Notes under the pieces: generated by a model
Database searches by the model: none
Told to the model about the DNA's origin: nothing
Seen by the model: the letters and a program-made list of their open reading frames with translations, nothing else
In this document: positions 1 to 64,000 of the stretch, one piece after another
Layout of the letters: each line of letters opens with the position of its first letter
Position numbering within the stretch: the first letter of the stretch is position 1
Assembly: GCA_017531445.1 (NCBI GenBank)
Contig: JAFXKZ010000002.1
Span: 9,286-73,285, forward strand
Reading direction: 5' to 3'
Length of the DNA stretch: 64,000 bases
From: Kiritimatiellia bacterium
GTDB lineage: Bacteria; Verrucomicrobiota; Kiritimatiellia; RFP12; DVOR01
Made by a program: the position numbers and the translations under genes

Positions 1-168
1 TGTATTGAAGCACTGCCTCCGGAAAGACCTTTTGCAACGATGAAAATCGTTTCCAGTGCCGACGGATTACCGGAACACGTTGATGTGGCTCAGCCGTGGG
101 ATACGCGTATCCGTCTGCCAATTGCCGAGAATGGAGCTGCATTGGTGCGGCTATTCCCGGAGTGGTAA
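1..168 (+). CDS. 3' end of an unidentified CDS entering from the left edge
   Basis: Frame 1 is open from base 1 to TAA at 166-168 (...LPIAENGAALVRLFPEW*). It is convergent with the next gene. No motif recognised. Confidence 0.3.
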   Translation, partial: CIEALPPERPFATMKIVSSADGLPEHVDVAQPWDTRIRLPIAENGAALVRLFPEW

Positions 169-221
169 TCGTAAATAGAAACAATTGCTACTGTTGAAAC
201 AGCGTGGCGGTGACGGCGCTG

Positions 222-1472
222 TCAGTGGTCTTCGTCTTTAACTGTGCTCAAGAGGGAAGAGGCAGAACAGAGCAGTAATCCCGGTATTACGAGCCGTAAA
301 CAGAATAGTATTATGATCGAAAGCGGAAGTGCTTCGCCGGAAAGCAGGTGGTGAAGCGGATTGAGTTCTGCAAGATCTGTAAAGGGGTGGGCGAGCGTTT
401 CCGAGATAAATGTGCTGACTTTTGCCCAAAAGGATGAGACGCTGTCGACTGCGGAAATCGAGGGTGATAAGATTGAAATGCTACAGGCTAAAAGCGTGAG
501 GACGCCGGTAAAGAGTGTCACCGGCAACGAGAAAGAACAGCCAAGTGAAACGCCCAGCGCGGAGGTAAGCGCGAGCGATAAAACCAAAATAAAGGTAAAT
601 CGCGCGAGATTGCAGAGTGCCGGGATGCCGGGAAGCAAGAGATGAAGATCGTGATAGGCTTGAAAAATGACGCTGGCGGCTTCATTTTGATCAAGGCGAT
701 GCAGGGTTAGTTGAAGCGTTTTCCCCGGAAGAAGATGCGATTGCGGGAGTTCAAGCGTAAACCCCGTGTCGAACAGGCGATTGGGAATCAGGCGAATGAC
801 AGGTAACGTTTCACAGGAAACATCAATTGCAAGGTGAAGTGCGTCCTTTGCACCCAGGAAAGGTGCTCCGGAGAGGCGGAAATGCGCGGTTGGCGCATCG
901 GGCAATTCCGCGGGTAAAGTAAATGTATAGGAGAGTGGAGTGCCGGGACGTAATTCTGTATAGCGCATCTCCAAGTCTTCTTGAACGGCGCGCAGAAGTC
1001 GGCTTTCCGGGATGTTTTCGGGGACGCGTCCGAGCGAATGCAATCGGGCCAATTCGTCGGCGGCTGCGTGAGAGATGTCCGGTAAGTTCGGGGCACAGCG
1101 CGTGCGGCCTTCGGGAAGATTCCGAAAGACCGTAAGGCCGCAACCGAGCACCGCCGCACAGGAAAAGGGGAGCCATACCGCCAGCCAACGCCCCCACCAG
1201 AGTCCAAACCGATGGATAGGTTTGGAGAACACAAGGGCCAAACGATGACGTTCGCGATCCAACGCATACGCTGTGCCGCCGCACCAGAGAGAGGAGAGCA
1301 GCAGAAATGCCCAAAAGAGTCCGAGCCCATAGCCGGTGTAAATAAGCTCAGGGTCGGAGCGACCGGGGAGAAGCACGAGACAAAGTAGAGCCACAATAAG
1401 GAGCGCACAGAGCAGAGGGCCGCGCGTTGCCCGATGCCATCCGAGGGTGATTTCGGCGAAAAGTTTTTTCAT
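222..1472 (-). CDS. polytopic membrane protein, probable accessory or permease component of the adjacent ABC transporter
   Basis: ORF 222..1490. Hydrophobic N- and C-terminal blocks flank a soluble central region. The preferred start ATG 1472 (MKKLFAEI) forms an ATGA overlap with the stop of the ABC ATPase gene. Confidence 0.55.
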   Translation of the reverse strand: MKKLFAEITLGWHRATRGPLLCALLIVALLCLVLLPGRSDPELIYTGYGLGLFWAFLLLSSLWCGGTAYALDRERHRLALVFSKPIHRFGLWWGRWLAVWLPFSCAAVLGCGLTVFRNLPEGRTRCAPNLPDISHAAADELARLHSLGRVPENIPESRLLRAVQEDLEMRYTELRPGTPLSYTFTLPAELPDAPTAHFRLSGAPFLGAKDALHLAIDVSCETLPVIRLIPNRLFDTGFTLELPQSHLLPGKTLQLTLHRLDQNEAASVIFQAYHDLHLLLPGIPALCNLARFTFILVLSLALTSALGVSLGCSFSLPVTLFTGVLTLLACSISILSPSISAVDSVSSFWAKVSTFISETLAHPFTDLAELNPLHHLLSGEALPLSIIILFCLRLVIPGLLLCSASSLLSTVKDEDH

Positions 1473-2254
1473 TGTGCGTGCCCCAACCATGGTAAACCGC
1501 CAGCGTTTTCCAATGGAGAAGGCAGGTTTTCAGCCGCGATCGCATCCAGGAAAAATTGCTCCAGCGACCCTTTGAGGTCGTGGATATTACCGTAGGCGCG
1601 TGTTTCACCACGCTCAAGAATAAGCACTTTGTCGGCACACTCTTGGACATCTCCCAATAAGTGGGAACTCATCAAAACCGCGATACCGCGTTCGCGCAAG
1701 GCTAAAATCAGATCCTTTACTTCACGTGTTCCGACAGGATCAAGCCCGGAGGTGGGTTCGTCCAGGATGAGCAGTTGAGGCGCATTCAAAAGTGCTTGTG
1801 CCAGACCGACGCGCCGTGTCATTCCCTTTGAAAAGGCACTGACGCGTCGATGCTCCGCGTATTGAAGTCCAACGAGACGCAAGAGATCGTCGATGCGTGC
1901 TTCCAATTGGCCTCCGGAAAGACCGGAAAGCCTTCCGTAATACCGCAATGTTTCGCGAGGCGTGAGGAATGGATGCAGATAGGTGATCTCCGGAAGATAG
2001 CCCACCGATTGGCGGGCATCCGTGGAAGAGGGCGGCTGATTGAAAATACGAATGTTGCCGCTGTCGGCTTTCAGTAAGCCCAGAATCATACGGATGGTGG
2101 TGCTTTTGCCGGATCCATTGGGGCCGAGTAAGCCGAAGACTTCGCCGGGTTGGATTGAAAAACTGAGCGTTTTGACAGCGGAAACAGTCGGTCTTCCCCA
2201 GAAGTCCCGGAATGTTTTACTGACGGCATCAACCTCAAGAAGCGTCATTTCCAT
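1469..2254 (-). CDS. ABC transporter ATP-binding protein
   Basis: Walker A GPNGSGKST, signature-like FSKGMTRRV, Walker B LLILDEPTSGLD and H-loop SSHLL. Abuts the upstream permease gene with no gap. Confidence 0.9.
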   Translation of the reverse strand: MEMTLLEVDAVSKTFRDFWGRPTVSAVKTLSFSIQPGEVFGLLGPNGSGKSTTIRMILGLLKADSGNIRIFNQPPSSTDARQSVGYLPEITYLHPFLTPRETLRYYGRLSGLSGGQLEARIDDLLRLVGLQYAEHRRVSAFSKGMTRRVGLAQALLNAPQLLILDEPTSGLDPVGTREVKDLILALRERGIAVLMSSHLLGDVQECADKVLILERGETRAYGNIHDLKGSLEQFFLDAIAAENLPSPLENAGGLPWLGHAQ

Positions 2255-3130
2255 CTAGACTGCCTCCCTTCTGGAAAGTAATTGAATGCCCATCCAGGTG
2301 AACAAAAGGAATTCTGCAATGGACTGCGGAAGTAAAAGAAGAATGATTCTTGCAGAAACTGTGCCGCCATAAGCAAGCGTATCGAGTGGGAGATATGCGG
2401 CACCATGCGCGAGAATGAGGGTTGCGCCGGTGAAGAAAAAAGTTAGGCAAACCATAAGCCCCGGAGGAGAAATGAGGGCGAACATTCCGGCAAGTGCGAG
2501 CACCTGTATCAAGAACAGGGCGATGGTTATGAGGAGCGAGAGGCTGCCCCAATGGAGTTGCTTCGGGAAGAGTGGGGTAATCCATAGCAACAATGGAAGT
2601 GAAAGTGCTGCGGTTAGTGTGAAGCGGCATCCGCGCAGTCGATGATTCAGTGCCCCGAAAACGAGAGCTGCAATTGGGAAGAGGAGGGCATAGAAGAGAC
2701 TGTGAAGATCTGCATATGAGCCCGAAGTGTGATAGCGAGGTGAGCACGCTTCGGCAGTAAGAATCGCAGCACCCATTGTAAGAAGAAACCAAAAAAGGGT
2801 GAGGATTGTGCCGCCAAGATGTCCGCAAAACCAGACGCCTCGGCTCAAAGGTTTGGTCAGTGCAATGGCGGCAGTGCCGTTCTTGAGCGTACGATGAAGG
2901 CTTGCCATGCAACCGCAAATAAGGAATATTCCGAAGAGAAATGTGGTTGCCAGTCCGCAATCACGTGCGAGGCGACCGTCTTCAGAGAAGCGCTGGAATT
3001 GGAAAAGGGGAAGAAGCATTGTCCCGATGGTGGCCGTTAAAGTAAGCAACAAGACAGCAGGTGTGCCGAGATGTTCCAGTGCAGAGAAGCGGGCGATGGC
3101 AATAAGTTGTTTCAGTGTCTTAAGGCACAT
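2255..3130 (-). CDS. ABC-2-type transporter permease (multi-TM)
   Basis: ORF 2255..3244 is strongly hydrophobic throughout. The start was moved to ATG 3130 (MCLKTLKQ), which lies 4 nt past the murA stop. The longer ORF would overlap murA by 110 nt. Confidence 0.6.
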   Translation of the reverse strand: MCLKTLKQLIAIARFSALEHLGTPAVLLLTLTATIGTMLLPLFQFQRFSEDGRLARDCGLATTFLFGIFLICGCMASLHRTLKNGTAAIALTKPLSRGVWFCGHLGGTILTLFWFLLTMGAAILTAEACSPRYHTSGSYADLHSLFYALLFPIAALVFGALNHRLRGCRFTLTAALSLPLLLWITPLFPKQLHWGSLSLLITIALFLIQVLALAGMFALISPPGLMVCLTFFFTGATLILAHGAAYLPLDTLAYGGTVSARIILLLLPQSIAEFLLFTWMGIQLLSRREAV

Positions 3131-3134
3131 GGAA

Positions 3135-4439
3135 TCAGGGCTCCCGTGTGATTCGTGCGCCGAGAGCCTGAAGATTTTGCTCAACGTTTTCGTAACCGCG
3201 ATCGATTGACTCGGCGTTATGAATAATAGTCTTCCCTTTTGCACACAGTGCTGCGATAATGAGTGCGATCCCAGCGCGGATATCCGGACTGGAGACTACA
3301 CCGCCATGCAATTTGGTCGGGCCGGTAATGACAGCGCGGTGCGGGTCGCATTGAACGATTCGTGCACCCATTCCGATGAGATGATCGACAAAATAGAGCC
3401 GGCTTTCAAACATTTTTTCAAAGAAGAGTTCTGTGCCACGCGTTTGGGTAGCGAGGACAATCAGAACGCTGAGCAGGTCGGATGGCGTCATTGGCCAAGG
3501 ACCATCTTCAATTTTCGGGATGGCTTTGCCGAGGTCGTAGGATGTGCGCAACGTTTGATTTGGAGGAAGATAAAGCGAACGTTTGGTGGCATTTGTTTTC
3601 CATGTCACGCCAAATTTCTTGAAAACGGGCAGTAAAATGTCCATTTCTTCCTTCTCTACGCCATGAAGTGTCAAGGACCCTTTGGTGACAAGTGCTGCGA
3701 CAATATAACTGGCTGCTTCAATGGTATCGCCGCCAACCCGGAATGTTCCTCCGGAGAGTTGTTGAACCCCATGGATGAGAAGGCGGTTTGTGCCGATACC
3801 TTCAATCCGTGCGCCCATCGTGTTTAGCATATGGCAAAGATTTTGTACGTGCGGTTCGCAAGCGACGTTGTAGAGTGTTGTTATCCCTTCTGCCCGAACA
3901 GCGGCCATGACAAGGTTCTCTGTCGCCATTACCGAGCACTCGTCCAAAACAAAGTCTATCCCGTGCAACGATCCGTTTTTGCACTCCAACGTGATGGCAC
4001 CGGAGGGCTTAAAGCGCGTTACAACACCCATTTCGCGGAAACCGTTAACGTGCGTATCCAACCTTCTGCGCCCGATACTGTCGCCACCGGGTGCCCCTCC
4101 CAGAAGAATTTTTCCACAACGTGCCAGACAGGGGCCGGCAAAGAGAAACGAAGTGCGGATGCAGGTGCAGGTTTTGGAAGGGACGAAGGCCGGAAGATTG
4201 AGTGTGCGTGCGTCAATCGTTACACGATGTTCTTGCGGAGAACCTTCCACCGTTGCCCCCAACGCTTTCAAGCCGTCAATCATCCGATGGACGTCAATAA
4301 TATCGGGCACGTTTTCCAGTGTGACAGGCGCATCTGCCAGAAGGGTCGCGGCGAGCATTGGCAATGCGGCATTTTTGTTTCCGGGCACTTGATGAATGCC
4401 GGAGATGGGGTTGCCGCCGTGAATGATGAATCTTGACAT
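3135..4439 (-). CDS. murA: UDP-N-acetylglucosamine 1-carboxyvinyltransferase
   Basis: 434 aa. The N-terminus MSRFIIHGGNPISG..VPGNKNAALPMLAATLLA and the overall length are typical of MurA. Confidence 0.92.
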   Translation of the reverse strand: MSRFIIHGGNPISGIHQVPGNKNAALPMLAATLLADAPVTLENVPDIIDVHRMIDGLKALGATVEGSPQEHRVTIDARTLNLPAFVPSKTCTCIRTSFLFAGPCLARCGKILLGGAPGGDSIGRRRLDTHVNGFREMGVVTRFKPSGAITLECKNGSLHGIDFVLDECSVMATENLVMAAVRAEGITTLYNVACEPHVQNLCHMLNTMGARIEGIGTNRLLIHGVQQLSGGTFRVGGDTIEAASYIVAALVTKGSLTLHGVEKEEMDILLPVFKKFGVTWKTNATKRSLYLPPNQTLRTSYDLGKAIPKIEDGPWPMTPSDLLSVLIVLATQTRGTELFFEKMFESRLYFVDHLIGMGARIVQCDPHRAVITGPTKLHGGVVSSPDIRAGIALIIAALCAKGKTIIHNAESIDRGYENVEQNLQALGARITREP

Positions 4440-4458
4440 GGGGTTTCCGTAGATGCAA

Positions 4459-5286
4459 TCAGTTTTTTGCGTGGAGACGCACTTGAATAAGCTTCAAGGC
4501 CGTCCAGTTTTCTTGCTTCAAAGGATGGGCGAGCGGTTCATCAAGCAATAGAATCCGCATGGGGTGATAGAGTTTGATCGCGGGGATTTTCCCGGCGAAG
4601 AGGTGCCATTGTCCCACTTTTCCGGTGGCGGCGATACTTCCGGGCAGGGTGGCTTTTGCTGCGATGTCGCCGAGCATGACGATAATTTCCGGTTGGACAA
4701 GTTGGATCTCGCGATGCAAGTGCTTTGCGCAATTGTTGAGCTCTCCGCTTCCCGGCCGCCCGGAAACAGGGCATTTCAGCGCGGAAGTGATGTAGAGATC
4801 GGCTTCTGTGAGGTGGATGGCGGCAAACATTTTGCGTAAGAGTTCGCCGGCCTCGCCTTCAAGACGGGAACCGATCGCTGTGGTAGTTTCACCGGGGAGA
4901 CACGCACCATTGACGACAAGAATCCGCGGATTGTAGGTGCAGCCATAGCCGACAAAGCGCGAAGTCGCCGCATATTGACAATTGTGGCAGGCTTGAATCG
5001 TCTTGTAAAGTTCCCGATGGGCTTCTGTACGTATTTCCGGCGTGTCGCCATGGGTGTCGTGATTGCCCCGGAGTGCTTGCGAGGGCGGGGGAAGTTCGGG
5101 CATCGGCGTGAGCGGCTTGGGTGTGGATGCCGCCGGGAGAGGGGCGGAAGGCGTGATGAAGGCTTTCCAGATTTCCGGTGAAACGGCTACGGATTTTGTG
5201 CCGTCCTCCTGAAGATAGGTGAGCGCGTCAATGGCAGAATCAATCGCTTGAACGATTGGATGTTCCGAGAAATCAGACTCCGGCAT
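4459..5286 (-). CDS. uracil-DNA glycosylase, family 4 (Fe-S type) with a Pro/Ala-rich N-terminal extension
   Basis: CHNC...C cluster cysteines, LYITSALKC, and a C-terminal LYHPMRIL resembling the HPxxxL motif of family-4 UDGs. Confidence 0.75.
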   Translation of the reverse strand: MPESDFSEHPIVQAIDSAIDALTYLQEDGTKSVAVSPEIWKAFITPSAPLPAASTPKPLTPMPELPPPSQALRGNHDTHGDTPEIRTEAHRELYKTIQACHNCQYAATSRFVGYGCTYNPRILVVNGACLPGETTTAIGSRLEGEAGELLRKMFAAIHLTEADLYITSALKCPVSGRPGSGELNNCAKHLHREIQLVQPEIIVMLGDIAAKATLPGSIAATGKVGQWHLFAGKIPAIKLYHPMRILLLDEPLAHPLKQENWTALKLIQVRLHAKN

Positions 5287-6001
5287 AGCTGTGCATTCCC
5301 AGGAAGAGTTTGGATAGGTTGATCCATGTTACGGTCAACAGAATGAAGAGCACGCCAAGGGCAAGAAGTGAAAAACGCCAGGCGCGGCGATGTAAGACAT
5401 GGAAAAACGCAGCATAAATCAACCATGTCGCGAGCGACCATTGTTCTTTTGGATCCCATTGCCAGTAGGCACCCCATGCTTCATTTCCCCAATAAGAGCC
5501 AAGCGCAAGGGCCAAAGTAAGAAAGGCAAAGCCCCATGCTGCGTTTTCTCCGGCCGCACGTGTATGGCGCAGACATTCCAAAGTAAATGCCCGGGCAAGC
5601 AAAACATAGGCAATCATGTAGCCCAATACGTGGGGGACAAAGAGCGCACTTTGCAACACCGGCGGCAGTTGCCCCGGTGCGGCATCAAAGACAAAGGCGA
5701 GTGGAAATGCCACAATAAAGCCGAGTGTCGCATCCAATCGCGAAGTGTCGTGCCGATCACGCCAGAGGGAAATCAACGTCATGCATCCTAAAAGAAGCGG
5801 CAGCCAGAGGAATGCCTCAAAGAGGTTGCGCATCGGCGGATGTGCTACAGTTATCCAGCGCAGACAAAGAATGGTGAGTGCCAGGGGGATAATGGTGAGC
5901 CAGCACCATTTGCGGAATGCCTTCGGTAAAAAAAGCGTGCCCAGCGACAGGATAACCTGCGAGGTCAGCAACCATCCGAGGAAATCGGTCTTTAATGTCA
6001 T
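5273..6001 (-). CDS. ccsA: cytochrome c biogenesis protein CcsA (system II haem handling)
   Basis: Trp-rich motif WGNEAWGAYWQWDPKEQWS in a polytopic protein. Start ATG 6001 (MTLKTDF) forms an ATGA overlap with the upstream ResB-like gene. Confidence 0.8.
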   Translation of the reverse strand: MTLKTDFLGWLLTSQVILSLGTLFLPKAFRKWCWLTIIPLALTILCLRWITVAHPPMRNLFEAFLWLPLLLGCMTLISLWRDRHDTSRLDATLGFIVAFPLAFVFDAAPGQLPPVLQSALFVPHVLGYMIAYVLLARAFTLECLRHTRAAGENAAWGFAFLTLALALGSYWGNEAWGAYWQWDPKEQWSLATWLIYAAFFHVLHRRAWRFSLLALGVLFILLTVTWINLSKLFLGMHSYAGV

Positions 6002-6678
6002 GCCATGCACTCCTGCTGTTGTGCACGATGGCGACGGAATGTCTCGCGGATGGCCATTGCAAAGGCCGCAAGAATGAGTGTTGCATACCCGCAAAAGGTG
6101 ATAGTGGCACCCGGATCTTTACGCACGGTCAGGATGGTATTCAGGAGCGGTTCACCGTAATCGCCGACGACTTGCTGATAAGACATCTGATAGTATGTCC
6201 ATCCTTTTCGGCGCAACGGTGCATTGACCTTTACCGTGCGAAGCCCTTCGGGAAAGGCCAGACGGGTGATGTATTGGCGGGGCATTCCATTGGGATAAGT
6301 AGGTATCTCAAAAGAATGCAATGCCACCCGGTCGCCGTCAATCAGGCACTGCCGATATTCAATTGGGGCGTAGAGAGCATCGGTAAAGACGATGTGCCCC
6401 TCTTTGGCATGGCTGGCCGTAAGCCCGCCACCGATGAGAATCAGTGCAGCTCCCAAATGGAAAAATGTGCTCAGCCATCTTTTTTTGAAGAGTGCTTGGA
6501 TGCCTGTCGCCGTCAGAACGAGAAGGAATATCAGGAGGATGGCATTGGTCCAAGCACCTGCCAGGTACGGACGCGTACCCGGAAATGCAAAAACGATTGC
6601 AGCTGCACTGAAAAAAAGCAACCCCATCGTTGCCAGAAGCCTGCGGGTTGATTCGGAAAGGAAAGGGAAACGTTTCAT
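5998..6678 (-). CDS. short ResB/CcsB-like membrane protein
   Basis: TM-soluble-TM layout directly upstream of, and translationally coupled to, ccsA. Start chosen at ATG 6678 (MKRFPFL); the ORF extends to 6759. Much shorter than canonical ResB. Confidence 0.45.
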   Translation of the reverse strand: MKRFPFLSESTRRLLATMGLLFFSAAAIVFAFPGTRPYLAGAWTNAILLIFLLVLTATGIQALFKKRWLSTFFHLGAALILIGGGLTASHAKEGHIVFTDALYAPIEYRQCLIDGDRVALHSFEIPTYPNGMPRQYITRLAFPEGLRTVKVNAPLRRKGWTYYQMSYQQVVGDYGEPLLNTILTVRKDPGATITFCGYATLILAAFAMAIRETFRRHRAQQQECMA

Positions 6679-6859
6679 TACCATAACAGTATAGCAAATA
6701 CCTTCATGTGCGTGAGAGAAGAAAGGCGATTCCGGAGATTTTTGTATTGCCCATTGCATCTGTCATTTCGTATGTGTAATGGCGACCATTCTTGAAGGTT
6801 CGCAACAGCAGGGAGCGTTTCAGGCGGGTAAAGAGACCCGTGCGGCGAGGGGGCGGCGC

Positions 6860-6941
6860 AACATCGCCGATACTGCTGCGTGATATCGGCGAAATTGCGC
6901 TTGAATATCGCCGATGTTGCAGGGGTAATGTCGCCGATGTT
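6860..6941. repeat. array A of the phased 15-bp palindrome AACATCG-N-CGATGTT (4 units)
   Basis: AACATCGCCGATACT (centre 6867), GATATCGGCGAAATT (6889), AATATCGCCGATGTT (6911), AATGTCGCCGATGTT (6934). Spacing is 22/22/23 bp. Located in a divergent intergenic region. Confidence 0.8.
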
Positions 6942-7217
6942 GTTTGGAACTTTTCGCGGCGAAACGCCAGACAGGAGGGAAACCATGGTTTTGATCGGAG
7001 CTGTCTGTCCGGAGGGGGTGGCGGCAAATACGGGATGAAACGCGTCAGGTGTAACTGCGGGGCGCGCAGACACGTAAAATTATTTTGAAAGAAATGGGAA
7101 ATAGGGTTGAAGCATCTATTTTTCTTTGTTAAACTGGTGCTGTTGTGATGAACAATGACGTTTTTGCATTGCTTGTTTGAAGCATGGATTGACGAATAAC
7201 GGATGGAGGTTTGAGTT

Positions 7218-8420
7218 ATGGCAACGAAAAAAACTGCACCTGCTGGAAGTGCGCCAAAGAAAGACGCCAAAAAGGTGACTGCTGGTGCCGCGAAGAAGCG
7301 CGCGGCTGTCAAGGTTTCTGCCAAGGCGTCCGCTGTGAAAACGTCAAAGCCGACCTCAACTTCTGTTAAAAAAACGGCGGCAACAAAAGTCGAGCCTGTT
7401 AAGAAGCCCGCGGCAAAAGCCGCCGCTCCGGCAAAGAAGCCTGTTGCAAAGAAGGCAGCTCCTGCGCAGAAACCGGCTTCAAAGGCATCTGCTCCGGTGA
7501 AGAAGCCTGCTGAAAAGAAGGTCGCACCAGTCAAAAAGCCTGTGGCAAAGACGGCTGCGCCGGCGAAGAAAACGGTCGCCAAAAAGTCGGAACCTGCCAA
7601 AAAAACGGTAGTAAAAACGGCTGCTCCGGTGAAAAAAAGCACGGCTAAAAAAGCAGAACCTGCTAAAAAAGCAACGGCACCAAAGGCGACAACAGTGAAA
7701 AAGCCTGTGGCCAAGAAAAAGGAACCTGCTAAACAACCGGCAGCGAAGAAGACCGCACCTGTAAAAAAGGCTGTGACGGTGAAGGCTGAACCTGTTAAGA
7801 AACCCGCGCCGCAAAAGGCGAGTGCGGACAAAAAGCCTGTGACGAAGAAAACGGCACCAGTGCAGGCTCCTGCTGTCAAACCTCCTAAAACGACTGCGAT
7901 GCGTCCGGCGACACTGACCCCTAAAACGACAGTAAATTCAGTGCCGGCCGCCGGTATGCGTCAGATTTCTGCGCTGAAGCCCAATTATGAAATGGTGCAT
8001 CCCAAGAGCGGCGGCCGGAAAGCTGCCGCGCAGCGTCAGCCCACGCGTACACCGTTCAAAGAGGAAGAATTGGAAGCGATCAAGCAGCTTTTGCTCGATG
8101 AACGTGCAGAAAAGTTGAAACTCCAGAGCGTCATGTCCAATGATGCGCTGAGCCGTCCGGACGAAGAAAACGTTGAAGAAGACGGTTCCAACTCTGCCAA
8201 TCGTGCCGATATGTTGGCACGTGCCGAAGAAACACGCAAGCGTTTGCGCGCAATTGATGATGCACTTCGGGCAATTGAAAACAAGACTTACGGCATCTGT
8301 TCTGTTTGTAAATGCGCGATTTCGCGTGAACGCTTGAAAGCTGCGCCGTTCGCAATCCGTTGCGTTAAATGCAAGGCTGAGTGGGAACGTCAGATGCAAG
8401 CTTCGCGTCATAACTATTAA
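7218..8420 (+). CDS. Lys/Ala/Pro-rich histone-H1-like repeat region fused to a DksA/TraR C4 zinc-finger domain
   Basis: About 225 aa of KKPxAKK/APAKK repeats, followed by a coiled-coil region and CSVC-x17-CVKC at the C-terminus. GGAGG RBS at 7204-7208. Confidence 0.8.
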   Translation: MATKKTAPAGSAPKKDAKKVTAGAAKKRAAVKVSAKASAVKTSKPTSTSVKKTAATKVEPVKKPAAKAAAPAKKPVAKKAAPAQKPASKASAPVKKPAEKKVAPVKKPVAKTAAPAKKTVAKKSEPAKKTVVKTAAPVKKSTAKKAEPAKKATAPKATTVKKPVAKKKEPAKQPAAKKTAPVKKAVTVKAEPVKKPAPQKASADKKPVTKKTAPVQAPAVKPPKTTAMRPATLTPKTTVNSVPAAGMRQISALKPNYEMVHPKSGGRKAAAQRQPTRTPFKEEELEAIKQLLLDERAEKLKLQSVMSNDALSRPDEENVEEDGSNSANRADMLARAEETRKRLRAIDDALRAIENKTYGICSVCKCAISRERLKAAPFAIRCVKCKAEWERQMQASRHNY

Positions 8421-8452
8421 GTATTGACTCCTCCATCCGCAACATTCCCTGT

Positions 8453-8490
8453 GCGAACGCCCCGTTATGAAGGCGTTCGCGCTTTATTTT
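8453..8490 (+). terminator. rho-independent terminator of the DksA-like gene
   Basis: GCGAACGCC / GGCGTTCGC stem (8453-8461 / 8472-8480) followed by GCTTTATTTT. Confidence 0.7.
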
Positions 8491-8571
8491 AATTGCTTAA
8501 GAAGGTAATCATTCAGGTTGCAATTAGAGGGGATACGTGCAGAAGAACCATCTGGATAACAATAACAAAGG

Positions 8572-8675
8572 GGTGGAAAGCGGCCTCAAAAACGGTAAAA
8601 AAATAACCATTGTGTGTTGGAACTGGCCGCGATGGAAGGTGGGAAGCGGTCGCAAAAAACGGTAAAAAAACAACC
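8572..8675 (+). repeat. two imperfect ~37-bp direct repeats
   Basis: GGTGGAAAGCGGCCTCAAAAACGGTAAAAAAATAACC (8572-8608) versus GGTGGGAAGCGGTCGCAAAAAACGGTAAAAAAACAACC (8638-8675). Confidence 0.7.
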
Positions 8676-8892
8676 GGAATCATGTGAAAAGGACTTGTTT
8701 TAATCACGAGATGAGATTTTTTTTGCTGTTGGGCATGAAACGTCTGTTGATGTCACTTGCTGTCCGTGCGTGGCAATTGAAAAGGGGGAGGGACGCTTTT
8801 ACGGTTGGGCAGTAGCGTCACAATTCAAGGGAACTTTGGGCTGACAAGGGGGAAAGATATTTCGTTTTCGATGCTTAAATAGGTAATTTGAG

Positions 8893-8922
8893 TTGTCTAA
8901 CTATAGACGCGAGTGCTATACT
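8893..8922 (+). promoter_or_regulatory. candidate sigma70-type promoter of fba
   Basis: TTGTCT (8893-8898), 18-nt spacer, TATACT (8917-8922), about 40 nt upstream of ATG 8961. Confidence 0.35.
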
Positions 8923-8960
8923 TTAATCATACTTTTAACCATTGAAAGGAGTGATCAATC

Positions 8961-9917
8961 ATGATCGTCACAACGAAGGAACTCTTCAAGCACGCCTACG
9001 GCAAATATGCCATTGGTGCTTACAATATCAACAACATGGAGCAGTGCATGGGCCTCTTCCGTGGTTGCATTGAGAGCAAGGCTCCGTTCATTATTCAGAT
9101 TTCCAAGGGTGCGCGCGGCTATACCGATAAGCTGATGTTGGAAAATGTGATTCGTGCAGCTGATAAAATTTTCCCCGAAGCCGTCTTTGCTGTTCACTTG
9201 GATCATGGTGATGAAGAATCCTGCATTGACTGCATCAACTCCGGGTTTTACAGCTCGGTGATGATCGATGCCTCCTCCAAGCCTTTTGAAGAAAACGCCG
9301 CTATCACAAAGAAAATCGTTGAGTTGGCTCATGCTAAGGGGCTTGTGGTCGAAGCAGAACTCGGCAAGCTCGGCGGCGTGGAAGAGCACGTGGCTGTGGA
9401 TGAAAAGGATGCGTGTCTTACCAATCCTGAAGACGTGAAACGCTTTGTGGAAGCTACCGGCTGCGACTCTCTTGCGTGTGCAATCGGTACTTCGCACGGT
9501 GCATTCAAGTTCTCCGGCAATCAGGGGCTGCGCTTTGATGTGCTTTCCGATATTCAGAAGAAGGCTCCCGGATTCCCGTTGGTAATGCACGGATCGTCTT
9601 CCGTTCCGCAAGACGAAGTCGCCCGTATCAATGCTTCCGGCGGTAAGCTGGATGGTGCAAAGGGTGTGGATGACAATCAATTCAAGCGTGCTGCTGAATT
9701 GGGCGTTACCAAGATCAATATCGACACAGACGGTCGCTTGGTGTGGTGCCGTGTGCACCGCGAATACTTCCGCGATCACCCGGAAGGTTTTGACCTTCGC
9801 CCCATCGGTAAGATCTTCATGGAAGAATATGCCAAATTCATCGCCGCAAAGAACGAAAAGCTCGGCTCTGCCGGACAGCTTGATTCCGTGCGTGAATTCT
9901 GCAAAGCGAATGCTTAA
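8961..9917 (+). CDS. fba: fructose-bisphosphate aldolase, class II
   Basis: VHLDHGDEE and AIGTSHGAFKF motifs. AGGAG RBS at 8947-8951. Confidence 0.92.
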   Translation: MIVTTKELFKHAYGKYAIGAYNINNMEQCMGLFRGCIESKAPFIIQISKGARGYTDKLMLENVIRAADKIFPEAVFAVHLDHGDEESCIDCINSGFYSSVMIDASSKPFEENAAITKKIVELAHAKGLVVEAELGKLGGVEEHVAVDEKDACLTNPEDVKRFVEATGCDSLACAIGTSHGAFKFSGNQGLRFDVLSDIQKKAPGFPLVMHGSSSVPQDEVARINASGGKLDGAKGVDDNQFKRAAELGVTKINIDTDGRLVWCRVHREYFRDHPEGFDLRPIGKIFMEEYAKFIAAKNEKLGSAGQLDSVREFCKANA

Positions 9918-9932
9918 GTAAAAACAATCTGC

Positions 9933-9972
9933 GGCGGTGTCTGAATCTTCAGACGCCGCCGGTCGTATTTTT
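9933..9972 (+). terminator. hairpin plus T-run between fba and the PFOR gene (terminator or attenuator)
   Basis: GGCGGTGTCTGA / TCAGACGCCGCC form a 12-bp stem with one G-U pair and loop ATCT, followed by GGTCGTATTTTT. Confidence 0.45.
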
Positions 9973-9996
9973 AATCAACCAAGAGAGAGAACGATT

Positions 9997-12900
9997 ATGG
10001 CAAAGTACATTATGTGCGATGGCAACGAAGCAACAGCACGCGTTGCATTTGCATGTTCCGAAGTCGCAGCCATTTATCCCATTACGCCGTCGTCTCCGAT
10101 GGCGGAATTCGCCGATGAATGGGCTGCACACAAGCAGACCAACATTTGGGGAACGATTCCTCAGATTGTTGAACTCCAGTCCGAAGCCGGTGCAGCCGGT
10201 GCAGTGCATGGCGCATTGACGACAGGTTCGCTCACCACCACCTTTACGGCATCACAGGGTTTGCTCCTGATGATTCCGAATATGTATAAGATTGCAGGCG
10301 AATTGACTCCTGCGGTATTCCATGTTACGGCACGTGCGCTTGCAATGCAAGGGTTGTCAATCTTCGGCGACCATGGCGACATTATGGCTTGCCGTCAGAC
10401 CGGTTTTGCATTCCTCGGCTCGGCTTCCGTGCAAGAATGCGGCGACATGGCGTTGATTGCACATGCCTCCACCCTTGAAGCAAAAATCCCGTTCGTACAC
10501 TTCTTTGACGGATTCCGTACTTCACACGAAGTGCAGAAGATTGAAGAAATCCCACAAGATGTTGTCCGGGCAATGATTGATGAAGATAAGGTGAATGAGT
10601 TCCGCGCACGCGGTCTCAATCCCGAAGCTCCAACAATGCGCGGCACCGCACAGAACCCTGATGTTTACTTCCAAGGGCGTGAGACGGTGAACAAATACTA
10701 CGAAGCTGTGCCTGCGATTGTTCAGAAAAACATGGACAAACTCGCGGAGCTTACAGGTCGTCGCTATCACCTCTTTGATTATGTCGGTGCGGAAGATGCC
10801 GAGCGTGTTATTGTCATTATGGGCTCTGGTGCTGAAACTGTTCAGGAAACGGTTGAAGAACTCAATGCAGAAGGTGCAAAGGTTGGCCTCGTCAAAGTGC
10901 GTCTCTATCGTCCTTTTGATGTCAAGGCGTTTGCTGCTGCTCTGCCCAAGACCGTGAAACAGATTACGGTGCTCGACCGTACGAAGGAACCCGGCTCTGT
11001 AGGTGAACCGCTTTACACCGATGTACGCACAGCTATTGGTGATGCTATGCAGAATGGGGATCTTGAAATCAAGTATCCGCGCACCTATGGCGGCCGTTAT
11101 GGTTTAGGTTCCAAGGAGTTCACCCCGGCGATGGTGAAGGGTGTTTTTGATAACATGGCAGCGGATAAACCGAAGAATCACTTCGCTGTCGGTATCAATG
11201 ACGATGTTACGGGGGCTTGTATTGAGATTCCTGCATACTTGCTTAAGGATTCCGGTTGCACCGAATGTATGTTCTATGGGTTGGGGTCCGATGGTACAGT
11301 CGGTGCAAACAAGAACAGCATCAAGGTGATTGGTAACAACACTGACAACTACGCACAGGGCTACTTTGTGTATGACTCGAAGAAGGCTGGCGGTCTTACT
11401 GTTTCGCATCTTCGGTTTGGCCCTTCGCCTATTCGCAGCCCCTATCTCTGCACGAAAGCGGACTTCATTGCGTGTCACAACTTCTCCTTCCTTGAGAAGT
11501 ATGATATGCTCGCAGCAGCCAAGCCCGGGGCGACGTTCCTCTTGCAATCGGAGTATGATGCCGCAACCGTTTGGGAACATATCCCGGATGAAGTGGCTCA
11601 GGTGATTATTGACAAGAAGCTGAAGTTCTATGTGGTAAATGCGGTCAAGGTGGCTCAAGGCTTAGGACTTGGCGGCCGCACGAATACCATTATGCAGACG
11701 GCATTCTTTGTTATCTCTGGTATTATTCCTGCCGAGAAGGCGATTGAGCTCCTCAAGGCCGCAGCCAAAAAGGCTTATGGTAAGAAGGGCGATGACGTCG
11801 TAAAGTTGAACTGGGATGCAATTGACGCAGCGAAGGATGCGATTGAGGAAGTCGTGGTTCCTTCGGCACCGTCGGGCAAGCTCGTCAAGCCTGCAACTGT
11901 CGTTGAAAGTGCACCTGACTTCGTGAAGAATGTCACTGCCAAGATGATGCGCCAGGAAGGCGATGAACTGCCAGTTTCCGCGATTCCGGATGATGGCACA
12001 TGGCCGACTGCGACAACGCAGTATGAAAAGCGCAATATTGCCGTGAAGATTCCTGAATGGAATAATGCTACATGTATTCAGTGCTTGAAGTGTTCTGCTG
12101 TTTGTCCGCATGCGGCTATCCGTGCAAAGATTGTGGATGAAGCGGCTGTCGCCGGTGCGCCTGAGACCTTTAAGACTGCGGATGGCAAGCCTCCGTTCAA
12201 GGGAAAGAAGTTCACGCTTCAGGTGGCAGTGGAGGATTGCACAGGGTGTGGTCTTTGCACAACGGTGTGCCCTGAATTGCCGAATGTCGGCAAGTCTCTC
12301 AATATGGTGCGCTATGATCAGGATAAGCTCCGCAAGCCCGGCGAAGCGAATTGGAATTACTTCCTCTCGCTCCCTGAGACGGATCTTACGGGCGTTCCAT
12401 TGAATGCCAAGACCTCTCAGCTCCGCCGTCCGCTCTTTGAGTTCTCCGGTGCTTGTGCCGGTTGTGGTGAAACACCGTACGTGAAGATGCTTACGCAGCT
12501 CTTTGGCGATCACCTTTGCATCGCGAATGCTACGGGGTGCTCTTCCATCTATGGCGGTAACCTCCCGACCACGCCTTATTGCAAAAATGCAGATGGCAAG
12601 GGGCCGGCTTGGGCAAACTCCCTCTTCGAGGATAATGCAGAATTCGGCTTGGGCATGGTGATTACCCGTGATAAGCAGAAGGCATTTGCCAAGGAGTTGG
12701 CAGAGAAGATTATCGCTGCTGAAGGCCCGTCTGCAGAATTCAAAGCTCTTCTTCAAGAGACGCTTGCTGCCACGGAAACGCAGAAGTCGGATGAAGACAT
12801 CAAGGCTCAGCGTGACCGCGTGGCGAAGATTAAGGCCACTGCGGCAACTTGTGAATGTGCAACGTGCAAGAAACTTGCAACGGTAGCAGACTTCCTGGTT

Positions 12901-13557
12901 CGCCGTTCCGTCTGGATTATCGGTGGTGATGGTTGGGCTTATGACATCGGTTATGGTGGTCTCGATCACGTACTCGCAACCGGTCGCAATGTCAAGATCC
13001 TCGTCCTCGATACCGAAGTCTATTCGAATACCGGTGGTCAAGCATCCAAGTCTACGCCTGTTGGTGCTGTAGCAAAGTTCGCTGCTGCCGGCAAGCCGCA
13101 GATGAAGAAGGATCTTGCAGCCATTTCGATGACGTATAAGAACATCTACGTGGCGCAGATTTCGATGGGCATGAACCCGGAAGCTGCTGTCAAGGCATTC
13201 AAGGAAGCGGAAGAATATGATGGGCCTGCACTGATCATTGCTTATGCTCACTGCATTGCGCATGGTATCAATCTTTCCACGGGTCTTGAACATCAGAAGA
13301 TGGCGGTGGAAACCGGTCACTTCCCGCTTTTCCGCTACAGCCCTGATGCGGCTGCCCAGGGGAAGAATCCGCTTACGCTCGATTCGAAAGCTCCTGTCAA
13401 GAAGTTCTCCGAATCGCAAGCCGGTGCGGAAAATCGCTTCAAGCAGTTGGCGAAAATGAATCCGGAAGAAGCGAAGAAGATGTTTGAAGCTGCCGATGAG
13501 TTCTACTCGCGCAAGTATGAATATCTTCAAGCACTTGCGGCATTGAACGTCTACTAA
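9997..13557 (+). CDS. nifJ: pyruvate:ferredoxin (flavodoxin) oxidoreductase
   Basis: About 1186 aa. Two 4Fe-4S motifs (CIQCLKCSAVCP, CTGCGLCTTVCP) and a TPP motif GGDGWAYDIGYGG. Start set at ATG 9997 (MAKYIMCDGNEA); the GTG 9937 extension lies inside the upstream hairpin. Confidence 0.95.
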   Translation: MAKYIMCDGNEATARVAFACSEVAAIYPITPSSPMAEFADEWAAHKQTNIWGTIPQIVELQSEAGAAGAVHGALTTGSLTTTFTASQGLLLMIPNMYKIAGELTPAVFHVTARALAMQGLSIFGDHGDIMACRQTGFAFLGSASVQECGDMALIAHASTLEAKIPFVHFFDGFRTSHEVQKIEEIPQDVVRAMIDEDKVNEFRARGLNPEAPTMRGTAQNPDVYFQGRETVNKYYEAVPAIVQKNMDKLAELTGRRYHLFDYVGAEDAERVIVIMGSGAETVQETVEELNAEGAKVGLVKVRLYRPFDVKAFAAALPKTVKQITVLDRTKEPGSVGEPLYTDVRTAIGDAMQNGDLEIKYPRTYGGRYGLGSKEFTPAMVKGVFDNMAADKPKNHFAVGINDDVTGACIEIPAYLLKDSGCTECMFYGLGSDGTVGANKNSIKVIGNNTDNYAQGYFVYDSKKAGGLTVSHLRFGPSPIRSPYLCTKADFIACHNFSFLEKYDMLAAAKPGATFLLQSEYDAATVWEHIPDEVAQVIIDKKLKFYVVNAVKVAQGLGLGGRTNTIMQTAFFVISGIIPAEKAIELLKAAAKKAYGKKGDDVVKLNWDAIDAAKDAIEEVVVPSAPSGKLVKPATVVESAPDFVKNVTAKMMRQEGDELPVSAIPDDGTWPTATTQYEKRNIAVKIPEWNNATCIQCLKCSAVCPHAAIRAKIVDEAAVAGAPETFKTADGKPPFKGKKFTLQVAVEDCTGCGLCTTVCPELPNVGKSLNMVRYDQDKLRKPGEANWNYFLSLPETDLTGVPLNAKTSQLRRPLFEFSGACAGCGETPYVKMLTQLFGDHLCIANATGCSSIYGGNLPTTPYCKNADGKGPAWANSLFEDNAEFGLGMVITRDKQKAFAKELAEKIIAAEGPSAEFKALLQETLAATETQKSDEDIKAQRDRVAKIKATAATCECATCKKLATVADFLVRRSVWIIGGDGWAYDIGYGGLDHVLATGRNVKILVLDTEVYSNTGGQASKSTPVGAVAKFAAAGKPQMKKDLAAISMTYKNIYVAQISMGMNPEAAVKAFKEAEEYDGPALIIAYAHCIAHGINLSTGLEHQKMAVETGHFPLFRYSPDAAAQGKNPLTLDSKAPVKKFSESQAGAENRFKQLAKMNPEEAKKMFEAADEFYSRKYEYLQALAALNVY

Positions 13558-13583
13558 GACGTGTTAGTGCACGAACTGAAAAG

Positions 13584-13617
13584 CGGACGTCCTTCATGAA
13601 GGGCGTCCGTTTTTTTA
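13584..13617 (+). terminator. rho-independent terminator of nifJ
   Basis: CGGACGTCC / GGGCGTCCG stem followed by a T7 run. Confidence 0.75.
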
Positions 13618-13899
13618 TTAGTCGAAGTGTTGATGTATTCTTTCGGACAGATAAAAAGGGTGTCTATCAGGTAACCGTTTATTTTGAATGGAAATGGAAT
13701 TGGTGGCATTCTTTGCGATGAGTGTTTTTTGAGGAGGTGAAGTGGTAAATCTGTGTGTTGGTGTGGGGATTGATGGGAATAGCTGTTTGTTAAGCGGTTG
13801 AAAAGGGTGTATAGGAGAGTCAAAGTGAAAACTTGTATTTAACGCGTGTTGGCGTGATGTTTGAGCGTGTTGCGATTGAGAATTGGCAGAGACTTTTTG

Positions 13900-13980
13900 T
13901 GTGTCGCCGAAGTTGATTCACGATGTCGCCGATAAGCGCACGGAGTGTCGGCGATATTGAAGCGCAGTTTCGCCGAGATA
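13900..13980. repeat. array B of the phased palindrome (4 units)
   Basis: Unit centres at 13907, 13929, 13951 and 13973, exactly 22 bp apart. Examples are GATGTCGCCGATAAG and AGTGTCGGCGATATT. Confidence 0.8.
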
Positions 13981-14104
13981 GAAATGCGCTTTGGGCGGGA
14001 GAACTTTTCTAAGTGGTGTAAGATCGCAATAGTGGTTGGGGGGGAAGGGTGGAAATAATGGCTGTGTGTAAAAGTCGCACGGGGGTATTTCTTTTGGGGG
14101 CAGG

Positions 14105-14133
14105 TTGGGTATATTCTTCAGATATGGTATAAT
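14105..14133 (+). promoter_or_regulatory. candidate promoter of the GH20 gene
   Basis: TTGGGT (14105-14110), 17-nt spacer, TGg-TATAAT extended -10 (14125-14133). Confidence 0.5.
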
Positions 14134-14183
14134 TAAAGCGATGCGTTGGTTTGATTGATGCATAACTTGTAAAGGATGTCGGT

Positions 14184-16031
14184 ATGTTGAAGTCTTTTTT
14201 TGCGTTGTTCACTTCGCTGATGTTAATGGGCTTTGCACAGGTTTCTGCGAGTGTTCTTAATGATTTAATGCCGCGCCCAAAGGTGGTGCGCGATGCTTCC
14301 ACGGAGATGTGGCAGTTTGATCCGCAAGCAATTAAGCAGTGTGTTGCAGGTGAAGCGATTGCAAAACTGGTTGCGAAGGGGAAAGAGGCATATGGATTGA
14401 TAATTACGCCTTCCGGCGTAGAGTGGTATGGTAATGAGCGTTATGCGATGGTGACGCTGCGTCAGTTGGCTGCGCTTGGCGATGGGAAAATCCCTTGTTG
14501 CACGATTGAAGACTGGCCGACGTTGCCCTATCGTGGGATGCTTCATGATACTGGTCGGAATTGGCAACCGTTGTCGCAGCTGAAAATGCAGTTGGATTGG
14601 CTGGAGAAGTATAAGTTCAATTGTTTCCAATGGCATATTACAGATAATCATGGGTGGCGTTTGCAATCTGAAAAATATCCGGAATTGTCGCATCCGCAAA
14701 ACCTTGACCGCACGGATCATTACTACACTCAGGCGGAATTCAAAGCGTTAATCGCTTATGCGAAGGCGCGCGGGATTACTGTAATTCCCGAATTGGATGT
14801 GCCGGGGCATTCAGCGACGATGCGGCGCGCCTTTGGGGTAAAAAAGATGAGTGAACCCAAGATGCGGGGGATTATTTCGGAGCTCTTCGATGAGTTATTG
14901 ACCTTGTTGGATCCCGAGGTGACGCCTTTCATTCATATCGGTTCGGATGAAGTAAAACCGCATGAGCAGGTGCCGGGGGAATGGATTGTCGGGTGGGTTA
15001 ACCAGATTGAAGCGAAGGGGTTTAAGGTCGTAGCCTGGGGACCTGGTCAATCTCCTAAAGGGTTGCGGCAACCGCTGATTCGCCAATATTGGATGGGACG
15101 TCAGGTACGTCGGCCGGAAAATGAACCGTACTTTGACTCGCAATCTTCTTACTACATCAATCACGTGGATCCCTTGGAGCTGCTTGCGGCGGCGACTTAT
15201 CAGAAGCCATGTTTGACGGGTTCGGTTGAAAATCGCTTGGGTGCGATTTTTGCGGTTTGGCATGATGATGCAGTCGCTAAGCCTGAAGATATTTTGACGA
15301 TGAATCCGGCGTTTCCGGCGATGGTGCTCTATTCGGATAGTTTTTGGAATGGACGCGAAAAAGACCAAATGCGCTACATCGGCAATCTTCCTCCGCCGGA
15401 TGATCCGGAGTTTTCTCTTGCAATGGAATTGGAACGCCGCACGCTCGCGCAGAAACCTTTCTTCAAGGGGTTGCCCTTTGACTTCTACAAACAAACGCAG
15501 ATGCGGTGGCGAATGGCCGAAACCGCTGAAACAAAGCCTTTCAATGAATTGCCCTGGTCACAACGGATTATCGCGCAAGGTACAATCTATCCCCAACATT
15601 TCTTTTATGCTCAGACGAACTTGACGAATGGGAAAAGTGGATGTGTCTGGTTGGGCACTGTGGTGAACAGTGATGCTGATCGCACGGTGGAAATGATTGC
15701 AGACTGTATGAATTATTCCCGCAGTGATGGGCGTACGCGCGATGTGGCATTGGTTCAGGGAAAGTGGAATGGCAAAGGTGCCGAGATTTACCTCAACGGA
15801 AAGCCCGTCCCGCCTCCGCAATGGAAACAGCCGGGTCTCCAAGGTCGTGGAACGATTGAAAAACCTTTGGTGGATGAACCATGGATGGTGCGTGAACCAG
15901 TGCGTGTGCAATTGAAAAAAGGAAGGAATGAACTTCTGATCAAATTGCCGCGCAAGGGATGGAAGTGGAGTGCCACCTGTTTCTTCCCAAATGATGAAGG
16001 GCTCTCATTTGAGGCACCTGAGTTAAAATAA
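14184..16031 (+). CDS. secreted beta-N-acetylhexosaminidase, glycoside hydrolase family 20
   Basis: Signal peptide, then GMLHDTGRNW, FQWHITDNHGWR and HIGSDEV (catalytic D-E pair) motifs. Confidence 0.85.
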   Translation: MLKSFFALFTSLMLMGFAQVSASVLNDLMPRPKVVRDASTEMWQFDPQAIKQCVAGEAIAKLVAKGKEAYGLIITPSGVEWYGNERYAMVTLRQLAALGDGKIPCCTIEDWPTLPYRGMLHDTGRNWQPLSQLKMQLDWLEKYKFNCFQWHITDNHGWRLQSEKYPELSHPQNLDRTDHYYTQAEFKALIAYAKARGITVIPELDVPGHSATMRRAFGVKKMSEPKMRGIISELFDELLTLLDPEVTPFIHIGSDEVKPHEQVPGEWIVGWVNQIEAKGFKVVAWGPGQSPKGLRQPLIRQYWMGRQVRRPENEPYFDSQSSYYINHVDPLELLAAATYQKPCLTGSVENRLGAIFAVWHDDAVAKPEDILTMNPAFPAMVLYSDSFWNGREKDQMRYIGNLPPPDDPEFSLAMELERRTLAQKPFFKGLPFDFYKQTQMRWRMAETAETKPFNELPWSQRIIAQGTIYPQHFFYAQTNLTNGKSGCVWLGTVVNSDADRTVEMIADCMNYSRSDGRTRDVALVQGKWNGKGAEIYLNGKPVPPPQWKQPGLQGRGTIEKPLVDEPWMVREPVRVQLKKGRNELLIKLPRKGWKWSATCFFPNDEGLSFEAPELK

Positions 16032-16058
16032 CTTTTTCACTAAAAAGGTGCCAATAAA

Positions 16059-16099
16059 AGGCGACTCGGTCATGAAATATGAGACGGAGCCGCCTTTTC
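16059..16099 (+). terminator. probable terminator between the convergent GH20 and HAD-like genes
   Basis: Imperfect stem GGCGACTCGGTC / GACGGAGCCGCC followed by TTTTCT. Confidence 0.4.
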
Positions 16100-16179
16100 T
16101 GAAGGTGTGTCTCATTGTCCCATCGGGTGAAAGCGGATGAACATTTTGAATGATGGTGCAGAAAGGCGAGGAGTGTTGT

Positions 16180-16827
16180 TTAGTTTTTCTTTACACGCTT
16201 CAAAAGTTGATCGGCCAGCGTGTGCCCCAAATGATCCACGACAAGATCTGCTCCGGCATAGCTTTCAAAAGAAACCATAGGGTCGGGGACGGCAATAGAG
16301 CGTAATCCGATGCGCAACGCGGAGCGTACACTTACGCCGCAGGCAAGCAGCGCAACGCATTGACGAATAGAAAAACCGAGCGCAATGATTGCAGCCTGCA
16401 AGGTGTCGGGTGAGAGCCCGGCGGCTAAAGGAATCGGATCAAGGATGGCGATGGCCTCATTGGTAATCGGTGCAAATAACTCAGAAACAATGGATTGACG
16501 CAAACGTGTAATGACCGCAAAGCGTACGCCTTTTTCTGCCAAGGGGCGCAAGATCGGCTCGATAGATTCAAGTGCTTGTTGTGCGTTTTGTTGCAAGAGT
16601 GCAGCATACGTTGCCGAAAGGCGGCGTTCAACGTGCGCAAGATCAATATTTTTCGGGAGCAACTTCTCCAACGCTGCGGAGAATGGTTTTCCGTAAATAT
16701 GACGGACAAAACGATACGGATCATTGTCTGTGATCCCGTATTTCTCCAAACGCTCAGCCAAAACCTCTGCCGACAACGCAATGCCCCCAAGGAAGAGCGG
16801 ATCAAGTTCAATAATTAAAGCCTGCAT
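16180..16827 (-). CDS. HAD-superfamily-like protein with a degenerate nucleophile motif
   Basis: 215 aa. The N-terminal IIELDPLF sits where HAD enzymes carry DxDxT. Lies 9 nt downstream of smc. Weak assignment. Confidence 0.35.
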   Translation of the reverse strand: MQALIIELDPLFLGGIALSAEVLAERLEKYGITDNDPYRFVRHIYGKPFSAALEKLLPKNIDLAHVERRLSATYAALLQQNAQQALESIEPILRPLAEKGVRFAVITRLRQSIVSELFAPITNEAIAILDPIPLAAGLSPDTLQAAIIALGFSIRQCVALLACGVSVRSALRIGLRSIAVPDPMVSFESYAGADLVVDHLGHTLADQLLKRVKKN

Positions 16828-16836
16828 AAATCACCC

Positions 16837-19800
16837 TTAGTTTGTCGCCGATCTGCTGAAACGCATTGAAAGCGTACGCGAGACACCTTTTTCAGGCATC
16901 GTTACGCCATAAACGATGTCCGAGCCTGCGATGGTGTGTTGATTATGAGTAATAATCAGAAATTGGGAATGAACAAGGAAATCTTTCAATGCATCGACAA
17001 AGCGACCGATATTACTATCATCAAGTGCTGCGTCCAATTCGTCCAACAAGCAGAATGGCGCCGGTTTTATCAGAAAGATGGCAAAGAGGAGCGAAACGGC
17101 GGTCATGGTGCGTTCTCCTCCGGAAAGCAGACTGATTGTTTGCGGCTTTTTCCCTGGCGGTCTGGCGATAATATCAATGCCACATTCAAGAGGATCTTCC
17201 GTGTTTTCAAGCAAAACCAAACGTGCTTCTCCGCCATGAAAGAGCCGGGTAAACATCTTTTCAAAGTTTTGATTCGCCCGGTCAAATGTTTCTCTGAAGC
17301 GTTTCCCAGAAGTCTCATTGATGGTTTTGATAAGCGTCATCAACTCATTGTGAGATTGTTCAAGGTCATTTGCTTGTGCCTGATAGAAGGTTTGCCGCTC
17401 TTCCAACGCCTGAAATTCTTCAATTGCCAATAGATTTACAGGCCCGATACGGTCAAGTTCAATGCGGATATCCGCCATCCTTGTTTCAATCCATTCGTCC
17501 GAAGGCGTTTCGGTTGTTTCCCAGATTGCGCATGGTTCTTCAGAGAAAGACTCTGGTGTAACGCCGTAATCGACTTGAAGTCGCTCCATCAATGCTTGAT
17601 GACGTGCACGATTTTCGGCCATTGTTACTTCGGCTTTGGTTTTTATTTCTTGTGCTTCCAGCAGTGTTTTGCGGGCGGAAGCAGATGCGTGTTCCAGTGA
17701 TTCACGTTGAGCACAAAGTTCAAGGCGTTCACTTCTGGCGGCTTCAATTTGTTGTTGAAAGGTCAGCGTTTCCTGTTGCATATCATCGAGGGACGCAATA
17801 ATCTTCAGATTATCTGCCTCAAGTTTCTCAATGTTATTGAAGCATCCCTTGATAGAATCATTCCGGCTATTGATGGTGGATTCCAACTCTTGCAATCGAG
17901 CAATATGATTCCGTGCCTGCGTCAGCGCGTGTTCACGTTTTTGCATAAAACCGGCCATGCGGAATCGTGCTTCACTTAATCTGGCGGCGACGCTGTCCAA
18001 TTCGCCTTCAAGTGAGGTGAGCCGCTCGGAAGCGATTGTGGTGATGTGGGTATGGCGTTCACGTTCTTCTGCAAGTGCGTCAAGCCCATCACGTGCTTGT
18101 GCGTGTTCTGCTTCGTCCTGTTCTGCGGACGCAGTCATTTCGGTAAGACGAAGTTGCAATTCGTTGAAGCGTGTCTCTGCGGTGGTAAAGTCGCGCGTTG
18201 CCGCAGTGTTGAGCGCGGCGGCTTGATCGGCAAGCCGTTGAGCCCGTTCCAATTGCCGCTGCGCATCGCGCCATTTCGCGGTGATGGCATCAATACGGGC
18301 TTGGAGTGTGGCGATGGATTGTTCTTCTGCATCAATTTCTTGATAAAGCGTGTTGGCGCGCTCTTCAAGCTCTACGCAAACTTGATGCCGTGCCAATGAG
18401 GTGGCATTAGGCGTGATAGCCAATTTGGCGATATCGCCTGCCGCGAACCGAACAATGCCCTGATTCGTGACGATTGCCGTGACACCTTCCGGGATTTCAT
18501 CGGGAAGCGTCTCTGCAAAAAAGTAACCGTAAAGGATGCGGTTGAGCAATGCAGTTGTGGTGGCATCTGCAGAAATAAACTTGGTAAGAGGCGTAAATGG
18601 CGTTGGTATAGGAGAGGGGGAGGGTGGTGCATCGGCGATAAGCAGGTGAAGCGTTTCGCCGGGGAAAACTTCGGTACAGCGCATGACCAGTCTGGAGGCC
18701 ACCTGTTCATCCCGCACGATGATGGCTTGGCTCCAAGGTTGTAACGCGGATTCAACGGCATGTTGATGCGCTTTGTCGATTGAAATGAGGTCGGCAAGTG
18801 TACCGATGATGTCGCCTTCCCGGACGTGAAGCGGATTGGACGGCTCGAAGAGTCTGCGCCCTGCGTCCGGCACTTCTCCCGGGATGGGCTGTGAAAGCAG
18901 TTCCCGCTGTGCTTCAATTGCTGCAATTTGTCGCCGGCGATCTTCTTGGCGTTTTTGAGCGGTTGCCACATCATCGGCGATGAATGAGCGGTCTTCATCC
19001 AATGTAATCAGGGCTTCGCGTGTCTCTTCTGCCAGAAGCCGATGCGCTTCAAGTTCGTGCTGAGCCGATTGCCGGGCACTCGCCGCTGCATCACGCTGAC
19101 GTGCGGCTTCTTCGGTTTCTGCGGCGAGACGTTCACGTTTGAGCAAGCGTTCTTCGCGTTGCCCATCATGTTTGGAGAGAACCTGTTGCCATTGGAGTTG
19201 GTGACGGTCGCAGCGTGTCAGGGCGTTACGGGCTTCCTGAAGCTCTGCGCGTGTGGCGTCCACTTCTGCCTTGCGTTCATCGTAAAGCGTCTGTGCTTCA
19301 TCAAGGAGCGTTTGCAAAATCTCCTGCTCGTCATCAAATGCACTGATGTCCGGCACGGCAGAAGGATCGTGCTGCGCTACTTCAATCCGTTCACGTGCTT
19401 CTGCTACTTCACGCTCCAAGCCCACGGCCCAATTCCGATATTCAGCAATTCGGGCAAGGTTGCTTTCAATGATTTCTTGTGCACGCTTGTGCCGGGCAAC
19501 ACTGGCGGCAGATTGTTCTGAAAGCCTGGCAATGGCATCTTCGCCGACCTGAATCCGGGCGTTGACTTCTGTGATTGCGCGTGTGGCGGCATCGGCTTCA
19601 TCTTGAATGGCGTGGATGCGGTTGGTGGCTTCTGCCACAGCGAAGCCGGCTTGTGCAATAGCTTCTTCCAGTGCTGCAATGCGTTTTTTGGAGAGATAGA
19701 GGTCAAGCCCCCGAAGTTCGCCCCGAAGCGTTTTTGCACGTTCAGCTTTCTCTGCTTGCCGTTGCAAGAGGGTGCTTTGACGTTTCAGTTCGCGCAAAAT

Positions 19801-20379
19801 ATCCGTTACGCGTGTAAGATTTTCTTCGGTTTGTGCGATTTTACGCAGGGCTTCTTTGCGATCGGCCTTAAATTTGGTTACGCCGGCGGCTTCTTCAAAT
19901 ACGGCGCGCCGGTCTTCGGGGCGCGAAGAGAGAATGGCATCGATTTGCCCTTGTGCCATCACGGAATACGAGGTGGTGCCGACGCCGGTCCCCATGAAAA
20001 GCCGTTGAATGTCTTTGAGACGACACGGGGTTTTGTTCAAAAAGTAGGCATTTTCGCCTGAGCGATACGCACGGCGGGCGATGGAAACTTCGGCATATTC
20101 CGTGCCCAATGCCTGCTCGCAATCGGCGAAGTGCAGGGAGACTTCTACCATGCCGAGCGGTTTGCGTGCATCGGTGCCGTTGAAAATCAAGTCCTGCATT
20201 TTTGAACAACGCAATGCACTGGGGCGTTGTTCACCAAGTACCCATCGGATGGCATCGGATACGTTGCTTTTGCCGCAACCGTTGGGGCCGACAATAGCAA
20301 TCATCCCAGGCTCAAACGTAAGTCTGGTGCGGTCGGCAAAGCTCTTGAAGCCTTGTATTTCCAGTGCCTTCAGGTACAT
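16837..20379 (-). CDS. smc: chromosome segregation protein SMC
   Basis: Walker A GPNGCGKSN, long coiled coils, signature LSGGERT and Walker B FCLLDELDAALD. Start ATG 20379 (MYLKALEIQGFKSF). Confidence 0.95.
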   Translation of the reverse strand: MYLKALEIQGFKSFADRTRLTFEPGMIAIVGPNGCGKSNVSDAIRWVLGEQRPSALRCSKMQDLIFNGTDARKPLGMVEVSLHFADCEQALGTEYAEVSIARRAYRSGENAYFLNKTPCRLKDIQRLFMGTGVGTTSYSVMAQGQIDAILSSRPEDRRAVFEEAAGVTKFKADRKEALRKIAQTEENLTRVTDILRELKRQSTLLQRQAEKAERAKTLRGELRGLDLYLSKKRIAALEEAIAQAGFAVAEATNRIHAIQDEADAATRAITEVNARIQVGEDAIARLSEQSAASVARHKRAQEIIESNLARIAEYRNWAVGLEREVAEARERIEVAQHDPSAVPDISAFDDEQEILQTLLDEAQTLYDERKAEVDATRAELQEARNALTRCDRHQLQWQQVLSKHDGQREERLLKRERLAAETEEAARQRDAAASARQSAQHELEAHRLLAEETREALITLDEDRSFIADDVATAQKRQEDRRRQIAAIEAQRELLSQPIPGEVPDAGRRLFEPSNPLHVREGDIIGTLADLISIDKAHQHAVESALQPWSQAIIVRDEQVASRLVMRCTEVFPGETLHLLIADAPPSPSPIPTPFTPLTKFISADATTTALLNRILYGYFFAETLPDEIPEGVTAIVTNQGIVRFAAGDIAKLAITPNATSLARHQVCVELEERANTLYQEIDAEEQSIATLQARIDAITAKWRDAQRQLERAQRLADQAAALNTAATRDFTTAETRFNELQLRLTEMTASAEQDEAEHAQARDGLDALAEERERHTHITTIASERLTSLEGELDSVAARLSEARFRMAGFMQKREHALTQARNHIARLQELESTINSRNDSIKGCFNNIEKLEADNLKIIASLDDMQQETLTFQQQIEAARSERLELCAQRESLEHASASARKTLLEAQEIKTKAEVTMAENRARHQALMERLQVDYGVTPESFSEEPCAIWETTETPSDEWIETRMADIRIELDRIGPVNLLAIEEFQALEERQTFYQAQANDLEQSHNELMTLIKTINETSGKRFRETFDRANQNFEKMFTRLFHGGEARLVLLENTEDPLECGIDIIARPPGKKPQTISLLSGGERTMTAVSLLFAIFLIKPAPFCLLDELDAALDDSNIGRFVDALKDFLVHSQFLIITHNQHTIAGSDIVYGVTMPEKGVSRTLSMRFSRSATN

Positions 20380-20602
20380 AATCAAAACATATTCTAACAT
20401 AAAAGCAGCTTTCGCAAGGAGGAACAGAAGCGTTCATTCAATAGAAAATGTGTATAAACCGTATTTTTCTTTTTTGCCGGAGCTGTTTGCGGCGGGTGTG
20501 CCTGTTAATAAGGTGCGCCACCGGCGATTTTTCTTGAAGTAATTGTGGCGTATGTGCCACCTGCCGGTGGCATTGTGTGGTGATGCAGAGGGCGTTTGCG
20601 GG

Positions 20603-20706
20603 ACTGTCGCCGGAAACGGCAGATACGTATGGGCGACTTTGGCGGCGAATGTCGCCGATATGAAGGCGTCATCTCGCCCATGTTGCCGCGCGGTATCGCC
20701 CATGTT
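20603..20706. repeat. array C of the phased palindrome (5 units)
   Basis: Unit centres at 20610, 20633, 20655, 20677 and 20699. Examples are AATGTCGCCGATATG, CATCTCGCCCATGTT and GGTATCGCCCATGTT. Confidence 0.8.
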
Positions 20707-20915
20707 CAAAAGCCGTTAAAATGATGCCTTTGGTAATTGCCCCGGTTGGTCTGATTTTTCATCAGACAGATGCTTTTTAATTGCTTTTCTGATTGATGGA
20801 AGCGCACCATAATGTTCACCGGCACCTGAAATAGCTTTTTGCGGTATGTATCGGCGGGGAATATGCTAAACTATGTCCATTCCGGCGAGGGAAGCCGGAG
20901 AAAGAGGATTGGAAG

Positions 20916-21893
20916 ATGGTGCGTGGTATTTCACTTTTGAGTGGTGGACTTGATTCAATGTTGGCGATTTGCCTTTTGCGCGAGCAGGGAATCGAGATGG
21001 AAGGCGTGGTCTTCAAAAGTCCCTTTTTCGGCACAAAATCCGCAGAAAAAGCGGCTGCACAATTGAATGTGAAGCTGCACGTCATTGATTTTTCCGATGA
21101 TATCCTTGCCTTGGTGCGTAAACCGCCACACGGATTTGGCGGAGCGATGAATCCGTGTATCGATTGCCATGCGGCGATGATTCGGCGTGCGGGAGAATTT
21201 ATGCGCGCAGGCGGGTATGCGTTTGTCGCCACAGGCGAAGTGCTGAATCAACGTCCGATGTCGCAGAATCGGCGCAGTTTGGAGACTGTAGCTGAGACTT
21301 CCGGTTTGAAAGGTCTTTTGCTGAGACCGTTATCTGCACAATTGCTCGACCCCACAACGCCGGAATTGGATGGACGTATTGACCGGGCGCGCCTGGGAGC
21401 GATATCGGGGCGTAATCGTCAGCCGCAAATGGAGCTTGTAAAGCGGTATGGACTTACGGACTATCCATCGCCGGCAGGCGGGTGCCTTTTAACGGAAAAA
21501 GGCTTCTGCCGTAAGCTGAAAGATCTCTTTGATCATACCGACGGGATTCCGCCGGTGGCAGATGTTGAATTGCTTAAGTTCTCGCGTCAATTCCGCTTGC
21601 CGGCAGGGGGACGCATCATTGTCGGGCGCAATCGGATGGACAACGTGGCGTTGAAAGCTCTCTTGAAAGAGGGGCGCACAATTTTGCATACCGTGAATAT
21701 CCCCGGGCCTACGGCGGCTGTTTTGGGAGAAATTACGGAGACGGATCTTCAAACAGCGGCTGCAATCATTGCCGATTACGGAGATAAAGGAAGTCTGACG
21801 GCGATTGTGGTGCGGATCGTTACACCGCAAGGGTCGCGTGAAATTACGGTAAAGCCCTTGCAACGATGCGACTATCAACCATGGATGTTATAA
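20916..21893 (+). CDS. PP-loop ATP pyrophosphatase, MnmA/ThiI-like tRNA thiolation enzyme
   Basis: N-terminal SGGLDS PP-loop and an NPCIDCH motif. Confidence 0.55.
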   Translation: MVRGISLLSGGLDSMLAICLLREQGIEMEGVVFKSPFFGTKSAEKAAAQLNVKLHVIDFSDDILALVRKPPHGFGGAMNPCIDCHAAMIRRAGEFMRAGGYAFVATGEVLNQRPMSQNRRSLETVAETSGLKGLLLRPLSAQLLDPTTPELDGRIDRARLGAISGRNRQPQMELVKRYGLTDYPSPAGGCLLTEKGFCRKLKDLFDHTDGIPPVADVELLKFSRQFRLPAGGRIIVGRNRMDNVALKALLKEGRTILHTVNIPGPTAAVLGEITETDLQTAAAIIADYGDKGSLTAIVVRIVTPQGSREITVKPLQRCDYQPWML

Positions 21894-21911
21894 GAAAGAG
21901 AGGTTTAGAAG

Positions 21912-23711
21912 ATGTTGAAGAAGTCTTTATCACTCCTCGTGCTGACGCTTATTTCTGCGACTGTATTCGCGCAAAAAGTCAGGGAAAAGCCTGAGATTTT
22001 CAGGGCTTCGGAGTATGGCATCGCGCCGGGAAAACCATTCGTTGCTGCCGATGTGGAGCGTTTGCTGCAAGCGGTGAAAGCTTCTGATCGCCAGCGGAAG
22101 GTAATCCTTTTTGCTGCGGGTGTTTACGACATCGGCGCAGAGCAATGCCAGGAACGCACCTGGTTTATTTCCAATCATGACCAGGTGAACCCCAGAAAAG
22201 TCTTCTTACCATTGGAAAATCTCCAGCGGGTGACCGTGAATGGAAATGGGGCTTTCTTCAATCTGCGTGGGCGTATTTTGCCGATTGGCATCTGGAATTC
22301 GGATTTGATTTGTGTGAAGAATCTCACTGTGGACTATGAGATTCCAATGATTACACAGGTGACATTTACCGCTGTAGATCCGGCAGCCCGGAAGGTGACA
22401 TTCCGCCCCATTGATGGGACTTTGGCCGAACTTCAAGGCTCACGTCTCTATTTCAAGGGCTATGACTTCCGGAACTCTCCGGGTGGCGGTATCCTGTTTG
22501 AAGCCGATGGACGCATCGCCTATCGTACAAGCGATTGTGGATTCAATCTGGGCAATGTGGTGGCCAATGCCGATGGCACTTATACCGCATCGGACTGTGC
22601 AAATGCGGCCTTTAAGGTTGGGCAAAAGATGGCGTTGCGTGCATGGGAGCGTCCGGCTCCAGGAATTGTTGTGTCTGATTCAAGGTTGATCCGCATCGAT
22701 TCTGTTACGCTCCACTATGCCGATGGGATGGGGCTTATTTGTCAAAGCAGCAACGATTTGGAATTGAACAACTTTCGGGTTGTCCCGAATAAGCAGAAAG
22801 GACGCCTCTTTTCCACGCAGGCGGATGCAACGCATTTTTCCGGGTGTGGTGGCGAAATCCGTTCGATTGATGGCGTCTATCAGGGGATGATGGATGACGC
22901 GATCAATGTGCATGGCACCTACTTGCGTGTGCTGAAAAAAGTTGATGAAAAGACCTTGGAATGCGCCTATATGCATCCGCAGGCGTATGGTTTTTCTTGG
23001 GGACTTCCGGGCGAAGAGGTGGTCTTTATTCAATCGCGTACAATGACAATGTTGGCTGAAACCAAAACTACTATTGCCCGGATTGAACCGCTGGATCAGT
23101 CCGTGATTGATGGCGCAAAGAGATTCCGTATCACATTGGCAACCGCGCTCCCGGAGGGTGTAGATCCGGCGATTACGCCAATCGGAATTGAGAATCTTAC
23201 TCGGACACCATCGGTGATTTTCTCCGGCAATCAGGTAATGGATAATCGCGCACGTGGGGCACTCTTTTCCACGCCCAAACGCGTTGTCTGCATCAATAAC
23301 CTCTTTGATCATATCAGTGGAAGCGGCATCTTGCTTTGCGGAGACTGCAATGGGTGGTATGAAACTGGCGCGTGTACGGATGTACTTATCGCGAAAAATA
23401 CATTTGTAAATGCATTGACTTCACCGTTTCAGTTCACAGAAGCCGTAATCAGTATCTGTCCGGAAATTCCGGAACTTCGAGAAGATTTACCCTGTTTCCA
23501 CCGGAATATCCGGATTGAAGACAATGTGTTCGTCGCCTTTGATCATCCGCTTGTTTTTGCAAAGAGCGTGGATGGTATGACAATAAAGAACAATGTGTTC
23601 GTTAAATCAACGACGTATGCGCCGTATCATTGGAATAAAACATGGCTGACCCTGCGTCATTGTTTGAACGTAGAGGCCGAGCCGCCACGCGGTTGGAGCG
23701 AACAGCATTGA
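21912..23711 (+). CDS. secreted right-handed parallel beta-helix protein, probable glycoside hydrolase (GH110-like is a guess)
   Basis: Signal peptide. Repeated beta-helix-like segments (for example [12 protein letters not shown] and [14 protein letters not shown]). 599 aa. Confidence 0.45.
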
Positions 23712-24355
23712 TGGAAAAACAGGCTATGAAATTTCTGATTACTGCAGGCCCAACGCGTGAACCTCTGGACCCGGTGCGCTTTCTTTCCAATCGTTCCACC
23801 GGAAAGATGGGGTTCGCGCTCGCATATGCTGCGGTGCAGGCCGGACACGAAGTAACACTGATCGCAGGACCTGTGACATTGGAAAGCCCGGAAGGCGTCC
23901 GGCGCGTGGATGTGGAGACTGCATTGGAAATGTTGTCAGCAGTGGAGAAAAATCTTCCCGATGCAGATGTGTATATTTCGTGCGCTGCGGTGGCTGACTG
24001 GCGTCCGGCGACCTATTCTCCTGTAAAACTCAAGAAATCCGGGATGGATGGAGAACTGAGGTTGGTGCGGAATCCGGACATTCTTAAAACGATACGTCCA
24101 CAGAAGGGGAATCGGATTTTTGTGGGATTTGCTGCCGAAACCGGTATGCCGGAAGCTGAAGCGAAGCGTAAGATGTTGGAAAAAGGCTTGGATTTTATTG
24201 TGGCAAACGACGTGACAATGCCCGGAGCCGGATTTGCAACGGATACAAATTGTGTCACGTTGCTTTTCCCTAACGGCGAAAAGAGCTTTTTGACACTGCG
24301 CTCCAAACTTGAAATTGCAAAGGAAATCGTTTCAAGAATTGAGCGTTTGCGCTGA
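23711..24355 (+). CDS. coaB: phosphopantothenate--cysteine ligase, stand-alone CoaB domain
   Basis: [25 protein letters not shown] motif with no CoaC flavoprotein domain. ATG 23711 overlaps the preceding TGA by 1 nt. An alternative start is ATG 23726. Confidence 0.8.
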
Positions 24356-24360
24356 CCGTA

Positions 24361-24987
24361 TCAGGAATGTTGCCGGCGAAGAAAGAGGGTGCCAATCATT
24401 AAAATCGCCGAAATTGATAATGAAATCAGGAATGCCGGGAGCATATTCCCGGCATTCTTTCCGTAAACACCTGCGTAAACGTAGGTGAAAGAAATGACGG
24501 CATTTCCGATGGTTAATAATGGAAAACATTTGCGGAATGGAAGACGTGCAATCCCTGCAAGGAGTACGGAAACTTCTGCAAACACCGGAATTGCGCGTAA
24601 GGCAAGGAGAAAAAGGATCCCGTAACGGGCGAGGAGACGTTGCAGTTTAGGTAATTCAGATTCTCCTACGAAGCGGTAGGCAAGTGATGTTGCGCGTGTT
24701 CCCACGAGCCATCCGATCAAACAACTTGCTGTCATTGCACAAAATGAAATAAGGAAGCCGCCGATACCTCCGAAAAAAACGCCACATAGCGTACTTGCAA
24801 GGCTGCTTGGCACAGGCAAAAATACGTCGAGTGCAAGTGCTGAAAAGAGTAATATCGCTAACGAGAGTCGTGTCGTTGTTCCAGCATTGGCGGTAGCAAT
24901 AAACCAAGCATCAATCGTTTCTCCCCAGAAACAAAATGGGAGAATGATTAAAAGTCCGATAATGAGAACAAGCGTAATGGTTTTCAT
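24361..24987 (-). CDS. DedA/VTT-domain (SNARE-associated) membrane protein
   Basis: 208 aa with multiple TM segments and a DedA-like layout. Confidence 0.6.
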   Translation of the reverse strand: MKTITLVLIIGLLIILPFCFWGETIDAWFIATANAGTTTRLSLAILLFSALALDVFLPVPSSLASTLCGVFFGGIGGFLISFCAMTASCLIGWLVGTRATSLAYRFVGESELPKLQRLLARYGILFLLALRAIPVFAEVSVLLAGIARLPFRKCFPLLTIGNAVISFTYVYAGVYGKNAGNMLPAFLISLSISAILMIGTLFLRRQHS

Positions 24988-25103
24988 TGCGGGATTATTT
25001 TATGGGAAAGGGGGTTGCCATTTGTGGAATTTCAGGTGATCTATCGGCGAAATTACGATTTCTTTACTTGGATAAGCCATATCGGTTTCAGGCAAGCAGC
25101 GGA

Positions 25104-26084
25104 TTATTCTGCGAATTCTGCCTCAAGGGCTGTGTCGATTTCCTGTTGTTCTTCTTCGGTTAAATCTTCAACAGGTGTAAGCGGAACAACGCCTTTTTTC
25201 ATCAATTCAATGTTTGTACGACGACGAAGGTAGTCCTTTGTTTCTTCGGAAAGGTTTCCTTCTGCAAGCTGTTGTTGAAGTGCTTCCTGCGCCAACGCTT
25301 TTTCTTTTTGTTGCCGTTTTACTTCATTTCTCCGATGCTCAACCAACCGCTTTAAGTAGTCTTGCGGAGATTCACCTGTGGCAACGGCTTCATTCAATTC
25401 CGACACACCTGCTTGAATAAGTGCTTCGGTTTCTGTTTGCGGTTCATCCTTTTTTTTATTGGGATTGAACTCACGTGTAAAATCTTCTGCGTCCAAAATC
25501 GGAATCGGCAAGGGTGGGGCTTCCACATCCGGCGGCAGACTCATTTGCATTGCGATGAGCTGTTCGGCAAGGGAATTCGGGCGTTTCCGTTCTACGGTTT
25601 CAGCCTCAATCTGTTCCGCTTCTTGCTGGGCTTCTTGTTGAGCCAGCAGTTCAGGCGTAATCGTCTCCATCAATCCGAGCCCCAACTTCAACGTAAACGT
25701 AACACCCTCACGGGTGAATGTGGCATATTCTTCGTCGAGGTTGGAAAGTATCATTGTCAATCCATTGGATTCGTCCCCGTCGAAAAGGGTGATATAACCC
25801 GGAGGATTTGAACCGTTATCAATCAGGCCTACAGCGGTGCGTCCATCAGGCGTATATGTCATCGCACAGAGTTGAATTTTAGACGATTCCTCTTGAACTT
25901 TTTCCGGATCCTGATTGAGTATTTCATCGGTTTCAGGTGCTGCTTCTGCTGCCATTGGGCCAAAAGGTTCAGAGGAGATAATCAACTCGTAGTATGAACG
26001 CGGGCGTAATGATCCCGGCATCGCTGCGGCGATTGCTGCAATGCTCGTCAATAAGAGCAAAAGTTTTTGCTTTAATGCTGTCAT
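25104..26084 (-). CDS. hypothetical secreted acidic protein
   Basis: Signal peptide and a Glu/Gln-rich helical C-terminal half. Has a 4-nt overlap with the upstream antiporter gene. Confidence 0.5.
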   Translation of the reverse strand: MTALKQKLLLLLTSIAAIAAAMPGSLRPRSYYELIISSEPFGPMAAEAAPETDEILNQDPEKVQEESSKIQLCAMTYTPDGRTAVGLIDNGSNPPGYITLFDGDESNGLTMILSNLDEEYATFTREGVTFTLKLGLGLMETITPELLAQQEAQQEAEQIEAETVERKRPNSLAEQLIAMQMSLPPDVEAPPLPIPILDAEDFTREFNPNKKKDEPQTETEALIQAGVSELNEAVATGESPQDYLKRLVEHRRNEVKRQQKEKALAQEALQQQLAEGNLSEETKDYLRRRTNIELMKKGVVPLTPVEDLTEEEQQEIDTALEAEFAE

Positions 26085-28216
26085 GGCGTAAGGAGCGCCT
26101 TCTTGATAGCGGCCGCGGTAGGTGCAGAAAGGATGGCTTGTCGTGTTTGTTCAGAGCGCAACACTGTAAGTGCTGCGGTGATGAAGGTCATATAGGGGCT
26201 TCCCGGTGTGTCAGGGGTTAGTGTAAGCAGAATAATTCTGCATCCGCGCCCTTCTTCATCGGTAGAAAAGTCCACCGGCTCCTTTGTAATGCCGATTGCG
26301 CAAACGAGTGACGTGACGGTATTCGTCCGGGTATGCGGACAGGCAACGCCACTTCCCACGCCGGTCGGCATCACTTGTTCGCGATACAATACTTCTTCTT
26401 CTGCGCGTTTAAGGTCGGTCAAGTAGCCAAGCTGTTGCAAACGCGTCAATAATTCATGCACGATCCCATCGCGAGTGGTTGCGGTTAAACGGTGAATAAT
26501 CGCCTGTTCTGCAATGTGACGGCTTAACACTGCCAGCTTGGTCGCCGGGAGTTTAGATTTGTTTTCGGGCGTGGTATCTGCCAGTGCCAGATGTGAATCT
26601 TCTGTAATCGGCTTGCGCAACGCTTCCAAAATGCCTTCAAATTCTGCGATGGTTTCTTTCATTACTACACGCACAAAGGGGAGGGCATCGGGCTTTGCCG
26701 AGAAGGAGATCGTGTCTTCTCCTCCGGAAATTGTCAGCACCATATCGGATCGGCGCGCCTGATAGAGGTCGGCCGTCGGATCAATTTGATGCGTAAAGAA
26801 TCCTTCATTTGCAAGTGTTGCAATGATTCTTGCCATCATATTATTGGTGACAGCATGATTGGGGAAGTGGTAAACGGCCGTCGGTGCCGGATTTTGATCC
26901 TCTTCCTTTTGGTGGCCGCGCTTTTTAATGTTGAAGGCAAACACCAGAAGTGGCGGTGAAACAAGTGTGGTTAGAAGGGTCATCAATACCGCCACGCCCA
27001 GCACTTCTTTATGTCCGGCTGCGGCTGCAATGCCTGCGATGATCAAAGCAACTTCTCCGCGCGGCACCATCCCAAGCCCTATGCGGAGCGCACCCATCGG
27101 GGTAAACCCGAAGAGCAACGTCGGCAGACCACATCCAATGATTTTGGCTAAAACTGCCACGCACGTATAAATCAATCCTGCAAGTAGAATGGATGGATTC
27201 AGAAACTCTGTTACATCAACCATCATGCCCATGACCACAAAGAAAATCGGCACAAGGAATTGATAAAGACCATGCAGTTTTTCTTGAATCATGATTCCCA
27301 TTTCGGTGCGGGAGAATGAGAGTCCGGTGACGTAGGCACCGATAATCATTGCAAGGTTGGCCTGCTCAAAGAGTCCGCCTACCAATAAGGCCAACCCAAG
27401 TGTGAGAACTGCCACTTCGCCATGCGAGCCGCACGGCTTGAGAAGGCGGGCAATAGATTGTGACACACAAATGCCAATAGAGGTTACACCCACCCAAACG
27501 CCGAAACTACGCGCTGCAATGCCGGAAATGTTGAGCCACGAAACGGAATTTCCGGATTGCTGGGCTGCAATCATGCCCATACCGATAGCCAGCATAATGA
27601 TACCCAAGACATCATCGATAACGGCTCCGGCAAGGATGGTAACGCCTTCCTGCGAGTCCAGTTTTTTGCGTTCGGAAAGGATGCGGGCAGTGATGGAAAC
27701 CGAAGTGGCCGTGCTCATAACACCCATCAGAATGGCGGTGGGAGAGGTCCAGGAGAGCCCCAGGCAGTAGACGCCGGTTGCTACGCCGGTGACGTAGGAG
27801 ATGAGAACGCCGCCGATGCCAACCAGTGAGCCTACGGCCGAATAGCGCATGAACATTCGCAGATCGGTCTCTGCACCGACCAGAAAAAGCAGAACAATAG
27901 AGGCAACCGTGCAAAGACCGTACAGTTCAGGAGAAACCCCTACCGGCGAATTGGCAAAGGTATGAAAAATCCATCCATCCCACAGACTGCCGAGTGCAAA
28001 CGGGCCGATAACAACACCGGCAATCAATTCACCCAGGACGGCCGGCAGGTGAACTTTTGTAAAAAGCAGATTCCCCAATCGTGCCGCAAAGAGAATAACG
28101 CCTACTTGCATTGCGAGTGCCACCATGCGGTGGGTCATATCAATTGTGTGATTTTGTCCCGCAAAAAGTGCGCCCGAAGTGACAAGTGCCAAAAGAAGCA
28201 AAAGACCTTTTTTCAT
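26081..28216 (-). CDS. cation:proton antiporter (CPA2/Kef-like) fused to a PTS EIIA type-2 domain
   Basis: About 430 aa of Na+/H+-exchanger-like TM helices, a linker, and a C-terminal EIIA-2-like domain with GSGVACPHTRT (phosphorylatable His). Confidence 0.8.
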   Translation of the reverse strand: MKKGLLLLLALVTSGALFAGQNHTIDMTHRMVALAMQVGVILFAARLGNLLFTKVHLPAVLGELIAGVVIGPFALGSLWDGWIFHTFANSPVGVSPELYGLCTVASIVLLFLVGAETDLRMFMRYSAVGSLVGIGGVLISYVTGVATGVYCLGLSWTSPTAILMGVMSTATSVSITARILSERKKLDSQEGVTILAGAVIDDVLGIIMLAIGMGMIAAQQSGNSVSWLNISGIAARSFGVWVGVTSIGICVSQSIARLLKPCGSHGEVAVLTLGLALLVGGLFEQANLAMIIGAYVTGLSFSRTEMGIMIQEKLHGLYQFLVPIFFVVMGMMVDVTEFLNPSILLAGLIYTCVAVLAKIIGCGLPTLLFGFTPMGALRIGLGMVPRGEVALIIAGIAAAAGHKEVLGVAVLMTLLTTLVSPPLLVFAFNIKKRGHQKEEDQNPAPTAVYHFPNHAVTNNMMARIIATLANEGFFTHQIDPTADLYQARRSDMVLTISGGEDTISFSAKPDALPFVRVVMKETIAEFEGILEALRKPITEDSHLALADTTPENKSKLPATKLAVLSRHIAEQAIIHRLTATTRDGIVHELLTRLQQLGYLTDLKRAEEEVLYREQVMPTGVGSGVACPHTRTNTVTSLVCAIGITKEPVDFSTDEEGRGCRIILLTLTPDTPGSPYMTFITAALTVLRSEQTRQAILSAPTAAAIKKALLTP

Positions 28217-28375
28217 ACGTATAGATTATAGCACATATTCTTGAATAATCCGCTTGCAGGAAGACGCTTTGCAAAGAACGCAGCGGCAGTATGCACATAC
28301 ATGGAATGATGTGTGGCCGATTGTTTTTCCGGAAAAGCGGGAGAGGGCAACAGTATGTCTGCGAGAATGGGGTTG

Positions 28376-28457
28376 AACGTCGGCGATGTCGGCTTGGAAA
28401 GTCGCCGGTATCCGAGCGGAATATCGCCCGTGTTTATGCGTAAACATGGGCGATATT
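28376..28457. repeat. array D of the phased palindrome (4 units)
   Basis: Unit centres at 28383, 28405, 28427 and 28450: AACGTCGGCGATGTC, AAAGTCGCCGGTATC, AATATCGCCCGTGTT, AACATGGGCGATATT. Confidence 0.8.
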
Positions 28458-28537
28458 GAAATAAGGGTGTGGAAAGTTGCTGACAAGGAATGCAGATTAT
28501 CTGCGCAGCCCCATGGCAAAGGTGTTGCGGATATCCC

Positions 28538-29203
28538 TTATTCCCGCTCCGGCGCAGTGAGGTCTTTGCGAAAAAGACACCCGAAAAGGAGTCCGGCGAT
28601 CCAACCGCCAAGATGTGCACCATAGGCGGTTTGCAACTCAGGAAAAAAGCATTCAATCACGCAGAAGAGAAGAAACAGCGGAACTAAAAGAATCGTTTTA
28701 ATGTGAAATGGAATCCCAAAAAACAGGATGAGACTTTGGCTTTTGGGGAAAAGTGTCGTAATTGTGCCAAGACATGACGTCAGAATCGCCGAGGCTCCAA
28801 CACACGAAAGCGTATCCGGTAAACGCGGATCCAATTGTAAACTGAGCAGAAACCCTGCTGCACCTGCGAGCGCACCGGCCAGCACAACCCAAAGTGTTTT
28901 TTGCCATCCCAGAAGACGTTCAAGCGTTGTGCCGGTGAGCCAGAGACCGAGGAGATTCAACGCAAGATGCATCCATGAACCGTGGAGAAGTGCATAGGTA
29001 AGGAGGGAATAGAGGTGCGAACCGCCCATTTGCAGCGATGCAACGCGCAATGGAAAGTTGTGAAGCAGAAGATCGCCAATAAAAATATCTTCCGCGCCGA
29101 TGGGCAACGGAAGATGTAAATCAGGGATCAAAAGCACCTGTAAAACAACACACATCCCGCAGATGCACGGAATGGTGGCGGGGCGTAAGGGCTTCGCGGA
29201 CAT
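28538..29203 (-). CDS. rhomboid-family intramembrane serine protease
   Basis: GASAILTS (GxSx serine) and AHLGGWIAG (histidine) in TM helices. Start ATG 29203 overlaps the TAA of the upstream small ORF (TAATG). Confidence 0.8.
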   Translation of the reverse strand: MSAKPLRPATIPCICGMCVVLQVLLIPDLHLPLPIGAEDIFIGDLLLHNFPLRVASLQMGGSHLYSLLTYALLHGSWMHLALNLLGLWLTGTTLERLLGWQKTLWVVLAGALAGAAGFLLSLQLDPRLPDTLSCVGASAILTSCLGTITTLFPKSQSLILFFGIPFHIKTILLVPLFLLFCVIECFFPELQTAYGAHLGGWIAGLLFGCLFRKDLTAPERE

Positions 29204-29400
29204 TAGAGTCCGATAAAGTTTTTGTAGAGATCCCACTCAAGGTAAAGGATTGCAACTAATGCAACAGAGAGGCAAAATGCCACAATAGCGCATCCACCGG
29301 CAATCCAGTCGGTCTTGGCAGTACCGGTTGCTTTGGGGGCTGCTGCATCTTCGGCAGGGTTGCGCAGACGTGCATTGATGTAAGGCTTTTTCTCGGCCAT
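29203..29400 (-). CDS. small single-pass membrane protein (65 aa)
   Basis: AAGGAG RBS 8 nt upstream of ATG 29400, one TM helix (IAGGCAIVAFCLSVALVAILY), and translational coupling to the rhomboid gene. Confidence 0.5.
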   Translation of the reverse strand: MAEKKPYINARLRNPAEDAAAPKATGTAKTDWIAGGCAIVAFCLSVALVAILYLEWDLYKNFIGL

Positions 29401-29482
29401 AGTGATAAACTCCTTGAACTACTGCTATTAGTATACCGCTTTCAAACGGAAAAGAAAAGGGTAAATCCGTGAAAATTGCGCT

Positions 29483-30562
29483 TTAACGTGTGCTTTTTCT
29501 CTTTTTCGCTGCCTGTGATGTTTTTGAACCGGACGCCCTTTCGGTCAAATGATTTTGCAAATGCGGCGATTGCATCTGCATGAGAATTTTCCTTGTCGCT
29601 GTGGTAATCGGTAGTTTTTCCGGGGCGGCACACCATTGAAAATCGGGCGGCAGTGACGGCAGTTCGTCAGGAAGTTCTGCCGTAAAAACGGTGAGGATTT
29701 GTCGGAAATGGGAAAACGTCTGTTTATGGATATAGCATTTTTGAAGCCGGCGTATCGGAAAAGAGAGTAAATCTCTCCTCGGTAATTCCCAAAAACCATC
29801 AAGCAGTCGTTCGCCTTGGTGTTGCGTTAGAAGAAGTTCACCTTTTGCATTCCGCAAGAGGAGCACCTCATGCTTCCGTTCCGGCAATGCTTTACGCTTT
29901 AATGCGACCGGGTAATCTTCTTGTCGCATGGTTTCTGCTGCTTTACATTCGCTTCGCAGTGGGCATTGTGGGCAAACCGGGTGGCGAGGGGTGCAAATCA
30001 GTGCCCCCAATTCCATCATTGCCTGATTGAAGTCGCCCGGTGCAGCGCAAGCGGAGATGAAAGGACGCAGCCAGTTCGCCAAATTCCGCCGGGGGGCTTC
30101 TTTGGAAAAATCATCTGAAAGTAAATTCCGGCGGGCAAAAACGCGCGCTACATTACCATCGACAACCGGCTCGCATTCGTTAAAGCAAATACTTGCAATT
30201 GCCGCCGCTGTGTAGGCTCCAATGCCGGGGAGGTTTTTCAGTTCGCGGGCTGTTTGGGGCAGTCTGCCCTTGTTTTCTGCAACGAGTTGCTGTGCAGCTT
30301 TCCGAAGGTTGCGCACACGCGTGTAATAACCCAGCCCCTCCCATGCTTTGAGTAATGCTTCATCTGTTGCCGAAGCAAGCGCAAAAACATCTGGGAAAAG
30401 CTGCAAAAAACGCTCGAAATAAGGCCGGACGGTATTCACTTGCGTCTGCTGGAGCATTATTTCACTTACCCAGACTGCGTAGGCATCCGGGTGACCACGC
30501 CATGGCATTTCGCGACGGGCGTGATAATACCATTCCAGCAAGCGAAGACACCAAGGCGGCAT
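29483..30562 (-). CDS. mutY: A/G-specific adenine DNA glycosylase
   Basis: HhH-GPD element LPGIGAYTAAAI and Fe-S loop C-x6-C-x2-C-x5-C (CTPRHPVCPQCPLRSEC). ATG 30562 overlaps the upstream TGA by 1 nt. Confidence 0.9.
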   Translation of the reverse strand: MPPWCLRLLEWYYHARREMPWRGHPDAYAVWVSEIMLQQTQVNTVRPYFERFLQLFPDVFALASATDEALLKAWEGLGYYTRVRNLRKAAQQLVAENKGRLPQTARELKNLPGIGAYTAAAIASICFNECEPVVDGNVARVFARRNLLSDDFSKEAPRRNLANWLRPFISACAAPGDFNQAMMELGALICTPRHPVCPQCPLRSECKAAETMRQEDYPVALKRKALPERKHEVLLLRNAKGELLLTQHQGERLLDGFWELPRRDLLSFPIRRLQKCYIHKQTFSHFRQILTVFTAELPDELPSLPPDFQWCAAPEKLPITTATRKILMQMQSPHLQNHLTERASGSKTSQAAKKRKSTR

Positions 30563-31074
30563 CACCACGCTCCGTAGTGCACTTTTGTTGCATCAAAGCG
30601 TGTCCGGGCTTCCGGATGTTCGGCAGGGTGGCCGAGGGCGATCGCACTGACGGGGACAATCTGCTCCGGCAGTTTGAACGCCGTCTTTACTGCTTGGATA
30701 CGGTCATCATTGGGGTGAATGCCCAGCCAAACGGCGCCGAGCCCTTGCGCATGAAGTGCCAGGAGCAGATTTTGAATGGCGGCAGAAACGTCTTGCAAAA
30801 GATAGGAAAGTTGATTGCGATGTGCAGCAGCCAAATCGCCACAGACAATGATACCTGCCGGTGCATGGCGCAGCATTTGTCCGTAAGGGAGTGCATCTGC
30901 AAGTGCATCGCGGTCGGTTTGTTCGCGGACAATGATAAAGTGCCACGGATCGCAATGGCGGGCACTTGGTGCGGCCATCGCCGCTTCAAGCGCAAGTTTC
31001 AAGGCTTCATCACTGACAGGTGCATCGGTATATTTCCGGATGCTGCGGCGGGCTAACAAATCGGCGGGTGTCAT
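30562..31074 (-). CDS. nitroreductase-family protein
   Basis: N-terminal LLARRSIRKYTD. Start chosen at ATG 31074 (AGGA 9 nt upstream); the ORF track begins at TTG 31092. Confidence 0.75.
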   Translation of the reverse strand: MTPADLLARRSIRKYTDAPVSDEALKLALEAAMAAPSARHCDPWHFIIVREQTDRDALADALPYGQMLRHAPAGIIVCGDLAAAHRNQLSYLLQDVSAAIQNLLLALHAQGLGAVWLGIHPNDDRIQAVKTAFKLPEQIVPVSAIALGHPAEHPEARTRFDATKVHYGAW

Positions 31075-31090
31075 GAGGAACATTCCTTTC

Positions 31091-31130
31091 AAAGAGAAAA
31101 GCGTTTCGCAGAGGAAGCTTCGCGAAACGC
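31091..31130 (-). terminator. rho-independent terminator of pheS
   Basis: GCGTTTCGC / GCGAAACGC stem (31101-31109 / 31122-31130). The minus strand continues TTTTCTCTTT. Confidence 0.65.
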
Positions 31131-31168
31131 TTTCGTTGTAAAGCTCAAAGATTCAAAGTGAAAAGCGT

Positions 31169-32185
31169 TCAGGCGAGTTGGCTGAGGAAACGGATATCGT
31201 TTTCGTAAAGGAAACGAATATCCGGAATACCATACTTAATCATTGCGATTCGCTCTACGCCCATGCCAAACGCATATCCGTAAACTTTATCGGGATCGTA
31301 ACCCACGTGCTGGTAGACACGGGGATCAACCATTCCTGCACCGGCAATTTCAATCCATCCTGAATTTTTGCAAACACGGCAGCCTTTACCCTTGCAAACA
31401 TGGCAGGTAAAGTCAACCTCTACGCTCGGTTCGGTGAATGGGAAGAAGTGAGGGCGGAAACGCACTCCGATATCAGGTCCCATCATTTCACGGGCGAAGT
31501 AGGCCAACGTGCTCTTCAAATCTGCAAGCGAAACGGGGCGTATATCAACGTAAAGTCCTTCAATCTGATGGAAATTGGCCGAGTGTGTGGCATCGGTGGT
31601 ATCACGACGATAGCATCGTCCGGGATTGATGATACGCACCGGAGGCGGATTGTCCAACATCGTACGAATCTGCACCGGGCTGGTTTGAGTGCGCAATACG
31701 GTTTCAATGTCAAACCAGAACGTATCGCTCGGATCCATTGATGGGTGATGCGCGGCAGTGTTCAAAGCTGTAAAATTATTGAACTTTGTCTCAATGTCCG
31801 GACCGTCAGCGACAGTAAATCCAAGCCGATGGAAAATCTCGGCGGTTTCTTCAATTACACGGCTGACCGGGTGGATGACACCTTCTGAATGCCAGAGCCC
31901 CGGGCGGGAAACATCAAAGCCGGAAGTGGGAACTTCGGTTGCCTGCAATTGCGCGAGCTTGGCGTTGAGCTGCGTTTCAAATGTGCCACGCCATGCGCCG
32001 AGCTCCTTGCCAAACGCCGGACGATCCTGCGGAGGGACGTCCTTCATCTGTTTAACAAGCGCGGGAAGAAGCCCGTTGCGTCCAAGATATTTTACGCGCA
32101 GTGCATCAAGTGTTTCGATTGATTGAGCCGCTTCAAGTGCGGCAAGTGAGGCGGCGTGTTCTTGCTGTAAATCCTGCAATGTCAT
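31169..32185 (-). CDS. pheS: phenylalanine--tRNA ligase alpha subunit
   Basis: Class II aaRS motifs FRPHFFPFTEPS and IAGAGMVDP. 338 aa. Confidence 0.95.
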   Translation of the reverse strand: MTLQDLQQEHAASLAALEAAQSIETLDALRVKYLGRNGLLPALVKQMKDVPPQDRPAFGKELGAWRGTFETQLNAKLAQLQATEVPTSGFDVSRPGLWHSEGVIHPVSRVIEETAEIFHRLGFTVADGPDIETKFNNFTALNTAAHHPSMDPSDTFWFDIETVLRTQTSPVQIRTMLDNPPPVRIINPGRCYRRDTTDATHSANFHQIEGLYVDIRPVSLADLKSTLAYFAREMMGPDIGVRFRPHFFPFTEPSVEVDFTCHVCKGKGCRVCKNSGWIEIAGAGMVDPRVYQHVGYDPDKVYGYAFGMGVERIAMIKYGIPDIRFLYENDIRFLSQLA

Positions 32186-32476
32186 TGACGTTAATCCTTC
32201 AAAATGAGGGGCGCAATTAAAATAATCGTTGATATTTTACCATAAATGGTGCACCCTGCACAGGGAAAGACGGTGACTTTCATATTCGTTAATAGGAAAA
32301 TCTAAAAGAAGAAACAGACTTTCTGAAAATGGAAGCAGAGGGATTTCTGCAAAGAAGAGGGCGTAGAGGGGGACTGCTCTTGGGTGTTTGATTACCGGAT
32401 GGCGTATCTTTTGCGCAGAAGCGCGGGAGGATGACAGATTTATTTACTTTGTGCACTCCCAATTGAATCCATACGG

Positions 32477-34954
32477 TCAATCTGTGGATTCATGATTTTC
32501 AGATTGGGCGGTAGTTGCCAGAACTTTTTGGAATCGGGCGATAAGTGTTTGTCTATTGCGGAAAGCCTCAATTTTTGTCGGCAAAGCATTGGCAAACAGG
32601 GTGCCGTAATTTTTTCTCAGGATGCGCGTGTCTGCAACAACAACCATCCCTTTATCGGAACGGCTTCTGATAAGGCGGCCAAATCCTTGGCGGAACTTAA
32701 TGATCGCTTGGGGCAAAGAGAGTTCTGCAAAAGAAGAGCGTCCGGCGTGATCAATCTGTTCGCATCGTGCTTTGAAGAGCGGATCACCAATTGTTTCAAA
32801 GGGCAATCGTGCAATGACGACACATTTAAGTGCATCTCCAATGACATCAACACCTTCCCAGAAGCTCTGGGTGCCAAAAAGAACTGTTGGATGTTTTTGT
32901 TCGCGGAAAGCTTCGGTCATTGCTTCCCGACTGAGCGTGGAAGCTTGTGTTAAAAGTGTAATGCCATTTGCTTTGAGGTGCGGCTCCAGGATCTCCGAGC
33001 AGGCTCTCAGCATGTCATATGAGGTAAAGAGTGCAAGGCTGCGCCCTTTTGCTGTGACAAAAAGTTTGTACATCAGCCGGGAAAGTTCCAGAGTGTATTC
33101 TTTGGGTGATGCGATTTCCGGTAAAAAATCCGGAACGGCTACAGAACATTGGGCCGGATAGTCAAAAGGACTCTCTGCTACAAACTCCTGAATTCGCGCT
33201 GTATTTTGAATAAGATTCAGTCCAAGTCGTTCACGAATGTGTGAGAAATCATTCCGAATGCGGAGCGTCGCGGAAGAAAAGATGATTGAGTCTTTGTGAT
33301 TGTAAAGCAAATGGTTGAGTTGAGTTGAAATGTCAAGAGGTGCCGCTGTCAGGATGACGGCATGTTCCTCCGGGGCCAGTCGCGTCATCCAATAAACCAT
33401 TCCGGGATCATCTCCACGAAGAAGCCCGTCAAGAGTAATACCAAATTCCGAAAAAAGATCGCGCGTTGATTTCAGCAATGAGGCAAGGTCTTCATAAGGA
33501 TTTTCCGTTTCACCCGGCGGAAGATTGCGCGCGATTTCAATTTGAAACTGCTCTAAAAGATGGGTGATGATGCCGAGTTCAGTTGCAATTTCTGTGGCGT
33601 ATAATGCAATGTCCGATTCGGCAACAAATGGTTCAGCGATGCGAAATGTGCCCTGAGAAAAGGCGATTTCGCGTCGTAAGAGAGGCGATGTTGCTGTTGA
33701 TTGGGTATGTCCAGCCGGGACGGAACGGTAGCGAAGTGTACTTTCCGGTGTCTGTGTGAAGAAATTGGAAAGCACGTTAAAAAGTGCTTTTCCTGAGGCT
33801 GCAAGGGCTAACCCATGCTTGCGTAATGCCGCTAATTGCTCAACGAGACGTGCGCGTTCGGCATCGTTCTGAATTGCTTTATCAATGAAGTCTGTTCTAA
33901 TTTGTTGGAAAATACTTGTTGCTTCGCGCCCCTTTCCGGGAGCGATTTTTTGACAGAGCTCATAAAGCGTGATGGGCGAGATCTCGGCGGAAAACGCTGA
34001 AGTTGCCGCTGTTTCCAGATTATGTGCTTCATCAAATACGATTTGTGCGTGTGGAGGAAGCAGTTTTCCGGGGTTGGAGAGTTCTGCGAATACCAATGCG
34101 TGATTGGCGATGATCAGATCGGCTGCAAGGGCTTCTTGTCTGGCTTTTTGAAGGAAACAGCGTCGATAAAATCGGCATGATTTTCCTGTACATGAACCAG
34201 AATGGCAGCCAAAAGTGCGCACAAATGCCATATCTCCACGCGAATGTTTGGGACGGAATGTGTCCAAGTCGCCATCGGGCGTTCGCGCACTCCATGCAAC
34301 AATGTCGGCAAATAGAAGAGCCTCTTGTTCTGATAATTTTTCAAAGCCTCCCTCGACAAAAGCACCAAAATGCTTTAGGCACAAGTAATTGTTGCGCCCT
34401 TTAAGGACAACGGCATTAAGCGGACGTTCAAGTTTTCCTGCGGCTGCGAGTGCTTGAGCAACCAGCGGTAAATCCTTTGTCAACAATTGAGATTGCAGGT
34501 TACGTGTATTTGTTGAGATGACAATCGGCAGATTGTTTTGGATAGCCCAGTGCGCACAGGGGAGGAGATAGGCCAGGCTTTTGCCAACGCCTGTGCCTGC
34601 TTCCGATAAAAGAAACGCCTGTGTGTTTAATGCTTTGGCCACTTCTTTGGCCATCAAAAGTTGTCCGGTGCGCGGTTCGTAACTTTTGAAAATTCGTGCT
34701 AAGCCTTGCCCATTTGCTTTGAAAAGTGAGTCAATTAGGTCGAGTTGAACAGGCTCCCATGTTTCCGGCAGGGTAATATCTCTGGAATGTGTCCGCTGAA
34801 ATTGCGGGAAGTGTGCATACCAGACGTCGTCGGAAAAAGTGTTGAACAACTGTCGATTTTGCTCTGCTTCAATCTCTGAAATGAACGTTTGGTGGCCAGC
34901 ACTTCGGGCGCAAGCCATCATCACGTCCAGTGCCCATGGAGGAAGATTAGTCAT
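32477..34954 (-). CDS. dinG: DinG/XPD-family ATP-dependent DNA helicase (Fe-S type)
   Basis: Walker A AGTGVGKSLAYL, DEAH box VFDEAHNLE and a Cys cluster CHSGSCTGKSCRFYRRC. Start ATG 34954 has an 8-nt overlap with ymdB. Confidence 0.85.
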   Translation of the reverse strand: MTNLPPWALDVMMACARSAGHQTFISEIEAEQNRQLFNTFSDDVWYAHFPQFQRTHSRDITLPETWEPVQLDLIDSLFKANGQGLARIFKSYEPRTGQLLMAKEVAKALNTQAFLLSEAGTGVGKSLAYLLPCAHWAIQNNLPIVISTNTRNLQSQLLTKDLPLVAQALAAAGKLERPLNAVVLKGRNNYLCLKHFGAFVEGGFEKLSEQEALLFADIVAWSARTPDGDLDTFRPKHSRGDMAFVRTFGCHSGSCTGKSCRFYRRCFLQKARQEALAADLIIANHALVFAELSNPGKLLPPHAQIVFDEAHNLETAATSAFSAEISPITLYELCQKIAPGKGREATSIFQQIRTDFIDKAIQNDAERARLVEQLAALRKHGLALAASGKALFNVLSNFFTQTPESTLRYRSVPAGHTQSTATSPLLRREIAFSQGTFRIAEPFVAESDIALYATEIATELGIITHLLEQFQIEIARNLPPGETENPYEDLASLLKSTRDLFSEFGITLDGLLRGDDPGMVYWMTRLAPEEHAVILTAAPLDISTQLNHLLYNHKDSIIFSSATLRIRNDFSHIRERLGLNLIQNTARIQEFVAESPFDYPAQCSVAVPDFLPEIASPKEYTLELSRLMYKLFVTAKGRSLALFTSYDMLRACSEILEPHLKANGITLLTQASTLSREAMTEAFREQKHPTVLFGTQSFWEGVDVIGDALKCVVIARLPFETIGDPLFKARCEQIDHAGRSSFAELSLPQAIIKFRQGFGRLIRSRSDKGMVVVADTRILRKNYGTLFANALPTKIEAFRNRQTLIARFQKVLATTAQSENHESTD

Positions 34955-35726
34955 TGAAACAGTAGCGAACCGCAGTAATTGAGGAAGGGAAACGTGCGCC
35001 ACGTGGTAAATCAACGATGGCACCTTCAAGTTTGGTTGCGCCGGAGGCGACGTCAAACTTTGCGGGGATACCTGTCGTAAATTTCTTTAATACAGGCTCA
35101 ATTTGCCGGCCGATAACGGAGTGCATCGGCCCGGTCATGCCAACGTCTGTAATGTAGGCTGTACCTTTTTCAAGAAGCGTTGCATCGCTGGTCTGTACAT
35201 GGGTGTGCGTACCAAAGACGCAGGCGACCCTGCCATCCAGCCAATAGCCCATGGCGATTTTTTCGCTGGTGGCTTCAGCATGCATATCAACAAAGACTGG
35301 AATGGTTGCGGGAATTTTTGACAACGTCTTGTCGATTGCCCGGAATGGGTTGTCGGTAGACATCATAAAGACTTGTCCCAAAAGTGAGACGACCGCGATA
35401 GGGCCGAACGCCGTTTCTGCGATTGCCACTGTCGCCCCCGGATTACTTTCGGGAAAGTTAGCAGGGCGGACAATTCGTTTTTCGCTCCCGATTTGAGCGT
35501 CAAAACCTCGTTGCCCCCATGTGTGATCGCCGAGCGTAAGCAATGTTGCGCCGGCATCAAAGAGTTCTTGCGCTACGGGTGATGTAATGCCACTTCCCGC
35601 TGCCGCATTTTCGGCATTGGCAATAATGGCATGAACTTCGCCGCTCTCAAGTAATTGTTTGGCAACACGTTTGAAACAATTACGTCCCGGAGCACCAACA
35701 ATATCACCGACCAAAAGAATTTTCAT
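34947..35726 (-). CDS. ymdB: YmdB-family metallophosphoesterase (2',3'-cyclic-nucleotide phosphodiesterase)
   Basis: MKILLVGDIVGAPGR N-terminus and later GDH/HAE metal-ligand motifs. Confidence 0.85.
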   Translation of the reverse strand: MKILLVGDIVGAPGRNCFKRVAKQLLESGEVHAIIANAENAAAGSGITSPVAQELFDAGATLLTLGDHTWGQRGFDAQIGSEKRIVRPANFPESNPGATVAIAETAFGPIAVVSLLGQVFMMSTDNPFRAIDKTLSKIPATIPVFVDMHAEATSEKIAMGYWLDGRVACVFGTHTHVQTSDATLLEKGTAYITDVGMTGPMHSVIGRQIEPVLKKFTTGIPAKFDVASGATKLEGAIVDLPRGARFPSSITAVRYCFND

Positions 35727-35916
35727 ATTGCTCCTTGTGTGATTGAGACGAGGTTTTTTTTAGTAAGGATGATTTATTGTTTGATGGGAAATGAAGCAGA
35801 TCCCGTAAGATGATTACACCCAAATCAAAGGTGGATTCTTCTTTTTACAGGGTGCGTTGTTTGTGCACAATGTTCAGTGAAAAATCCTATTGTGTGTGTT
35901 TCCAATCGCTTGTCTT

Positions 35917-35944
35917 AAAAAAGGACGTCCCCCTTGAGACGCCC
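35917..35944 (-). terminator. terminator downstream of the aspartate kinase gene
   Basis: On the minus strand, GGGCGUC/GACGUCC form a 7-bp stem (one G-U pair) followed by a U6 run. Confidence 0.55.
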
Positions 35945-35970
35945 TTTTTTTCAAGGTCTTGGCAGACGTC

Positions 35971-37332
35971 TTACCCCTTAAAGAAAGCGTGATATAGAGC
36001 CTTCACTGCTTTTTCTCGTTGTGAAGCCTGGACGCCAAACATCATTGAGATCTCAGATGAACCTTGATTCATCATGTCGATTGAAATGCCTTGACGGAAG
36101 AGTGCAAGCGTTGCATGTGCCGCCATCCCGGGTGTATAGTAGAGTCCTTCGCCGACAATCATGATTAACGCTGTGCCGCGCTCAATCTGCAAGTTGTCAG
36201 GTTGGAGATCGCGCATGATGTGGTCGCGTACGCGTCCTTCAACTTCCTGAGTGAACCCTTCTTCGCGGAACACAACAGAAACATTATCAATGCCAGAGGG
36301 CATATGTTCGTAAGAAATGCCTTCTTCTTCAAGAATTTGCAAAAGTTTTCGTCCGAATCCGACTTCACGGTTCATCATGTATTTGTCAATGTAAAGAGTG
36401 CAGAATCCGGTAGAAGAAGCAATTCCTACGACTGAACCTTGCCGGGCACGCCGATGGTGAACAACCATCGTTCCAGGAGCTTCTGGACGGTTGGTATTAC
36501 GAATGTTAATTGGAATAGCGGCACGGACGGCCGGTATAATGGCTTCGTCTTGGAAGACACCAAAGCCGGCATAAGAAAGCTCTCGCATTTCACGATAGGT
36601 CATCTCCGGGATGCCTACGGAAACTTCTGGAACCAACCGAGGATCTACAGGGTAAACGGCATCTACGTCGGTGAAGTTTTCGTAGACCGATGCTTTCACC
36701 GCCGCTGCGAGAATTGAGCCGGTAATGTCTGAGCCTCCACGGGGGAATGTCGCGATATCACCTGCTTTAGTATAGCCGAAAAATCCGGGGAAAATCTGGA
36801 TATAATTCTTATTGCAGAGTGATTGCGCCAAGAGTTTGTAAGATTCTGGCAATACCTGTGCATTTCCGAAGTCATCGGACATCAACAATCCGGCCTCTTT
36901 AGGGTTGACATATTCGGCTGCCACCCCTTTCTTGCGGAAAACGGCTGCTACGATACGGGCAGAGTTGTCTTCGCCTGCCGCCTTCATGGCATCCATGAAA
37001 CGAGCGGCATTATTGGGATCGCGATTGGCTATGCGCGCTTCAAGATCGGAGCGTATTTCATGGATGATTTCATCACTCAAGCCAAAACCTTGTTGGATGA
37101 CAGCATAGCGGGCAACGATCTCTTCCAAGACTTCTGTATGGTCACGATCAGTCAAGCAACAGCCAGCGCATTCAATCAGAAGATCGGTGACTTTGGTGTC
37201 ATTCTTGTTGCGCTTTCCCGGAGCAGAAACAACTACTATTTTGCGAGCAGGATCGGAAGAAATGATGTCAAAAATCTTTTGAATCTGTACATCGTCAGCG
37301 ACGGAAGACCCGCCAAATTTACAAACTTTCAT
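35971..37332 (-). CDS. lysC: aspartate kinase
   Basis: MKVCKFGGSSVAD N-terminus, VVVSAPG, and C-terminal ACT-like region. 453 aa. Confidence 0.9.
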   Translation of the reverse strand: MKVCKFGGSSVADDVQIQKIFDIISSDPARKIVVVSAPGKRNKNDTKVTDLLIECAGCCLTDRDHTEVLEEIVARYAVIQQGFGLSDEIIHEIRSDLEARIANRDPNNAARFMDAMKAAGEDNSARIVAAVFRKKGVAAEYVNPKEAGLLMSDDFGNAQVLPESYKLLAQSLCNKNYIQIFPGFFGYTKAGDIATFPRGGSDITGSILAAAVKASVYENFTDVDAVYPVDPRLVPEVSVGIPEMTYREMRELSYAGFGVFQDEAIIPAVRAAIPINIRNTNRPEAPGTMVVHHRRARQGSVVGIASSTGFCTLYIDKYMMNREVGFGRKLLQILEEEGISYEHMPSGIDNVSVVFREEGFTQEVEGRVRDHIMRDLQPDNLQIERGTALIMIVGEGLYYTPGMAAHATLALFRQGISIDMMNQGSSEISMMFGVQASQREKAVKALYHAFFKG

Positions 37333-37413
37333 AGTGTCAAGTTGTCCTTTGCAAGAGCGTGTTAAATTGTCTTTGTAGATGCATAGGGCGTTTTACTTGT
37401 GTTGAGTTTCAAG

Positions 37414-38718
37414 TCAAAACATACAAAGGCTTCGTGGCATATCCTGAACAATACCTGCCGCATGAATTTCGGTTAGTGCAGTATTCAAGTCGCCAGCGCG
37501 AGCTGGTTGGGTAAGAATTACTACTGGGACAAATCCTGCAGCACGCTGCTCATCGGTCGGCTCGTGTTGGCTGGCAGCAAAGATGCTGACACCATGGTCG
37601 CCGAGAATTGTCGCAAATCGTCCAACCATCCCACAGGCATCCTTTACCATCAAGCGGACATAATAGCGACTGGTACAGGCTTCAGGAGGAAGAAGATCAT
37701 AGGAACTTTCCGCAATAATGGGAAGCGGTTCAGCTTCGCGCGGTACACGAGAAGCAACGTGCCTTGCGACCGAAACGATGTCGGAGATTACGGCACTTGC
37801 GGTGGCGGCACGTCCGGCACCACGCCCATAATAAAGAGTGTCGCCTGTCATTGAGCCATCAATAAGTACAGCGTTGAAAACATCGCTGACGGAGGCGAGC
37901 ATGTGAGTCTTGGGTACTAAGGTCGGATTAACACGAACTTCAAGCTTCCCGTCATGCGCTTTGCATACAGCCAAGAGTTTGATCACATAGCCTAGCTCAT
38001 CGGCATATTTTACATCGACAAGGTCAAGCCCGCGAATGCCTTCCACTCTGACTTTATCTAATGGAACGCTGACACCGTAGGACAAAGAGGCGAGGATGCA
38101 AATCTTATGTGCTGTATCAAATCCATCAATATCGAGCGAAGGGTTGGCTTCGGCATAGCCCAAGCGTTGTGCATCTGCTAATACGATGTCAAACGCAGTC
38201 CCCTCACGCGCCATTCGTGTGAGAATATAATTGCAGGTGCCGTTCAGAATGCCATAAACTGCTTTGATGTCATTGGCGACCAAGCCATCACGCAAAGATC
38301 TGATAATAGGGATGCCGCCACCAACACTGGCTCCAAAATAGAGATCAACATTTTTCTCGCGCGCAAGAGCAAAAAGTTCTGCACCCTTTTCTGCAAGTAA
38401 CTTCTTGTTCGCGGTGACAACAGATTTCCCTGCTTCCAAGGCCGTTTTGATGACGGTATAGGCGATTCCTGTGCCGCCAATCAGCTCAACAACAATGTCA
38501 ATATCTTTGCGAGTCGTTAGAGCGAGAGCGTCAGTTGAGAGCAGTGCTTGCGGGACTTCAACACCACGATCTGTTGTAATGTCCAAATCCGCGATTCCTT
38601 TAAGCGCGACATTTACTCCGCAACGGCGAGAAAGGAGTGCAGTTCCTGTTAAAAGCCCCTCCGCTACACCGGCACCTACTGTGCCGAAACCGATAATGCC
38701 AACGCCGACTTCTTTCAT
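37414..38718 (-). CDS. hom: homoserine dehydrogenase
   Basis: Rossmann N-terminus GIIGFGTVGAG and a C-terminal ACT-like domain. 434 aa. Confidence 0.9.
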   Translation of the reverse strand: MKEVGVGIIGFGTVGAGVAEGLLTGTALLSRRCGVNVALKGIADLDITTDRGVEVPQALLSTDALALTTRKDIDIVVELIGGTGIAYTVIKTALEAGKSVVTANKKLLAEKGAELFALAREKNVDLYFGASVGGGIPIIRSLRDGLVANDIKAVYGILNGTCNYILTRMAREGTAFDIVLADAQRLGYAEANPSLDIDGFDTAHKICILASLSYGVSVPLDKVRVEGIRGLDLVDVKYADELGYVIKLLAVCKAHDGKLEVRVNPTLVPKTHMLASVSDVFNAVLIDGSMTGDTLYYGRGAGRAATASAVISDIVSVARHVASRVPREAEPLPIIAESSYDLLPPEACTSRYYVRLMVKDACGMVGRFATILGDHGVSIFAASQHEPTDEQRAAGFVPVVILTQPARAGDLNTALTEIHAAGIVQDMPRSLCMF

Positions 38719-38943
38719 GTGAGCTCCAAAGGTTAATACAAAATCGAATGCAATACAGCATTACAATAGCAAAAAAGCGTAATTTTGCGCAATGCAATTG
38801 GTGCAATCCAGGTGGGGAATTGATACTGAGAAATGGAATAGGCGACTTTGGTTAATGGTGTACTAATGATGATTGAAAGATTTGTTTCGCAATGATTTTC
38901 TTTTCACTTGCGTCGCTTTAGCCGATTCTGTTATCATGTTGCG

Positions 38944-39121
38944 ATGATGTCCCTTGTATTTGACGGAATGTTGCTTCGATTGATGTTGTTGCTTAAATGT
39001 GGCAACATGCGGAGTCATGTTCACGAAAAATAATAAAGGTGATGTGAACAGAATGATCTCCGCAGGTTGGTAAACGGCGGGGATCATTATTGTATAAGGA
39101 TCTCTGTCACCTGAGGAGATC
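38944..39121 (+). promoter_or_regulatory. candidate leuA leader: Leu-rich 29-codon ORF plus mutually exclusive hairpins
   Basis: ORF 38944-39033 encodes MMSLVFDGMLLRLMLLLKCGNMRSHVHEK. The arm at 39052-39063 can pair with 39077-39088 (12 bp), or the arm at 39055-39066 can pair with 39110-39121 (11 of 12). Confidence 0.3.
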
Positions 39122-39145
39122 GGCCAGAAAGATAGGATAGAAACA

Positions 39146-40714
39146 ATGAGTACACGCAAGATTACAATCTTTGATACCACGCTTCGCGATGGTGAACAAA
39201 GCCCGGGTTGCAGCATGAAACTGCATGACAAGTTGTTGGTCGCCGGTAATCTTGAAGCACTTAAAGTAGACGTGATTGAGGCGGGATTTGCGATTGCATC
39301 TCCTGGAGACTTTGAGAGTGTTCAGACAATTGCGCGTCAAGTAAAGACCTGTTCAGTAGCTTCTTTGGCTCGTGCGCTTAAAGGCGACATTGATCAAGCG
39401 TGGGCAGCAGTGCGGGATGCTGTAAATCCACGCATCCATACATTTCTGGCAACAAGTCCAGTGCATATGCAGTTTAAGCTGAGGATGTCACCGGAACAGG
39501 TGTTGGAGCAGGCTACATCAATGGTGCGTTATGCGCGCAGCCTTTGCCCGAATATTCAATTTTCGTTGGAAGACTATACACGTACGGAAGAAGAATTCTC
39601 GTGGCGTATGATTGAGGCTGTGATTGCTGCAGGTGCGACAACGGTGAATCTGCCGGATACGGTAGGTTATGCAATTCCGGAAGAATTCGGAGCACGAATC
39701 GCGCGTGTGATGGAGCACGTTCCGAATGTAACCAATGCTACAATCGCAGTGCACTGCCATAATGATTTGGGTTTGGCAGTCGCAAATACGCTCGCGGCAC
39801 TTCGGGCAGGGGCGGGACAAGCGGAGTGTACAATCAATGGCATCGGTGAACGTGCCGGTAATGCAGCGTTGGAAGAAATCGTGATGGCTCTGCGAACGCG
39901 CCATGATTTCTTTACGGGAATGCAGTGTGATGTGGATACCACACGAATTATGGCAACCAGCCGTTGTGTTTGCTCGGTAACAGGCAGTCGTGTTCAGAAC
40001 AATAAAGCAATTGTTGGTCAGAATGCTTTTGCTCATGAATCGGGTATTCATCAGCACGGTATGTTGGCCAATCGCGAAACCTATGAAATCATGACGCCGG
40101 AATCGGTGGGGTTGACTCAGAGTCAGATGGTGCTCGGCAAGCATTCCGGCAAGCATGCGCTAAAGGATCGCTTGGTGCAACTGGGCATTGTGCTCTCGGA
40201 AGATCACCTGCAGGAACTCTTCGGACGCTTTAAGGAATTGGCAGATGCAAAGAAAGTGGTTACGGACGCGGACATTGAAGCGTTGGCACGTGGCCTTGAA
40301 ATGCGCAATGACACCAAGCAGAAGTTGGTGTTCGAGCGGTTCCTTACTTCGACTGGTAACACTACAACGAATGTTTCCACAGTTCGCTTGCGTGTGGATG
40401 GCAACATAATTGAAGAAGTAGCGATGGGTAACGGTCCTATTGAAGCTTCGTTCAATGCGATCAATAAGATGCTGAATCTTCATGTAACCGTGGAAAACTT
40501 CTCTGTCTCTGCCGTCACGTCCAACGTAGATGCGCAAGGCGAGTGCGATTTGCGTGTGCGTCACAATCAGAAAGTGTATCTGGGGCGTGGCGTAGCGCAA
40601 GATATCATTGAAGCTGCGATTCGGGCCTACGTACATGCGTTGAATGGTTTGTTGGAAGATGAACAGCGCATGGCGGTTAACGCGTCTGTAATGGCGGCAG
40701 GCGGCTTGGTTTGA
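39146..40714 (+). CDS. leuA: 2-isopropylmalate synthase
   Basis: [13 protein letters not shown] and [12 protein letters not shown] motifs, plus a C-terminal LeuA dimerisation/regulatory domain. Confidence 0.95.
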
Positions 40715-40731
40715 AATAATGCCACGTAATG

Positions 40732-40785
40732 AGGTGACAAAACGATCTCTCATATTGGGCATCGTTTTGTCACCTTTCTTATTTT
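40732..40785 (+). terminator. strong rho-independent terminator of leuA
   Basis: Perfect 15-bp stem AGGTGACAAAACGAT / ATCGTTTTGTCACCT followed by TTCTTATTTT. Confidence 0.85.
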
Positions 40786-40854
40786 GTGACGAGTATAACG
40801 ACCTGTCAAAGAACTGAGTATTTTACTTGTTGCAAGAAGCGAAAGGAATGGAAT

Positions 40855-41433
40855 ATGGATATCGCAACGCTTGAGGTGCGTTCATTGACACTTGGCCAAA
40901 CCATCTACTTGGATGGTCTTGTGCATACGGGGCGTGATCGTTTCCATAAGTATTTGCATGATGGCGGCGTGCTTCCAGAGGGGATTGATCTCGGCTCTTC
41001 AGCACTTTACCACTGCGGACCGGTCATGGTGCAGGAGGCGGCGGCCGACGGTTCCTTTCATTGGCGGATGGTAGCAGGTGGTCCTACCACTTCTTCACGT
41101 GAAGAGCCATATGAAGCAGAAATTATTGCTCGTTATGGCCTTCGAATGATTATTGGAAAGGGTGGAATGGGAGAGCAAACCTTGCAAGCGTGCAAGAAGT
41201 ATGGCTGTGTCTATTTGCAGGCGGTAGGAGGAGCAGCAACGAGTATCGCCAATGCAGTTGAGGCTGTGGAAGGCGTAGATTTTCTGGAAACCTTTGGTGC
41301 GGCAGAAGCGATGTGGCATTTGCGTGTGCGTAATTTCCCTGTGACAGTAGCGATGGATGCGCACGGCCATAGCCTTTATGAACAGGTGCACGCACGTTCA
41401 GCGCAACGCCTTACGGGACTTCTTTCCAAGTAA
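40855..41433 (+). CDS. Fe-S-type hydro-lyase beta subunit (fumarate hydratase / L-tartrate dehydratase beta-like)
   Basis: GKGGMGEQTLQACKKYGCVYLQAVGGAA motif. 192 aa. Start ATG 40855 lies after AAAGGA; the longer ORF start at 40786 abuts the leuA terminator. Confidence 0.75.
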   Translation: MDIATLEVRSLTLGQTIYLDGLVHTGRDRFHKYLHDGGVLPEGIDLGSSALYHCGPVMVQEAAADGSFHWRMVAGGPTTSSREEPYEAEIIARYGLRMIIGKGGMGEQTLQACKKYGCVYLQAVGGAATSIANAVEAVEGVDFLETFGAAEAMWHLRVRNFPVTVAMDAHGHSLYEQVHARSAQRLTGLLSK

Positions 41434-41460
41434 GTATTTTCGCTATTTGTTTTTATGTGT

Positions 41461-41497
41461 GCGAAGGGATTGCTCGTTGGCAATCCCTTCGTATTTT
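41461..41497 (+). terminator. terminator between the convergent hydro-lyase and amidase genes
   Basis: GCGAAGGGATTGC / GCAATCCCTTCGT stem followed by ATTTT. Confidence 0.7.
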
Positions 41498-42434
41498 AAT
41501 TCGTTTGTGAAAAGGCCTTGGTTATACCTTGGACAATTTGTCGGGCGATGCGTTTTTGTTCTTCAGGGTTGGTAATGCGAACAGAGTCTTCGGCGTTGGT
41601 AAGGAATCCTATTTCAATTAAGATTGCCGGGGCGGGGGTATCACGTAACACCTTGAAGTGCGCATGACGAACGCCTCGATCGGTGATGGTGTTTTCTCCA
41701 TCAGTGTTCGTTTTTTTGAGAAGTGCGTGCTGCACATAGTAAGCTAATCGTGTGGACATCGGCAGGTGGGCATGGCCTACGAGTGGACCGCGCGGAGGAG
41801 AGTTGGGGAGAGACCCTTCACATCCGAAAGCCGGAAGCGTGTAGGTCTCCACGCCTTTCGCTTCCGGATTCGTAGAGGCGTTCACGTGAATGCTGATGAA
41901 AGCATCAATTGCAAGTGATGCGCCAAGCAGGGTCCGGTCATCAAGTGTGAGGGTGGTAGATTCATCCGGACGGGTCAGATTGACATTATGCCCGAGCTCG
42001 CGTAATAGTTGCTGCACTTCTTTAGCCACGGCGAGTGTGATTGACTGCTCAGTGAATGTTTCGTTGCGGCATCCACTATCTTTTCCGCCATGCCCGGGGT
42101 CAATTAACAGATTCAACGCGGAGGTCTTTGGGATTGCGGGGAACAACAGGGCCTGACGCAGGAGAAGGATGTCGTCTTTGCTGAGGTTTTTCCGCCCTGC
42201 AGGTTTGTTCAAATAATACTGTACTCCGTCAATTTCAGCAGGGCGTTTCCCGATGGTGAAGCAAAATTCCGAGGGTTTGTCACTTGACGGTAAAGTTAAT
42301 TTTACGTGTTGGCCATCAATTGTGCGTGTCGCTTCCGGATAACCGAGTTCACGTGCAGTGGAGCGATAGGTCGAGTGGCAACCCAAGATAGAGAGCGCTG
42401 CGAGCGATAAAAGAAAAGGGAAGGCATGAGACAT
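41496..42434 (-). CDS. N-acetylmuramoyl-L-alanine amidase (lipoprotein)
   Basis: Lipobox LSILGC and an Amidase_3-type LIDPGHGGKDSG motif. Confidence 0.85.
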   Translation of the reverse strand: MSHAFPFLLSLAALSILGCHSTYRSTARELGYPEATRTIDGQHVKLTLPSSDKPSEFCFTIGKRPAEIDGVQYYLNKPAGRKNLSKDDILLLRQALLFPAIPKTSALNLLIDPGHGGKDSGCRNETFTEQSITLAVAKEVQQLLRELGHNVNLTRPDESTTLTLDDRTLLGASLAIDAFISIHVNASTNPEAKGVETYTLPAFGCEGSLPNSPPRGPLVGHAHLPMSTRLAYYVQHALLKKTNTDGENTITDRGVRHAHFKVLRDTPAPAILIEIGFLTNAEDSVRITNPEEQKRIARQIVQGITKAFSQTN

Positions 42435-42503
42435 GGAGGGGATCCTTAAAGCGAAAAATGGAAGGTCGGTTTGGGTAAAGTTAAGGTGTGAATTCAGTGC
42501 AGC

Positions 42504-43016
42504 TCAAATGGACTGCGGTTGTAGAGCCATTACACCGGTGGTGCGGTGCAAGTGGGTTAAAGCAATGGCCAAGGCGTCTGCTGCGTCATTTTGAATTGGT
42601 GGAGGCAGTGCAAGGATGCGTGAGACCATAGCCTGCACTTGTGCTTTTTCGGCTCCTCCGGTTCCCGTAACGGCGCGCTTGATTTCACTTGGCGAATATT
42701 CGTAAACCGGAATGCCGCGTTGGGCGCAATTCATTACTACTACACCGCGAGCGTGGCAGAGAATCATTGCGGTACGCGCATTCTTTGCATAGAACACCGT
42801 TTCCAGTGCAGCCTCTGTGGGATGGAAGTCGTCCAAGATTTTGCCGACGGCTTCATTCAACAACTGCAACGCTTGTGACATCGGTCGCGCTTGAGGTACA
42901 CGTATTGGAGCATAATGCAGTGCCCGGTAAGTCGTGCCTTTTGCACTGACGACGCCAATACCTGTTGACCGCAAAGAGGTGTCAAAGCCGATGACAATCC
43001 GTTCCAATCCCGGCAT
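42504..43016 (-). CDS. ruvC: crossover junction endodeoxyribonuclease RuvC
   Basis: 170 aa. IGFDTSLRSTGIGV with the catalytic Asp, and a C-terminal DAADALAIALTH motif. Confidence 0.92.
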   Translation of the reverse strand: MPGLERIVIGFDTSLRSTGIGVVSAKGTTYRALHYAPIRVPQARPMSQALQLLNEAVGKILDDFHPTEAALETVFYAKNARTAMILCHARGVVVMNCAQRGIPVYEYSPSEIKRAVTGTGGAEKAQVQAMVSRILALPPPIQNDAADALAIALTHLHRTTGVMALQPQSI

Positions 43017-44020
43017 TAGAAAATCTCCAATGAGGGCCAGAAGCGCGAGGGTTCAATGCTTTCCAACTGAGCTTGTTCCGTCTCGGAAAGTGCGCTGAAG
43101 AAGTTGAGGCCGGTCATTGCTTCAATGGCGTCGATACTGGTGAAACAGTAGCGCGGATGCTTGTCTTCGCGGATTTCCTGTGGCATATACATTCCGATAA
43201 CGCGCAATTTCCCGTCTTTTACGGAGGCGATAATCTTGAAAAATCCCTTCGGAATGCGCGCCTTGCCACGTTTGATATACGCCTTCTTTTCACTGGGCAC
43301 AGGACCTGTGATTACCCATAGATTTTCGCCGGTTCGGGTGAGTTCATCGGCAACAATTTTTTCCAACATTCGCCATGGTCCACGATTCAGTTCAGGCTTT
43401 TGCGGCACGATGTTACTCATTAGAAAGGTTTCTTTTTGTGCCTGTTTCCCGTAACGTGTCGCAATCAGATAATTGGGTGCCATGTGCCCCCGGTCATAAC
43501 CTGTACGCGTATAATCTTCCGGCGTTGGACAATCTTTTGCCTCCGGATCTATGGAAAAGGGGGGGCGTTCCGGAGGTTTGTCCAAAAGTTGTTGCGCCGG
43601 GATTGTGTATACGGCATAGACCGGATGACCGCACATGGGTGACCATCCCACCCAGTATCCCTGACGTTTTAACAAATGGATATCTTTTACCGACTTGGTG
43701 AGATCTGCTACTTCCGGCTTCCCAAAGTAGAACTTGTTTTGAGTGGGTAACGCGGCTGTGTAAATAATTTCCGCATCTTTTCCGGTTAATCCGAGGCTGT
43801 CGGTAAAATCGGCGGTGATGCGGCCGAGTTTCTCAAAGAGCGGTTCATACGTGCCGAAGGCTGCACGCTTTTCGGTTGGCAGATGGGCAAACCAGTTGCC
43901 TACGCCAAGAAAGAGTCCTGCAAGGATGAGCGAGAGCCATTTCACGGTCCTGCGAGGGGAAGGTGCAGAGTTGGCGGATTTTGCTTTTTTACGTTCGCGG
44001 GGTTGAGATTTACGCGCCAT
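43016..44020 (-). CDS. membrane-anchored DNA/RNA non-specific endonuclease (NUC superfamily)
   Basis: GYDRGHMAPN active-site motif. Basic N-terminus followed by a TM helix WLSLILAGLFLGVGNWF. Start ATG 44020; the ORF extends to 44059. Confidence 0.85.
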   Translation of the reverse strand: MARKSQPRERKKAKSANSAPSPRRTVKWLSLILAGLFLGVGNWFAHLPTEKRAAFGTYEPLFEKLGRITADFTDSLGLTGKDAEIIYTAALPTQNKFYFGKPEVADLTKSVKDIHLLKRQGYWVGWSPMCGHPVYAVYTIPAQQLLDKPPERPPFSIDPEAKDCPTPEDYTRTGYDRGHMAPNYLIATRYGKQAQKETFLMSNIVPQKPELNRGPWRMLEKIVADELTRTGENLWVITGPVPSEKKAYIKRGKARIPKGFFKIIASVKDGKLRVIGMYMPQEIREDKHPRYCFTSIDAIEAMTGLNFFSALSETEQAQLESIEPSRFWPSLEIF

Positions 44021-44816
44021 GATTTGCCTTTCGGACGAGCGCGGCTTCTGCGATGGCACAGCACCGTTTTACGGTTTCATGCTCGCGCTTGGGGAGAATG
44101 GAACACAGGTAGTCGCAGCGGAAAGGAATACATTTGCGTTCAAGCGTTAGAGCGCAACTTGCCGGAAAATAGAGCCCTCCATTGCACCATGCCACCTGAA
44201 TAAATACAAAATCGGCAAAACTTTGGATGTCTTTATAGTCTACGGGCAAGGCTGATTCAATGGCTTGGGCAACCTTCTGTGAGAGCGGGGCTGTAAAGGG
44301 AAGACCCCAATACACCTCCGGATGTTCTGCGAGATACCCGGAGGTGACCGCCTGTTCCAACAAGGTAAAAATATCCAATTTGTCGGCATCGCGCACCAGA
44401 TTTATCACAGCAGCTTCGTGCGCATCCAAATCCGGTGGCAACGTTTTCAAATTATGATAGGCGACCGCTTTCAGTATAACATCGCGACAGTCAGGCGAAC
44501 ACGCTTCCAGCCAATCGTTTTGCAGGATTTCCGAACAGCTTAACAGCGCGTGATTGATGCTCTTGCTGTCGCTGAACGTTTGATATTTGCAAAACTGCTT
44601 GAAACGCCCCACATCATGCAACCATGCTGCGATTTCTCCTGCGCCTTTCCATACATTTGGAAAGGCGGAAGACTGCATGATACGCCGGGCATTTTCCACG
44701 ACACGCCCGGTGTGCGCAATCTTTAACCGGATCATATCGGATTGCGGGAAGGTGGCGGCATAGGAGTGAAAAAGATGGGAAAATGCTTCAACGTTCATTG
44801 ACAAATAGTTTAGCAA
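44010..44816 (-). CDS. HD-domain phosphohydrolase
   Basis: WLHDVGR (the H..HD motif region) and VRDADKLD. Confidence 0.7.
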   Translation of the reverse strand: MLNYLSMNVEAFSHLFHSYAATFPQSDMIRLKIAHTGRVVENARRIMQSSAFPNVWKGAGEIAAWLHDVGRFKQFCKYQTFSDSKSINHALLSCSEILQNDWLEACSPDCRDVILKAVAYHNLKTLPPDLDAHEAAVINLVRDADKLDIFTLLEQAVTSGYLAEHPEVYWGLPFTAPLSQKVAQAIESALPVDYKDIQSFADFVFIQVAWCNGGLYFPASCALTLERKCIPFRCDYLCSILPKREHETVKRCCAIAEAALVRKANHGA

Positions 44817-44903
44817 AAAGCGTATTGCTGTTGCGTGAGTCTGCGGAAAGAATCGGAGAATGGGACGAAGGGATGCACTTGCTTGTGCAATGAGGCGGCG
44901 GGT

Positions 44904-44938
44904 TAAAACAGAAGCGCACGGCGCGAGGCCGTGCGCTT
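44904..44938 (-). terminator. rho-independent terminator of ilvC
   Basis: AAGCGCACGGC / GCCGTGCGCTT stem. The minus strand continues CTGTTTT. Confidence 0.7.
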
Positions 44939-44960
44939 AATGTTCCGGTTCCTGAACCCT

Positions 44961-46067
44961 TTAGTTTGAAGCGCGGCCAGCGACACCTGCAGCAGTAGCC
45001 GCGTTGGCCTTGGCACCTTCATTCGGGCGCAAAGAGCGCACCGCCGCACCTGCACGCCACAATTCGCTGTTACGGATCTTGTCGAGCTTGGCTTCCAGAC
45101 GTTCTTTGTAGTCTTTGCGGCCGCAATCGCGGATGACAGCTTTTGCTTCAGTCTTGTCGGCAACGGACTTGTAGAGCTTTTCAAAAACGGGCTTTGTGGC
45201 CTTTTCAAACTCAGGTGCCCACTTGAGTGCTCCATGCTGGGCGGTTGCCGAGCAGTTGGAATACATCCAGTCCATACCCTTCTCATCCACCAGGCGGATC
45301 AGCGACTGGGTGAGTTCTTCCACGGTTTCGTTAAACGCTTCGGAAGGACTGTGACCGTGCTTGCGGAGCACGGAGAATTGAGCGGAGAGAATCCCCTGCA
45401 AGCAACCCATCAAGGTGCCGCGCTCGCCAACGAGGTCGGAAGTCACTTCACGCTCGAACGTGGTGGGGAAGAGGTAGCCGGAGCCTACGGTGATGCCGAG
45501 AGCGAGGGTGCGATCAAGAGCTTTCTTCGTCGCGTCGATTTCGACGGCGTAGGAGCTGTTGATACCCACGCCATTGAGGAAGTTGCGACGCACAGAGGTG
45601 CCGGAACCCTTCGGAGCGACCATGATGACGTCCACGCCTTCAGGAGCTTCCACGCCGGTGAGATCGCGATACTGATAGCCGAAGCCGTGCGAGAAATAGA
45701 GTGCCTTGCCGGGAGTCATATACTTCTTAATCTGCTTCCAGACGGGCTTGATGGAGGCATCCGAGGTAAGCATCATCACGATGGTGCCGCGATTGGCTGC
45801 TTCTTCAATCTCGAAGAGGTCCTTGCCCGGCACCCATCCATCCTTAACTGCACGCTGCCAAGAGCTGTTTTTCTTCGTGCTCTTGCGCTGACCGATGATG
45901 ACATTCACGCCATTGTCACGCATATTGAGCGCCTGTGCAGGCCCCTGAACGCCATAACCCAAAACGGCAACGACTTCGTCTTTCAGAATCTTCTGTGCCT
46001 TTTCGAGGGGGAATTCTTTGCGGGTTGTGATGTTCTCTGTGACATCAGCGAATTTGATCTTAGCCAT
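44961..46067 (-). CDS. ilvC: ketol-acid reductoisomerase
   Basis: VLGYGVQGPAQALNMRDNG Rossmann motif. 368 aa. Confidence 0.92.
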   Translation of the reverse strand: MAKIKFADVTENITTRKEFPLEKAQKILKDEVVAVLGYGVQGPAQALNMRDNGVNVIIGQRKSTKKNSSWQRAVKDGWVPGKDLFEIEEAANRGTIVMMLTSDASIKPVWKQIKKYMTPGKALYFSHGFGYQYRDLTGVEAPEGVDVIMVAPKGSGTSVRRNFLNGVGINSSYAVEIDATKKALDRTLALGITVGSGYLFPTTFEREVTSDLVGERGTLMGCLQGILSAQFSVLRKHGHSPSEAFNETVEELTQSLIRLVDEKGMDWMYSNCSATAQHGALKWAPEFEKATKPVFEKLYKSVADKTEAKAVIRDCGRKDYKERLEAKLDKIRNSELWRAGAAVRSLRPNEGAKANAATAAGVAGRASN

Positions 46068-46126
46068 AGTGTATCGTTTCCTTCAGCAATAATCATCTCT
46101 GTATTGGGATGAATTAACGGTTTGAT

Positions 46127-46156
46127 ATTATAATGCGCTATGGGATGAATGGTCAA
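46127..46156 (-). promoter_or_regulatory. candidate sigma70 promoter of ilvC
   Basis: On the minus strand, TTGACC (46156-46151), 18-nt spacer, TATAAT (46132-46127). Confidence 0.5.
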
Positions 46157-46294
46157 GAGTGAAATCGTGAAAAAGCAACTTCTTTTCGCCTTCCGGGTGT
46201 TTTTCCGGATGTAAAGCGTGGTTTTTCTTTCAGCAGATTTGCCAACAGTGGCATGAGTGCTTCGGAAAAATAGAAACACAATCGGCAAAACGGC

Positions 46295-46329
46295 AACAAA
46301 AAAGGATTGCAACGTTTGTTGCAATCCTT
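46295..46329 (-). terminator. rho-independent terminator of tRNA-Leu
   Basis: 12-bp stem AAGGATTGCAAC / GTTGCAATCCTT with loop GTTT. The minus strand continues TTTTTTG. Confidence 0.8.
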
Positions 46330-46334
46330 CAAGA

Positions 46335-46418
46335 TGGTGCTCGGGGGGGGACTCGAACCCCCACGGATCTCTCCACATGCACCTCAAGCATGCGTGTATG
46401 CCATTTCACCACCCGAGC
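46335..46418 (-). tRNA. tRNA-Leu (anticodon GAG)
   Basis: 84 nt. Acceptor GCTCGGG/CCCGAGC, anticodon stem CATGC/GCATG with loop TTGAGGT, long variable arm, T-arm GGGGG-TTCGAGT-CCCCC, and an encoded CCA. Confidence 0.9.
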
Positions 46419-46434
46419 GGTTAAAACGAAATAA

Positions 46435-46463
46435 ATAATAACAAATTGCTGTGAGTATTACAA
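46435..46463 (-). promoter_or_regulatory. candidate promoter of tRNA-Leu
   Basis: On the minus strand, TTGTAA (46463-46458), 17-nt spacer, TATTAT (46440-46435), about 17 nt upstream of the mature 5' end. Confidence 0.5.
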
Positions 46464-46673
46464 GACTTTTTTTCATATTTCCTGAAAAAGTTTTTCGTTT
46501 CTCGATAAACCGCTTTGTGCAACAGGTAAAAGCGCGTTTACTTCTCTGCGGATAAACGTCACGCAGCATCTGTATTATCGGATGACGCGTTGCGCTGATT
46601 TTCCTGAAGAGCAGAGGAGATATGGCCATGTGCGAGACAGCAGCATGATAGAAGGCCTGCGACAGGCCGGGAG

Positions 46674-46755
46674 AACATCGGCGATGTTGGCTATGTATTA
46701 TCGCCGATCTTGGCTTTCACTGCCGCCCATCTTGAAGCGCATTGTCGCCGATACT
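46674..46755. repeat. array E of the phased palindrome (4 units, including a perfect 15-bp palindrome)
   Basis: AACATCGGCGATGTT (46674-46688, perfect), ATTATCGCCGATCTT (46697-46711), a degenerate CTGCCGCCCATCTT unit, and ATTGTCGCCGATACT (46741-46755). Spacing is about 22-23 bp. Confidence 0.8.
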
Positions 46756-46953
46756 GAAAATCCGCGTTTGCGCCTGCAGGTTACGCTTGCAGGCGCGACA
46801 CTTTTTTGAAGTGAACACGGGGGAATGTACAGATTGACGGCGGCGTGCCCGACCGAGCACGGAGTGTATGTTTTGTGAAGACGCGATGCCAATCCTATTT
46901 TTCATGAATTGAAGCGCGTGCGTTACTTTACAATTCTCTGCGATACGCCTCCG

Positions 46954-49311
46954 TCAAAGGCGGTGTTCGGCGAAATGTGCTTCCAAAATATTGCTTGAAG
47001 AAAGTGCTTCGCGCCACGTGGCAACAGGAAGAGCCGTTCCAGCCCAGGAGAGGTCAACGCGGAATCTCCCGAAGCCCGCTTGCATGAGTTCGCGCAAATA
47101 GGGACGGGCTGACCAGGGGCGTTCATCAAACGTAATCCACAAATCTCCCAAACGCGTAAGGTGCAATCGATGTCCATCACGGTTGAACAATACGGTATTA
47201 TCGGTATGCGGGCGCGTGAAAGCAATGAATTGCGGCGCATATTGTGTAATCAAAATCTCTTTCGGCAAGACCGCAGGAAGCGATTTCAAATTGGGAAGAT
47301 TTGCTTCCGGTCCGGAGACATTGCCGGTAATGCCGCAGGCGATTTGGTTTGCTTCTGCATCAGGATTGATCGCATACCACGTCCAATCGGCCGTGATGTC
47401 CAGCGCATCACAGGCGGGGCTGAGGTCTTGCAATAATTGCCATGATGTCAGATCGGCGCATTCATACTTGCAGATACCTTTATCCAACAGTGTGCCAATG
47501 GTCGCACACACGGTAGTGATAGCGTTATTACGCAAGGCAGGGGGGAGGGCGAAGCGGAGCTGCTCATAGGGGACACGCTCCAACCATGGCTTCAGCTGCT
47601 CGAAATGCGTTTGGGAGGTAAGCGTCACAACGACTTGCGCAGGGAGTTCATCGCCCAAGACAGAGGGGGATTGCAATGCTGAGACTTTTAGCGTATAAGT
47701 CGCTTCAGAAACAGGTGAACGTGTAACCGTCTGGCGTGGCGCGCAGGCAGGCTGCGCGTGAGGGGTGGCTGTCAGCGCAGAGGCCTGTCTTGCCGCTTCG
47801 GCCCATGTACGCCGCGTAGCATTGAGTAAGCCCGCCGGCAGAAAAAGCCCATGGTCGGCCACCTTGAGGCGACGTAAAAAGAAGCCGTCATCGCCCAAAC
47901 GCGAGAGTAGTTTGTGTGCCGCATCGGCGGTTTTTGACGTGTCTTTGGCAGGCGTTAGAACCGCTGGCGTGGAGATGTGAATGCCATTGCCGGAGAGGAG
48001 GATGGCTTCCGGCGTGAGTTCCAACGTGAGATCGGCCGGTTCAAGTGTGCGCAATTCGGTGCTGCGGGGTTTGGAAACAGGGAAGGCGCGGCGGACGGCT
48101 TGCGAAGCAGAGCAGTAAACGGTTGCCCCTCGCGGCACTTCTTTTACTTCATCGGGGAGTGCAACATCAATCCGCGTGCCTGCCGGCAGGGAGAGTGCGT
48201 TTTTGCGTGTGCGGCTGTCGCGCAATTTTAATACGGCAAATCCGATGGGGCGACCACCTTCAGGCGGGTCAATCTGCAAACCGTCGTGTTTTTCAATTGC
48301 GCGTGAGGAATCAAACGTCATCCAGCGGATGCCATCGGTGTCGCGAATCACACGCAATACGCGTCCGATCGGTGCGCCCCGGTGCCCTACACAGAGTGGA
48401 TCAATAACTGCTTCCGGAGGGGTTGAGGTGCCTGTGGCATAAAGCGTGGTCCATGGCCGGGAGAAGATTGTTTGTAAGGCTTCTGCTTTCTGCGCATAGC
48501 GCGTGTCAGTAAGTTCCCCATCCAGAAGTGTGCGGTAGAGATCGGTCACTGCGGCGACGTAGAGTGGATTTTTCATGCGCCCTTCAATTTTCAGACTGGC
48601 CAACGGTAGTCGCCGGAGCAGGTCGGCACAATCAACCAAAGCTAAGTCGCGCATTGAAAAGGGGTGGGAGGAAAGAAGTTCACCTGTTTCAGAAGTGACG
48701 GTGCGGAATGATTGACGGCAGCAATAGGCACATCGGCCGCGATTGCCACTGCGTCCGGTTGTTAATGAGGAGAAAAGGCAGAGTCCGCTGATGCTGTAGC
48801 AGAGTGCTCCATGCACAAATACTTCGATTTCAATATCTGCTTTCCGACCGATTTCCGCAGCTTCTTCAAGGGAGAGTTCGCGTGCAGTTACGATGCGGAC
48901 AAAGCCCATCGCTTTCAATGCGCGCGCACCGGCAAGCGACGTGCAGGCGAGTTGTGTTGAGGCGTGGAGGGGAATACGTGGAAAATCGCGATGAATCCGT
49001 GCCGCAAGTCCGAGATCCTGGACAATGACACCATCAATATTTAACTTCTGAAGCAGGGCCAACGAGGGAAGCAGGGCCTCGAATTCATGTGTTTCAATGA
49101 GTGTGTTGAGCGTGACGTAAACCTTGCGAGGACGTTCAAGATTGCGTGCGTAGGCGATGATTTGTGCGAGCGCTTCGTCTGAAAAATTGGCTGCATCGGC
49201 TCGTGCAGAAAAGCGGGAGAGCCCGAGATAGATGGCGTCTGCGCCATAGGTAAAAGCCGCAATCGCAGCATCAAATGAGCCGGCCGGAGCGAGAAGTTCG
49301 GGAAGTGGCAT
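46954..49311 (-). CDS. peptidase U32 family protein (long form)
   Basis: ELLAPAGSFDAAIAAFTYGADAIYLG N-terminus and the U32 signature EVFVHGALCYSISGLCLFS. Confidence 0.85.
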   Translation of the reverse strand: MPLPELLAPAGSFDAAIAAFTYGADAIYLGLSRFSARADAANFSDEALAQIIAYARNLERPRKVYVTLNTLIETHEFEALLPSLALLQKLNIDGVIVQDLGLAARIHRDFPRIPLHASTQLACTSLAGARALKAMGFVRIVTARELSLEEAAEIGRKADIEIEVFVHGALCYSISGLCLFSSLTTGRSGNRGRCAYCCRQSFRTVTSETGELLSSHPFSMRDLALVDCADLLRRLPLASLKIEGRMKNPLYVAAVTDLYRTLLDGELTDTRYAQKAEALQTIFSRPWTTLYATGTSTPPEAVIDPLCVGHRGAPIGRVLRVIRDTDGIRWMTFDSSRAIEKHDGLQIDPPEGGRPIGFAVLKLRDSRTRKNALSLPAGTRIDVALPDEVKEVPRGATVYCSASQAVRRAFPVSKPRSTELRTLEPADLTLELTPEAILLSGNGIHISTPAVLTPAKDTSKTADAAHKLLSRLGDDGFFLRRLKVADHGLFLPAGLLNATRRTWAEAARQASALTATPHAQPACAPRQTVTRSPVSEATYTLKVSALQSPSVLGDELPAQVVVTLTSQTHFEQLKPWLERVPYEQLRFALPPALRNNAITTVCATIGTLLDKGICKYECADLTSWQLLQDLSPACDALDITADWTWYAINPDAEANQIACGITGNVSGPEANLPNLKSLPAVLPKEILITQYAPQFIAFTRPHTDNTVLFNRDGHRLHLTRLGDLWITFDERPWSARPYLRELMQAGFGRFRVDLSWAGTALPVATWREALSSSNILEAHFAEHRL

Positions 49312-49330
49312 ATGGTTGCCCCAGAAAAGG

Positions 49331-50083
49331 TTAGAAGAGAATGAGCGTTTTCAACGGATCGAATGCAGCTTCAATGCGATCTTTTTCATTGGAAGAAAGC
49401 GGGCAATTCGCCAGGTTTAATACGCGAAGTGATTGCCACCCGGTGAGATTTTCGGGCAGATGAGTGATTTTTGTATTACTGAGATCAAGCTCTTCCAGTC
49501 CGCATCCGAGGTCGGGAGCGACCGTTTCAAGCGGGTTGCCTGCAAGGGTAAGGTGGCGCAAGGCTTTGGGTTTTGACGCAAATGTGCGCAACAGATTGTC
49601 GGCAAGATAGAGCCGCTCAATAGTTTCGGGAAGTGGAGGAAGATGTGTGAGACGATTGTGATTCAAGCGCAGCCAACGAAGTGATGTGGACGAGAGATCG
49701 GGCAACTGGGCGAGTCGATTCCGGTCAAGATTCAAATAGGTGAGCCGATGCCATTTTCCGGCCTCTTGCGGCAGGGACATCAACTGATTGTCGGATAACC
49801 AAAGGTGTTTGAGGTGTCCGGGGATGAGATCGCCGGGCAGTAGCATCAGGTTGTTGGCAGAGAGATTGAGTGCTTCCAGAGTTTCGGGAAAATGCAACGC
49901 ATAGACCCGATCTGCGCCTACGGCTCGCAAGTGTAACGCACGGACCGACTGGGTAATGGCTGGAATGGGCGTTGTACGACCTTCAAGCATGAGTGTTTCG
50001 GCATGGACACAACCAAATACCCATACAATTAAGGCAATTTTTAAGAGCGAATCTTTCAATCCCATTGGATGATTTCTCCGCAT
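49331..50083 (-). CDS. secreted leucine-rich repeat protein
   Basis: Signal peptide followed by about 8 LxxLxLxxNxLxxLP repeats. Its 5' end overlaps the birA-fusion gene. Confidence 0.8.
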   Translation of the reverse strand: MRRNHPMGLKDSLLKIALIVWVFGCVHAETLMLEGRTTPIPAITQSVRALHLRAVGADRVYALHFPETLEALNLSANNLMLLPGDLIPGHLKHLWLSDNQLMSLPQEAGKWHRLTYLNLDRNRLAQLPDLSSTSLRWLRLNHNRLTHLPPLPETIERLYLADNLLRTFASKPKALRHLTLAGNPLETVAPDLGCGLEELDLSNTKITHLPENLTGWQSLRVLNLANCPLSSNEKDRIEAAFDPLKTLILF

Positions 50084-51192
50084 ACGATAGGGGTAATCGT
50101 GCCGTCTTTGAGTTCTAAAAGAAGGGCACCGTCTTCCCGTATGCCCCGGGCGATACCGGAGGTTGGCGTATCAGAAAGTTTGACGGTGATTGGAAGATCA
50201 CGCTTGCAATCGCAGGCGGCGAGTTCTTCCCGCAGTGCTTTCAACCCTTGTTTCAGCCAACGGGCATACAGTGCTTCAAATTGTTTGAGTATTTTGGCAA
50301 GCAGGACAAGGCGATCAATTTCGCCGGAGATCCGGGTGGCACGATAGGCTACGGCCTCCGGCACTTCGCCGGTGTTGAGCCCGACGCCGATGATGATACC
50401 TTCAATTCCCTGCGCGGAGGTGTGCGCTTCGCAGAGAATCCCACAGACCTTGCGCTCGCCGATAAGCACATCGTTTGGCCATTTCAAGCCGGCGTTGTTC
50501 CCCATTTCCCGTAATACAAGCGTTACCGCCAAGCCTGCCACGAGAGGGGAAGTAATGGCGATTTCGGGCGGTAATTGGGGACGGATCAACAACGAGAAGA
50601 GCAATCCTTGCCCGGGTTCCGAGAGCCAATTGCGTCCCAATCGCCCACGGCCTGCAGTTTGCACTTCGGAAACAACAAGTGTGCCTTCCGGCGCGTTCGC
50701 TTCCGCTAAACGGAGCAAGAGGTCGTTGGTGCTGGTACAGGAGGCGTGAAAATGGGAGAATCTCCCAAAGCAATCGGTTTGCAAGTAAGAGCCGAATGCT
50801 TTTTCACGTAAATAGTTGAGTAATGGAAGATCTGCTTCTGCGAAATCCAACTTCCATAGTTGATCCGGAGCACACCAACATTGGTCAATGTGTTCGTGTA
50901 ACGTAGGTGCGGCTTTGTTGGTTTGAACGCAGATAAAGCCATGGAGTGTGAGCGAGAATTCCGGATAGGCGTGTTCAACGCAAGGCGCATCGGCCACAGT
51001 TTCCACAGCGATGCCAAGTTCTTCTTTGATTTCGCGGACAACCGCTTGTGCCGGTGTCTCGCCTTGTTCGATTTTTCCTCCCGGAAATTCCCATTTGAAT
51101 GCCGTTGATTGGAACTTGGAGGCTCCGCGCTTTACACAAAAGACCTCACCTGCATTGTTGAAAATCAGTGCTGCCGCTACATGAAGATGCAT
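50056..51192 (-). CDS. birA: Nudix hydrolase (MutT-like) fused to biotin--[acetyl-CoA-carboxylase] ligase
   Basis: Nudix box GGKIEQGETPAQAVVREIKEELG in the N-terminal ~130 aa, followed by BirA motifs QTAGRGRLGRNW and KWPNDV and the C-terminal beta domain. Confidence 0.85.
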   Translation of the reverse strand: MHLHVAAALIFNNAGEVFCVKRGASKFQSTAFKWEFPGGKIEQGETPAQAVVREIKEELGIAVETVADAPCVEHAYPEFSLTLHGFICVQTNKAAPTLHEHIDQCWCAPDQLWKLDFAEADLPLLNYLREKAFGSYLQTDCFGRFSHFHASCTSTNDLLLRLAEANAPEGTLVVSEVQTAGRGRLGRNWLSEPGQGLLFSLLIRPQLPPEIAITSPLVAGLAVTLVLREMGNNAGLKWPNDVLIGERKVCGILCEAHTSAQGIEGIIIGVGLNTGEVPEAVAYRATRISGEIDRLVLLAKILKQFEALYARWLKQGLKALREELAACDCKRDLPITVKLSDTPTSGIARGIREDGALLLELKDGTITPIVCGEIIQWD

Positions 51193-51207
51193 GGATGTTT
51201 CTTTCCA

Positions 51208-51945
51208 TTATTCGGTTAAATACGGAAGCAATGCCTCTGCCAAACGTTCATATCCTGCGGCATTTGGGTGCACCCTATCACGAAAATAACGTGGGTCTGC
51301 ATAACCTTCAGGCGTGGAAATCGCCTTTCCAATATCGGCAAAGCGAATCTGTTTCCCATCGGCCAAGGTGGCTAATCGGGCATTAACTTGCGCAATAGAG
51401 GCGAGGAGATGCGGCTCTCGGCGTGGGTAGATTCCTAAAATTAAGACTTGTGCTTCGGGCTGTTTTTTTTGAACAAGGGCCACCAAAGCCGCTATGTTTG
51501 CAGCACACGCATCTGCCGAATCGCCTCTGTGTCCAAGATTGTTTGTGCCGATGTTGATAAGAATAAGGCGGGGCGAAATACCGTCTAGCTCTCCGTGCAA
51601 GATGCGATAATAAGCGTTGTCGGCGTAATCATAGCCGAAACCGAGGTTGGTCACAGATTTATTATGAAAGAGTCTTTCCCAAGCCTCTTTCCCAAAGGTG
51701 CGATGACTTGCGGGCGCACCTCCCCATTGGTGAGTAATGCTGTCGCCAATAAAAACAATCTCCGGCTTTACTTTTGCATTGCGATTCAAAACACTTTGGT
51801 GGCGTTCTTCCCAGTTGTAATCATCACGCTGTTGCGGTTCGGGGCGCAATGAGGGAGGAGGGGAGGGTAATGTATGGCAAACAGCCGGGATGACGAACAT
51901 CCCGGCAATTGCAAACAAACGTGTAAATGCTCTTAAATGGGCCAT
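51208..51945 (-). CDS. secreted SGNH/GDSL hydrolase (esterase)
   Basis: Signal peptide, block I FIGDSIT, GTNN, and block V DRVHPN. Confidence 0.8.
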   Translation of the reverse strand: MAHLRAFTRLFAIAGMFVIPAVCHTLPSPPPSLRPEPQQRDDYNWEERHQSVLNRNAKVKPEIVFIGDSITHQWGGAPASHRTFGKEAWERLFHNKSVTNLGFGYDYADNAYYRILHGELDGISPRLILINIGTNNLGHRGDSADACAANIAALVALVQKKQPEAQVLILGIYPRREPHLLASIAQVNARLATLADGKQIRFADIGKAISTPEGYADPRYFRDRVHPNAAGYERLAEALLPYLTE

Positions 51946-51957
51946 TGTGCGATTGTT

Positions 51958-52971
51958 TTATGGCCGTTTGACGGCATCCAATTCCAGTTCAAACAAGAGA
52001 TCGTCACGGCAGACATCCGCAATGATTTCTTGCGCATAATCAGTCGGAAGCCCGTTGGTTTTAAGCCAATTTTGCCATGCTGGCCGATCTTCAGGCCGCT
52101 TGATATAGGCGATTGCACGCACCGAATCTGCAAAAGACATACCACGTGTTTCAAGGATGGCTTGCACGACTTCCATCGTTAATTTCACTTGTTTGGCGGC
52201 ATCATCATGATGGACAGTCTCTCCGCCCGGCGCGATACTCGCGGTGCCGGAAACAAAGACTGTCCGCCATTCCGGGGTGACAATCTCCGCTGCCCGACTG
52301 AAACTGCTCCTGTAATCCAACGCAGAGCATTGGAGTGGCGAGGCGAGCATCGCCTTGCTGGCCTTTCCGTCTTTGGGACGCATCGCGATGGCTCCGGCAA
52401 TCATTGCCGCCCCAAGCGAATTTGCACATCCGATGCCTGTACTTGCCGGCACAAAGCCGCCAAAGATGTCATTCGCTTCAAAGAATTCGTCACGTACACG
52501 GTTGAGCACGTCATACCATTCTAAAAGCTTGTCCAAATAGAGCCAAGTTCTTACGACATCGTGGAAAGAAAATCCTTCATTTTTGAGGAGTTTGGAAATG
52601 TTTTCAAATACAGAACGCGCTTGTTGTTCTCTGGAGGCGGAAAGGTCATCCGGCGCAATGCCCATTAAGAGCACGTATTGCGCATACGCATCTTCGTACT
52701 TTGCTCCAACCGCTCTGCCGTTTTGCAAAATCACGCTCACGTCACCTTTGGTGGAGATGAAACGTTGAACCATCGGAGGTATGTCACCTGTAATTTCATT
52801 GGTCAACCAAATTCCCGGTACGTCTCCTTGTGGAAGTGTGGTAAGGATGGAGGGAGCCCCCCAACCATTACGCGCAATTTCTACTCCGCGTACAGGTGTT
52901 TCCAACGTCTGCCAAAGCGTACCATTCAACCATGTTAACATCGTATTCTCTCCAATGATCCAGCTGATCAA
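51958..52971 (-). CDS. RidA/YjgF-superfamily protein, FkbO/Hyg5 chorismatase-like architecture
   Basis: 337 aa, about twice the length of RidA. The C-terminal VSGTASIAPGGETVHHDDAAKQ...VRAIAYI resembles the chorismatase family pattern. Assigned from memory only. Confidence 0.45.
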   Translation of the reverse strand: MISWIIGENTMLTWLNGTLWQTLETPVRGVEIARNGWGAPSILTTLPQGDVPGIWLTNEITGDIPPMVQRFISTKGDVSVILQNGRAVGAKYEDAYAQYVLLMGIAPDDLSASREQQARSVFENISKLLKNEGFSFHDVVRTWLYLDKLLEWYDVLNRVRDEFFEANDIFGGFVPASTGIGCANSLGAAMIAGAIAMRPKDGKASKAMLASPLQCSALDYRSSFSRAAEIVTPEWRTVFVSGTASIAPGGETVHHDDAAKQVKLTMEVVQAILETRGMSFADSVRAIAYIKRPEDRPAWQNWLKTNGLPTDYAQEIIADVCRDDLLFELELDAVKRP

Positions 52972-52974
52972 TGT

Positions 52975-54870
52975 TCAAAGTGAAAGAATGTAAATTTCAA
53001 GATCGCTCAGTTCCTGTTCGGTTAAGTCCAAAGTTACTCCGTGATATTGCCCTTCGGGATTCCAAGTGGTGAGCACGTCACGAATAGTTTTTGCACGGCC
53101 ATCATAAAGGTAGGGGGCCGTTCTCCAGACTTCTTTCAATGTGGGAACGTCAAATTTCTGTCCTTTTTCGTCTCGCGTCCCCAAGCCGATGTCATACAAA
53201 GGGGCTTCCGAGCCATCGTTGGGGTTTGCCGAAGCCGTGAAGTGAAGTTCGGGCTTATGGCAACGCGCACAGTCTGCTTTATCTGTCCGTTCAAAGATTT
53301 CTTTCCCGCGAGCAATAGCTGCTGCATTTTCCTCGCGTGCCCAAGGTGAAGGTTGCGCTTTCATGTTCATTACATAAGCATCAATGCATTGGGTGTCTTC
53401 TTCGCTGACGGCACAAAATTGAATATGACGGAATCCTGCACGATTACAATGCTTCATATCTTTGCGAATGCCCGTAATCATTGTTGGCGGTGTGACACCG
53501 CTTAGATAGAGCGTCTTACTTTGTTTCGGATTTCCAATGCCGTCATTCAACAAATCCCAGTTCAGCCCGTCAACAATTCCATCCGGATGGCACGAGGCGC
53601 AGCTCTGCCATTGCTGGAAGCACTTGGTGCCGTCATTGAAGAGCATTTCGCCGCGCAATTCCGGATTAGCCTTCAGATCTGCCAGTGCATTTCCATTGAG
53701 AGGCGTTACTTTCGGGCGGATTTGGCGGCGTTCTTTGAATGGGATTTCAACTAATGCATCTGCATAATGACAGACGAGATAAGCGCGATCATTGGTTGCC
53801 ACGATGCCGCGCGGTCCATCGGCTTCAAAGGTAAAGCGACGTCGAATGCCGGTAAGGAATGAAAGATCGTTATGAACTTCCTCTGCAGAGAAAGTGACTT
53901 CGGTGACTTTCTTTCCCGCTGCAGCATCTTCCAATCGGCGATGCATCGCCGCACGATCAATCACACTCACTTCGCGTGTGCCGGCGTGTGTTACAAGGAT
54001 CTGCTCGCCATTCGGTGTAACAGTTACGCCCCATGGATTTGCTGCACCCAGATCAATGTCATCCAAAAGAACGGTGTTGATGTAGGCTCCTGTAGTGCCA
54101 TCGAAGACGGAGAGTGCTGCGGTATTCATCCATCCGCGCTCCAATTGTGTTGTGGGCAATTGATAACGCGCCTGCGTATGGGTAAGATAGATGTGCGCAC
54201 CATCGGGAGAAGCAGCGACACCCCGCACGCCGGTTGAACCATCCGGCAGGTGGATGTGGGCCTTGATGGCAAAGGTCTCTGTCTCAATAACCGTAACTTT
54301 TGCAGCCACGTGTCCGGTTGGTTCGGTGGTGTCATCAGGAAGCATATTGATGACAAAGAGCAACTTCCCATCTTTACCGAGTGCACAGCCATGCGTTTCG
54401 CGGATACATTTGGCTGTATTAAGCAATGTTAATGATTTTGCATCGTATTGCTGCACATTGGCATCAAAGCGGTTGCAAAGGTAAACATAACGCCCATCTG
54501 TCGAAACGATGGGAGCCATCGCTCCGTTCCCTGTTACGACAGAACGTCCGTCAGAACAGAAAAGTCTGCCTTCATTTCCGTCTTCTGCGGTGTAGTAAAT
54601 CGTTCCGTCAGGTGCAACCGCAGCCCCGGTTACCGGAAGTGAAACGCTGTCTTGAAACAACCCAAAGAAGCCTCCCATACGCTTAATCGCAGGAAACGAA
54701 CGCAGAAGAGTGCCATCAAGCGAACGCTCCGAAACGCATCCGGAACGTTTCTCTGCGATAATCAATCGATCTGCATTTGGGGAGAGAGAAATTGTTTCAG
54801 GTGAAAGATACGTCGCTTTTAAGAGCGCGTTCATACTGAAAAAACAGGCAAGCAAGAGTGTACGTTTCAT
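52975..54870 (-). CDS. secreted beta-propeller domain fused to a di-haem cytochrome c peroxidase/MauG-like domain
   Basis: Signal peptide from ATG 54870 (MKRTLLLACFF). The N-terminal ~400 aa carry repeated propeller-like blades. Two CxxCH sites are present (CASCHPDG, CARCHKPE). Confidence 0.8.
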   Translation of the reverse strand: MKRTLLLACFFSMNALLKATYLSPETISLSPNADRLIIAEKRSGCVSERSLDGTLLRSFPAIKRMGGFFGLFQDSVSLPVTGAAVAPDGTIYYTAEDGNEGRLFCSDGRSVVTGNGAMAPIVSTDGRYVYLCNRFDANVQQYDAKSLTLLNTAKCIRETHGCALGKDGKLLFVINMLPDDTTEPTGHVAAKVTVIETETFAIKAHIHLPDGSTGVRGVAASPDGAHIYLTHTQARYQLPTTQLERGWMNTAALSVFDGTTGAYINTVLLDDIDLGAANPWGVTVTPNGEQILVTHAGTREVSVIDRAAMHRRLEDAAAGKKVTEVTFSAEEVHNDLSFLTGIRRRFTFEADGPRGIVATNDRAYLVCHYADALVEIPFKERRQIRPKVTPLNGNALADLKANPELRGEMLFNDGTKCFQQWQSCASCHPDGIVDGLNWDLLNDGIGNPKQSKTLYLSGVTPPTMITGIRKDMKHCNRAGFRHIQFCAVSEEDTQCIDAYVMNMKAQPSPWAREENAAAIARGKEIFERTDKADCARCHKPELHFTASANPNDGSEAPLYDIGLGTRDEKGQKFDVPTLKEVWRTAPYLYDGRAKTIRDVLTTWNPEGQYHGVTLDLTEQELSDLEIYILSL

Positions 54871-55050
54871 TGTCTTGACTCCAAAATAAACCACGTTCAG
54901 TATAACATGTTTCGTGTGTTGCAAAGAGGCAAAATGCAAAATCAAACGCATTGCGTCCTGCAGTAACCAAAACATCACCTTCTTTAGTATAGCACATCAT
55001 TCACTTGAGGATGGGAAGAGGATTGATTTTGGAAAGAAAATCTTTTTTGC

Positions 55051-55077
55051 TTGACTTTATGCGGGGGGGGGTATCAT
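55051..55077 (+). promoter_or_regulatory. candidate promoter of the GTPase cassette with a G9 homopolymer in the spacer
   Basis: TTGACT (55051-55056), 15-nt spacer TTATGC+G9 (G run 55063-55071), TATCAT (55072-55077). Confidence 0.4.
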
Positions 55078-55150
55078 GTTATTAGTGAATACTACAAGTG
55101 GAGTTTGCATACGGCTCTACTTATAAGTCAATGAAGGATGGTTGAATTTT

Positions 55151-56395
55151 ATGGGTAATATTACGTTTTTGGGCGTTGAAGGTTCGGGTAAAACCGTTTT
55201 GACGATGGCATTGGTGAATGCTTTTAAGGCGCATGAACATGAAGGGTGGTTCTTACGTCCTGAAACGCGTGGTGCTTTTCGCTTTTTGGAACAGGACCCT
55301 TCGGAATTAAAAGAAGGAATGCTTCCGCACCAAACAACTGCCTTGCGCCAATTGGCTTGGAGTGTGGTGAAGGATGGCGAGCATCAGCAGACCTTGGATA
55401 TTTTGGACTATCCTGGTGAAGTCTATCGTCTTGCTTTCTTAAATGCGGAAGATGAAAATGATCCAGACGAATTTCGTGCGCGAGTCCAAGCACATCAAGA
55501 AGAAATTAAGGGATTCTTAGGACACCTGATTCTGTCTGAACATATCTTTGTTCTCTTCAATCTCTCTGATGCGAAGGATTTAGGCTCAAATGATAAAAAT
55601 CTGGATGCCGTATGGGTGACCAATGCGTGCTTAGATTATCTCCATCGATTGCCCCACAAACCACGTATTACCCTGCTTTTGACGCAGATTGATAGGTACG
55701 TGGATTTAGAACAGTGCGAATTTGACCCAAAAGTCTATGTCTCACATCACCTTCCCTTAATCGCCCACAACTTCCCTAATTTAGATGTTTATGCCGTTGC
55801 TGCTTTAGGTGCTGCAGACTCAACATTTGGCATTAATTCTATTCTTGTTCGTTGTTTGTTTAGCACCCCCGTTGTACAAGACGCAATCAATCATGTGAAA
55901 GAATGTCGTCGCAATTTAGAATACGTATTTGATTTAAGCGTTGAGGATGAAGCATTTTGTAGTCAAGTGATGAGTGCAGTTGAAAATCTCTCGTTTGATG
56001 CTCCTCATTGGAAACAGAAATTACCGTGGTTCATCAACGTAAAAGATTTAATTAATTCAACTGGGATGTTAAGCGCGGAGGATTGTCAAGAATGTAAAAC
56101 AATTGTGGATAAATATCGCGCAGTGCTACAAGAGTGTGATGGTAACACTATTGACTATTCATATTTAGCTTCTTTAATGTGTGAGATGGAGGCTAAAAGT
56201 GAAGAGGCTAGCCTGCTAGTGCAGAAGATGTATTCACAATTTCATGTAGCGGCATTAAAAGCTTGTCGGGCGGATCTTGTTATTCAACAAGCAGCTAAAA
56301 TTGAAAAGTGTAAATATTACGCTTCACGAAGCTTTTTAATCGTTTCCGTAATCATTTTACTCGCAACGTGTATCGTTGTTTTTGTTTGTGCGTGA
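55151..56395 (+). CDS. tail-anchored P-loop GTPase (Ras-like/TRAFAC motifs), family unassigned
   Basis: G1 GVEGSGKT, G3 LDILDYPGE, G4-like LLLTQID, a helical Cys-containing middle region, and a C-terminal TM helix FLIVSVIILLATCIVVFV. ATG 55151 follows AAGGA (the ORF track starts at TTG 55142). Confidence 0.7.
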   Translation: MGNITFLGVEGSGKTVLTMALVNAFKAHEHEGWFLRPETRGAFRFLEQDPSELKEGMLPHQTTALRQLAWSVVKDGEHQQTLDILDYPGEVYRLAFLNAEDENDPDEFRARVQAHQEEIKGFLGHLILSEHIFVLFNLSDAKDLGSNDKNLDAVWVTNACLDYLHRLPHKPRITLLLTQIDRYVDLEQCEFDPKVYVSHHLPLIAHNFPNLDVYAVAALGAADSTFGINSILVRCLFSTPVVQDAINHVKECRRNLEYVFDLSVEDEAFCSQVMSAVENLSFDAPHWKQKLPWFINVKDLINSTGMLSAEDCQECKTIVDKYRAVLQECDGNTIDYSYLASLMCEMEAKSEEASLLVQKMYSQFHVAALKACRADLVIQQAAKIEKCKYYASRSFLIVSVIILLATCIVVFVCA

Positions 56396-56405
56396 GGAAT
56401 TAATC

Positions 56406-57164
56406 GTGAAGAATCGCTATTGTAATAGTATCGCAATCCTTTGCTTGTTGGCGAGTGGATATATCGCGTTAGGTGTTTTCCCGAGGCTGCGAGAATATCG
56501 TATTGAAAAGGGATGTGTTGCGTATGTGTATGGAGATTACAAAACTGCTCTAAAATATTGTATTCCAGCAGCGAAACGTGGTCACGTGAAATCGATGGCC
56601 ATTGTGGGTGAATGTTATCGTAATGGTTATGAGGTTGAACAGTCTTATTCAGAGGCGGTGAAGTGGTATCGTAAGGCCGCAGAGCAAGGGCATGCATTGG
56701 CGCAGCTTAATCTTGGCGGGTGCTATGCAGTGGGCTACGGTGTTTCGCAGTCTTGGACAGAGGCAGTGAAGTGGTATCGCAAGTCTGCCGAGCAAGGAGA
56801 TGCGGTAGCGCAGTTTAATCTTGGAGTGTGTTATGCCAAAGGTGATGGTGTTTCGCAGTCTTGGACAGAGGCCGTGAAGTGGCTTCGCAAGTCTGCCGAG
56901 CAAGGAAATGCTGATGCGCAGCTTAATCTTGGTTGGTGTTATGCAGAGGGAAAAGGTGTTTCGCGGTCTCGGACAGAGGCTGTGAAGTGGTATCGCAAGT
57001 CTGCCGAGCAAGGAAATGCATTGGCGCAGTTTAATCTTGGCCGGTGTTATGCCTATGGTAATGGAGTTCGGCAGTCTTGGACAGAGGCTGTGAAGTGGTT
57101 TCGCAAGGCCGCCGAGCAAGGCGATCCGGATGCAAAGGAAGCATTGAAACGATTAGGATACTAA
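56406..57164 (+). CDS. N-terminally membrane-anchored Sel1-repeat (SLR/TPR-like) protein
   Basis: TM helix SIAILCLLASGYIALGVF followed by six 36-aa Sel1 repeats (AVKWYRKSAEQGNAxAQxNLGxCYAxGxGV). GTG 56406 lies 7 nt after a GAGGA that overlaps the GTPase stop. Confidence 0.85.
   Translation: MKNRYCNSIAILCLLASGYIALGVFPRLREYRIEKGCVAYVYGDYKTALKYCIPAAKRGHVKSMAIVGECYRNGYEVEQSYSEAVKWYRKAAEQGHALAQLNLGGCYAVGYGVSQSWTEAVKWYRKSAEQGDAVAQFNLGVCYAKGDGVSQSWTEAVKWLRKSAEQGNADAQLNLGWCYAEGKGVSRSRTEAVKWYRKSAEQGNALAQFNLGRCYAYGNGVRQSWTEAVKWFRKAAEQGDPDAKEALKRLGY
56652..57125 (+). repeat. tandem 108-bp DNA repeats encoding the Sel1 units
   Basis: Units start at 56652, 56760, 56868, 56976 and 57084 (GAGGCnGTGAAGTGG...). 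High nucleotide identity between units. Confidence 0.85.
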
Positions 57165-57274
57165 TGTCTAACGATTCATTTTTGAGTGATTATCTTTCGA
57201 AGGGGGATGCGGGGCATTCTTAAGGACGGGGTGTACGTCCGAACACATCTTCAGGGCATTCTTGTCAGTCTGTG

Positions 57275-57679
57275 ATGCGGGATACGGCGCAACCGATGGT
57301 GTGGGTGGAGGAGGTTGAGCCGTTACCTTCTTCAAATTTGATGGATGAGTCGTCAGAGATAGAGGAGGCGTTTAGTCGTCCTATTGTGATAGAGGGTGAA
57401 CGTGCGGCGTGTCAGGAGGCGATTCGAAATTTGTCCTTTTGGGCACTCTTTTGTCGACCATGGTCAATACATTGGAAGTGGGTCTTTTGCTTGGGGGCAA
57501 TTGTTTGCATTTTGACTGGTTTATTTGCTTCAAGTGATTTCATTCCGCATGAGATTTACGCCTTCTTGATGGCATTAACGGTGCCGATGACGATGGTGAC
57601 CTTCTTCTGTGAACTGGACGTTACGCGTGCAGTTTCGGGTGGACGGCGGCGATGGTGGCCTTTTTCGGTGGTCTTTTGA
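57275..57679 (+). CDS. N-terminal part of a PrsW-like protease (acidic cytoplasmic head plus TM helices), ending at a frame change
   Basis: ORF 57272..57679. TM segments WVFCLGAIVCILTGLF and YAFLMALTVPMTMVTFF. Terminates 28 nt inside the next ORF in a different frame. Confidence 0.5.
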   Translation: MRDTAQPMVWVEEVEPLPSSNLMDESSEIEEAFSRPIVIEGERAACQEAIRNLSFWALFCRPWSIHWKWVFCLGAIVCILTGLFASSDFIPHEIYAFLMALTVPMTMVTFFCELDVTRAVSGGRRRWWPFSVVF

Positions 57680-58203
57680 CGGTGTCAATCGCTGCGGTTT
57701 TGAATATCGGATTAGAGATAGAGGCGTGGATGGCGGGATTGACGGAAGAGCCGATTAAAGCCATCGCCTTGCTCATCTTAGCGATGTTTCCGCGTCAATT
57801 CCCTGGGATTTTGTCGGGAGTTGCTTTAGGAGTGAGTATCGGCGCAGGCTTTGCAGTGCTTGAAACGTTTGATTATGCGTATGCTTTTGGTGAAGCAGGG
57901 CGGCCGGATACGTTTGTTTTGTTATTGCGCGGTGTTCTCTCACCTTTGATGCATATGGCATGGACGGGGGCATTGGGTGGTGCGATGTGGGCTGCACGCG
58001 GACCACATCGAAGCGGATGGGCGGCACTCTCGTCTTGGCAGTTTTGGGCGGTGTTTGGTGCCATGATTCTTTTCCATTGTATTTGGAATGCGGTGGGCTT
58101 AATCAATTATTTGGCGATTGCCTTATGGAGTATTATCTTCCACTACCTTAAGAAAGGTTTCGCAGAGGTCTCGAATTGGGAATTTGAAGGACGGATTGTG
58201 TAA
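57652..58203 (+). CDS. PrsW-family intramembrane metalloprotease catalytic core
   Basis: EEPIK (EExxK), GFAVLET, HMAWTG and FHCIWN motifs embedded in TM helices, in the same order as in B. subtilis PrsW (EESLK, GFATLEN, SSHAL, LLHGSYD). Confidence 0.7.
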   Translation: MVAFFGGLLTVSIAAVLNIGLEIEAWMAGLTEEPIKAIALLILAMFPRQFPGILSGVALGVSIGAGFAVLETFDYAYAFGEAGRPDTFVLLLRGVLSPLMHMAWTGALGGAMWAARGPHRSGWAALSSWQFWAVFGAMILFHCIWNAVGLINYLAIALWSIIFHYLKKGFAEVSNWEFEGRIV

Positions 58204-58204
58204 C

Positions 58205-59197
58205 ATGATGACATTACCTTTAGCGATTTACACAGCAAATCATGGGTTGGCATGGACTTACCCAAAGCAAGAGATTGGTTTTGCAGAATTGGATTCCTGT
58301 CGTACGGCATTGGCACCTTTGCCTGACTTTGATATGGGTGAGGCGGGTTATGAAGGTGTTTGGGTGACGGCAGAGCGCGTCTTTGCGGTGGTTTGTCAAA
58401 GTGCGCCGAAATGGGGTTTTAGAGGACGTGATGCGACTTATCTTGCGGTCACCTGGATGACGCGTGAAGAGGCGAAGGGGGTTGATTTTGAAGTCCTGCT
58501 TTCTCATCCTGCATTGCGTACCCCCACGAAGAATCCGCCATCGTTTATTGAGGTTCATCAAACGCCATTTAGAAGTTGTCCAATTCAAGAATTGTCAACT
58601 GTGCTCCCCAGTTTTCAGTCAGTTGATGCTTTGATTTCTGCTTTGCCAATGAATCAAACGGCAAAGATTAAACGGATATTGAATATGTCTTCGGTTACCT
58701 GTCGGTATGAAACGATTGGATCGACCGGGTTCCCTCAACAAACGGTATCTCCGGTGTTTTCGCTTCCGGAGCAACCTCCGGAGCCTTCTGTGCCGCGGGA
58801 GGTGTCAAATCCAACGAGGCTTACCCCGGCACCATCGTTGATATCGATGATCCTTTTGATTTTCACACTCATTCTTTTAGGTTTTTCGCTTTTATTGAAT
58901 CTCTATTTGGGATGGGAGTGGCTCAATCAACGGCCGGAATTGAAACGAAACGTTCAGGAAACGATTGAAATGCAAGTGCCGACCGGACAATTGAAACAGA
59001 CAATTTACAGTGTGAAAGAAGCGTTATTTCAAAAGAAGAAGCATACAACAACCAATGAGATCAATACGATTGGTCAACCTCTCTTTGAGACGTCGCTCAA
59101 CGAAGAAGGCTTCCCGGCCGCTCTTTCAGTAACGAATAGCGCAACTATTATTAAAGCAGTTGATATTACAGCAGAAACAACAGAAGAAAAGAGGTAA
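58205..59197 (+). CDS. orphan single-pass membrane protein
   Basis: ATG 58205 lies 1 nt after the PrsW stop. About 210-aa N-terminal globular region, a Pro-rich linker, TM helix LISMILLIFTLILLGFSLLLNLYLGW, and a ~80-aa polar tail. No motif recognised. Confidence 0.6.
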   Translation: MMTLPLAIYTANHGLAWTYPKQEIGFAELDSCRTALAPLPDFDMGEAGYEGVWVTAERVFAVVCQSAPKWGFRGRDATYLAVTWMTREEAKGVDFEVLLSHPALRTPTKNPPSFIEVHQTPFRSCPIQELSTVLPSFQSVDALISALPMNQTAKIKRILNMSSVTCRYETIGSTGFPQQTVSPVFSLPEQPPEPSVPREVSNPTRLTPAPSLISMILLIFTLILLGFSLLLNLYLGWEWLNQRPELKRNVQETIEMQVPTGQLKQTIYSVKEALFQKKKHTTTNEINTIGQPLFETSLNEEGFPAALSVTNSATIIKAVDITAETTEEKR

Positions 59198-59200
59198 ATC

Positions 59201-59710
59201 ATGAACGAAGCCGAAAAATTCCTGCAAGAACACCTTGCGAAAGCGCAACGACCCCAACCCTCTGCGCCACAAGTTCAGACGACACCATTCGCATCAGGGG
59301 CGCAAAATGACAGTGCCGCTGTCGTAGGTAAACAACAGATGGTGTCAATGGGAGAAGCATTCAAACGCTTTTGGGTGAATTGGAGTCTGAATGGACGTTC
59401 ATCGCGTTCCGAATTTTGGTTTGCAGTATTAGCAAATTTTATTTTAGGTTTTCCAATTGGAATTGGAATAGCCGTAATTGGAGTGATTGTTCCTGCACTC
59501 GCAGAAGTGGCAGATATTCTTTTTTCGTTGTTGATATTATGGCCGGGTATTGCTATCGTGGTACGGCGATTACATGATATTGGGAAGTCTGGGTGGTGGT
59601 ATTGGATTTCCCTTATCCCATTTGTAGGATGTTTAATACTTTTGATTTTTATGTGTCGTGCTAGCGAGCCGTATGAAAATCGATATGGGCCAGTGCCGAA
59701 TGTGCGGTGA
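59201..59710 (+). CDS. DUF805 (YhaH/YhaI-like) inner-membrane protein
   Basis: GRSSRSEFW and VRRLHDIGKSGWWYWISLIP signature. ATG lies 3 nt after the preceding stop, with an AAGAGG RBS. Confidence 0.85.
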   Translation: MNEAEKFLQEHLAKAQRPQPSAPQVQTTPFASGAQNDSAAVVGKQQMVSMGEAFKRFWVNWSLNGRSSRSEFWFAVLANFILGFPIGIGIAVIGVIVPALAEVADILFSLLILWPGIAIVVRRLHDIGKSGWWYWISLIPFVGCLILLIFMCRASEPYENRYGPVPNVR

Positions 59711-59835
59711 GGGAAGAACCCTTTTCTTCAAAAGCCTTTAGTGGCGTAACCTTGCCCCTGAAAGCGGGCACTGCCGGAGCTTTGTAGAGTGGAGTCCGTT
59801 AATATTGACAAATGTGCCCGGCGAGATGCGGTTTT

Positions 59836-59917
59836 AAGATGGGCGAAATCGGGAATGCGTTTCGCCGATGTTGAAACCGCACATGGGCGATGTCGCCGTT
59901 AATGTTTCGCCGAAAGT
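59836..59917. repeat. array F of the phased palindrome (4 units plus degenerate flank)
   Basis: Unit centres at 59843, 59865, 59887 and 59910: AAGATGGGCGAAATC, CGTTTCGCCGATGTT, CACATGGGCGATGTC, TGTTTCGCCGAAAGT. Located in a convergent intergenic region. Confidence 0.75.
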
Positions 59918-59962
59918 GAAAACGAATGGCCGCAAGCATCATTGCTACGGCCATTCGTTTCA
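59915..59962 (-). terminator. rho-independent terminator of purL (possibly bidirectional)
   Basis: 12-bp stem AACGAATGGCCG / CGGCCATTCGTT (59921-59932 / 59948-59959). The minus strand continues TTTTCAC. Confidence 0.7.
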
Positions 59963-59982
59963 ATAAGAGGGAATGAAATACT

Positions 59983-62900
59983 TTAACGCGCCTGGGTGGC
60001 AAAGGCGTATGCGTTCTTGAAGAGTTTCATCCAGGGGCCTTCCTCGCCTCCGGCAAAGGTGCCGTCGTCATAAGAAAGCTGAATGGAGCGGAAGCTGCGT
60101 TCCGGATGCGGCATCAGGATTGTGGCGCGGCCGTCTTCCGAGGTAAAGCCGCAGAGTCCACCCTTGGAACCATTCGGATTCCATGGATAGATTTCGGTGG
60201 GGTTGCCTTTGCCATCAACGAAACGGAGGGCGCGGGTCGCTTTTTCCGCATCCGTCTCGCATTCAAATGCCACGCGCCCTTCGCCATGTGCAACGGCGAT
60301 GGGGAGACGACTGCCTGTCATACCTTTGAGAAGGACGCTGGGCGAATCCAGCACTTCAAGTGTGCAGTAACGGCCTTCAAACTGTTCGGAATTATTCCGT
60401 ACAAAGCGTGGCCAGTGTTGGGCTCCGGGGATAATATCTTTGAGCTGCGAAACCATCTGACAACCGTTGCAAACGCCAAGTGTGAAGGTGTCGGGGCGTT
60501 CAAAGAAGCGGCGGAACATTTCTTTGAGATCTGCATTAAAAAGAATGCTGCGCGCCCAACCTGATCCTGCGCCGAGTACGTCACCATATGAGAAGCCGCC
60601 GCAAGCGACCAAACCCTTGAAGTCGTCAAGATTGACACGCCCTTCAAGCAAATCAGTCATATGCACATCGATTGCTTCAAAGCCGGCAAGTGTAAAGGCG
60701 GCAGCCATTTCAATATGACCGTTAACGCCCTCCTCGCGCAAAATAGCCATCTTCGGAGCCGGAGTCGTTGCTTTGGGGGTATCTTCCGCATTCAAGGGAT
60801 AAGTGACCTTGAAGTTCAAGCCGGGGTCGTCGGTGAGACCGGCAACGTCATATTCCATCTTTGCACAATCAGGATTGTCGCGGAGTGCTTGCATATGGTA
60901 CGTGGTTTCCGACCACGCCTTACGGATGTCGGCAAGCGATTCGTCAATGGCCGGTTCGTCATTGACTGTAATCTGGAGTACGGGTTCTTCTTGTGTCAAG
61001 CCGATCCACGCACCATTGACGCCATGCTTTGTTAAAATCGCTTCCACGTCCGCAGCATTTTCCTCCAGCACTTGAAGCACTGCGCCGAGCTCTTCATTGT
61101 AAAGAGCAGAAAGCGCATCCTTGCCGGTAAGATTAACCGCTACGCCTTTGCCGCCGGCCATCGCCATCTCGGCAAGCGTAACGGCAACGCCACCGTCAGA
61201 ACGGTCGTGATAGGCCGCAACAAGACCACGTTCAACCATTTCCTGCATTGCTTCATAGAATGCGCGAACGCTTTCTGCGCTTTCCATATCCGGCACAGTG
61301 TCACCTATCTGGTTGTAAACTTGAGCCAAAGCAGATGCACCGAGACGTTCCTTTCCATTGCCGAGGTCTACCAGCATCAGGCGGGAAAAACCGGGTTTCA
61401 AATCGGGCGTGACGTCTTTGCGGGCATCCGTTACAGTGGCGAAAGACGAAACAATCAATGAGAGAGGCCCCACTTGTTTGTGCTCTTTCCCCTGCGAATC
61501 TTTCCAAACCGTACGCATGGAGAGTGAATCTTTGCCTACCGGAATGCAGACGCCCAAGCGGGGGCAAATGTCCATGCCGACGGTTTCCACTGTGTCAAAG
61601 AGACGCGCGTCTTCGCCCTCTTCGCCGCAAGCCGCCATCCAGTTGGCAGAGAGTTTAATCGTGCCGATAGGGCCGATCGGAGCCGAGGCAAGCTGGAGAA
61701 TTGCTTCGCCCACAGCCATACGTCCGGAAGCCGGGGCATCAACGATTGCAATGGGGGTGCGCTCACCTGTTGCCATTACTTCGCCTGTTGTTGTCTGATA
61801 GCCCGTAACCGTGAGCGCGTGGTCGGCTACCGGAAGCTGATACTTGCCGCACATTTGGTCGCGGTGAACCATGCCCGTAATTGTGCGGTCGGTAATGGTA
61901 ACAAGGAACGTTTTATTGGCAACGGCAGGGAAACGCAGAATACGTTGGAGTGCCGCCGCAGGAGTAATGCCTTCCAAGTTTAATGACGTTGTGGGAAGCG
62001 TAATGTGTTTGACATCGCGCACCATGCGTGGCGGTTTTCCAAGCAAGGTTGAAATATCCATGTCAATGGGATTGTCGTCAAAGTGTTCATCATGGAGCAC
62101 CATGCGCCCATCATCACGCGTTTCACCAATAAATGCGACCGGGCAACGCTCGCGTTCGCAGAAGCTCTCAAACAAGACTTTGTCTTCTGCACGGATGGCA
62201 AGTACATAACGCTCTTGCGCTTCACAGCACCAGATTTCCATCGGGCTCATGGAGATTTCTTCATTATGCACCTTGCGGAGTTCAAAGTCTGCACCCGTGG
62301 CTTCAACCAACTCCGGACAGCCATTTGAGAGACCGCCGGCACCAATGTCATGCAAAGAAAGGATAGGATTGGACGAACCGAGTGCAACACACGCATCAAT
62401 TACACCCTGACAACGGCGTTGCATTTCAGCATTGCCGCGCTGTACGGAGTCGAAATCAAGCTTTGCTTCGTTGGTCCCGGAGGCCATGGAACTCGCCGCA
62501 CCGCCACCGAGCCCGATACGCATTGCAGGACCTCCGATTTGAACTACGAGCACGTGTGACGGGACCTCTTTCTTAAGCACTTGGTCGTGGCGGATATTAC
62601 CCATGCCGCCGGCGAGCATGATCGGTTTGTGGTATCCCCAATATTTGCCGCAAGCTTCTTCTTCAAGTGTGCGGAAGAAGCCGCAAAGTTGCGGACGACC
62701 GAATTCATTCCCGAACGCGGCTCCGCCGATAGGGCCTTCCATCATGATACTCAGTGCAGGAGAAAGACGTTCCGGACGCTCCGCATAATCCTTTTCCCAT
62801 GGTTGCAGAAAGCCGGGAATCCGCAGGTCGCTTACACAGAATCCGCAGATACCGGCCTTGGTACGCGAACCGATGCCGGTGGCACTCTCATCGCGGATTT

Positions 62901-63843
62901 CACCACCTACACCGGTGGCTGCGCCGGGATAGGGGGAAATTGCGGTGGGATGGTTGTGCGTTTCCACCTTCATCAACATTTCAATCTGATCCTCTGCGAA
63001 CTTGTAAGTGTTGTCCTTCGGATCTGCTTGAAAGGCCATTGTACGAAAACCATCTATCACACCGGAATTGTCTTTATAGGCGACTTGTGTGCCTTCCGGA
63101 TGCAACGTGTGGGTGTTCTTAATCATGCCAAAGAGCGAAACATCACGCTTTTTCCCATCAATAATCCACTTGGCGTTGAAGATTTTATGGCGGCAGTGTT
63201 CAGAATTGACCTGACCAAACATTGTCAATTCGGTGTCAGTAGGGTTGCGTTGAGCTTTCGTATAGGCGGTGAAGAGGTAGTCGATCTCCGGGTCGCTCAT
63301 TGCAAGACCAATTTCTTTATTAGCCTGAACGAGTGCGTCACGTCCTTGCCCTAAGACGTCGAAAATCTTTCCTTTTGCCGGGCGGGCATTGACGAAAAAG
63401 GCCGGTAACTCTTCGGTAACAAAGACGCCCTCAATCATCCGGTCGTGCAGCACATTCAATGCGTCTGCACTAAGTTCTGCGCGTGAAAGCACCTTTCCGT
63501 TTTGGGAAACAGTCATGTGCATTGCGTGCTCAACGCGCCGCACCCCACGCACACCGCAATAGCGGAAGATGTCGGTCGCCTTTGAGCTCCACGGCGAGAT
63601 CGTGCCTAATCGAGGTGCAACGAAAATTCCTTCAGCCGGAAGTGCCAACGATGCGTCCGCGTCTAAAAGTGTGCACGCCTTTGCTACCGCTTCTGCTGTC
63701 AGGGCTGAAGAGGTTTGCAATAAGTAGATCCATCGTGTCTCAATCTCGCAACCTTGCAAACCGATTTCGGAAAGACGCTTCTTCAAAGCATCCACGCGGA
63801 AAGTTGAAAGTGCGGTTTGTCCGACTAAAAATTCAGTTGCCAT
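59983..63843 (-). CDS. purL: phosphoribosylformylglycinamidine synthase, single-chain large form
   Basis: About 1286 aa. N-terminal FGAM synthase domains and a C-terminal glutamine amidotransferase domain with GVCNGCQM. Start ATG 63843 ([13 protein letters not shown]). Confidence 0.95.
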
Positions 63844-64000
63844 AAGTTTTTCCTTACAATAAAAGCGACTCATGAAAAGCACTTATTATTGTAGCATAAA
63901 TGGCATAAGAAAGAACCGGGTTTTGGCAAGTCTATTTCGGTAAACGGCATGAATGTTTGCTGGGGAGAGATTCGGGCGCATGAGCGATTTCATCACTTAC

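Follow-up and report, generated by a model that had tools for sequence, protein, structure and literature searches.

The window analysed here, that is, the whole 64,000-nucleotide stretch of DNA from a Kiritimatiellia bacterium, carries housekeeping genes, among them those for EPSP synthase, ResB/CcsA, a lysine-rich DksA/TraR zinc-finger protein, FBA, PFOR, GH20, SMC, a Na/H exchanger, a rhomboid protease and PheS, as well as ilvC, purL and others. The named relatives of the ThiI-like protein encoded in the window are Kiritimatiellae, and the window proteins recur on metagenome contigs that are identical to the window. Annotation with Pfam for approximately 38 of the 47 genes, together with precomputed annotation for the rest, revealed only housekeeping functions, with no transposase, recombinase or obvious regulator, no RAYT gene and no candidate binding protein. 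The spacers between these genes harbour six arrays of short, near-palindromic units (A to F, all given here on the + strand).

Array A (6834..6945) contains four 15-bp inverted-repeat units centred at 6867, 6889, 6911 and 6934, as described in the initial annotation, and in addition a degenerate leader at 6845. Its units are AACATCGCCGATACT, GATATCGGCGAAATT, AATATCGCCGATGTT and AATGTCGCCGATGTT, with centre spacings of 22, 22 and 23 bp, and it occupies a divergent spacer with the ResB-like/CcsA genes on one side and the gene of the lysine-rich DksA/TraR zinc-finger protein on the other, in agreement with the gene context assigned to it earlier. The same annotation had placed arrays of four to five units with the same phase at five further loci, and all five were recovered there. 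Array B (13896..14006), with unit centres at 13907, 13929, 13951 and 13973 and a weak fifth unit at 13995, lies between the PFOR and GH20 genes, both of which are on the + strand. Array C (20599..20710) consists of five units centred at 20610, 20633, 20655, 20677 and 20699, some of whose half-sites are CCCAT/ATGGG variants, and separates smc from the ThiI-like gene, which diverge from this spacer. Array D (28350..28461), with a leader at 28361 and unit centres at 28383, 28405, 28427 and 28450, is found between the rhomboid and Na/H-exchanger genes, both on the - strand. Array E (46649..46759) begins with a leader-like CTGCGAC segment, followed by units centred at 46681, 46704, 46726 and 46748, the third of which is weak; it lies between the tRNA-Leu and U32 peptidase genes, both on the - strand, and is followed directly on its 3' side by a + strand terminator-like hairpin at 46768-46798. 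Finally, array F (59810..59921), with a leader at 59821 and unit centres at 59843, 59865, 59887 and 59910, resides in the spacer towards which the DUF805 gene and purL converge.

All six arrays are thus intergenic, at a density of about one per 10 kb, and they are found in divergent (A, C), tandem (B, D, E) and convergent (F) spacers. The window has 12 intergenic regions that measure 240 bp or more, and half of them carry an array. Five of the six are located 145-280 bp upstream of some gene start on either strand, and their neighbours (DksA-like, GH20, smc/ThiI-like, Na/H exchanger, tRNA-Leu and purL) have no common function. Spurious ORFs overlap the arrays.

The arrays are real and far beyond what chance would produce. 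Allowing up to 3 mismatches, AACATCGNCGATGTT has 18 matches in the window against 3.98 expected, a count reached in none of 100 shuffles, and the three-unit phased pattern has 4 matches against 0.00 expected. The initial annotation had proposed a position weight matrix, a comparison of intergenic with coding density and an examination of the phase, and had named the absence of enrichment or phasing beyond chance as grounds for abandoning the arrays. Applied to the window, these analyses gave chains of at least three one-mismatch cores at a period of 21-23 bp five times, as compared with 0.03 in Markov simulations, and no core chains at periods of 15-20 or 24-35 bp, while exact TCGSCGA is approximately 8 times denser in intergenic than in coding DNA (2.53 versus 0.31 per kb). 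No other unit family was found in the window. The lone copy that had been assigned to the same motif did not hold up: the near-match TCTATCGGCGAAATT (25040..25054, no strand assigned) scores only 11-13 bits against the position weight matrix, which is low, and its core is disrupted by a C>A difference at 25048 in three contigs of ~99% identical strains, so that it probably lies outside the family as a chance match.

Alignment of 29 units in register yielded the consensus AATGTCGCCGATGTTG, a pseudo-palindrome of 15-16 bp with the form AA-yr-TCG-S-CGA-yr-TTG. The core is nearly invariant, with G at -1 in 28 and C at +1 in all 29 units, and the 6-7 bp linkers between the units have a nearly random sequence. 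At the dyad, 17 units have C and 12 have G, with no A or T, and the proposed alternation of C and G at the centre is therefore borne out in every unit. The motif had been described as a 15-bp palindrome; the conserved unit as a whole is asymmetric (G at +8 in 22/29, the mirror C at -8 in only 8/29). The variant ATCGCCCAT and its reverse complement ATGGGCGAT occur in about eight units, as counted by eye on the unit listing. Unit spacing is 22 or 23 bp without indels, and the number of units is four to five in all six arrays; in most arrays, a position-weight scan and a relaxed chain search add a degenerate fifth unit, which precedes the first clear one by 22 bp.

When the six arrays are aligned with their flanks, a cassette of ~110 bp emerges that comprises a degenerate leader (CnGCGAG), four units and a 3' TGAAAA, the boundaries of which follow from this six-array alignment. 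The leader, the four units and a dyad pattern of G-C-C-C are positionally homologous across the arrays, and the CCC variant is unit 3 in arrays C, D and E and is flipped in F. Judged by their alignment, all six loci descend, with divergence, from a single ancestral cassette that has polarity, and they are not independent operator clusters. In leave-one-out scoring of orientation, array A is ambiguous (34.7 for + versus 33.9 for -), and arrays B (41.7 versus 20.3), C (38.4 versus 19.4), D (30.5 versus 11.9), E (47.1 versus 20.1) and F (24.9 versus 16.7) are clearly + oriented, so at least five of the six arrays share one orientation regardless of the direction of the neighbouring genes. Arrays B, C, E and F have an internal super-period of 44-45 bp. 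Some adjacent units are also paired as inverted repeats of 17-31 nt, for example units 3 and 4 of array D (17 nt) and units 1 and 2 of array F (22 nt). The units bear no constant tetranucleotide tag of the GTAG or CGTC type, and a check for terminal inverted repeats (TIRs) and target site duplications (TSDs), which had been suggested as signs of a MITE, revealed no consistent direct or inverted repeats outside the six arrays, whose limits are deduced from the alignment only.

Contigs of ~99% identical strains cover positions 18540-39202 and therewith arrays C and D, both of which are present in these strains, and arrays A and B are present in all identical contigs; the presence/absence polymorphism of a MITE was accordingly not seen for these four arrays, and unit copy number is the same across strains. 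Array C shows no strain difference in 111 bp, as compared with 16 differences in the 404 bp of the rest of its spacer, 12 of which cluster in the 90 bp just downstream of the array. Array D differs at two positions, 28379 G>A (AACGTCG to the consensus AACATCG) and 28408 G>A (TCGCCGG to TCGCCGA), and at both of these the other strains carry the consensus. For arrays C and D together, the count is 2 differences over 222 bp, compared with 19 over 614 bp, which is thin evidence but argues modestly for constraint on the arrays.

Beyond the species, the picture changes. In ~87 kb from more distant relatives (ThiI-like protein 78-89% identical, FBA 86%) the window family was not found, even where the flanking proteins are 86-89% identical. 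These relatives carry other 22-23 bp arrays with other palindromic units, including AATGTAAGTTACATT in 3 copies, TCGCCCATATGGGTGA in 3.6 copies and several more. One relative has, at L247 9090-9597, hairpin-plus-linker modules with different stems and, at L247 8148-8207, a near-identical three-unit array that looks recently duplicated. An unrelated repeat of ~170 bp is dispersed over comparable places in one relative. On this comparison of sequences, the family is species-specific and the architecture recurs in relatives. A search for orthologous empty sites was given up, as in the closest other species these spacers have been rearranged or are taken up by different repeats, and no insertion boundaries can be defined.

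A second family with a similar build was found in Prevotella. Its unit is AAAWTCGSCGAWTTTG, as in the array sequence AAATTCGCCGATTTTG, and its arrays are intergenic and consist of 3-5 units at exactly 22 bp. A scan of genome contigs gave at least three arrays in Prevotella sp. MAG SUG3187 among the matches listed, and a metagenome scan added at least 10 more contigs with Prevotella-type arrays from rumen or gut, while a third family, ACGGAGTATCGCCGAAAAGCCG, is present in apparently Bacteroidales contigs. The Prevotella-type arrays resemble those of the window in the frame AAnnTCGSCGAnnTTG common to both, in their 22-bp units, in their unrelated neighbours (clpB, cytochrome bd, MDH, efflux OEP, UvrC and others) and in the placement of one of them (L108) in a convergent spacer. 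They differ in belonging to another phylum, in having a single dyad base throughout each array, which makes their units strictly direct, in arms that are A/T tracts, and in the promoter-like TAnnTTTG that often stands directly downstream. The search that found them demanded the heptamer, so only five additional shared positions count for relatedness, and homology between the two families would be an uncertain reading of this resemblance.

The wider searches have to be read with the same caution. Metagenomes abound in exact 22-23 bp tandem repeats of diverse sequence, and many of the metagenome matches are exact minisatellites that contain the heptamer only as a demand of the query and do not support a universal core. 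The three-core scan of genome contigs was swamped by GC-rich coding matches with a period of 21 bp. In 2.9 million viral contigs the strict patterns returned 0 matches or 3 contigs, none of window type, and the matches to the three-core pattern were mostly due to chance, while BLAST gave no match among 72,556 plasmid records; Prevotella-type arrays are nearly absent from both collections. Arrays lie directly upstream of HU-HIG genes in two loci (L272 and L248), and no further HU-HIG gene was found near arrays in the other loci with arrays that were examined. HU-HIG proteins were considered as the binder and set aside, given that the adjacency is confined to these two loci and that the literature regards such proteins as unlikely to be sequence-specific (PMC5499826).

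A central question is whether the units are recognized as duplex DNA or act as a single strand. Some features point to the latter. Within units, 28 positions are G.T-compatible on the + strand versus 7 on the - strand, folding favours the + strand by 7-15 kcal/mol in five of the six arrays, and arrays A, B, D and F have RNA folding z-scores between -2.75 and -4.8, although those of arrays C and E (-1.35 and +0.13) are not significant. Whether in genes of either orientation, at third codon positions or in spacers, G is enriched on the + strand, which is therefore the lagging-strand template; since the intergenic GC skew is 0.227, part of the + strand G.T excess is to be expected from composition. 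Compensatory covariation within the units is absent: 72.9% of cells pair, as compared with 71.1 ± 1.9% when the 3' letters are shuffled (98 of 500 shuffles reach the observed value), and a per-position test gave only one marginal position (p = 0.026, uncorrected). Covariation is likewise absent from 49 Prevotella-type units, in which positions ±4 are mostly A.A or T.T and hence anti-palindromic. The palindromy is thus a property of the consensus and does not reflect maintained base pairs, and a dyad that is either C or G amounts to a single G:C pair in its two possible orientations, which is what a protein that recognizes duplex DNA symmetrically should accept. These three results, namely the lack of covariation, a dyad restricted to C and G, and a phase that does not drift, favour recognition of double-stranded DNA over an RNA or single-stranded DNA hairpin, and the fixed number of units likewise points to duplex recognition by a symmetric protein. 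The hairpin model, which had looked promising on account of the z-scores and the strand asymmetry, was rejected because the covariation tests are negative and the asymmetry is in part a consequence of GC skew.

The explanation that we prefer, tentatively and with somewhat less than even confidence, is that the arrays are dispersed operator-like cassettes bound cooperatively by a dimeric protein. A symmetric, sequence-specific DNA-binding protein would recognize every module as an operator-like site, and phasing at two helical turns would bring 4-5 dimers onto about one face of the helix, where they could bind cooperatively, possibly as pairs of dimers in view of the 44-bp super-period, and so build a multi-dimer nucleoprotein complex of ~100 bp. 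A dimeric binding protein had been proposed in the initial annotation, and the C/G dyad, the conserved cores and the missing covariation agree with it, while the binding itself is inferred; similarly, the strict 22/23 bp spacing without indels upholds the two-turn phasing, which would allow cooperative binding on one face. As the cassettes sit in all spacer types beside unrelated housekeeping genes, the complex is more likely to have an architectural or landmark role than to act as operator for a single regulon. The cassettes may have spread by duplication or transposition, with their cores maintained. Several observations count against this reading and would also suit single-stranded DNA, namely the asymmetry of the unit, the + strand excess of G.T, the better folding of the + strand and the inverted pairs, and the fast turnover of sites in relatives is more typical of selfish repeats than of the sites of an architectural protein.

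Among the alternatives, the one that fares best, although it is unlikely, is a selfish element of the REP/BIME or MITE kind that moves through single-stranded DNA, in which hairpins would form on the lagging-strand template and an HUH transposase (of the RAYT or IS200-IS605 type) or another transposase would spread the cassette. Such an element would explain why the family is dispersed, strictly intergenic and species-specific, with other repeats at comparable places in relatives, why the alignment shows the arrays to be copies of one cassette, and why neighbouring units form inverted pairs. It would also fit the orientation shared by at least five arrays whatever the direction of the neighbouring genes, a statistic that is weak with only 5-6 arrays, and the better folding and G-richness of a + strand that is the lagging-strand template, where GC skew alone accounts for part of the G.T asymmetry. 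A hairpin loop, however, would have no obvious reason to accept C and G and never A or T at the dyad, and compensatory changes in the stems are missing. Moreover, the tag, the flanking TIRs or TSDs and the transposase or RAYT gene that would mark such an element were all absent from the window, and conserved cores separated by randomised linkers are unlike the neutral decay of an inserted copy.

Similarly rather unlikely is a broader proposition built on the preferred reading, according to which the arrays would represent an undescribed class of chromosomal phased palindrome arrays of ~100 bp, each with 4-5 operator-like palindromes at two-turn spacing, present in at least the Kiritimatiellota and Bacteroidota, in part with AAnnTCGSCGAnnTTG as a common core, kept by selection and bound by a dedicated, fast-evolving architectural protein (HU-HIG being a speculative candidate), that could serve as oriented landmarks, such as domain boundaries or topological or self-marking sites.

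Two further explanations are considerably less probable. The arrays might be transcribed as structured RNA, in the form of hairpin modules in 5' or 3' UTRs or of + strand small RNAs acting as stabilisers or sponges, and the confinement of the G.U-compatible asymmetry to the + strand, the folding z-scores of four arrays, the strong terminator-like hairpin directly 3' of array E, the possible co-transcription of arrays A, B, C and F with + strand neighbours, and the hairpin-plus-linker modules of one relative can all be adduced in its favour. Nevertheless, arrays D and E are antisense to both of their neighbours, the folding z-scores of two arrays are not significant, neither the window units nor the Prevotella-type units (with their A.A or T.T mismatches at ±4) show the behaviour of paired bases, no Rfam family matches the arrays, and an RNA family would not usually present itself as six copies within 64 kb whose cores are conserved in sequence and whose phasing is strict; we regard this model as quite improbable. 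We are equally doubtful that the arrays are the classical operators of one transcription factor controlling the adjacent genes as a regulon. The position of five arrays upstream of a gene start, the promoter-like motif just downstream of some Prevotella-type arrays, and the two-turn spacing documented for Bacteroides HTCS motifs, where it occurs as locus-specific pairs (PMC3878776), would be consistent with such a role. On the other hand, array F and the Prevotella L108 array lie in convergent spacers, where there is no promoter to control, the neighbouring genes lack a common function, the orthologous spacers of close relatives are without sites, and arrays in half of the long spacers are too dense for a regulon. 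Lastly, neutral and functionless minisatellites arising by local replication slippage are a very remote prospect, since the abundance of exact 22-23 bp repeats in metagenomes and the recently duplicated look of the relatives' three-unit arrays are outweighed by linkers that have strongly diverged while cores have not, by the same cassette with positional homology at six loci, by the lack of copy-number change between strains (with array C invariant in a variable spacer) and by the absence of any other period or unit family in the window.

Most of what is known about dispersed intergenic repeats concerns Proteobacteria (REP/BIME, ERIC) and a few other lineages, with almost nothing on record for Kiritimatiellae, the abundant gut Prevotella and other Bacteroidales. 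The regular build of the arrays points to a defined multi-dimer nucleoprotein complex that would be repeated about every 10 kb. If the binding protein exists, it would open a new way to study how uncultured gut bacteria organise their chromosomes or mark self against non-self, and if the arrays are selfish, they would constitute a new architecture of non-autonomous element. In practical terms, the arrays are markers of species and strains, and they are a possible cause of assembly artefacts and, because of the overlapping spurious ORFs, of annotation artefacts.

In comparison with known systems, several candidates are readily set apart. On sequence grounds, the unit is neither a sigma-70, ECF or Bacteroidetes promoter nor a PhoB/OmpR-type direct repeat or an ARG box, and the opinion that it is not parS or a DnaA box was confirmed on the same grounds. 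ParB sites are 16-bp palindromes close to TGTTNCACGTGAAACA that persist across species and cluster around the origin; the motif is different, related species are without the family, and the monotonic GC skew indicates that the window contains no origin. From CRISPR arrays, in which repeats of ~23-55 bp alternate with unique spacers of similar size, usually with cas genes close by, the window arrays are distinguished by the conserved part of only 15-16 bp, the linkers of 6-7 bp, the 4-5 units and the absence of cas genes from the window. A match to a known repeat family had been named as a second ground for abandoning the arrays; Rfam 15, searched with the whole window, returned only tRNA-Leu at or above the gathering score, and neither the plasmid search nor the motif and literature searches yielded a match or a published description, the motif queries having returned only primers.

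REP elements are stem-loops of 20-40 nt with a GTAG or CGTC head that usually alternate in orientation and are joined by variable linkers. The arrays resemble REP/BIME elements in being short palindromic units that are strictly intergenic, clustered, dense and species-specific (six arrays in 64 kb, with the core 8 times denser in spacers), but differ in their units of 15-16 bp, their direct tandems at 22/23 bp, their cassettes of 4-5 units, and the lack of a tag and of a RAYT gene in the window. The comparison with REP families raised in the initial annotation thus succeeds for intergenic position and copy number and fails for the tagged stem-loop and the unit length. It has been proposed that proteins such as gyrase and IHF bind REP/BIME clusters and that these clusters occur in every type of spacer (PMC3733652). 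A closer parallel in period is BrickBuilt of P. gingivalis, a MITE or minisatellite with intergenic tandem units of ~22-23 nt (AGAYCATARTATCCTCTCRTRTG), ~19 copies per genome, copy numbers of 1 to 22.8, leader and tail segments with IS-like TIRs, and a position close to promoters (PMC4596501). The arrays are like BrickBuilt in consisting of dispersed, exclusively intergenic tandem units in a lineage of gut or oral anaerobes, but have an unrelated sequence, a fixed unit number, a palindromic conserved core and no TIRs that could be found, and despite the similar period they were not identified with it, sequence and build being unrelated.

Plasmid iterons are 4-7 direct repeats of 17-22 bp with a periodicity of 22 bp that adjoin a rep gene and an AT-rich unwinding element, and Tn7-type ends contain three to four 22-bp TnsB sites that are non-palindromic, the ends forming inverted pairs around the transposon; in both systems, every site takes up a single protein unit. 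The arrays share with both a direct tandem of four to five ~22-bp sites that extends over ~90 bp, but they occupy six separate chromosomal loci, with no rep gene or transposon context in the window and no similarity to plasmids.

Geometric counterparts are the E. coli operators of the GlpR/DeoR type and paired ARG boxes (18 bp, 21 bp apart), which are series of ~18-20 bp palindromes with a repeat distance of two helical turns that together cover ~40-90 bp and are bound by cooperative dimers within higher oligomers. Such operators sit at the promoters of one regulon and are kept among related species. The arrays share their geometry, that is, palindromes at two turns, but are dispersed among unrelated genes, occur in convergent spacers as well and are species-specific, and the ARG and GlpR consensus sequences have no similarity to the window units. 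To conclude, no published description of the motif was found, and the kinds of element that it resembles, dispersed intergenic repeats and tandem operator arrays, are known; among functional classes, the arrays have the sequence features of a tandem operator array for a dimeric protein that binds double-stranded DNA, namely dyad symmetry, helical phasing and no need for base pairing.

Strains with about 99% identity elsewhere do not differ at all in array C, which sits in the spacer between smc and the ThiI-like gene. The segment immediately downstream of it (20731-20818) is hypervariable and carries 12 strain differences over some 90 bp. In a related species, copies of an approximately 170-bp dispersed repeat (contig L374, 9520-9690 and 14830-14995) occupy the region upstream of FBA and that downstream of PFOR; at these sites the window has the spacers with arrays A and B. 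Directly 3' of array E, a strong terminator-like hairpin is found on the + strand at 46768-46798, with 14 pairs followed by CACTTTTTTG. Both flanking genes, those of tRNA-Leu and the U32 peptidase, are on the - strand, and the hairpin may mark an unannotated + strand transcript.

The + strand is G-rich throughout the window (1-64000), in + genes, in - genes including their third codon positions, and in the spacers, where the skew is 0.227. Of 47 genes, 32 are on the - strand, head-on to the direction of replication that we infer across the window. Two of the proteins encoded in the window contain tandem repeats. A gene at 7218-8420 codes for a 400-aa protein with a C-terminal DksA/TraR C4 zinc finger, and its 33-bp repeats (7363-7821) encode a lysine/alanine-rich, histone H1-like region. 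In addition, 4.4 copies of a 108-bp repeat (56650-57121) code for Sel1 repeats inside a 262-aa protein.

Repeats of other kinds are present in related Kiritimatiellae. A gene-free 2.2 kb region of one such genome (L247, 7781-10001) is dense with short hairpins that differ in stem sequence and are each followed by GTGGATTRG; it is also crowded with larger repeated segments, and resembles a strongly structured RNA or a nest of repeats. Another contig (L252, 1-3447) carries cas9-cas1-cas2 and then a long repeat array (1616-3447).

A HU-HIG (PF18291) gene has a palindromic 22/23-bp array immediately upstream of it in two contigs that are unrelated, at a distance of 158 bp in L248 (array at 18197-18295) and 59 bp in L272 (1117-1205). 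Rapid diversification has been reported for HU-HIG proteins (PMC5499826). Among the loci examined, no further case of a HU-HIG gene beside an array was found.

Prevotella-type arrays, which consist of 3-5 units at exactly 22 bp and have the frame AAnnTCGSCGAnnTTG in common with the window family, are followed, within some 10-20 bp, by a sequence matching TAnnTTTG (L069, 7469-7490; L272, 1205-1226; L331, 5698-5741). In L331 and L361, the TAnnTTTG-like sequence also recurs with a 22-bp period. A Prevotellaceae contig (L106, 102-365) contains two different, adjacent 22-bp minisatellites, five copies of CCAACCCGTCGGCGAACTTCCG and then six or more of CCATCAGGGTGGAGGATTTTCT. TAnnTTTG is the -7 promoter consensus of Bacteroidetes.

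Follow-up and report, generated by a model that had tools for sequence, protein, structure and literature searches.

Related systems

PrsW is an established envelope-stress protease, and in the PrsW–RsiW–sigma-W pathway of regulated proteolysis in Bacillus subtilis its known substrate is RsiW, an N-in/C-out protein. Pairing of a GTPase with a longin or Roadblock protein is a feature of several systems, including MglA/MglB, Rag with GATOR1 or FLCN-FNIP, and the DENN Rab-GEFs (PMC3521125, PMC3747258). DO-GTPase/GAP1 or “GTPase-centric” conflict systems have been proposed from in silico prediction only (Kaur, Burroughs, Iyer & Aravind, eLife 2020, PMC7159879), and TagF is an accessory regulator of type VI secretion (PDB 9T0N; bioRxiv 10.64898/2025.12.08.692957). 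The operon described here is real, conserved and previously undescribed, and its hosts are gut bacteria of the Lentisphaerota/Kiritimatiellota. As the initial annotation had supposed, no named system has this composition: a PADLOC search of the cassette returned nothing significant and literature searches found none.

Layout of the cassette

The window, i.e., the whole 64-kb stretch of Kiritimatiellia DNA that was analysed, carries five co-directional genes on its plus strand, in the order GTPase, Sel1, prsW, partner (the earlier “orphan”) and DUF805. They lie between two flanking genes, as had been annotated:

52975-54978, minus strand: cytochrome-c-peroxidase/beta-propeller gene, upstream flank
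55051..55077, plus strand: promoter-like site, with TTGACT at 55051-55056, a 15-nt spacer and TATCAT at 55072-55077
55151..56395, plus strand: tail-anchored TRAFAC GTPase, 414 aa (motifs, AF2, Foldseek)
56406-57164, plus strand: N-terminally anchored Sel1-repeat protein, 252 aa, GTG start (Pfam Sel1, E 1.1e-54)
56650-57121: 108-nt tandem repeat inside the Sel1 gene
57164..57215, plus strand: conserved stretch after the Sel1 gene, its ATG overlapping the TAA stop
57275..58203, plus strand: prsW, disrupted (split ORFs, indel relative to conspecifics)
58205..59197, plus strand: GTPase partner, 330 aa, no Pfam family (AF2, Foldseek, synteny)
59201..59710, plus strand: DUF805 membrane protein, 169 aa (Pfam PF05656, E 1.7e-28)
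59983-63882: purL, downstream flank

The three tight junctions described earlier were recovered from the sequence: 10 nt from the GTPase stop to the Sel1 start, with a GAGGAA overlapping the TGA stop; 1 nt between the PrsW stop (58203) and the partner ATG (58205); and 3 nt between the partner stop (59197) and the DUF805 ATG (59201). The gap from Sel1 to PrsW is 110 nt. A Kyte-Doolittle scan placed a membrane anchor in each of the five products, again as annotated. At 0.39–0.44, the GC content of the cassette is lower than the comparison value of ~0.52.

Position 55051, given earlier as the start of the cassette, is not a gene start; the first gene begins at 55151, and 55051 is where the presumptive promoter begins. 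Its spacer holds a G9 run (55063-55071), the longest homopolymer in the window, and the run is likewise G9 in loci L024 and L025, while a 19-nt deletion in L026 takes out the -10 element. The 15-nt spacer kept the site out of a promoter scanner’s list.

A GTPase and its partner form the core

Annotation of the first gene product as a GTPase was upheld. All of the G1–G5 motifs are present, the AF2 model has a pLDDT of 91.7, and the Foldseek matches to EF-Tu, Gtr1/Rag, Rab5, Ran and G-alpha, at 10–14% identity, all have probability 1.0. Its main features are:

residues 8-15: G1, GVEGSGKT
residue T62: G2
residues 86-90: G3, DYPGE, with the Walker-B Glu
residues 178-181: G4, TQID
residues ~240-350: helical domain
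residues 395-413: C-terminal TM segment (Kyte-Doolittle scan)

In Pfam, the protein scored 21.5 bits against DO-GTPase2 and 19.2 bits against DO-GTPase1, both below the cut-off of 27, and 31 of 84 relatives matched these families at E<=0.01.

The label “orphan” did not hold for the fourth product, which is an obligate partner of the GTPase. Related loci were collected from gut or rumen metagenomes of Kiritimatiellia and Lentisphaerota (n=45, 42 of them from pattern scans). A partner homologue directly followed the GTPase in 13 of 16 informative genome loci in the GTPase search, and a GTPase lay upstream of the partner in all 14 informative metagenome loci in the partner search. Distant partner relatives (E 1e-9 to 1e-15) in L047, L048 and L049 again adjoin DO-GTPase-like GTPases. 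Tandem GTPase pairs occur occasionally (L007, L029). The genomic context varies, with purL in the window and NfeD/Band7/RNase III in L050, and conservation of synteny across such differing contexts excludes a chance arrangement. The annotated cassette is thus a conserved grouping, but not one of five equal parts: its core is the GTPase and partner, to which PrsW, DUF805 and Sel1 are attached.

The partner founds an unannotated family without a Pfam entry, comprising 202 representative clusters, and A11, G14, W17, G51 and R75 are invariant in its distant members. The window protein contains the single membrane pass annotated earlier:

residues 1-175: cytoplasmic N-domain, with subdomain 1 at ~1-110 (bb-a-bbb-a) and subdomain 2 at 114-170
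residues 212-230: single TM segment, following a Pro-rich linker and followed by a variable external tail of ~100 aa

It had no significant match in Pfam, PADLOC, PHROG or PDB sequences; the sole Pfam match, Sigma_reg_N, lies below the cut-off (E 2e-4) and falls on the TM segment. The AF2 model reaches a pLDDT >90 across most of residues 1-170, and its top Foldseek match was TagF (9t0n; probability 0.97, E 0.04), followed by the longin domains of GATOR1, SEAC, FLCN-FNIP2, Lst4 and DENND10 (E>0.03); PAS and GAF-like folds also appeared in the list. These TagF/longin matches are marginal (E 0.04–0.5; TM 0.34 on the full-length model), and a search for sequence-level support of the likeness found none. 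The modelled N-domain thus bears a weak and unproven resemblance to TagF and longin folds.

A probable split receptor

The second product was correctly annotated as an N-terminally anchored Sel1 protein; it has a TM segment at residues 8-26 (Kyte-Doolittle scan) and five Sel1 repeats, and is predicted to be periplasmic. The repeat number is strain-dependent (252 vs 180 aa). It had also been proposed as a possible PrsW substrate, but GTPase-TM-Sel1 fusions in relatives (P0035, P0074, L022 and L047) argue instead for a split-off GTPase domain. Because such fusions exist, the protein is, judging from sequence, best read as the detached periplasmic ectodomain of the GTPase; since Sel1 is the very domain fused behind the GTPase TM in relatives, the two proteins look like a split receptor with the ectodomain outside and the GTPase inside. 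The C-terminal half of the GTPase and the Sel1 N-terminal TM are co-inherited, the N-terminal half of the GTPase recombines separately, and L050 carries three GTPase-Sel1 units in tandem.

The conserved stretch after the Sel1 stop appears in some gene calls as an N-terminal extension of PrsW. In the window it goes with an in-frame TAA at 57221-57223, which is common to L025 and reads CAA or CAG in L026 and L027. In L050, the same stretch comes after the Sel1 genes upstream of GTPase copies b and c, where the next gene is a GTPase and not prsW; therefore, it is probably non-coding.

PrsW and DUF805 as add-ons

The initial annotation was right about the family of the third gene but not about an intact reading frame. 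In the window, prsW consists of two ORFs in different frames (57272-57679 and 57652-58203), the 5′ piece ending at 57679 and the 3′ piece being in frame from 57613/57652 to 58203. The cause is the loss of 1 nt from a run of G, with GGG at 57637-57639 and GGGG in relatives: the window reads TCGGG-TGG, as opposed to TCGGGGTGG in three conspecific contigs (L025, L026 and L027). Of the two fragments, only the 3′ piece matches Pfam PrsW (PF13367), at 77.8 bits with a cut-off of 23.5; the repaired protein scores 73.2 bits. The repaired product is polytopic (Kyte-Doolittle scan), 309 aa long, and has EExxK at 158-162, FxxxE at 193-197, H227 and HxxxN at 268-272, motifs of the PrsW/CPBP family. An intact 346-aa product was called in L027, L050 and L051, and the window fragments are 99% identical to the L027 allele; the lesion is therefore either recent or a homopolymer sequencing error. 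Unless it is such an error, the PrsW branch would be inactive in the window. The gene is also broken in L025, by a different frameshift. Breakage in both the window and L025 could mean that the protease is dispensable or that the cassette is decaying.

The final product was correctly assigned to DUF805. It has a soluble N-terminal region of ~60 aa and three TM segments (Kyte-Doolittle scan), and matches phrog_12855, “membrane protein” (E 8e-28). Its central TM region (59423-59667) is allelic and its ends are conserved (96–98% identical at the nucleotide level); in other loci, one to three tandem copies occur.

PrsW was present in 12 loci, window included, and in all 12 the partner had two subdomains, a TM segment and a tail no shorter than 48 aa. 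It was found in none of the 13 loci with a soluble 143-aa partner and none of the seven with a partner tail of 29–56 aa. PrsW and DUF805 are an add-on that occurs only where the partner is membrane-anchored with a long external tail. An action of PrsW on a single-pass neighbour, as suggested earlier, would fit this co-occurrence; the correlation may instead reflect shared ancestry of one subclade and not function.

Variation within the species

The flanking genes of conspecific contigs are 98.5–99.5% identical, whereas identity is 73–99.5% for the GTPase, 52–99% for Sel1, 68–96% for the partner and only 54–57% (amino acids) for DUF805. Within this one species, the cassette is mosaic and repeatedly disrupted, with independent lesions in three of the four conspecific sequences that cover it; L026 has two stop codons in the GTPase besides its promoter deletion. 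Given such strong diversification, the cassette may still have a conflict role. Also counted toward conflict were the G9 promoter run, the lower GC and kinship to the DO-GTPases, which are predicted conflict switches (PMC7159879).

Possible functions

Our tentative reading, held at somewhat short of even confidence, is a lineage-specific operon encoding a membrane-embedded GTPase switch. In the mechanism that we infer for the cassette as a whole, the Sel1 ectodomain would bind a periplasmic or envelope ligand and control the GTPase state by way of the paired TM segments and helical module. The partner N-domain might be a GAP, GEF or effector platform for the GTPase, as its weak TagF/longin-like fold resemblance suggests, with the invariant R75 as a candidate arginine finger. 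PrsW could cut the partner’s external tail, the partner having the same N-in/C-out topology as RsiW; such a cut would gate the switch by freeing the partner or destroying it, and DUF805 would be the likely membrane output. Since diversification, recombination and decay of the cassette are seen within the species, we prefer a role in envelope surveillance or in conflict (phage or interbacterial attack) to one in housekeeping.

It is possible, if rather unlikely, that the same parts serve housekeeping by controlling envelope stress, envelope biogenesis or cell polarity in Kiritimatiellota/Lentisphaerota, much like MglA/MglB or sigma-W/RsiW/PrsW, and that the variability comes from gene conversion between paralogues and relaxed constraint. 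PrsW’s envelope-stress role would suit this, as would the housekeeping neighbours, among which mobile-element or defence genes do not recur, the absence of a recognisable toxic effector domain in the cassette products, and a family confined to one lineage with a fixed position within the species. However, strain identities of 52–99% beside flanks at 99% and independent disruption in three of four sequences would not be expected of such a role; moreover, the GTPase-Sel1 unit and DUF805 vary from one to three copies, and a Pfam search found no sigma or anti-sigma gene in the cassette.

Classical abortive infection, in which the GTPase senses infection, PrsW activates and DUF805 kills by permeabilising the membrane, is doubtful. 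Diversification, mosaicism, decay and copy-number variation point this way, as do the DO-GTPase kinship, the promoter homopolymer and the likeness of DUF805 to a phage “moron” membrane-protein PHROG. Yet the anti-phage role raised in the initial annotation drew no support from PADLOC or neighbourhood content: no defence island surrounds the cassette, whose neighbours are mostly housekeeping genes without a recurrent defence gene. The family’s range is narrow, in contrast to most defence systems; the Sel1 sensor would face the periplasm, while most phage cues arise in the cytoplasm; and more than half of the partner loci lack PrsW and DUF805 altogether, so neither can be the general effector.

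Two unrelated neighbouring modules (GTPase, Sel1 and partner; PrsW and DUF805) with no functional tie are improbable. At least 20 loci do have the GTPase-partner pair but neither PrsW nor DUF805, 110 nt separate Sel1 from prsW, and prsW can be lost or broken while other genes remain intact. Against this, prsW has the GTPase and partner on its two sides in L002, L008, L029, L031 and L032, while the window, L001 and L028 have it between Sel1 and the partner (1 nt from the partner in the window); PrsW accompanies only the long-tailed TM form of the partner; and the trio is seen again in different genomic contexts. Finally, a decaying, functionless remnant in the window’s genome, to which the separate prsW frameshifts of the window and L025 and the L026 promoter and GTPase lesions might point, is very improbable given four other intact window genes with strongly conserved motifs, PrsW fragments 99% identical to an intact allele, and intact cassettes in many other genomes.

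Comparison with described systems

The partner model finds its best structural match in TagF (probability 0.97), and the two appear to share a two-domain alpha+beta / alpha/beta layout. The match is nevertheless poor (E 0.04, TM 0.34, 8% identity, Pfam TagF not matched); TagF, a soluble protein, binds Fha or Hcp and not a GTPase, whereas the partner is membrane-anchored; and the families listed for genes flanking 16 loci include none of the T6SS.

In longin/Roadblock pairs, too, a small alpha/beta sandwich protein is encoded alongside the GTPase or assembles with it. Rag/Gtr is among the best structural matches of the cassette GTPase, and the bb-a-bbb-a order of the partner model, together with its Nprl2/3, FNIP2, Lst4 and DENND10 Foldseek neighbours, is compatible with a longin-like platform. 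That similarity is weak in structure (E above 0.03) and absent in sequence; the GTPase, ~235 aa plus a helical domain and TM, is not a Ras-like small GTPase; and both cassette proteins are membrane-anchored.

In the PrsW–RsiW–sigma-W pathway, as here, prsW adjoins a gene whose product crosses the membrane once, N-in/C-out, with a regulatory domain in the cytoplasm and a tail outside. Unlike that pathway, the cassette has no sigma factor or anti-sigma (zf-HC2) domain, its cytoplasmic domain is paired with a GTPase, prsW is frameshifted in the window, and cleavage is putative.

Of the systems described so far, the predicted DO-GTPase systems come nearest, although the link is distant. The cassette GTPase scores below the Pfam cut-offs, over only the first ~100 model residues; a search found no GAP1-N/M/C, GASH or FNIII components; the partner family is another and smaller one; PrsW, DUF805 and Sel1 serve as accessories in place of nucleotide-directed effectors; and the GTPase TM is C-terminal, not N-terminal, the window copy lacking zinc ribbons. 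Even so, DO-GTPase1/2 are the best Pfam matches of the cassette GTPase family, and both kinds have a TRAFAC GTPase with a conserved Walker B Glu (DYPGE in the cassette), a conserved partner gene immediately 3′ of it, frequent TM components, several paralogues per genome, tandem GTPase pairs and variable accessory genes.

Layout of the cassette

The five co-directional genes described in the initial annotation between a peroxidase gene and purL were found again in the window sequence, where they and their flanks are arranged as follows.

Genes of the cassette and its flanks (window coordinates)
52975–54978, − strand: cytochrome-c-peroxidase/beta-propeller gene, flank of the cassette
55151–56395, + strand: GTPase gene, stop TGA at 56393–56395
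56406–57164, + strand: Sel1 gene, start GTG at 56406, GAGGAA overlapping the GTPase stop
57275–58203, + strand: prsW, start ATG at 57275, stop at 58203, split in two frames
58205–59197, + strand: partner gene (the earlier "orphan"), start ATG at 58205, stop at 59197
59201–59710, + strand: DUF805 gene, start ATG at 59201, stop at 59710
59983–63882: purL, opposite flank of the cassette

The tight junctions also hold, with 10 nt between the GTPase and Sel1 genes, 1 nt between prsW and the partner gene, and 3 nt between the partner and DUF805 genes. A hydropathy scan likewise bore out the claim that all five products are membrane-anchored, placing a C-terminal TM segment at residues 395–413 of the GTPase, an N-terminal one at 8–26 of the Sel1 protein, a single central one at 212–230 of the partner and three in DUF805, and PrsW is polytopic. 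The start first given for the cassette, 55051, is instead a promoter-like site (TTGACT-15 nt-TATCAT) with a run of nine G in its spacer. No further copies of the cassette were found within the 64-kb window.

The G9 tract (55063–55071), in the 15-nt spacer upstream of the GTPase gene, is the longest homopolymer of the window; under scan thresholds of at least 8 for C/G and at least 9 for A/T, the sole other run recovered was a G8 at 46343–46350. Phase variation by strand slippage is possible at the G9 tract. The tract is also G9 in the contig L024 and in the conspecific contig L025, and in another conspecific contig (L026) a 19-nt deletion at the promoter-like site has removed the −10 element. 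A promoter and terminator scan of the window gave counts at or below shuffle expectation and was uninformative. GC content over the GTPase gene (55000–56500) is 0.39–0.44, versus about 0.50–0.56 in the flanking housekeeping genes.

A conserved GTPase–partner core

The operon built on the GTPase and partner genes is real and conserved. Pattern scanning with the GTPase alignment across 185,579 species genomes yielded 23 loci, nearly all from Kiritimatiellia or Lentisphaerota gut and rumen MAGs or from unclassified genomes, with one labelled Lachnospiraceae; a reciprocal metagenome scan with the partner alignment yielded 19, and both scans reach fairly close relatives only. Of the 16 loci with sufficient downstream DNA, 13 have a partner homologue after the GTPase, either next to it or past Sel1 or PrsW; the other three are GTPase–Sel1 units or a fusion. 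Conversely, a GTPase lies upstream of the partner in all 14 metagenome loci with sufficient upstream DNA. The pairing extends to more remote relatives of the partner (E 1e-9 to 1e-15), which adjoin DO-GTPase-like GTPases of 828–898 aa. Since the flanking genes vary among loci, the adjacency is not inherited context, and its recurrence in both directions and in differing contexts therefore identifies GTPase plus partner as the core. The synteny proposed for the cassette is thus upheld, and "orphan" is a misnomer for a protein that is paired in this way and whose family comprises 202 representative clusters, all without a name, among 1.84 billion proteins. The cassette is confined to one lineage rich in uncultured members.

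Three architectures can be distinguished around this core. Class I loci have a two-subdomain partner that bears a TM segment and an external tail of 48 aa or more. Twelve of them, the window included, carry PrsW, and in the thirteenth (L007) another GTPase gene stands where prsW would be; DUF805 occurs in one to three copies wherever the contig is long enough. Class II (13 loci) has a soluble 143-aa partner, neither PrsW nor DUF805, and a GTPase of about 470–600 aa with its own TM segment and a C-terminal ectodomain. In Class III (7 loci) the partner is a TM protein whose tail measures about 30–56 aa, and PrsW is absent. In raw locus counts, uncorrected for phylogeny, PrsW and DUF805 occur only where the partner is of the long-tailed TM form.

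Individual loci elaborate on these arrangements. A locus designated L029 (6989–8899) has three tandem DUF805 paralogues behind its partner gene and, ahead of prsW, a pair of GTPase genes. The distant pair of L049 (4514–10200) consists of a partner-like protein and an 898-aa GTPase, both ending in Cys-rich CxxCxGxG (DnaJ-type) repeats past TM helices, with genes for a Ser/Thr kinase and an AAA ATPase directly upstream.

The GTPase

The GTPase assignment holds on motifs, AF2 model and fold comparison alike. The motifs G1 GVEGSGKT, T62, G3 DYPGE and G4 TQID are invariant or nearly so among 21–84 homologues, and the protein has every TRAFAC-class feature tested (G1 GxxxxGK[ST], switch-I Thr, G3 DxxG, G4 [NT][KQ]xD and a P-loop GTPase fold). 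Its AF2 model (pLDDT 91.7) matches EF-Tu, Gtr1/Rag, Rab5, Ran and G-alpha with a Foldseek probability of 1.0 at an identity of only 10–14%. No sequence relative was found in the PDB, where a profile search gave nothing beyond TM, coiled-coil or P-loop noise.

In Pfam, DO-GTPase2 (21.5 bits) and DO-GTPase1 (19.2 bits) come nearest, against a cut-off of 27, with matches spanning just the first ~100 model positions; 31 of 84 relatives match these families at E<=0.01, the best at 1.4e-6. These matches point to a distant relative of the DO-GTPases that is not a member by the curated threshold. Within DYPGE, D86, P88 and G89 are invariant and the Walker B glutamate, E90, is at least 90% conserved. 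A YcjX/DUF463 identity was dropped as insignificant (E 0.027, 2 of 84 members).

Comparison with a neighbouring species, whose locus L050 (2844–15391, on the same contig as L052) holds three tandem GTPase–Sel1 units (GTPase copies a, b and c) followed by one PrsW–partner–DUF805 set, indicates that the window GTPase is a mosaic. Its N-terminal half is 94% identical to copies a and b, with 24–40% in the C-terminal half; against copy c, the C-terminal half is 90.5% identical and the N-terminal half 78%. Copies a and b themselves are 99% identical over their first 300 nt and have unrelated 3′ halves. That the C-terminal half is accompanied by a Sel1 protein with the same N-terminal TM sequence fits the pairing of a GTPase C-terminal/TM module with its cognate Sel1. 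The L050 cassette occupies another genomic site, adjoining NfeD, Band7 and RNase III.

Sel1 and DUF805

Pfam sustains both assignments above cut-off, with five repeats in the Sel1 protein (181 bits, E 1e-54) and a DUF805 match of 99.7 bits (E 2e-28). NCBIfam gave Sel1 look-alikes (MerG, ExoR, MotX) far below their cut-offs and one sub-threshold PrsW match, and PHROGs gave Sel1 and DUF805 look-alikes only. The searchable literature describes no function for DUF805. GTPase–TM–Sel1 fusions occur in two homologous proteins (P0035 and P0074) and at two loci (L022 and L047); because of these fusions and the tandem GTPase–Sel1 units, the Sel1 protein is most simply read as the periplasmic domain of the GTPase, split off from it. 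Within the Sel1 gene lies a tandem repeat of 108 nt (56650–57121; 4.4 copies, 82% matches), and the gene product is variable in length, with two repeats fewer in the conspecific contig L025 than in the window (180 versus 252 aa) and 438 to 942 aa among the Sel1 partners of L050.

The PrsW protease

As for prsW, the family identity stands and the intact reading frame does not, the gene being split into two frames (57272–57679 and 57652–58203). The window has GGG at 57637–57639 where three conspecific contigs (L025, L026 and L027) have GGGG, a 1-nt deletion that parts the first three predicted TM segments from the catalytic motifs. Insertion of one G restores a 309-aa protein with EExxK at 158–162, FxxxE at 193–197, H227 and HxxxN at 268–272, the motifs of the PrsW family. 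Against PF13367 (gathering cut-off 23.5) the 3′ ORF scores 77.8 bits and the repaired protein 73.2. It is because of this broken gene that the five-gene observation is only partly confirmed.

A conserved sequence of about 50 nt lies right after the Sel1 stop (57164–57223), with a TAATG overlap, and in some gene calls (346 aa) it is taken for an N-terminal extension of PrsW. An in-frame TAA at 57221–57223 is present in the window and L025, and is CAA or CAG in L026 and L027. If PrsW in fact began at the ATG overlapping the Sel1 stop, this TAA would be a second lesion; that reading was considered and rejected because in L050 the conserved sequence recurs after the Sel1 genes lying ahead of GTPase copies b and c. 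The element may be regulatory or recombinational.

The partner protein

The partner has no significant match in Pfam, PADLOC, PHROGs or PDB sequences, and a PDB profile search returned TM and coiled-coil noise. Its sole Pfam match, Sigma_reg_N (E 2e-4), was sub-threshold, covered the TM segment only and was rejected. The N-terminal ~175 residues are strongly conserved and confidently modelled. The top Foldseek neighbour of the model is TagF, a T6SS regulator (probability 0.97, E 0.04), followed weakly (E 0.2–0.5) by longin domains of the GTPase regulators Nprl2/3, FNIP2, Lst4 and DENND10; PAS and GAF-like folds score similarly to the longin domains. The strand and helix order, bb-a-bbb-a, is compatible with a longin-like sandwich. 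A possible longin/TagF-like fold is a lead, not a result. Foldseek against viral structures gave nothing credible.

Variation within the species

Within a single species the cassette undergoes diversification, mosaicism and decay. Four conspecific contigs were compared, of which L025, L026 and L027 cover the cassette past the Sel1 start. Flanking proteins are 98.5–99.5% identical to those of the window; identity is 73–99.5% for the GTPase, 52–99% for Sel1 (with differing repeat number), 89–99% for PrsW, 68–96% for the partner and 54–57% for DUF805. The divergent stretches are the external tail of the partner and the TM core of DUF805, lying between blocks of 96–98% nucleotide identity.

Lesions across the conspecific cassettes are independent. 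L025 has a prsW frameshift distinct from that of the window; L026 (3261–6999, a decayed cassette in an Illumina megahit assembly) has two in-frame GTPase stops in addition to its promoter deletion, its prsW, partner and DUF805 genes still being open; and L027 is intact over the part covered, from the Sel1 end through DUF805.

At 51958–52971 on the − strand, a gene encodes a protein of 337 aa that has two L-PSP/RidA-like stretches and, at its N-terminus, a weak match of the FkbO/Hyg5-like chorismatase type. It adjoins the 667-aa beta-propeller and di-haem peroxidase-like protein, and both are about 99% identical in the conspecific contigs.

Possible mechanism and significance

The cassette holds a new protein family and a testable protease–GTPase link; how the parts work together can be proposed as follows. 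The Sel1 ectodomain would sense in the periplasm, and the partner N-domain would act on the GTPase as a GAP, GEF or platform, with R75, invariant in the partner, as the candidate arginine finger. PrsW is predicted, from topology and co-occurrence, to cut the partner tail, and DUF805 would be the membrane output, the whole serving in conflict or envelope surveillance. The strong diversification within the species points to a locus under conflict-type selection.

The main rival gives the same parts a housekeeping role in envelope signalling instead. Around 16 diverse loci, the 94 flanking ORFs are mostly housekeeping genes, PADLOC matches among them are sporadic and no defence gene recurs. The anti-phage role first suggested is unsupported by PADLOC-DB 2.0, which gave no significant match for any of the six ORFs (the best, at E 0.0045 and 0.00026, fall on coiled-coil or repeat regions), and a classical abortive-infection system is a weakened reading because most loci lack PrsW and DUF805. 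The initial interpretation is partly supported.

Taken furthest, conflict or envelope surveillance would make of the cassette a "receptor GTPase", an idea that is rather unlikely. Its periplasmic repeat domain would sense envelope insult, a membrane-tethered and possibly longin/TagF-like regulator would set the nucleotide state, and site-1 proteolysis by PrsW would gate that regulator. Regulated intramembrane proteolysis would then be joined to a GTPase switch rather than a sigma factor, in a diversifying envelope immunity of PVC-group gut bacteria and an unrecognised kind of bacterial transmembrane signalling. Should the mechanism proposed first hold, GTPase-centred multi-component systems, a still predicted class, would gain a partner family new to them and an arrangement gated by a protease, PrsW proteases would gain a client other than a sigma factor, and DUF805 and the new family of ~200 clusters would acquire their first functional context. 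Little work has been done on the host bacteria, Kiritimatiellota and Lentisphaerota from gut and rumen.

Comparison with known systems

PADLOC and the literature yielded no named system of the same composition, as the initial annotation had supposed; publications on PrsW with DUF805, on DUF805 and on GTPases of these phyla leave the cassette system undescribed. The likeness to PrsW–RsiW is one of topology and adjacency only; Pfam finds no sigma-70 or zf-HC2 domain in the cassette, neither an adjacent or cognate ECF sigma factor nor an RsiW-type anti-sigma substrate. Pairs of GTPases with longin or Roadblock proteins (PMC3521125, PMC3747258) offer a functional analogy for the core, with weak fold evidence. 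The resemblance to TagF comes solely from the weak fold match, Pfam TagF matches being absent for the partner and its homologues, and the families listed for genes flanking 16 loci include none of the T6SS.

The closest described kind are the DO-GTPase/GAP1 systems, which were predicted computationally and are characterized by a conserved Walker B glutamate, a GAP1 partner encoded downstream of the GTPase or fused with it, and GASH or FNIII neighbours (PMC7159879). Unlike theirs, the cassette GTPase falls below the curated Pfam thresholds of PF19975 (DO-GTPase1) and PF19993 (DO-GTPase2). Their GAP1-N1/N2, GAP1-M and GAP1-C partner is replaced here by another family, with no GAP1 match for the window partner or among the matches listed for its homologues, 30 of them close (E<=1) and 46 distant (E<=0.01). 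Nor does the cassette encode a GASH or FNIII-repeat protein, Pfam giving only Sel1, PrsW and DUF805. What the two have in common is the Walker B glutamate, a downstream partner gene, TM components and paralogy. The cassette is rated an undescribed, GTPase-centred membrane system that is not categorically new.

Follow-up and report, generated by a model that had tools for sequence, protein, structure and literature searches.

A candidate length-variable G tract in the promoter spacer of a membrane-protein cassette in Candidatus Spyradenecus

Introduction

Upstream of a five-gene cassette in an uncultured gut bacterium lies a run of nine guanine nucleotides, placed between two hexamers that resemble the -35 and -10 boxes of a promoter. 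Does the length of this run set the expression of the genes that follow, and does that length change? The bacterium belongs to Candidatus Spyradenecus, which NCBI places in the Lentisphaerota within the PVC group. Its genome (G000) comprises 1.4 Mb in two contigs and is about 50% complete. The whole stretch of DNA that was analyzed, which we call the window, covers 64,000 nucleotides of it (G000:C2:9286-73285).

Slipped-strand promoter dials are textbook examples for a few pathogens (Neisseria, Treponema and Bordetella). In the poly-C promoters of Bordetella pertussis fim2 and fim3 and the poly-T 'rheostat' of Helicobacter pylori sabA, a homopolymer in or beside the core promoter alters the spacing or phasing of elements, so that surface structures are expressed in a graded or on/off manner. 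There the tract phases an activator site (BvgA) or adjoins the -35 box, rather than lying between -35 and -10. Two other systems have the tract within the spacer. The poly-G run of Neisseria meningitidis porA gives high expression with 11 G, two-fold lower expression with 10 G and 13-fold lower expression with 9 G (PMC3639595). In tp0126 of Treponema pallidum the poly-G run lies between -35 and -10 with an optimum at a 17-nt spacer, and most molecules have 9 G, with a range of 7-11 within one isolate (PMC7864442). The homopolymer in a promoter spacer is thus an established switch, as an earlier sequence-only reading of our locus had held, and the mechanism itself is already known.

The tract lies within the spacer of a predicted promoter

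The sequence cTTGACTttatgcGGGGGGGGGTATCATg holds the two hexamers and the spacer between them. The elements of the region are as follows.

55047 to 55052, plus strand: TTGCTT, a second -35-like hexamer that overlaps TTGACT with a 4-nt offset and may be used
55051 to 55056, plus strand: TTGACT, the -35 hexamer, with 5/6 matches and the same in all four lineages compared
55057 to 55071, plus strand: the 15-nt spacer ttatgcGGGGGGGGG, as read from the sequence
55063 to 55071, plus strand: the G9 homopolymer, the variable element, on the non-template strand and forming the last nine bases of the spacer
55072 to 55077, plus strand: TATCAT, the -10 hexamer, with 5/6 matches and without a TGn extension
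55084, plus strand: A, the predicted transcription start, 7 nt past the -10 box and giving a 67-nt leader
55088 to 55093, plus strand: AATACT, a putative alternative -10 box

On re-reading, the coordinates that had been given for TTGACT, the 15-nt spacer, G9 and TATCAT are all correct, and the arithmetic by which two extra G would create a 17-nt spacer holds. The two hexamers form the top sigma-70-like pair (10/12) on the plus strand of the 281-nt intergenic region, in a scan of hexamer pairs that allowed spacers of 14-20 nt. A standard promoter scan missed TTGACT-15-TATCAT because it demands a spacer of 16-18 nt. The pair is the only good predicted promoter for the cassette, so that the tract would indeed lie in a promoter spacer, as had been claimed. 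The first ATG, at 55151, is 74 nt past TATCAT and is preceded by AAGGA at 55134-55138. The distance from the second -35-like hexamer to the -10 box is 19 nt with G9. The run is of a slippage-prone length (about 8 or more G/C).

Long G and C runs are in excess in the source genome

If tracts such as this one are simply the tail of a distribution, their number should follow from that of shorter runs. In G000 the G/C runs of length 5, 6, 7 and 8 number 1197, 184, 33 and 6 respectively, falling about 0.17-fold per added base. Past length 8 the counts rise, with eight runs of length 9, one of 10 and one of 11. There are therefore ten runs of 9 or longer compared with 1.2 expected, an approximately 8-fold excess (Poisson P = 8e-7). 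These within-genome counts are partial because G000 is only half complete. Runs of length 9 or more lie between hexamer pairs scoring at least 10/12 in 4/10 cases, against 0/39 for runs of 7-8 (Fisher P = 0.001). The four are the following.

G000 C1:34084: TTGACA-17-TATACT with G11, MBOAT acyltransferase downstream
G000 C2:338980: TTGACT-16-TAGTAT with G10, YccF-like protein downstream
G000 C2:2141: TTGACA-15-TATACT with C9, Zn-ribbon membrane protein downstream
G000, window locus: TTGACT-15-TATCAT with G9, GTPase cassette downstream

Elsewhere in the window a single G/C run has 8 or more bases, a G8 at 46343-46350. It is structural and not regulatory, being part of a tRNA-Leu(GAG) gene (46335-46418, minus strand).

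A class of G-tract promoters in Spyradenecus

The layout at the cassette recurs throughout the genus. The pattern TTGACW-N0-8-G(8+)-N0-8-TANNNT is found at 81 distinct sites in 20/28 Candidatus Spyradenecus genomes, with a maximum of 14 per genome, and the reversed-pattern control gave no sites in the same 28 genomes. The commonest form has TTGACW, 4 nt, G9 or G10, TGG and then TAnnnT. Four nucleotides separate TTGACW from the run in 46/81 sites; TGG follows the run in 28/81, and TGn, an extended -10 box, stands before the -10 in 41/81. Spacer lengths peak at 16-17 nt (10 sites with 15 nt, 20 with 16, 24 with 17 and 7 with 18). Among the canonical promoters, with N4 before the run and TGG after it, four have G8, fifteen G9, fifteen G10 and one G11, which reads as a plus-or-minus-1 spread around an optimum. 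Over the whole class the tract ranges from G8 to G14.

The genes that follow are largely those expected at the cell surface or of contingency loci. At 30 sampled sites there are 11 PEP-CTERM genes and about seven genes for giant adhesin-like proteins with signal peptides, together with genes for lipoproteins, a vWA protein, an SPFH protein and an MBOAT protein. All six PEP-CTERM candidates that we compared with TIGR02595 passed, five of them after sampled sites and one after a C-tract promoter in G000.

In a phylum sample of 301 genomes the matches concentrate in Spyradenecus (12/13) and in one family of the same order, where a run of G11-G18 fills the spacer; the control gave one match in total. 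Each Spyradenecus genome has from 3 to 62 runs of G9 or longer. An unbiased sample of 40 of the 46 G(9+) runs in one of them (G009) placed about 14 in promoter-like spacers, by our reading, and some of these have another layout, with the run immediately after the -35 box. The genus is not one without mismatch repair, an explanation that we rejected since MutS was found in 26/28 genomes; there is thus no sign of a mutator background.

As the tract in the window is one of about 80 G-tract promoters of the genus, it is probably an expression dial tuned by slippage. The explanation that we favor, and consider moderately probable, is that G9 is the length-variable spacer of a sigma-70-type promoter driving the five-gene membrane cassette, with the dial now at a low setting. 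TTGACT and TATCAT would drive the genes for the GTPase, the Sel1-repeat protein, PrsW, the 330-aa protein and the DUF805 protein. The promoter would be a member of the stereotyped class of Spyradenecus and its neighboring family (TTGACW, about 4 nt, G9-10, often TGn, and TAnnnT). With nine G the spacer would measure 15 nt if counted from TTGACT and 19 nt if counted from TTGCTT; both lengths should be poor and would give the low setting. Slippage to G10-12 would create spacers of 16-18 nt from TTGACT, and slippage to G6-8 would create the same distances from TTGCTT, so that expression could rise in either direction. Without a TGn extension at TATCAT, the dependence on -35 spacing should exceed that of the canonical members. 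We infer that the pair is the active promoter, that expression depends on the length of the tract and that the tract switches often and reversibly here.

The cassette and its neighbor

The genes around the tract are as follows.

52975 to 54870, minus strand: divergent neighbor with its own promoters, a secreted beta-propeller and di-haem cytochrome c peroxidase-like protein
55151 to 56395, plus strand: first gene of the cassette, for a P-loop NTPase of 414 aa that has a membrane helix at its C terminus
56406 to 57164, plus strand: second cassette gene, a Sel1-repeat protein
57275 to 58203, plus strand: gene for an intramembrane protease of the PrsW family, split by the loss of 1 nt
58205 to 59197, plus strand: 330-aa membrane protein without a family assignment
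59201 to 59710, plus strand: last cassette gene, a DUF805 membrane protein, with the convergent purL next

All the products at the locus have membrane helices or Sel1 repeats. The N-terminal P-loop third of the 414-aa NTPase, and that part only, matches DO-GTPase1 and DO-GTPase2 (PF19975/PF19993) at 21.5 and 19.2 bits, below the 27-bit Pfam cut-off. Some of its relatives have a precomputed PF19975 match. We rejected membership of a double-GTPase conflict system for this protein because both scores are under the Pfam gathering threshold. A PDB sequence search with the GTPase gave no meaningful match, and a protein scan of the species-genome contigs found no relative of it. A search of the cassette against PADLOC-DB 2.0 gave no defence-system match, only two weak partial matches (E = 0.0045 and 0.0003). 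With no real match in either PADLOC or the PDB, the suggestion that the locus is a costly accessory or defence module is unsupported as regards defence, and the cassette is better described as a membrane GTPase, Sel1, PrsW and DUF805 set.

The Sel1-repeat protein varies in length among strains, at 252-262, 180 and 144 aa (window 56376-57164, compared with 2756-3298 in L035 and 2789-3223 in L036), which suggests that repeat units have been gained or lost.

Upstream regions of seven more distant GTPase homologues from other species contain a G run in one case only (L005); conservation of the gene family therefore does not extend to the tract. In that closest other-species homologue (G008:C32, 65% identity) the run is a G7 at L005 1397-1403, just after TTGACA and about 100 nt before the start codon.

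Tract length among relatives

Six near-identical assemblies from several projects (L011-L016), which encode an identical GTPase, span the tract, and all six have G9. Three further lineages are syntenic with the window and share the peroxidase-like neighbor. L035, whose GTPase is 93% identical, also has G9. L036, again with a GTPase that is 93% identical, has G6 followed by TATTAT. In L041 (GTPase 74% identical) a 14-nt deletion has removed seven G together with TATCATG, leaving GG. When the four lineages are aligned over 171 bases, indels occur at the tract only (G9, G9, G6 and the 14-nt deletion). The heterogeneity of tract length that had been looked for among relatives is therefore present between lineages, as G6 and the deletion, but G9 is invariant in the six near-identical assemblies and in L035. 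No G10 or G11 allele, or any other plus-or-minus-1 variant, was found at the cassette locus among the assemblies and lineages compared, and scans of JGI metagenomes with flank patterns around the tract gave no match.

By our own reading of the boxes, the altered alleles have the geometry TTGCTT-16-TATTAT for G6 and TTGACT-17-AATACT for the deletion, the latter bringing the putative alternative -10 box to 17 nt from TTGACT. A G6 run would be slow to revert, and so part of the variation may be decay and not switching.

The protease gene is also altered among these lineages. Relative to L035 and L036 the window has GGG in place of GGGG at 57637-57639 (within 57629-57646), which shifts the PrsW frame. 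L035 has lost 1 nt elsewhere in the gene, from a T run, which likewise breaks it; the L036 gene is intact and encodes 309 aa. The broken gene is thus found in precisely the two lineages that have the G9 promoter. These independent frameshifts suggest that the cassette has long been silent or is eroding.

Other tracts of the species provide a second view of variation. Three of the sister promoters are invariant, with G11 before the MBOAT gene in four assemblies, G10 before the YccF gene in one and C9 before the Zn-ribbon gene in three. The promoter of a PEP-CTERM gene at G000:C2:658204, of the form ATAAGTCTTG-Cn-GTAAGTTAT, has C9 in three assemblies and in G000, C10 in SRR13978210 and C8 in SRR17049896. 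All these alleles encode an identical 215-aa protein and their flanks are near-identical. Such tracts therefore shift by plus or minus 1 over short times in this species.

Three further runs in G000 are C9 inside a conserved element, ATAAGTCTTG-C9-GNNACTTATGCTATCC. The copies of ATAAGTCTTG-Cn-GNNACTTATGCTATCC all lie outside the window.

G000:C2:658204-658212
G000:C1:421957-421965
G000:C1:7944-7952
G000:C2:675946

At least two copies precede PEP-CTERM genes. By our reading of the boxes, C9 in this element gives TTGCCC-17-TGcTATCCT. Among copies from different genomes the run takes lengths of C7, C8, C9, C10 and C11, with flanks that are identical and that together make an imperfect inverted repeat on either side of it.

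Two Logan contigs of SRR12529313 (L017 and L030) start inside G tracts with 5-6 G left. We rejected these starts as length heterogeneity, since only 5-6 G fits a drop in coverage better than a length bubble.

The alleles and the broken protease bear on an alternative in which the promoter is a relic, tuned in the past but now fixed and weak at 15 nt, with the cassette silent or decaying and the differences between lineages the result of one-way decay. G9 is the same in seven assemblies, neither G6 nor the 14-nt deletion is easily reversible, PrsW was frameshifted independently in both G9 lineages and is intact in the G6 lineage, and the cassette is accessory, its DNA being matched in only 7/41 related genomes with the source genome counted. 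All of this is as a relic would predict. Yet both altered alleles rebuild a geometry of 16-17 nt instead of destroying it, the genes for the GTPase, the Sel1-repeat protein, the 330-aa protein and the DUF805 protein are still open reading frames, G9 is far beyond the length at which runs are otherwise purged in G000, and a sister tract of the same species differs by plus or minus 1 between identical strains. We consider it unlikely that the promoter is merely a relic. The slippage dial keeps its support in the geometry, the recurrence at 81 sites, the spacers centered on 16-17 nt and the C8/C9/C10 alleles of the sister promoter; the part of the earlier proposal that found no support is variation at this locus itself among close strains, where G9 is invariant at the consensus level and no G10 or G11 was seen.

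A role for the G sequence itself

The same pattern with a C run in place of the G run is found at only 2 sites in the 28 Spyradenecus genomes, and so on the non-template strand G is preferred to C by 81 to 2. Slippage alone does not predict this bias, which therefore leaves room for a sequence-specific role. The run might be recognized as such, by contact with RNA polymerase or sigma or as the site of a regulator that binds G tracts, and its variation in length would then be incidental. Stereotyped placement, with the four nucleotides before the run and the TGG after it, and the confinement of the design to one clade are in keeping with recognition, as is the strand bias. A recognized element should however be of fixed length, whereas G8 to G14 are seen and G9 and G10 are equally frequent in the canonical design. 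Moreover a second promoter family has a C run in the same role, in the sister family of the same order (f6) the run merely fills the spacer, and no candidate binding protein was identified. We give this explanation little chance of being right in place of the length-variable spacer.

Chance co-occurrence, mis-assembly or service to the divergent gene is very improbable and already disfavored: the 15-nt spacing does occur at background frequency for TTGACW-n-TANNNT in G000, but the enrichment statistics and zero-match controls stand against chance, six independent assemblies from ENA and Logan agree on G9 across the tract, and we rejected the divergent gene because TGnTATACT promoters of its own (-10 at 54904-54899 and 54991-54986) lie about 70 to 165 nt from the tract.

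Discussion

Within Spyradenecus, then, the G9 of the window would be a slippage-tuned spacer that belongs to a much larger set, and it can be compared with the known systems. As in porA, a G run in the range of 9-11 stands in the spacer of what is here a predicted sigma-70 promoter; porA controls a surface protein. Switching of porA has been measured in culture and under antibody selection, whereas for the Spyradenecus tract it is proposed from sequence. The targets also differ, a porin in the one case and a five-gene membrane cassette in an uncultured PVC-group gut commensal in the other, and unlike porA the Spyradenecus design occurs at many loci per genome. Treponema pallidum is closer in this last respect, with several genes per genome having promoter poly-G runs (tp0126, tprL and tprE/G/J). 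The T. pallidum cases have mapped starts, fragment-length assays and reporter data; for the Spyradenecus class the evidence is sequence. The members of that class are far more numerous and share a stereotyped flank, with N4 ahead of the run and TGn-TAnnnT behind it.

There is also a likeness to the 'phasomes' of Campylobacter and Neisseria, the sets of contingency genes under repeat control across a genome: G/C tracts of about 8-11 occur by the tens in each genome, those of 9 or more are in excess, and surface or modification genes are associated with them. Tracts in Campylobacter are mostly within reading frames, and to our knowledge Campylobacter lacks MutS and MutL. Many of the Spyradenecus tracts, in contrast, are in promoter spacers, and MutS is present.

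We found no description of slipped-strand promoter dials in the literature on Spyradenecus, Victivallis or the Lentisphaerae/Lentisphaerota, and all that the Akkermansia genome paper mentions are long runs inside genes (PMC3048395). The present analysis adds a clade-wide, stereotyped and strand-biased design, together with the C8/C9/C10 polymorphism in this species. The presence of the design as many as 14 times in a genome before PEP-CTERM and adhesin-like genes implies that these commensals vary their cell surface stochastically. Such variation would bear on strain-level metagenomics, on the targeting of the group by host antibodies and on the availability of phage receptors. It would also be important for annotation, as consensus assemblies may show promoters that are 1-2 nt off, and the genes behind them need not be dead.

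A broader proposal can be put forward tentatively, though we doubt that it will hold in full. The gut Lentisphaeria (Spyradenecus and the neighboring family) may have a dedicated strand-specific module, TTGACW-N4-G9/10-TGn-TAnnnT, with a C-tract variant for some PEP-CTERM genes, that subjects much of the surface proteome sorted by exosortase, along with other envelope genes, to mutational dials. The preference for G would then be a layer beyond slippage, arising from contact with polymerase or a regulator or from asymmetric slippage. Because two -35 boxes overlap at the cassette, G9 would there be a poised trough, and slippage either way would raise expression.

Further G tracts

Matches to CTTGACTTTATGNN-G7 across all species genomes number eight, in unrelated phyla, compared with about four expected by chance on our own estimate. 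Four of the eight run on into a -10-like TAnnnT, three of these as TAT. We regard these matches as suggestive only. Likewise CTTGACTTTATG followed by G8-G13 and a -10-like hexamer occurs in metagenome-assembled genomes of Clostridiales, Lachnospiraceae and Thermodesulfobacteriota (L019, L020, L021 and L022), for example as TTGACT-17-TATTAT with G11 and TTGACT-15-TATGAT with G10, the matches being only about twice as many as chance would give.

Many of the G(9+) runs in G009 are preceded by 'aac' (L076, L079-L081, L084, L089, L095 and L102), and these are probably coding, judging from their sequence. A G9 at G000:C2:483811-483819, outside the window, also belongs to the 'aac'-preceded class. 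At least one 'aac'-preceded G9 lies about 400 nt inside the open reading frame of a 2523-aa surface protein (residues ...ERGGV...), and it is possible that such runs are sites of translational phase variation.

Follow-up and report, generated by a model that had tools for sequence, protein, structure and literature searches.

Gene content and setting of the locus

The window, that is, the whole 64,000-nucleotide stretch of Kiritimatiellia DNA that was analysed, carries a co-oriented block of genes on its forward (+) strand, on which all features described below also lie. The block comprises genes for a putatively tail-anchored GTPase of 414 aa (55151..56395, including the stop codon), a Sel1-repeat protein (56406..57164), a PrsW-family intramembrane protease (57272..58203), a conserved partner protein of 330 aa (58205..59197) and a DUF805 membrane protein (59201..59710), which is the last gene of the block. 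The GTPase gene is genuine: a sequence search returned 257 homologues (lowest E 1e-279) and an exhaustive search put the family at 556 representative clusters at 50% identity, which rules out a chance open reading frame. An alternative start, TTG 55142, lies upstream; ATG 55151 is the likely start because all homologues in the alignment open with MGN[IV]TFLGVEG.

The Sel1-repeat protein has an N-terminal signal anchor and five repeats (Pfam Sel1, E 1e-54), and its reading frame is open from 56376, with GTG 56406 as the likely start. The PrsW gene (Pfam PrsW, E 1e-21) is broken in the window by an apparent 1-nt deletion near 57640, and its orthologue at locus L002 is intact (346 aa). For the PrsW frameshift, a second, independently made assembly of this strain (L039) was also compared, but its contig stops within the Sel1 repeats. 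The DUF805 gene (Pfam DUF805, E 2e-28) keeps its position in L001-L008, L013 and L014. By locus comparison, the PrsW association is confined to the close clade, as is that of DUF805.

Housekeeping genes flank the block, its synteny extends to related genomes, and no mobile-element genes are among those annotated within ~10 kb on either side of it. GC content is slightly lower across 54-60 kb of the window. Between 54900 and 60050, promoter-like sites showed no excess over shuffled expectation and terminator-like sites only a marginal one (9 versus 5.4 ± 2.4 in shuffled sequence). PADLOC assigned no defence system to the window; one weak SLATT-like match (E 0.0045), which covers the hydrophobic tail, was judged a membrane-helix artefact.

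Structure of the predicted tail-anchored GTPase

The AlphaFold2 model of the GTPase (pLDDT 90.7, pTM 0.81, with a dip in pLDDT over aa 50-70) comprises an alpha/beta domain (aa 1-236), a group of helices (aa 240-345) and a single long helix (aa 351-413). Combined with hydropathy and paralogue identity, this gives a G domain (aa 1-236; 55151..55858), a variable helical region (aa 237-393; 55859..56329) and a C-terminal transmembrane (TM) helix or tail anchor (aa 394-414; 56330..56392). The G domain, at about 236 aa, bears inserts, and the term ‘small’ GTPase in the initial annotation is a loose one. Hydropathy peaks at aa 395-413 (19-residue Kyte-Doolittle mean 3.2), one residue short of the C terminus; no second segment rises above the hydropathy threshold, and the N terminus forms the G1 strand in the model, with no signal sequence. 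The single C-terminal hydrophobic helix proposed initially is thus real and recurs in homologues, and the protein is predicted to be a tail-anchored membrane protein. The same annotation had described a helical region with several cysteines. Its helices are present in the model and the protein has 13 Cys overall, but their conservation fails: the sole Cys invariant in the close-family alignment (A1), C160, lies in the G domain and does not recur as a conserved column in A3, the diverse set. Cysteines of the helical region show no conservation outside close relatives; therefore, a candidate Cys motif there was dropped and no conserved metal or redox motif is recognized.

Nucleotide-binding motifs and family placement

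The motifs that the initial annotation had picked out, GVEGSGKT, LDILDYPGE and LLLTQID, are present at aa 8-15, 83-91 and 176-182. In G1/Walker A (GVEGSGKT; 55172..55195), G8, G13 and K14 are invariant among 73 diverse family members. A candidate switch I (G2), P59-H-Q-T62-T63 (55325..55339), lies immediately ahead of the strand formed by aa 67-74; its P59 and T62, both conserved to 90% or more, align with WPTPT of YcjX. G3/Walker B (LDILDYPGE; 55397..55423) has Glu90 directly after the Gly, the G4 variant LLLTQID (55676..55696) falls where strand beta5 ends (modelled at aa 172-178), and a G5-like AVAALGA (55796..55816; family consensus AVSALG) follows strand beta6 (aa 212-215 in the model). 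The close-family alignment shows no variation at D86, P88, G89, T178 and Q179 and a conservation of 90% or more at T62, E90, D181 and the P-loop; in the 73 diverse members, E90 is invariant along with the three G1 residues, and conservation reaches 90% or more at T62, D86, G89, Q179 and D181. Family representatives have in common the signature GVEGSGKT, D[YF]xGE and [TS]QxD, so that the substitution of TQxD for NKxD reported initially is borne out across the family. Retention of the Asp in G4, together with the G5 motif, suggests that the GTPase is specific for GTP, and the [TS]QxD G4 and the Walker-B Glu, both family-wide, offer clear mutational handles on specificity and catalysis.

Strands and helices in the model follow one another as in a G domain, TQxD closing beta5 and an SA-type G5 coming after beta6. 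G1, the switch-I Thr, the G3 DxxG, the Asp-ending G4 and G5, the features by which TRAFAC membership was assessed, are all conserved at the expected secondary-structure positions. When the model was compared with solved structures by Foldseek, all 50 matches listed were GTPases or GTPase-containing complexes, spanning EF-Tu, YcjX, eIF2-gamma, G-alpha, Rab/Ran/Arf/Rag and SRP/SR, and no ABC or AAA protein was among them. Model and sequence together support assignment to the TRAFAC class of P-loop GTPases, and the initial reading as a P-loop GTPase with a C-terminal membrane helix holds, the structure comparison having listed no ABC/AAA match and the C-terminal helix being present.

The GTPase is best placed, as a divergent member, in the DO-GTPase/YcjX group of bacteria, which has received little study, and is not a relative of Ras. 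The only GTPase families that it matched in Pfam were DO-GTPase2 (21.5 bits), DO-GTPase1 (19.2 bits), both under the 27-bit cut-off, and YcjX/DUF463 (marginal, E 0.027); a relative, P0300, reaches 36 bits, above the Pfam cut-off for DO-GTPase. The two DO-GTPase families were also the commonest Pfam matches of 45 close members (DO-GTPase1 in 19/45, DO-GTPase2 in 16/45) and were found in the 73 diverse members (DO-GTPase1 in 10/73, DO-GTPase2 in 28/73 at E ≤ 1e-4; best E 1.9e-10). A Walker-B Glu is a published hallmark of DO-GTPases (PMC7159879), and the invariant E90 provides it in every one of the 73 diverse members. Alignment with E. coli YcjX by hhalign (probability 85%, E 6e-6) extended over ~94 columns that cover G1-G3 only, including the common WPxxT switch-I motif and DYPGE, and YcjX stood at ranks 4 and 20 of the Foldseek matches. 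Searches of NCBIfam returned only sub-threshold kinase or P-loop noise, and sequence searches of PDB chains with the target and the family profile returned only P-loop or coiled-coil noise. Apart from the YcjX structures, we know of no biochemical study of members of the DO-GTPase group.

Split and fused architectures across the family

Family members have an N-terminal GTPase and one TM, after which the protein either ends or continues for another 100-980 residues. Domains fused beyond the TM in the 73 diverse members include Sel1 (14/73) and FGE-sulfatase (11/73) by Pfam, and fused members carry K/R-rich segments just before the TM. TPR is also found among the outside modules of this set, and some homologues carry an N-terminal zinc-ribbon-like extension. 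A separate Sel1 gene directly follows the GTPase gene in the window and at 8 other loci (L001-L003, L007, L009, L010, L013 and L029), and Sel1 is fused behind the single TM at 5 loci (L005, L006, L028, L030 and L031). The tail anchor in the window represents the GTPase-TM-outside-domain layout in split form, and the Sel1-repeat protein is, as judged from these arrangements, most probably the split-off outside module. This genomic context, both the partner genes downstream and the split form of the architecture, had been missed in the initial annotation.

One GTPase copy is present in the window, with no further paralogue found within its 64 kb, and two or three copies are present at L002, L013 and L033-L038. 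Among the paralogues compared, G domains are 91-98% identical whereas the helical C-regions are only 19-36% identical; between paralogues 1 and 2 of L002, for example, identity falls from 98% in the G domain to 21% in the C-region. The G domain of the window GTPase shows 94% identity to these same two paralogues but only 78% to paralogue 3, its positional orthologue. The window C-region is 83% identical to that of paralogue 3, and the N-terminal anchor of the window Sel1 protein likewise matches this orthologue. By these sequence comparisons, the helical region behaves like a cassette and varies in step with its cognate Sel1 partner. Uncultured Kiritimatiellia and Lentisphaerota of the gut and rumen have expanded the family, with tandem arrays and swapped cassettes, and it may therefore shape their sensing of the host or phage environment.

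A conserved partner with a longin-like domain

The partner protein (58205..59197) begins with an N-domain of longin topology (aa 1-118), followed by another small domain that runs to ~aa 170. A linker rich in Pro then leads to its only TM (aa 212-230; 58838-58894), and the tail beyond the TM is variable. Its AlphaFold2 model has a pLDDT of ~95 over aa 1-170 and the order beta-beta-alpha-beta-beta-beta-alpha, and R33, R75, R87 and R157 are invariant. Structural matches are weak (TM ~0.2-0.33 over full length): the best in Foldseek is TagF (E 0.03; probability 0.97 and 0.80), followed by longin domains from Rag/Arf GAP complexes, the matches being to those of Nprl2, FLCN-FNIP, Lst4 and DENND10 (E 0.1-0.4, probability 0.2-0.8). 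A literature check found no described link between TagF and longin/DENN folds. Pfam matched no family in the partner and returned only TM or coiled-coil noise; a Sigma_reg_N match was discounted as it overlies the TM segment.

An HMM of the N-domain places the partner next to GTPase genes at 27 of 40 loci (the window and 26 of 39 related loci), and it recovers the partner also at the distant loci L033-L038 (E 1e-10 to 7e-23). With full flanks searched, the HMM found no partner gene near the GTPase in L009, L010, L030 and L031. No other gene accompanies the GTPase family as persistently as that of the partner. An identity as GAP1 was considered and rejected, as neither the partner nor its distant homologues have a GAP1 match in Pfam; more broadly, no GAP1, GASH or FNIII domain was detected by Pfam, even at E ≤ 1, in the neighbours and 35 plus 5 partner homologues.

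A proposed transmembrane switch

The reading that we favour, and consider somewhat probable, is that of a membrane-tethered DO-GTPase/YcjX-like switch that works with a Sel1 outside module and a longin-like regulator in transmembrane signalling. The G domain and the variable helical stalk would face the cytoplasm and the last 20 residues would cross the inner membrane, a topology proposed because GTP is cytoplasmic and because there is a modest positive-inside signal. The Sel1-repeat protein would be held by its N-terminal signal anchor, the equivalent module in relatives being the continuation of the GTPase chain past the TM. Physically paired, the GTPase and the Sel1 protein would form a bipartite single-pass ‘receptor GTPase’, in which Sel1 repeats in the periplasm would act as sensor or scaffold and a GTP/GDP switch on the inner side could relay a biological signal. 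The cytoplasmic longin-like domain of the partner may bind the G domain as a GAP, a GEF or an effector platform, a role proposed by analogy with that of longin/roadblock proteins for MglA, Rag and SR-beta. In the close clade, a PrsW-type intramembrane protease and DUF805 would be add-ons, and PrsW may process the single-pass partner.

This conserved gene set has the look of a two-piece device for transmembrane signalling in PVC-group bacteria of the gut. Bacterial transmembrane signalling is viewed almost wholly as a matter of kinases, chemoreceptors and anti-sigma factors, and a widespread family linking outward-facing repeat domains to a GTPase in the cytoplasm would add a further kind of device. 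A further-reaching model, which we put forward as speculative, envisages bacterial single-pass receptor GTPases in general, with a Sel1 or FGE-sulfatase sensor outside joined by one membrane helix to a cytoplasmic G domain, control of the nucleotide cycle by a dedicated longin-domain GAP/GEF and, in the close clade, cleavage of the partner by PrsW as output or reset. If true, this would differ in principle from transmembrane signalling through histidine kinases, Ser/Thr kinases and anti-sigma factors, and would be a third, previously unrecognized prokaryotic longin/roadblock-GTPase pairing (besides MglB-MglA). The longin-like partner, if confirmed, also bears on the prokaryotic roots of eukaryotic longin-GTPase regulatory modules.

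Alternative interpretations

The label ‘Ras-like’ in the initial annotation implies a Ras-superfamily small GTPase with an incidental tail anchor, acting in the manner of the eukaryotic Ras, Rab and Miro switches. Rab, Ran, Arf, Rho and Miro structures are indeed among the Foldseek matches listed, but EF-Tu, YcjX, eIF2-gamma and G-alpha match equally well or better, no Ras, Roc or Arf model gave a Pfam or NCBIfam match at E ≤ 0.1, and sequence profiles tie the family to DO-GTPase and YcjX instead. The likeness of G3 to LDILDTAGQE of H-Ras can be seen, but it reflects a generic beta3-DxxG pattern that is not diagnostic of Ras; the diagnostic residue is the invariant Glu after the Gly (D[YF]xGE), which stands where Ras has Gln61. 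Both the catalytic Gln of DxxGQ and the canonical NKxD are missing family-wide, with DYPGE and TQxD in their place, and the label had to be abandoned; a Ras-type switch seems to us very improbable. The altered G4, in which both the Asn and the Lys of NKxD are replaced (T178, Q179), could instead mean that the protein is an ATPase or XTPase, or else a nucleotide-locked pseudo-GTPase with no role beyond that of a scaffold at the membrane. We rate this as unlikely: conservation is 90% or higher at the base-specifying D181 and likewise at T62, D86, G89, E90 and the P-loop, a pattern that would be expected of an active guanine-nucleotide enzyme under selection, and the related YcjX was crystallized with GDP and GDPCP (titles of entries 6nz4 and 6nz5).

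Two further alternatives accept an active GTPase and differ in what it does. A membrane-remodelling or protein-targeting enzyme (dynamin-like, or an analogue of SR-beta or Toc34), rather than a signalling switch, would fit the tail anchor, which resembles those of Toc34, GIMAP and Miro, the SRP-receptor complexes among the weaker Foldseek matches and the long helical stalk of the AlphaFold2 model. However, the dynamin, SRP54 and AIG1 families gave no match above noise, the domains on the outside (Sel1, FGE-sulfatase, TPR) are of kinds that bind ligands or act as scaffolds, and the lineage-specific expansion of paralogues is unlike core targeting machinery; we give such a role hardly any weight. 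A more serious candidate, although still a minority view in our assessment, is a DO-GTPase ‘conflict’ system of anti-invader or self/non-self type, as proposed by Kaur, Burroughs, Iyer and Aravind, in which a constant core of GTPase and partner would set a threshold and Sel1, FGE-sulfatase and the variable stalks would recognize or bind molecules of the invader. The kinship of the family with DO-GTPases speaks for it, as do GAP1-N2-type systems in PVC-group phyla, which include GTPases with C-terminal TM helices and outside domains, partners with C-terminal TMs and FGS (FGE-sulfatase) effectors (PMC7159879). Also in keeping with it are arrays of paralogues whose G domains are nearly identical while their cassettes diverge, the presence of two or three GTPase copies at each of L033-L038, the varying repeat number of the Sel1 partner and the slightly lower GC over 54-60 kb. 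Against it stand the lack of a convincing PADLOC model match, of a recognizable toxic or enzymatic effector in the block (Pfam, NCBIfam) and of detectable GAP1, GASH and FNIII, as well as the housekeeping flanks, the synteny in related genomes and the lack of annotated mobile-element genes within ~10 kb. The conflict role of DO-GTPase systems is, moreover, itself a computational prediction only.

Comparison with known systems

Toc34, the GIMAPs and Miro are eukaryotic tail-anchored GTPases, with a cytosolic G domain on a single C-terminal membrane helix. The layout of the window GTPase is alike, but no specific sequence or family relationship to them was detected. Closer parallels are found in the DO-GTPases (PF19993, DO-GTPase2; PF19975, DO-GTPase1; PMC7159879), with which the GTPase has in common the TRAFAC G domain, the Walker-B Glu and an adjacent dedicated partner gene; some of its relatives also have several paralogous copies at a locus, and some homologues the N-terminal zinc-ribbon-like extension. 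In contrast to DO-GTPase systems, no GAP1, GASH or FNIII was detected, the partner in the window having a short longin-topology domain instead; the window has a single GTPase copy, and the main outside module is made of Sel1 repeats. Neither PrsW nor DUF805 occurs in the published account of those systems (PMC7159879).

YcjX (DUF463; E. coli b1321; 6NZ4/6NZ5) has G1, the WPxxT switch I and the DYPGE G3 in common with the window GTPase. It is treated as a DO-GTPase family and has been tied to membrane stress (PMC11237479). YcjX is a GTPase that acts with the membrane protein of the next gene, YcjF (DUF697), and the window GTPase likewise lies beside a membrane-protein gene, although no DUF697 partner was found by Pfam among its neighbours. 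Unlike the window GTPase, YcjX is soluble and has large helical inserts.

The partner resembles longin/roadblock regulators and the T6SS regulator TagF in its beta-beta-alpha-beta-beta-beta-alpha order and invariant arginines, and its comparators are MglB with MglA, Nprl2 in GATOR1, FLCN-FNIP and Lst4 for Rag GTPases, and SRX with SR-beta. It departs from longin/roadblock regulators in that the matches are weak (E at least 0.03) and no sequence family is matched, and in that it is membrane-anchored in the close clade; the window GTPase, unlike the GTPases on which those regulators act, is not of the MglA/Arf/Rag type. The gene arrangement is nevertheless similar: mglB is encoded beside mglA (PMC3521125), and the longin-like partner in the window is likewise encoded beside its presumptive GTPase.

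Gene, motifs and predicted fold

The GTPase ORF (55142/55151-56395, forward strand, 417/414 codons) is a real gene: a word-indexed search retrieved 257 homologues (E down to 1e-279), and an exhaustive profile search with the family yielded 556 representative clusters (50% identity), with E ≤ 1e-10 for 347. Because all homologues begin MGN[IV]TFLGVEG, the ATG at 55151 is the likely start. No second copy was found elsewhere in the window. The initial annotation had described three nucleotide-binding motifs, a helical region after the G domain and a hydrophobic C-terminal helix, and each is borne out. GVEGSGKT (G1), LDILDYPGE and LLLTQID occupy aa 8-15, 83-91 and 176-182, respectively, and a confident AlphaFold2 model built from 45 homologues (pLDDT 90.7, pTM 0.81) comprises an alpha/beta domain (aa 1-236), helices (240-345) and a single long helix (351-413) with the hydrophobic segment at its end. 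Hydrophobicity (19-mer) peaks at aa 395-413 (Kyte-Doolittle 3.2), one residue short of the C-terminus. The protein contains 13 Cys. The predicted order of strands and helices is that of a G domain: beta3 ends in D86-Y-P-G89-E90, beta5 ends in T178-Q-x-D181, AVSALG (AVAALG in the window GTPase) comes after beta6, and model and alignment together place switch I at the conserved P59-x-Q-T62, a lower-confidence loop preceding the second strand.

Family placement

All 50 Foldseek matches listed against solved structures are GTPases or complexes with them (E 2e-4 to 6e-3), among them EF-Tu, YcjX (6nz5, 6nz4), eIF2-gamma, eEFSec, G-alpha, Rab/Ran/Arf/Rho, Rag/Gtr, LRRK2 Roc and SRP/SR. None of the 50 has an ABC, AAA or kinase fold, and the structural matches therefore give no ground for a non-GTPase P-loop family (for example, ABC or AAA), the alternative that the initial annotation had raised. 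Its description of a Ras-like, tail-anchored GTPase thus holds for the GTPase and the tail anchor but not for Ras: no Ras-specific model matches, the resemblance of LDILDYPGE to LDILDTAGQE of Ras is a generic beta3-DxxG pattern, and the Gly is followed by Glu in place of the catalytic Gln of Ras. This Glu (E90) is invariant in the diverse-member alignment; a conserved Walker B Glu is a published hallmark of DO-GTPases (PMC7159879).

The only GTPase models matched by the window protein are Pfam DO-GTPase2 (E 2e-4, 21.5 bits) and DO-GTPase1 (E 8e-4, 19.2 bits), both below the cut-off of 27, and YcjX/DUF463, a marginal match below the cut-off of 25 bits. The DO-GTPase signal is consistent across relatives, with DO-GTPase1 and DO-GTPase2 matching 19/45 and 16/45 close members, and 10/73 and 28/73 diverse members (best E 1.9e-10, for DO-GTPase2); one homologue, P0300, exceeds the gathering threshold at 36 bits. 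Profile comparison of the family with Escherichia coli YcjX (probability 85%, E 6e-6, 94 columns) gives an alignment covering G1, a common WPxxT switch-I motif and DYPGE. A psp-linked gammaproteobacterial GTPase has been treated as a member of the DO-GTPase family with a role in membrane stress (PMC11237479). The signature GVEGSGKT, D[YF]xGE and [TS]QxD extends over 134 representatives, so TQxD belongs to the family as a whole and is no peculiarity of the window protein, and the retained G4 Asp predicts guanine recognition. The protein is thus very probably a membrane-anchored TRAFAC GTPase of a DO-GTPase/YcjX-like radiation.

Architecture and cassette-like variation

Across related loci and representatives, the N-terminal G domain leads into a helical region and, as a rule, a single membrane helix, beyond which the protein either ends, as in the window, or continues for 100-980 residues. 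Among 73 diverse members, these C-terminal parts carry Sel1 repeats (14), FGE-sulfatase domains (11) or DnaJ-type Cys-rich segments (6); TPR or beta-helix domains and, in one case, ankyrin repeats also occur in the family. Fused members have K/R-rich segments ahead of the membrane helix. Because GTP occurs in the cytoplasm, the G domain would lie inside and the C-terminal domain outside.

The product of the next gene in the window (56406-57164, forward strand, ORF open from 56376) has five Sel1 repeats, preceded by a hydrophobic anchor at the N-terminus (MKNRY-CNSIAILCLLASGYIALGVF). The same order, a GTPase paralogue then a Sel1 gene, is found in related loci L001-L003, L007, L009, L010, L013 and L029, including three tandem pairs in L002 (2784-11290), and the GTPase itself carries fused Sel1 repeats past its single helix in L005, L006, L028, L030 and L031. 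The window Sel1 protein is therefore best read as a probable split-off outside module of the GTPase. L002 paralogues 1 and 2 share 98.3% identity in the G domain and 20.7% in the C-region. The window GTPase shares 94% and 19-36%, respectively, with these two copies, versus 78% and 83% with paralogue 3, its positional orthologue. That its G domain is nearer to the non-orthologous copies points to gene conversion or cassette shuffling. In its N-terminal anchor, the window Sel1 protein is near-identical to the partner of paralogue 3 and differs from the partners of paralogues 1 and 2; because C-region and anchor both match paralogue 3, the stalk/TM cassette moves as a unit with its Sel1 partner, and G domains are exchanged or homogenized among copies. 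This pattern fits a model in which every GTPase tail pairs specifically with its cognate Sel1 protein. We note that the Sel1 partner varies greatly in repeat number among otherwise near-identical loci (262 aa at window 56376-57164, forward strand; 190 aa at L001 11226-11798; 506 aa at L002 11271-12791) and that an independent assembly (L039) breaks within Sel1 repeats at a contig end, suggesting repeat expansion/contraction or assembly collapse.

A candidate longin-like partner

In a 330-aa protein (58205-59197, forward strand), a strongly conserved N-terminal region with a WDFRGRDATYLAVTW block leads through a Pro-rich linker into a single membrane helix (aa 212-230), and the tail beyond it is variable; R33, R75, R87 and R157 are invariant. 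In an HMM search built from its first 172 residues and covering the window and 39 related loci, a homologue adjoins the GTPase genes in the window and in 26/39 loci, making it the most persistent companion of the GTPase. One clade (L004, L015, L016, L019, L022-L026) encodes it as a 143-aa soluble protein directly downstream of a GTPase of ~510-570 aa. In the distant L033-L038 (E 1e-10 to 7e-23), its start/stop codons overlap those of the GTPase genes, present in two or three copies per locus. Architectural variants occur in homologue P0028 and at L033 8908-11005 and L034 3348-4415: an extension at the N-terminus resembling a zinc ribbon (CxxC...CxxC), of a kind also described for DO-GTPases; a GTPase paralogue bearing ankyrin repeats at its C-terminus; and a partner protein whose tail is of the DnaJ type (CxxCxGxG).

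No Pfam family, GAP1 models included, matches the partner even at E ≤ 1. Its AlphaFold2 model is confident at aa 1-170 (pLDDT ~95) and has the order beta-beta-alpha-beta-beta-beta-alpha, that is, longin topology. The top Foldseek matches are TagF (9t0n and 6iz8; weak E 0.03, probability 0.97 and 0.80), followed by longin domains of Nprl2/SEA-GATOR1, FLCN-FNIP, Lst4 and DENND10 (probability 0.2-0.8, weak E-values) and GFP-like barrels (probability ~0.1). Because these E-values are weak, the model is suggestive of a longin domain. Longin and roadblock domains are well known to serve as GTPase platforms and GAPs, as in MglB-MglA and Rag regulators (PMC3521125, PMC3747258), and the partner may accordingly regulate or read out the GTPase.

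PrsW and DUF805 additions

Genes for a PrsW-family intramembrane protease (57272-58203, forward strand, two overlapping ORFs) and a DUF805 protein (59201-59710) join the set only in a close clade (the window, L001-L008 and L014); L013 has DUF805 without PrsW. Compared with the intact 346-aa L002 orthologue, the window PrsW gene lacks 1 nt near 57640 (GGTTGG to GGTGG), reflecting either sequencing error or real decay. The L001 orthologue is likewise split, at another position. In Bacillus, PrsW performs the site-1 cleavage of a single-pass anti-sigma factor. As the partner gene directly follows PrsW and its product is predicted to be N-in and single-pass, the same shape as the Bacillus substrate, cleavage of the partner could, speculatively, be the output step.

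Distribution and possible role

Related loci in species-representative genomes all derive from MAGs, most labelled Kiritimatiellae/Kiritimatiellaeota or Lentisphaerae/Lentisphaeraceae (including Candidatus Spyradenecus), with the remainder from unclassified uncultured bacteria and one bin labelled Lachnospiraceae; named sources are animal gut or rumen. GC content is 0.45-0.47 over the GTPase-to-DUF805 block (54001-60000) versus 0.50-0.54 in flanking housekeeping regions. Divergent to the GTPase, a reverse-strand gene (52975-54978) encodes a 667-aa beta-propeller plus di-haem cytochrome c peroxidase/MauG-like protein, which matches hydrazine synthase beta/gamma subunits (NCBIfam; E 3e-25, 88 bits) far below the cut-off of 1250. 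Also on the reverse strand are a 378-aa NUDIX hydrolase-biotin-protein ligase fusion (50056-51192; BPL_LplA_LipB and BPL_C by Pfam on the L001 orthologue) and, amid housekeeping genes, a 250-aa leucine-rich-repeat protein with an N-terminal hydrophobic segment (49331-50083).

A constant core with variable cassettes is compatible both with envelope or environmental sensing, which we prefer, and with a conflict or defence role, as predicted for DO-GTPase systems. Tandem diversification and the FGS/Sel1 modules would suit defence, but PADLOC gave no convincing match, no effector enzyme was recognized in the block and the chromosomal context is stable, the region around a 93%-identical GTPase orthologue being fully syntenic with the same housekeeping genes on either side. 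A bipartite receptor-switch mechanism with a longin-like regulator is a tentative proposal, nearly evenly balanced.

GAP1-N2-type DO-GTPase systems occur in planctomycetes, verrucomicrobia and other phyla, and combine GTPases bearing C-terminal TM helices and then outside domains with GAP1 partners fused to C-terminal TMs and, in some, FGS (FGE-sulfatase) effectors (Kaur et al., PMC7159879). Unlike these, the window system has no detectable GAP1, GASH or FNIII, has a different, shorter partner and uses Sel1 repeats; the PrsW and DUF805 added in its close clade are not mentioned by Kaur et al. (PMC7159879). The window system shares the grammar of the GAP1-N2-type systems and would work like a DO-GTPase system, but, with its GTPase below the Pfam threshold and GAP1 undetected, it is classed as a putative member.
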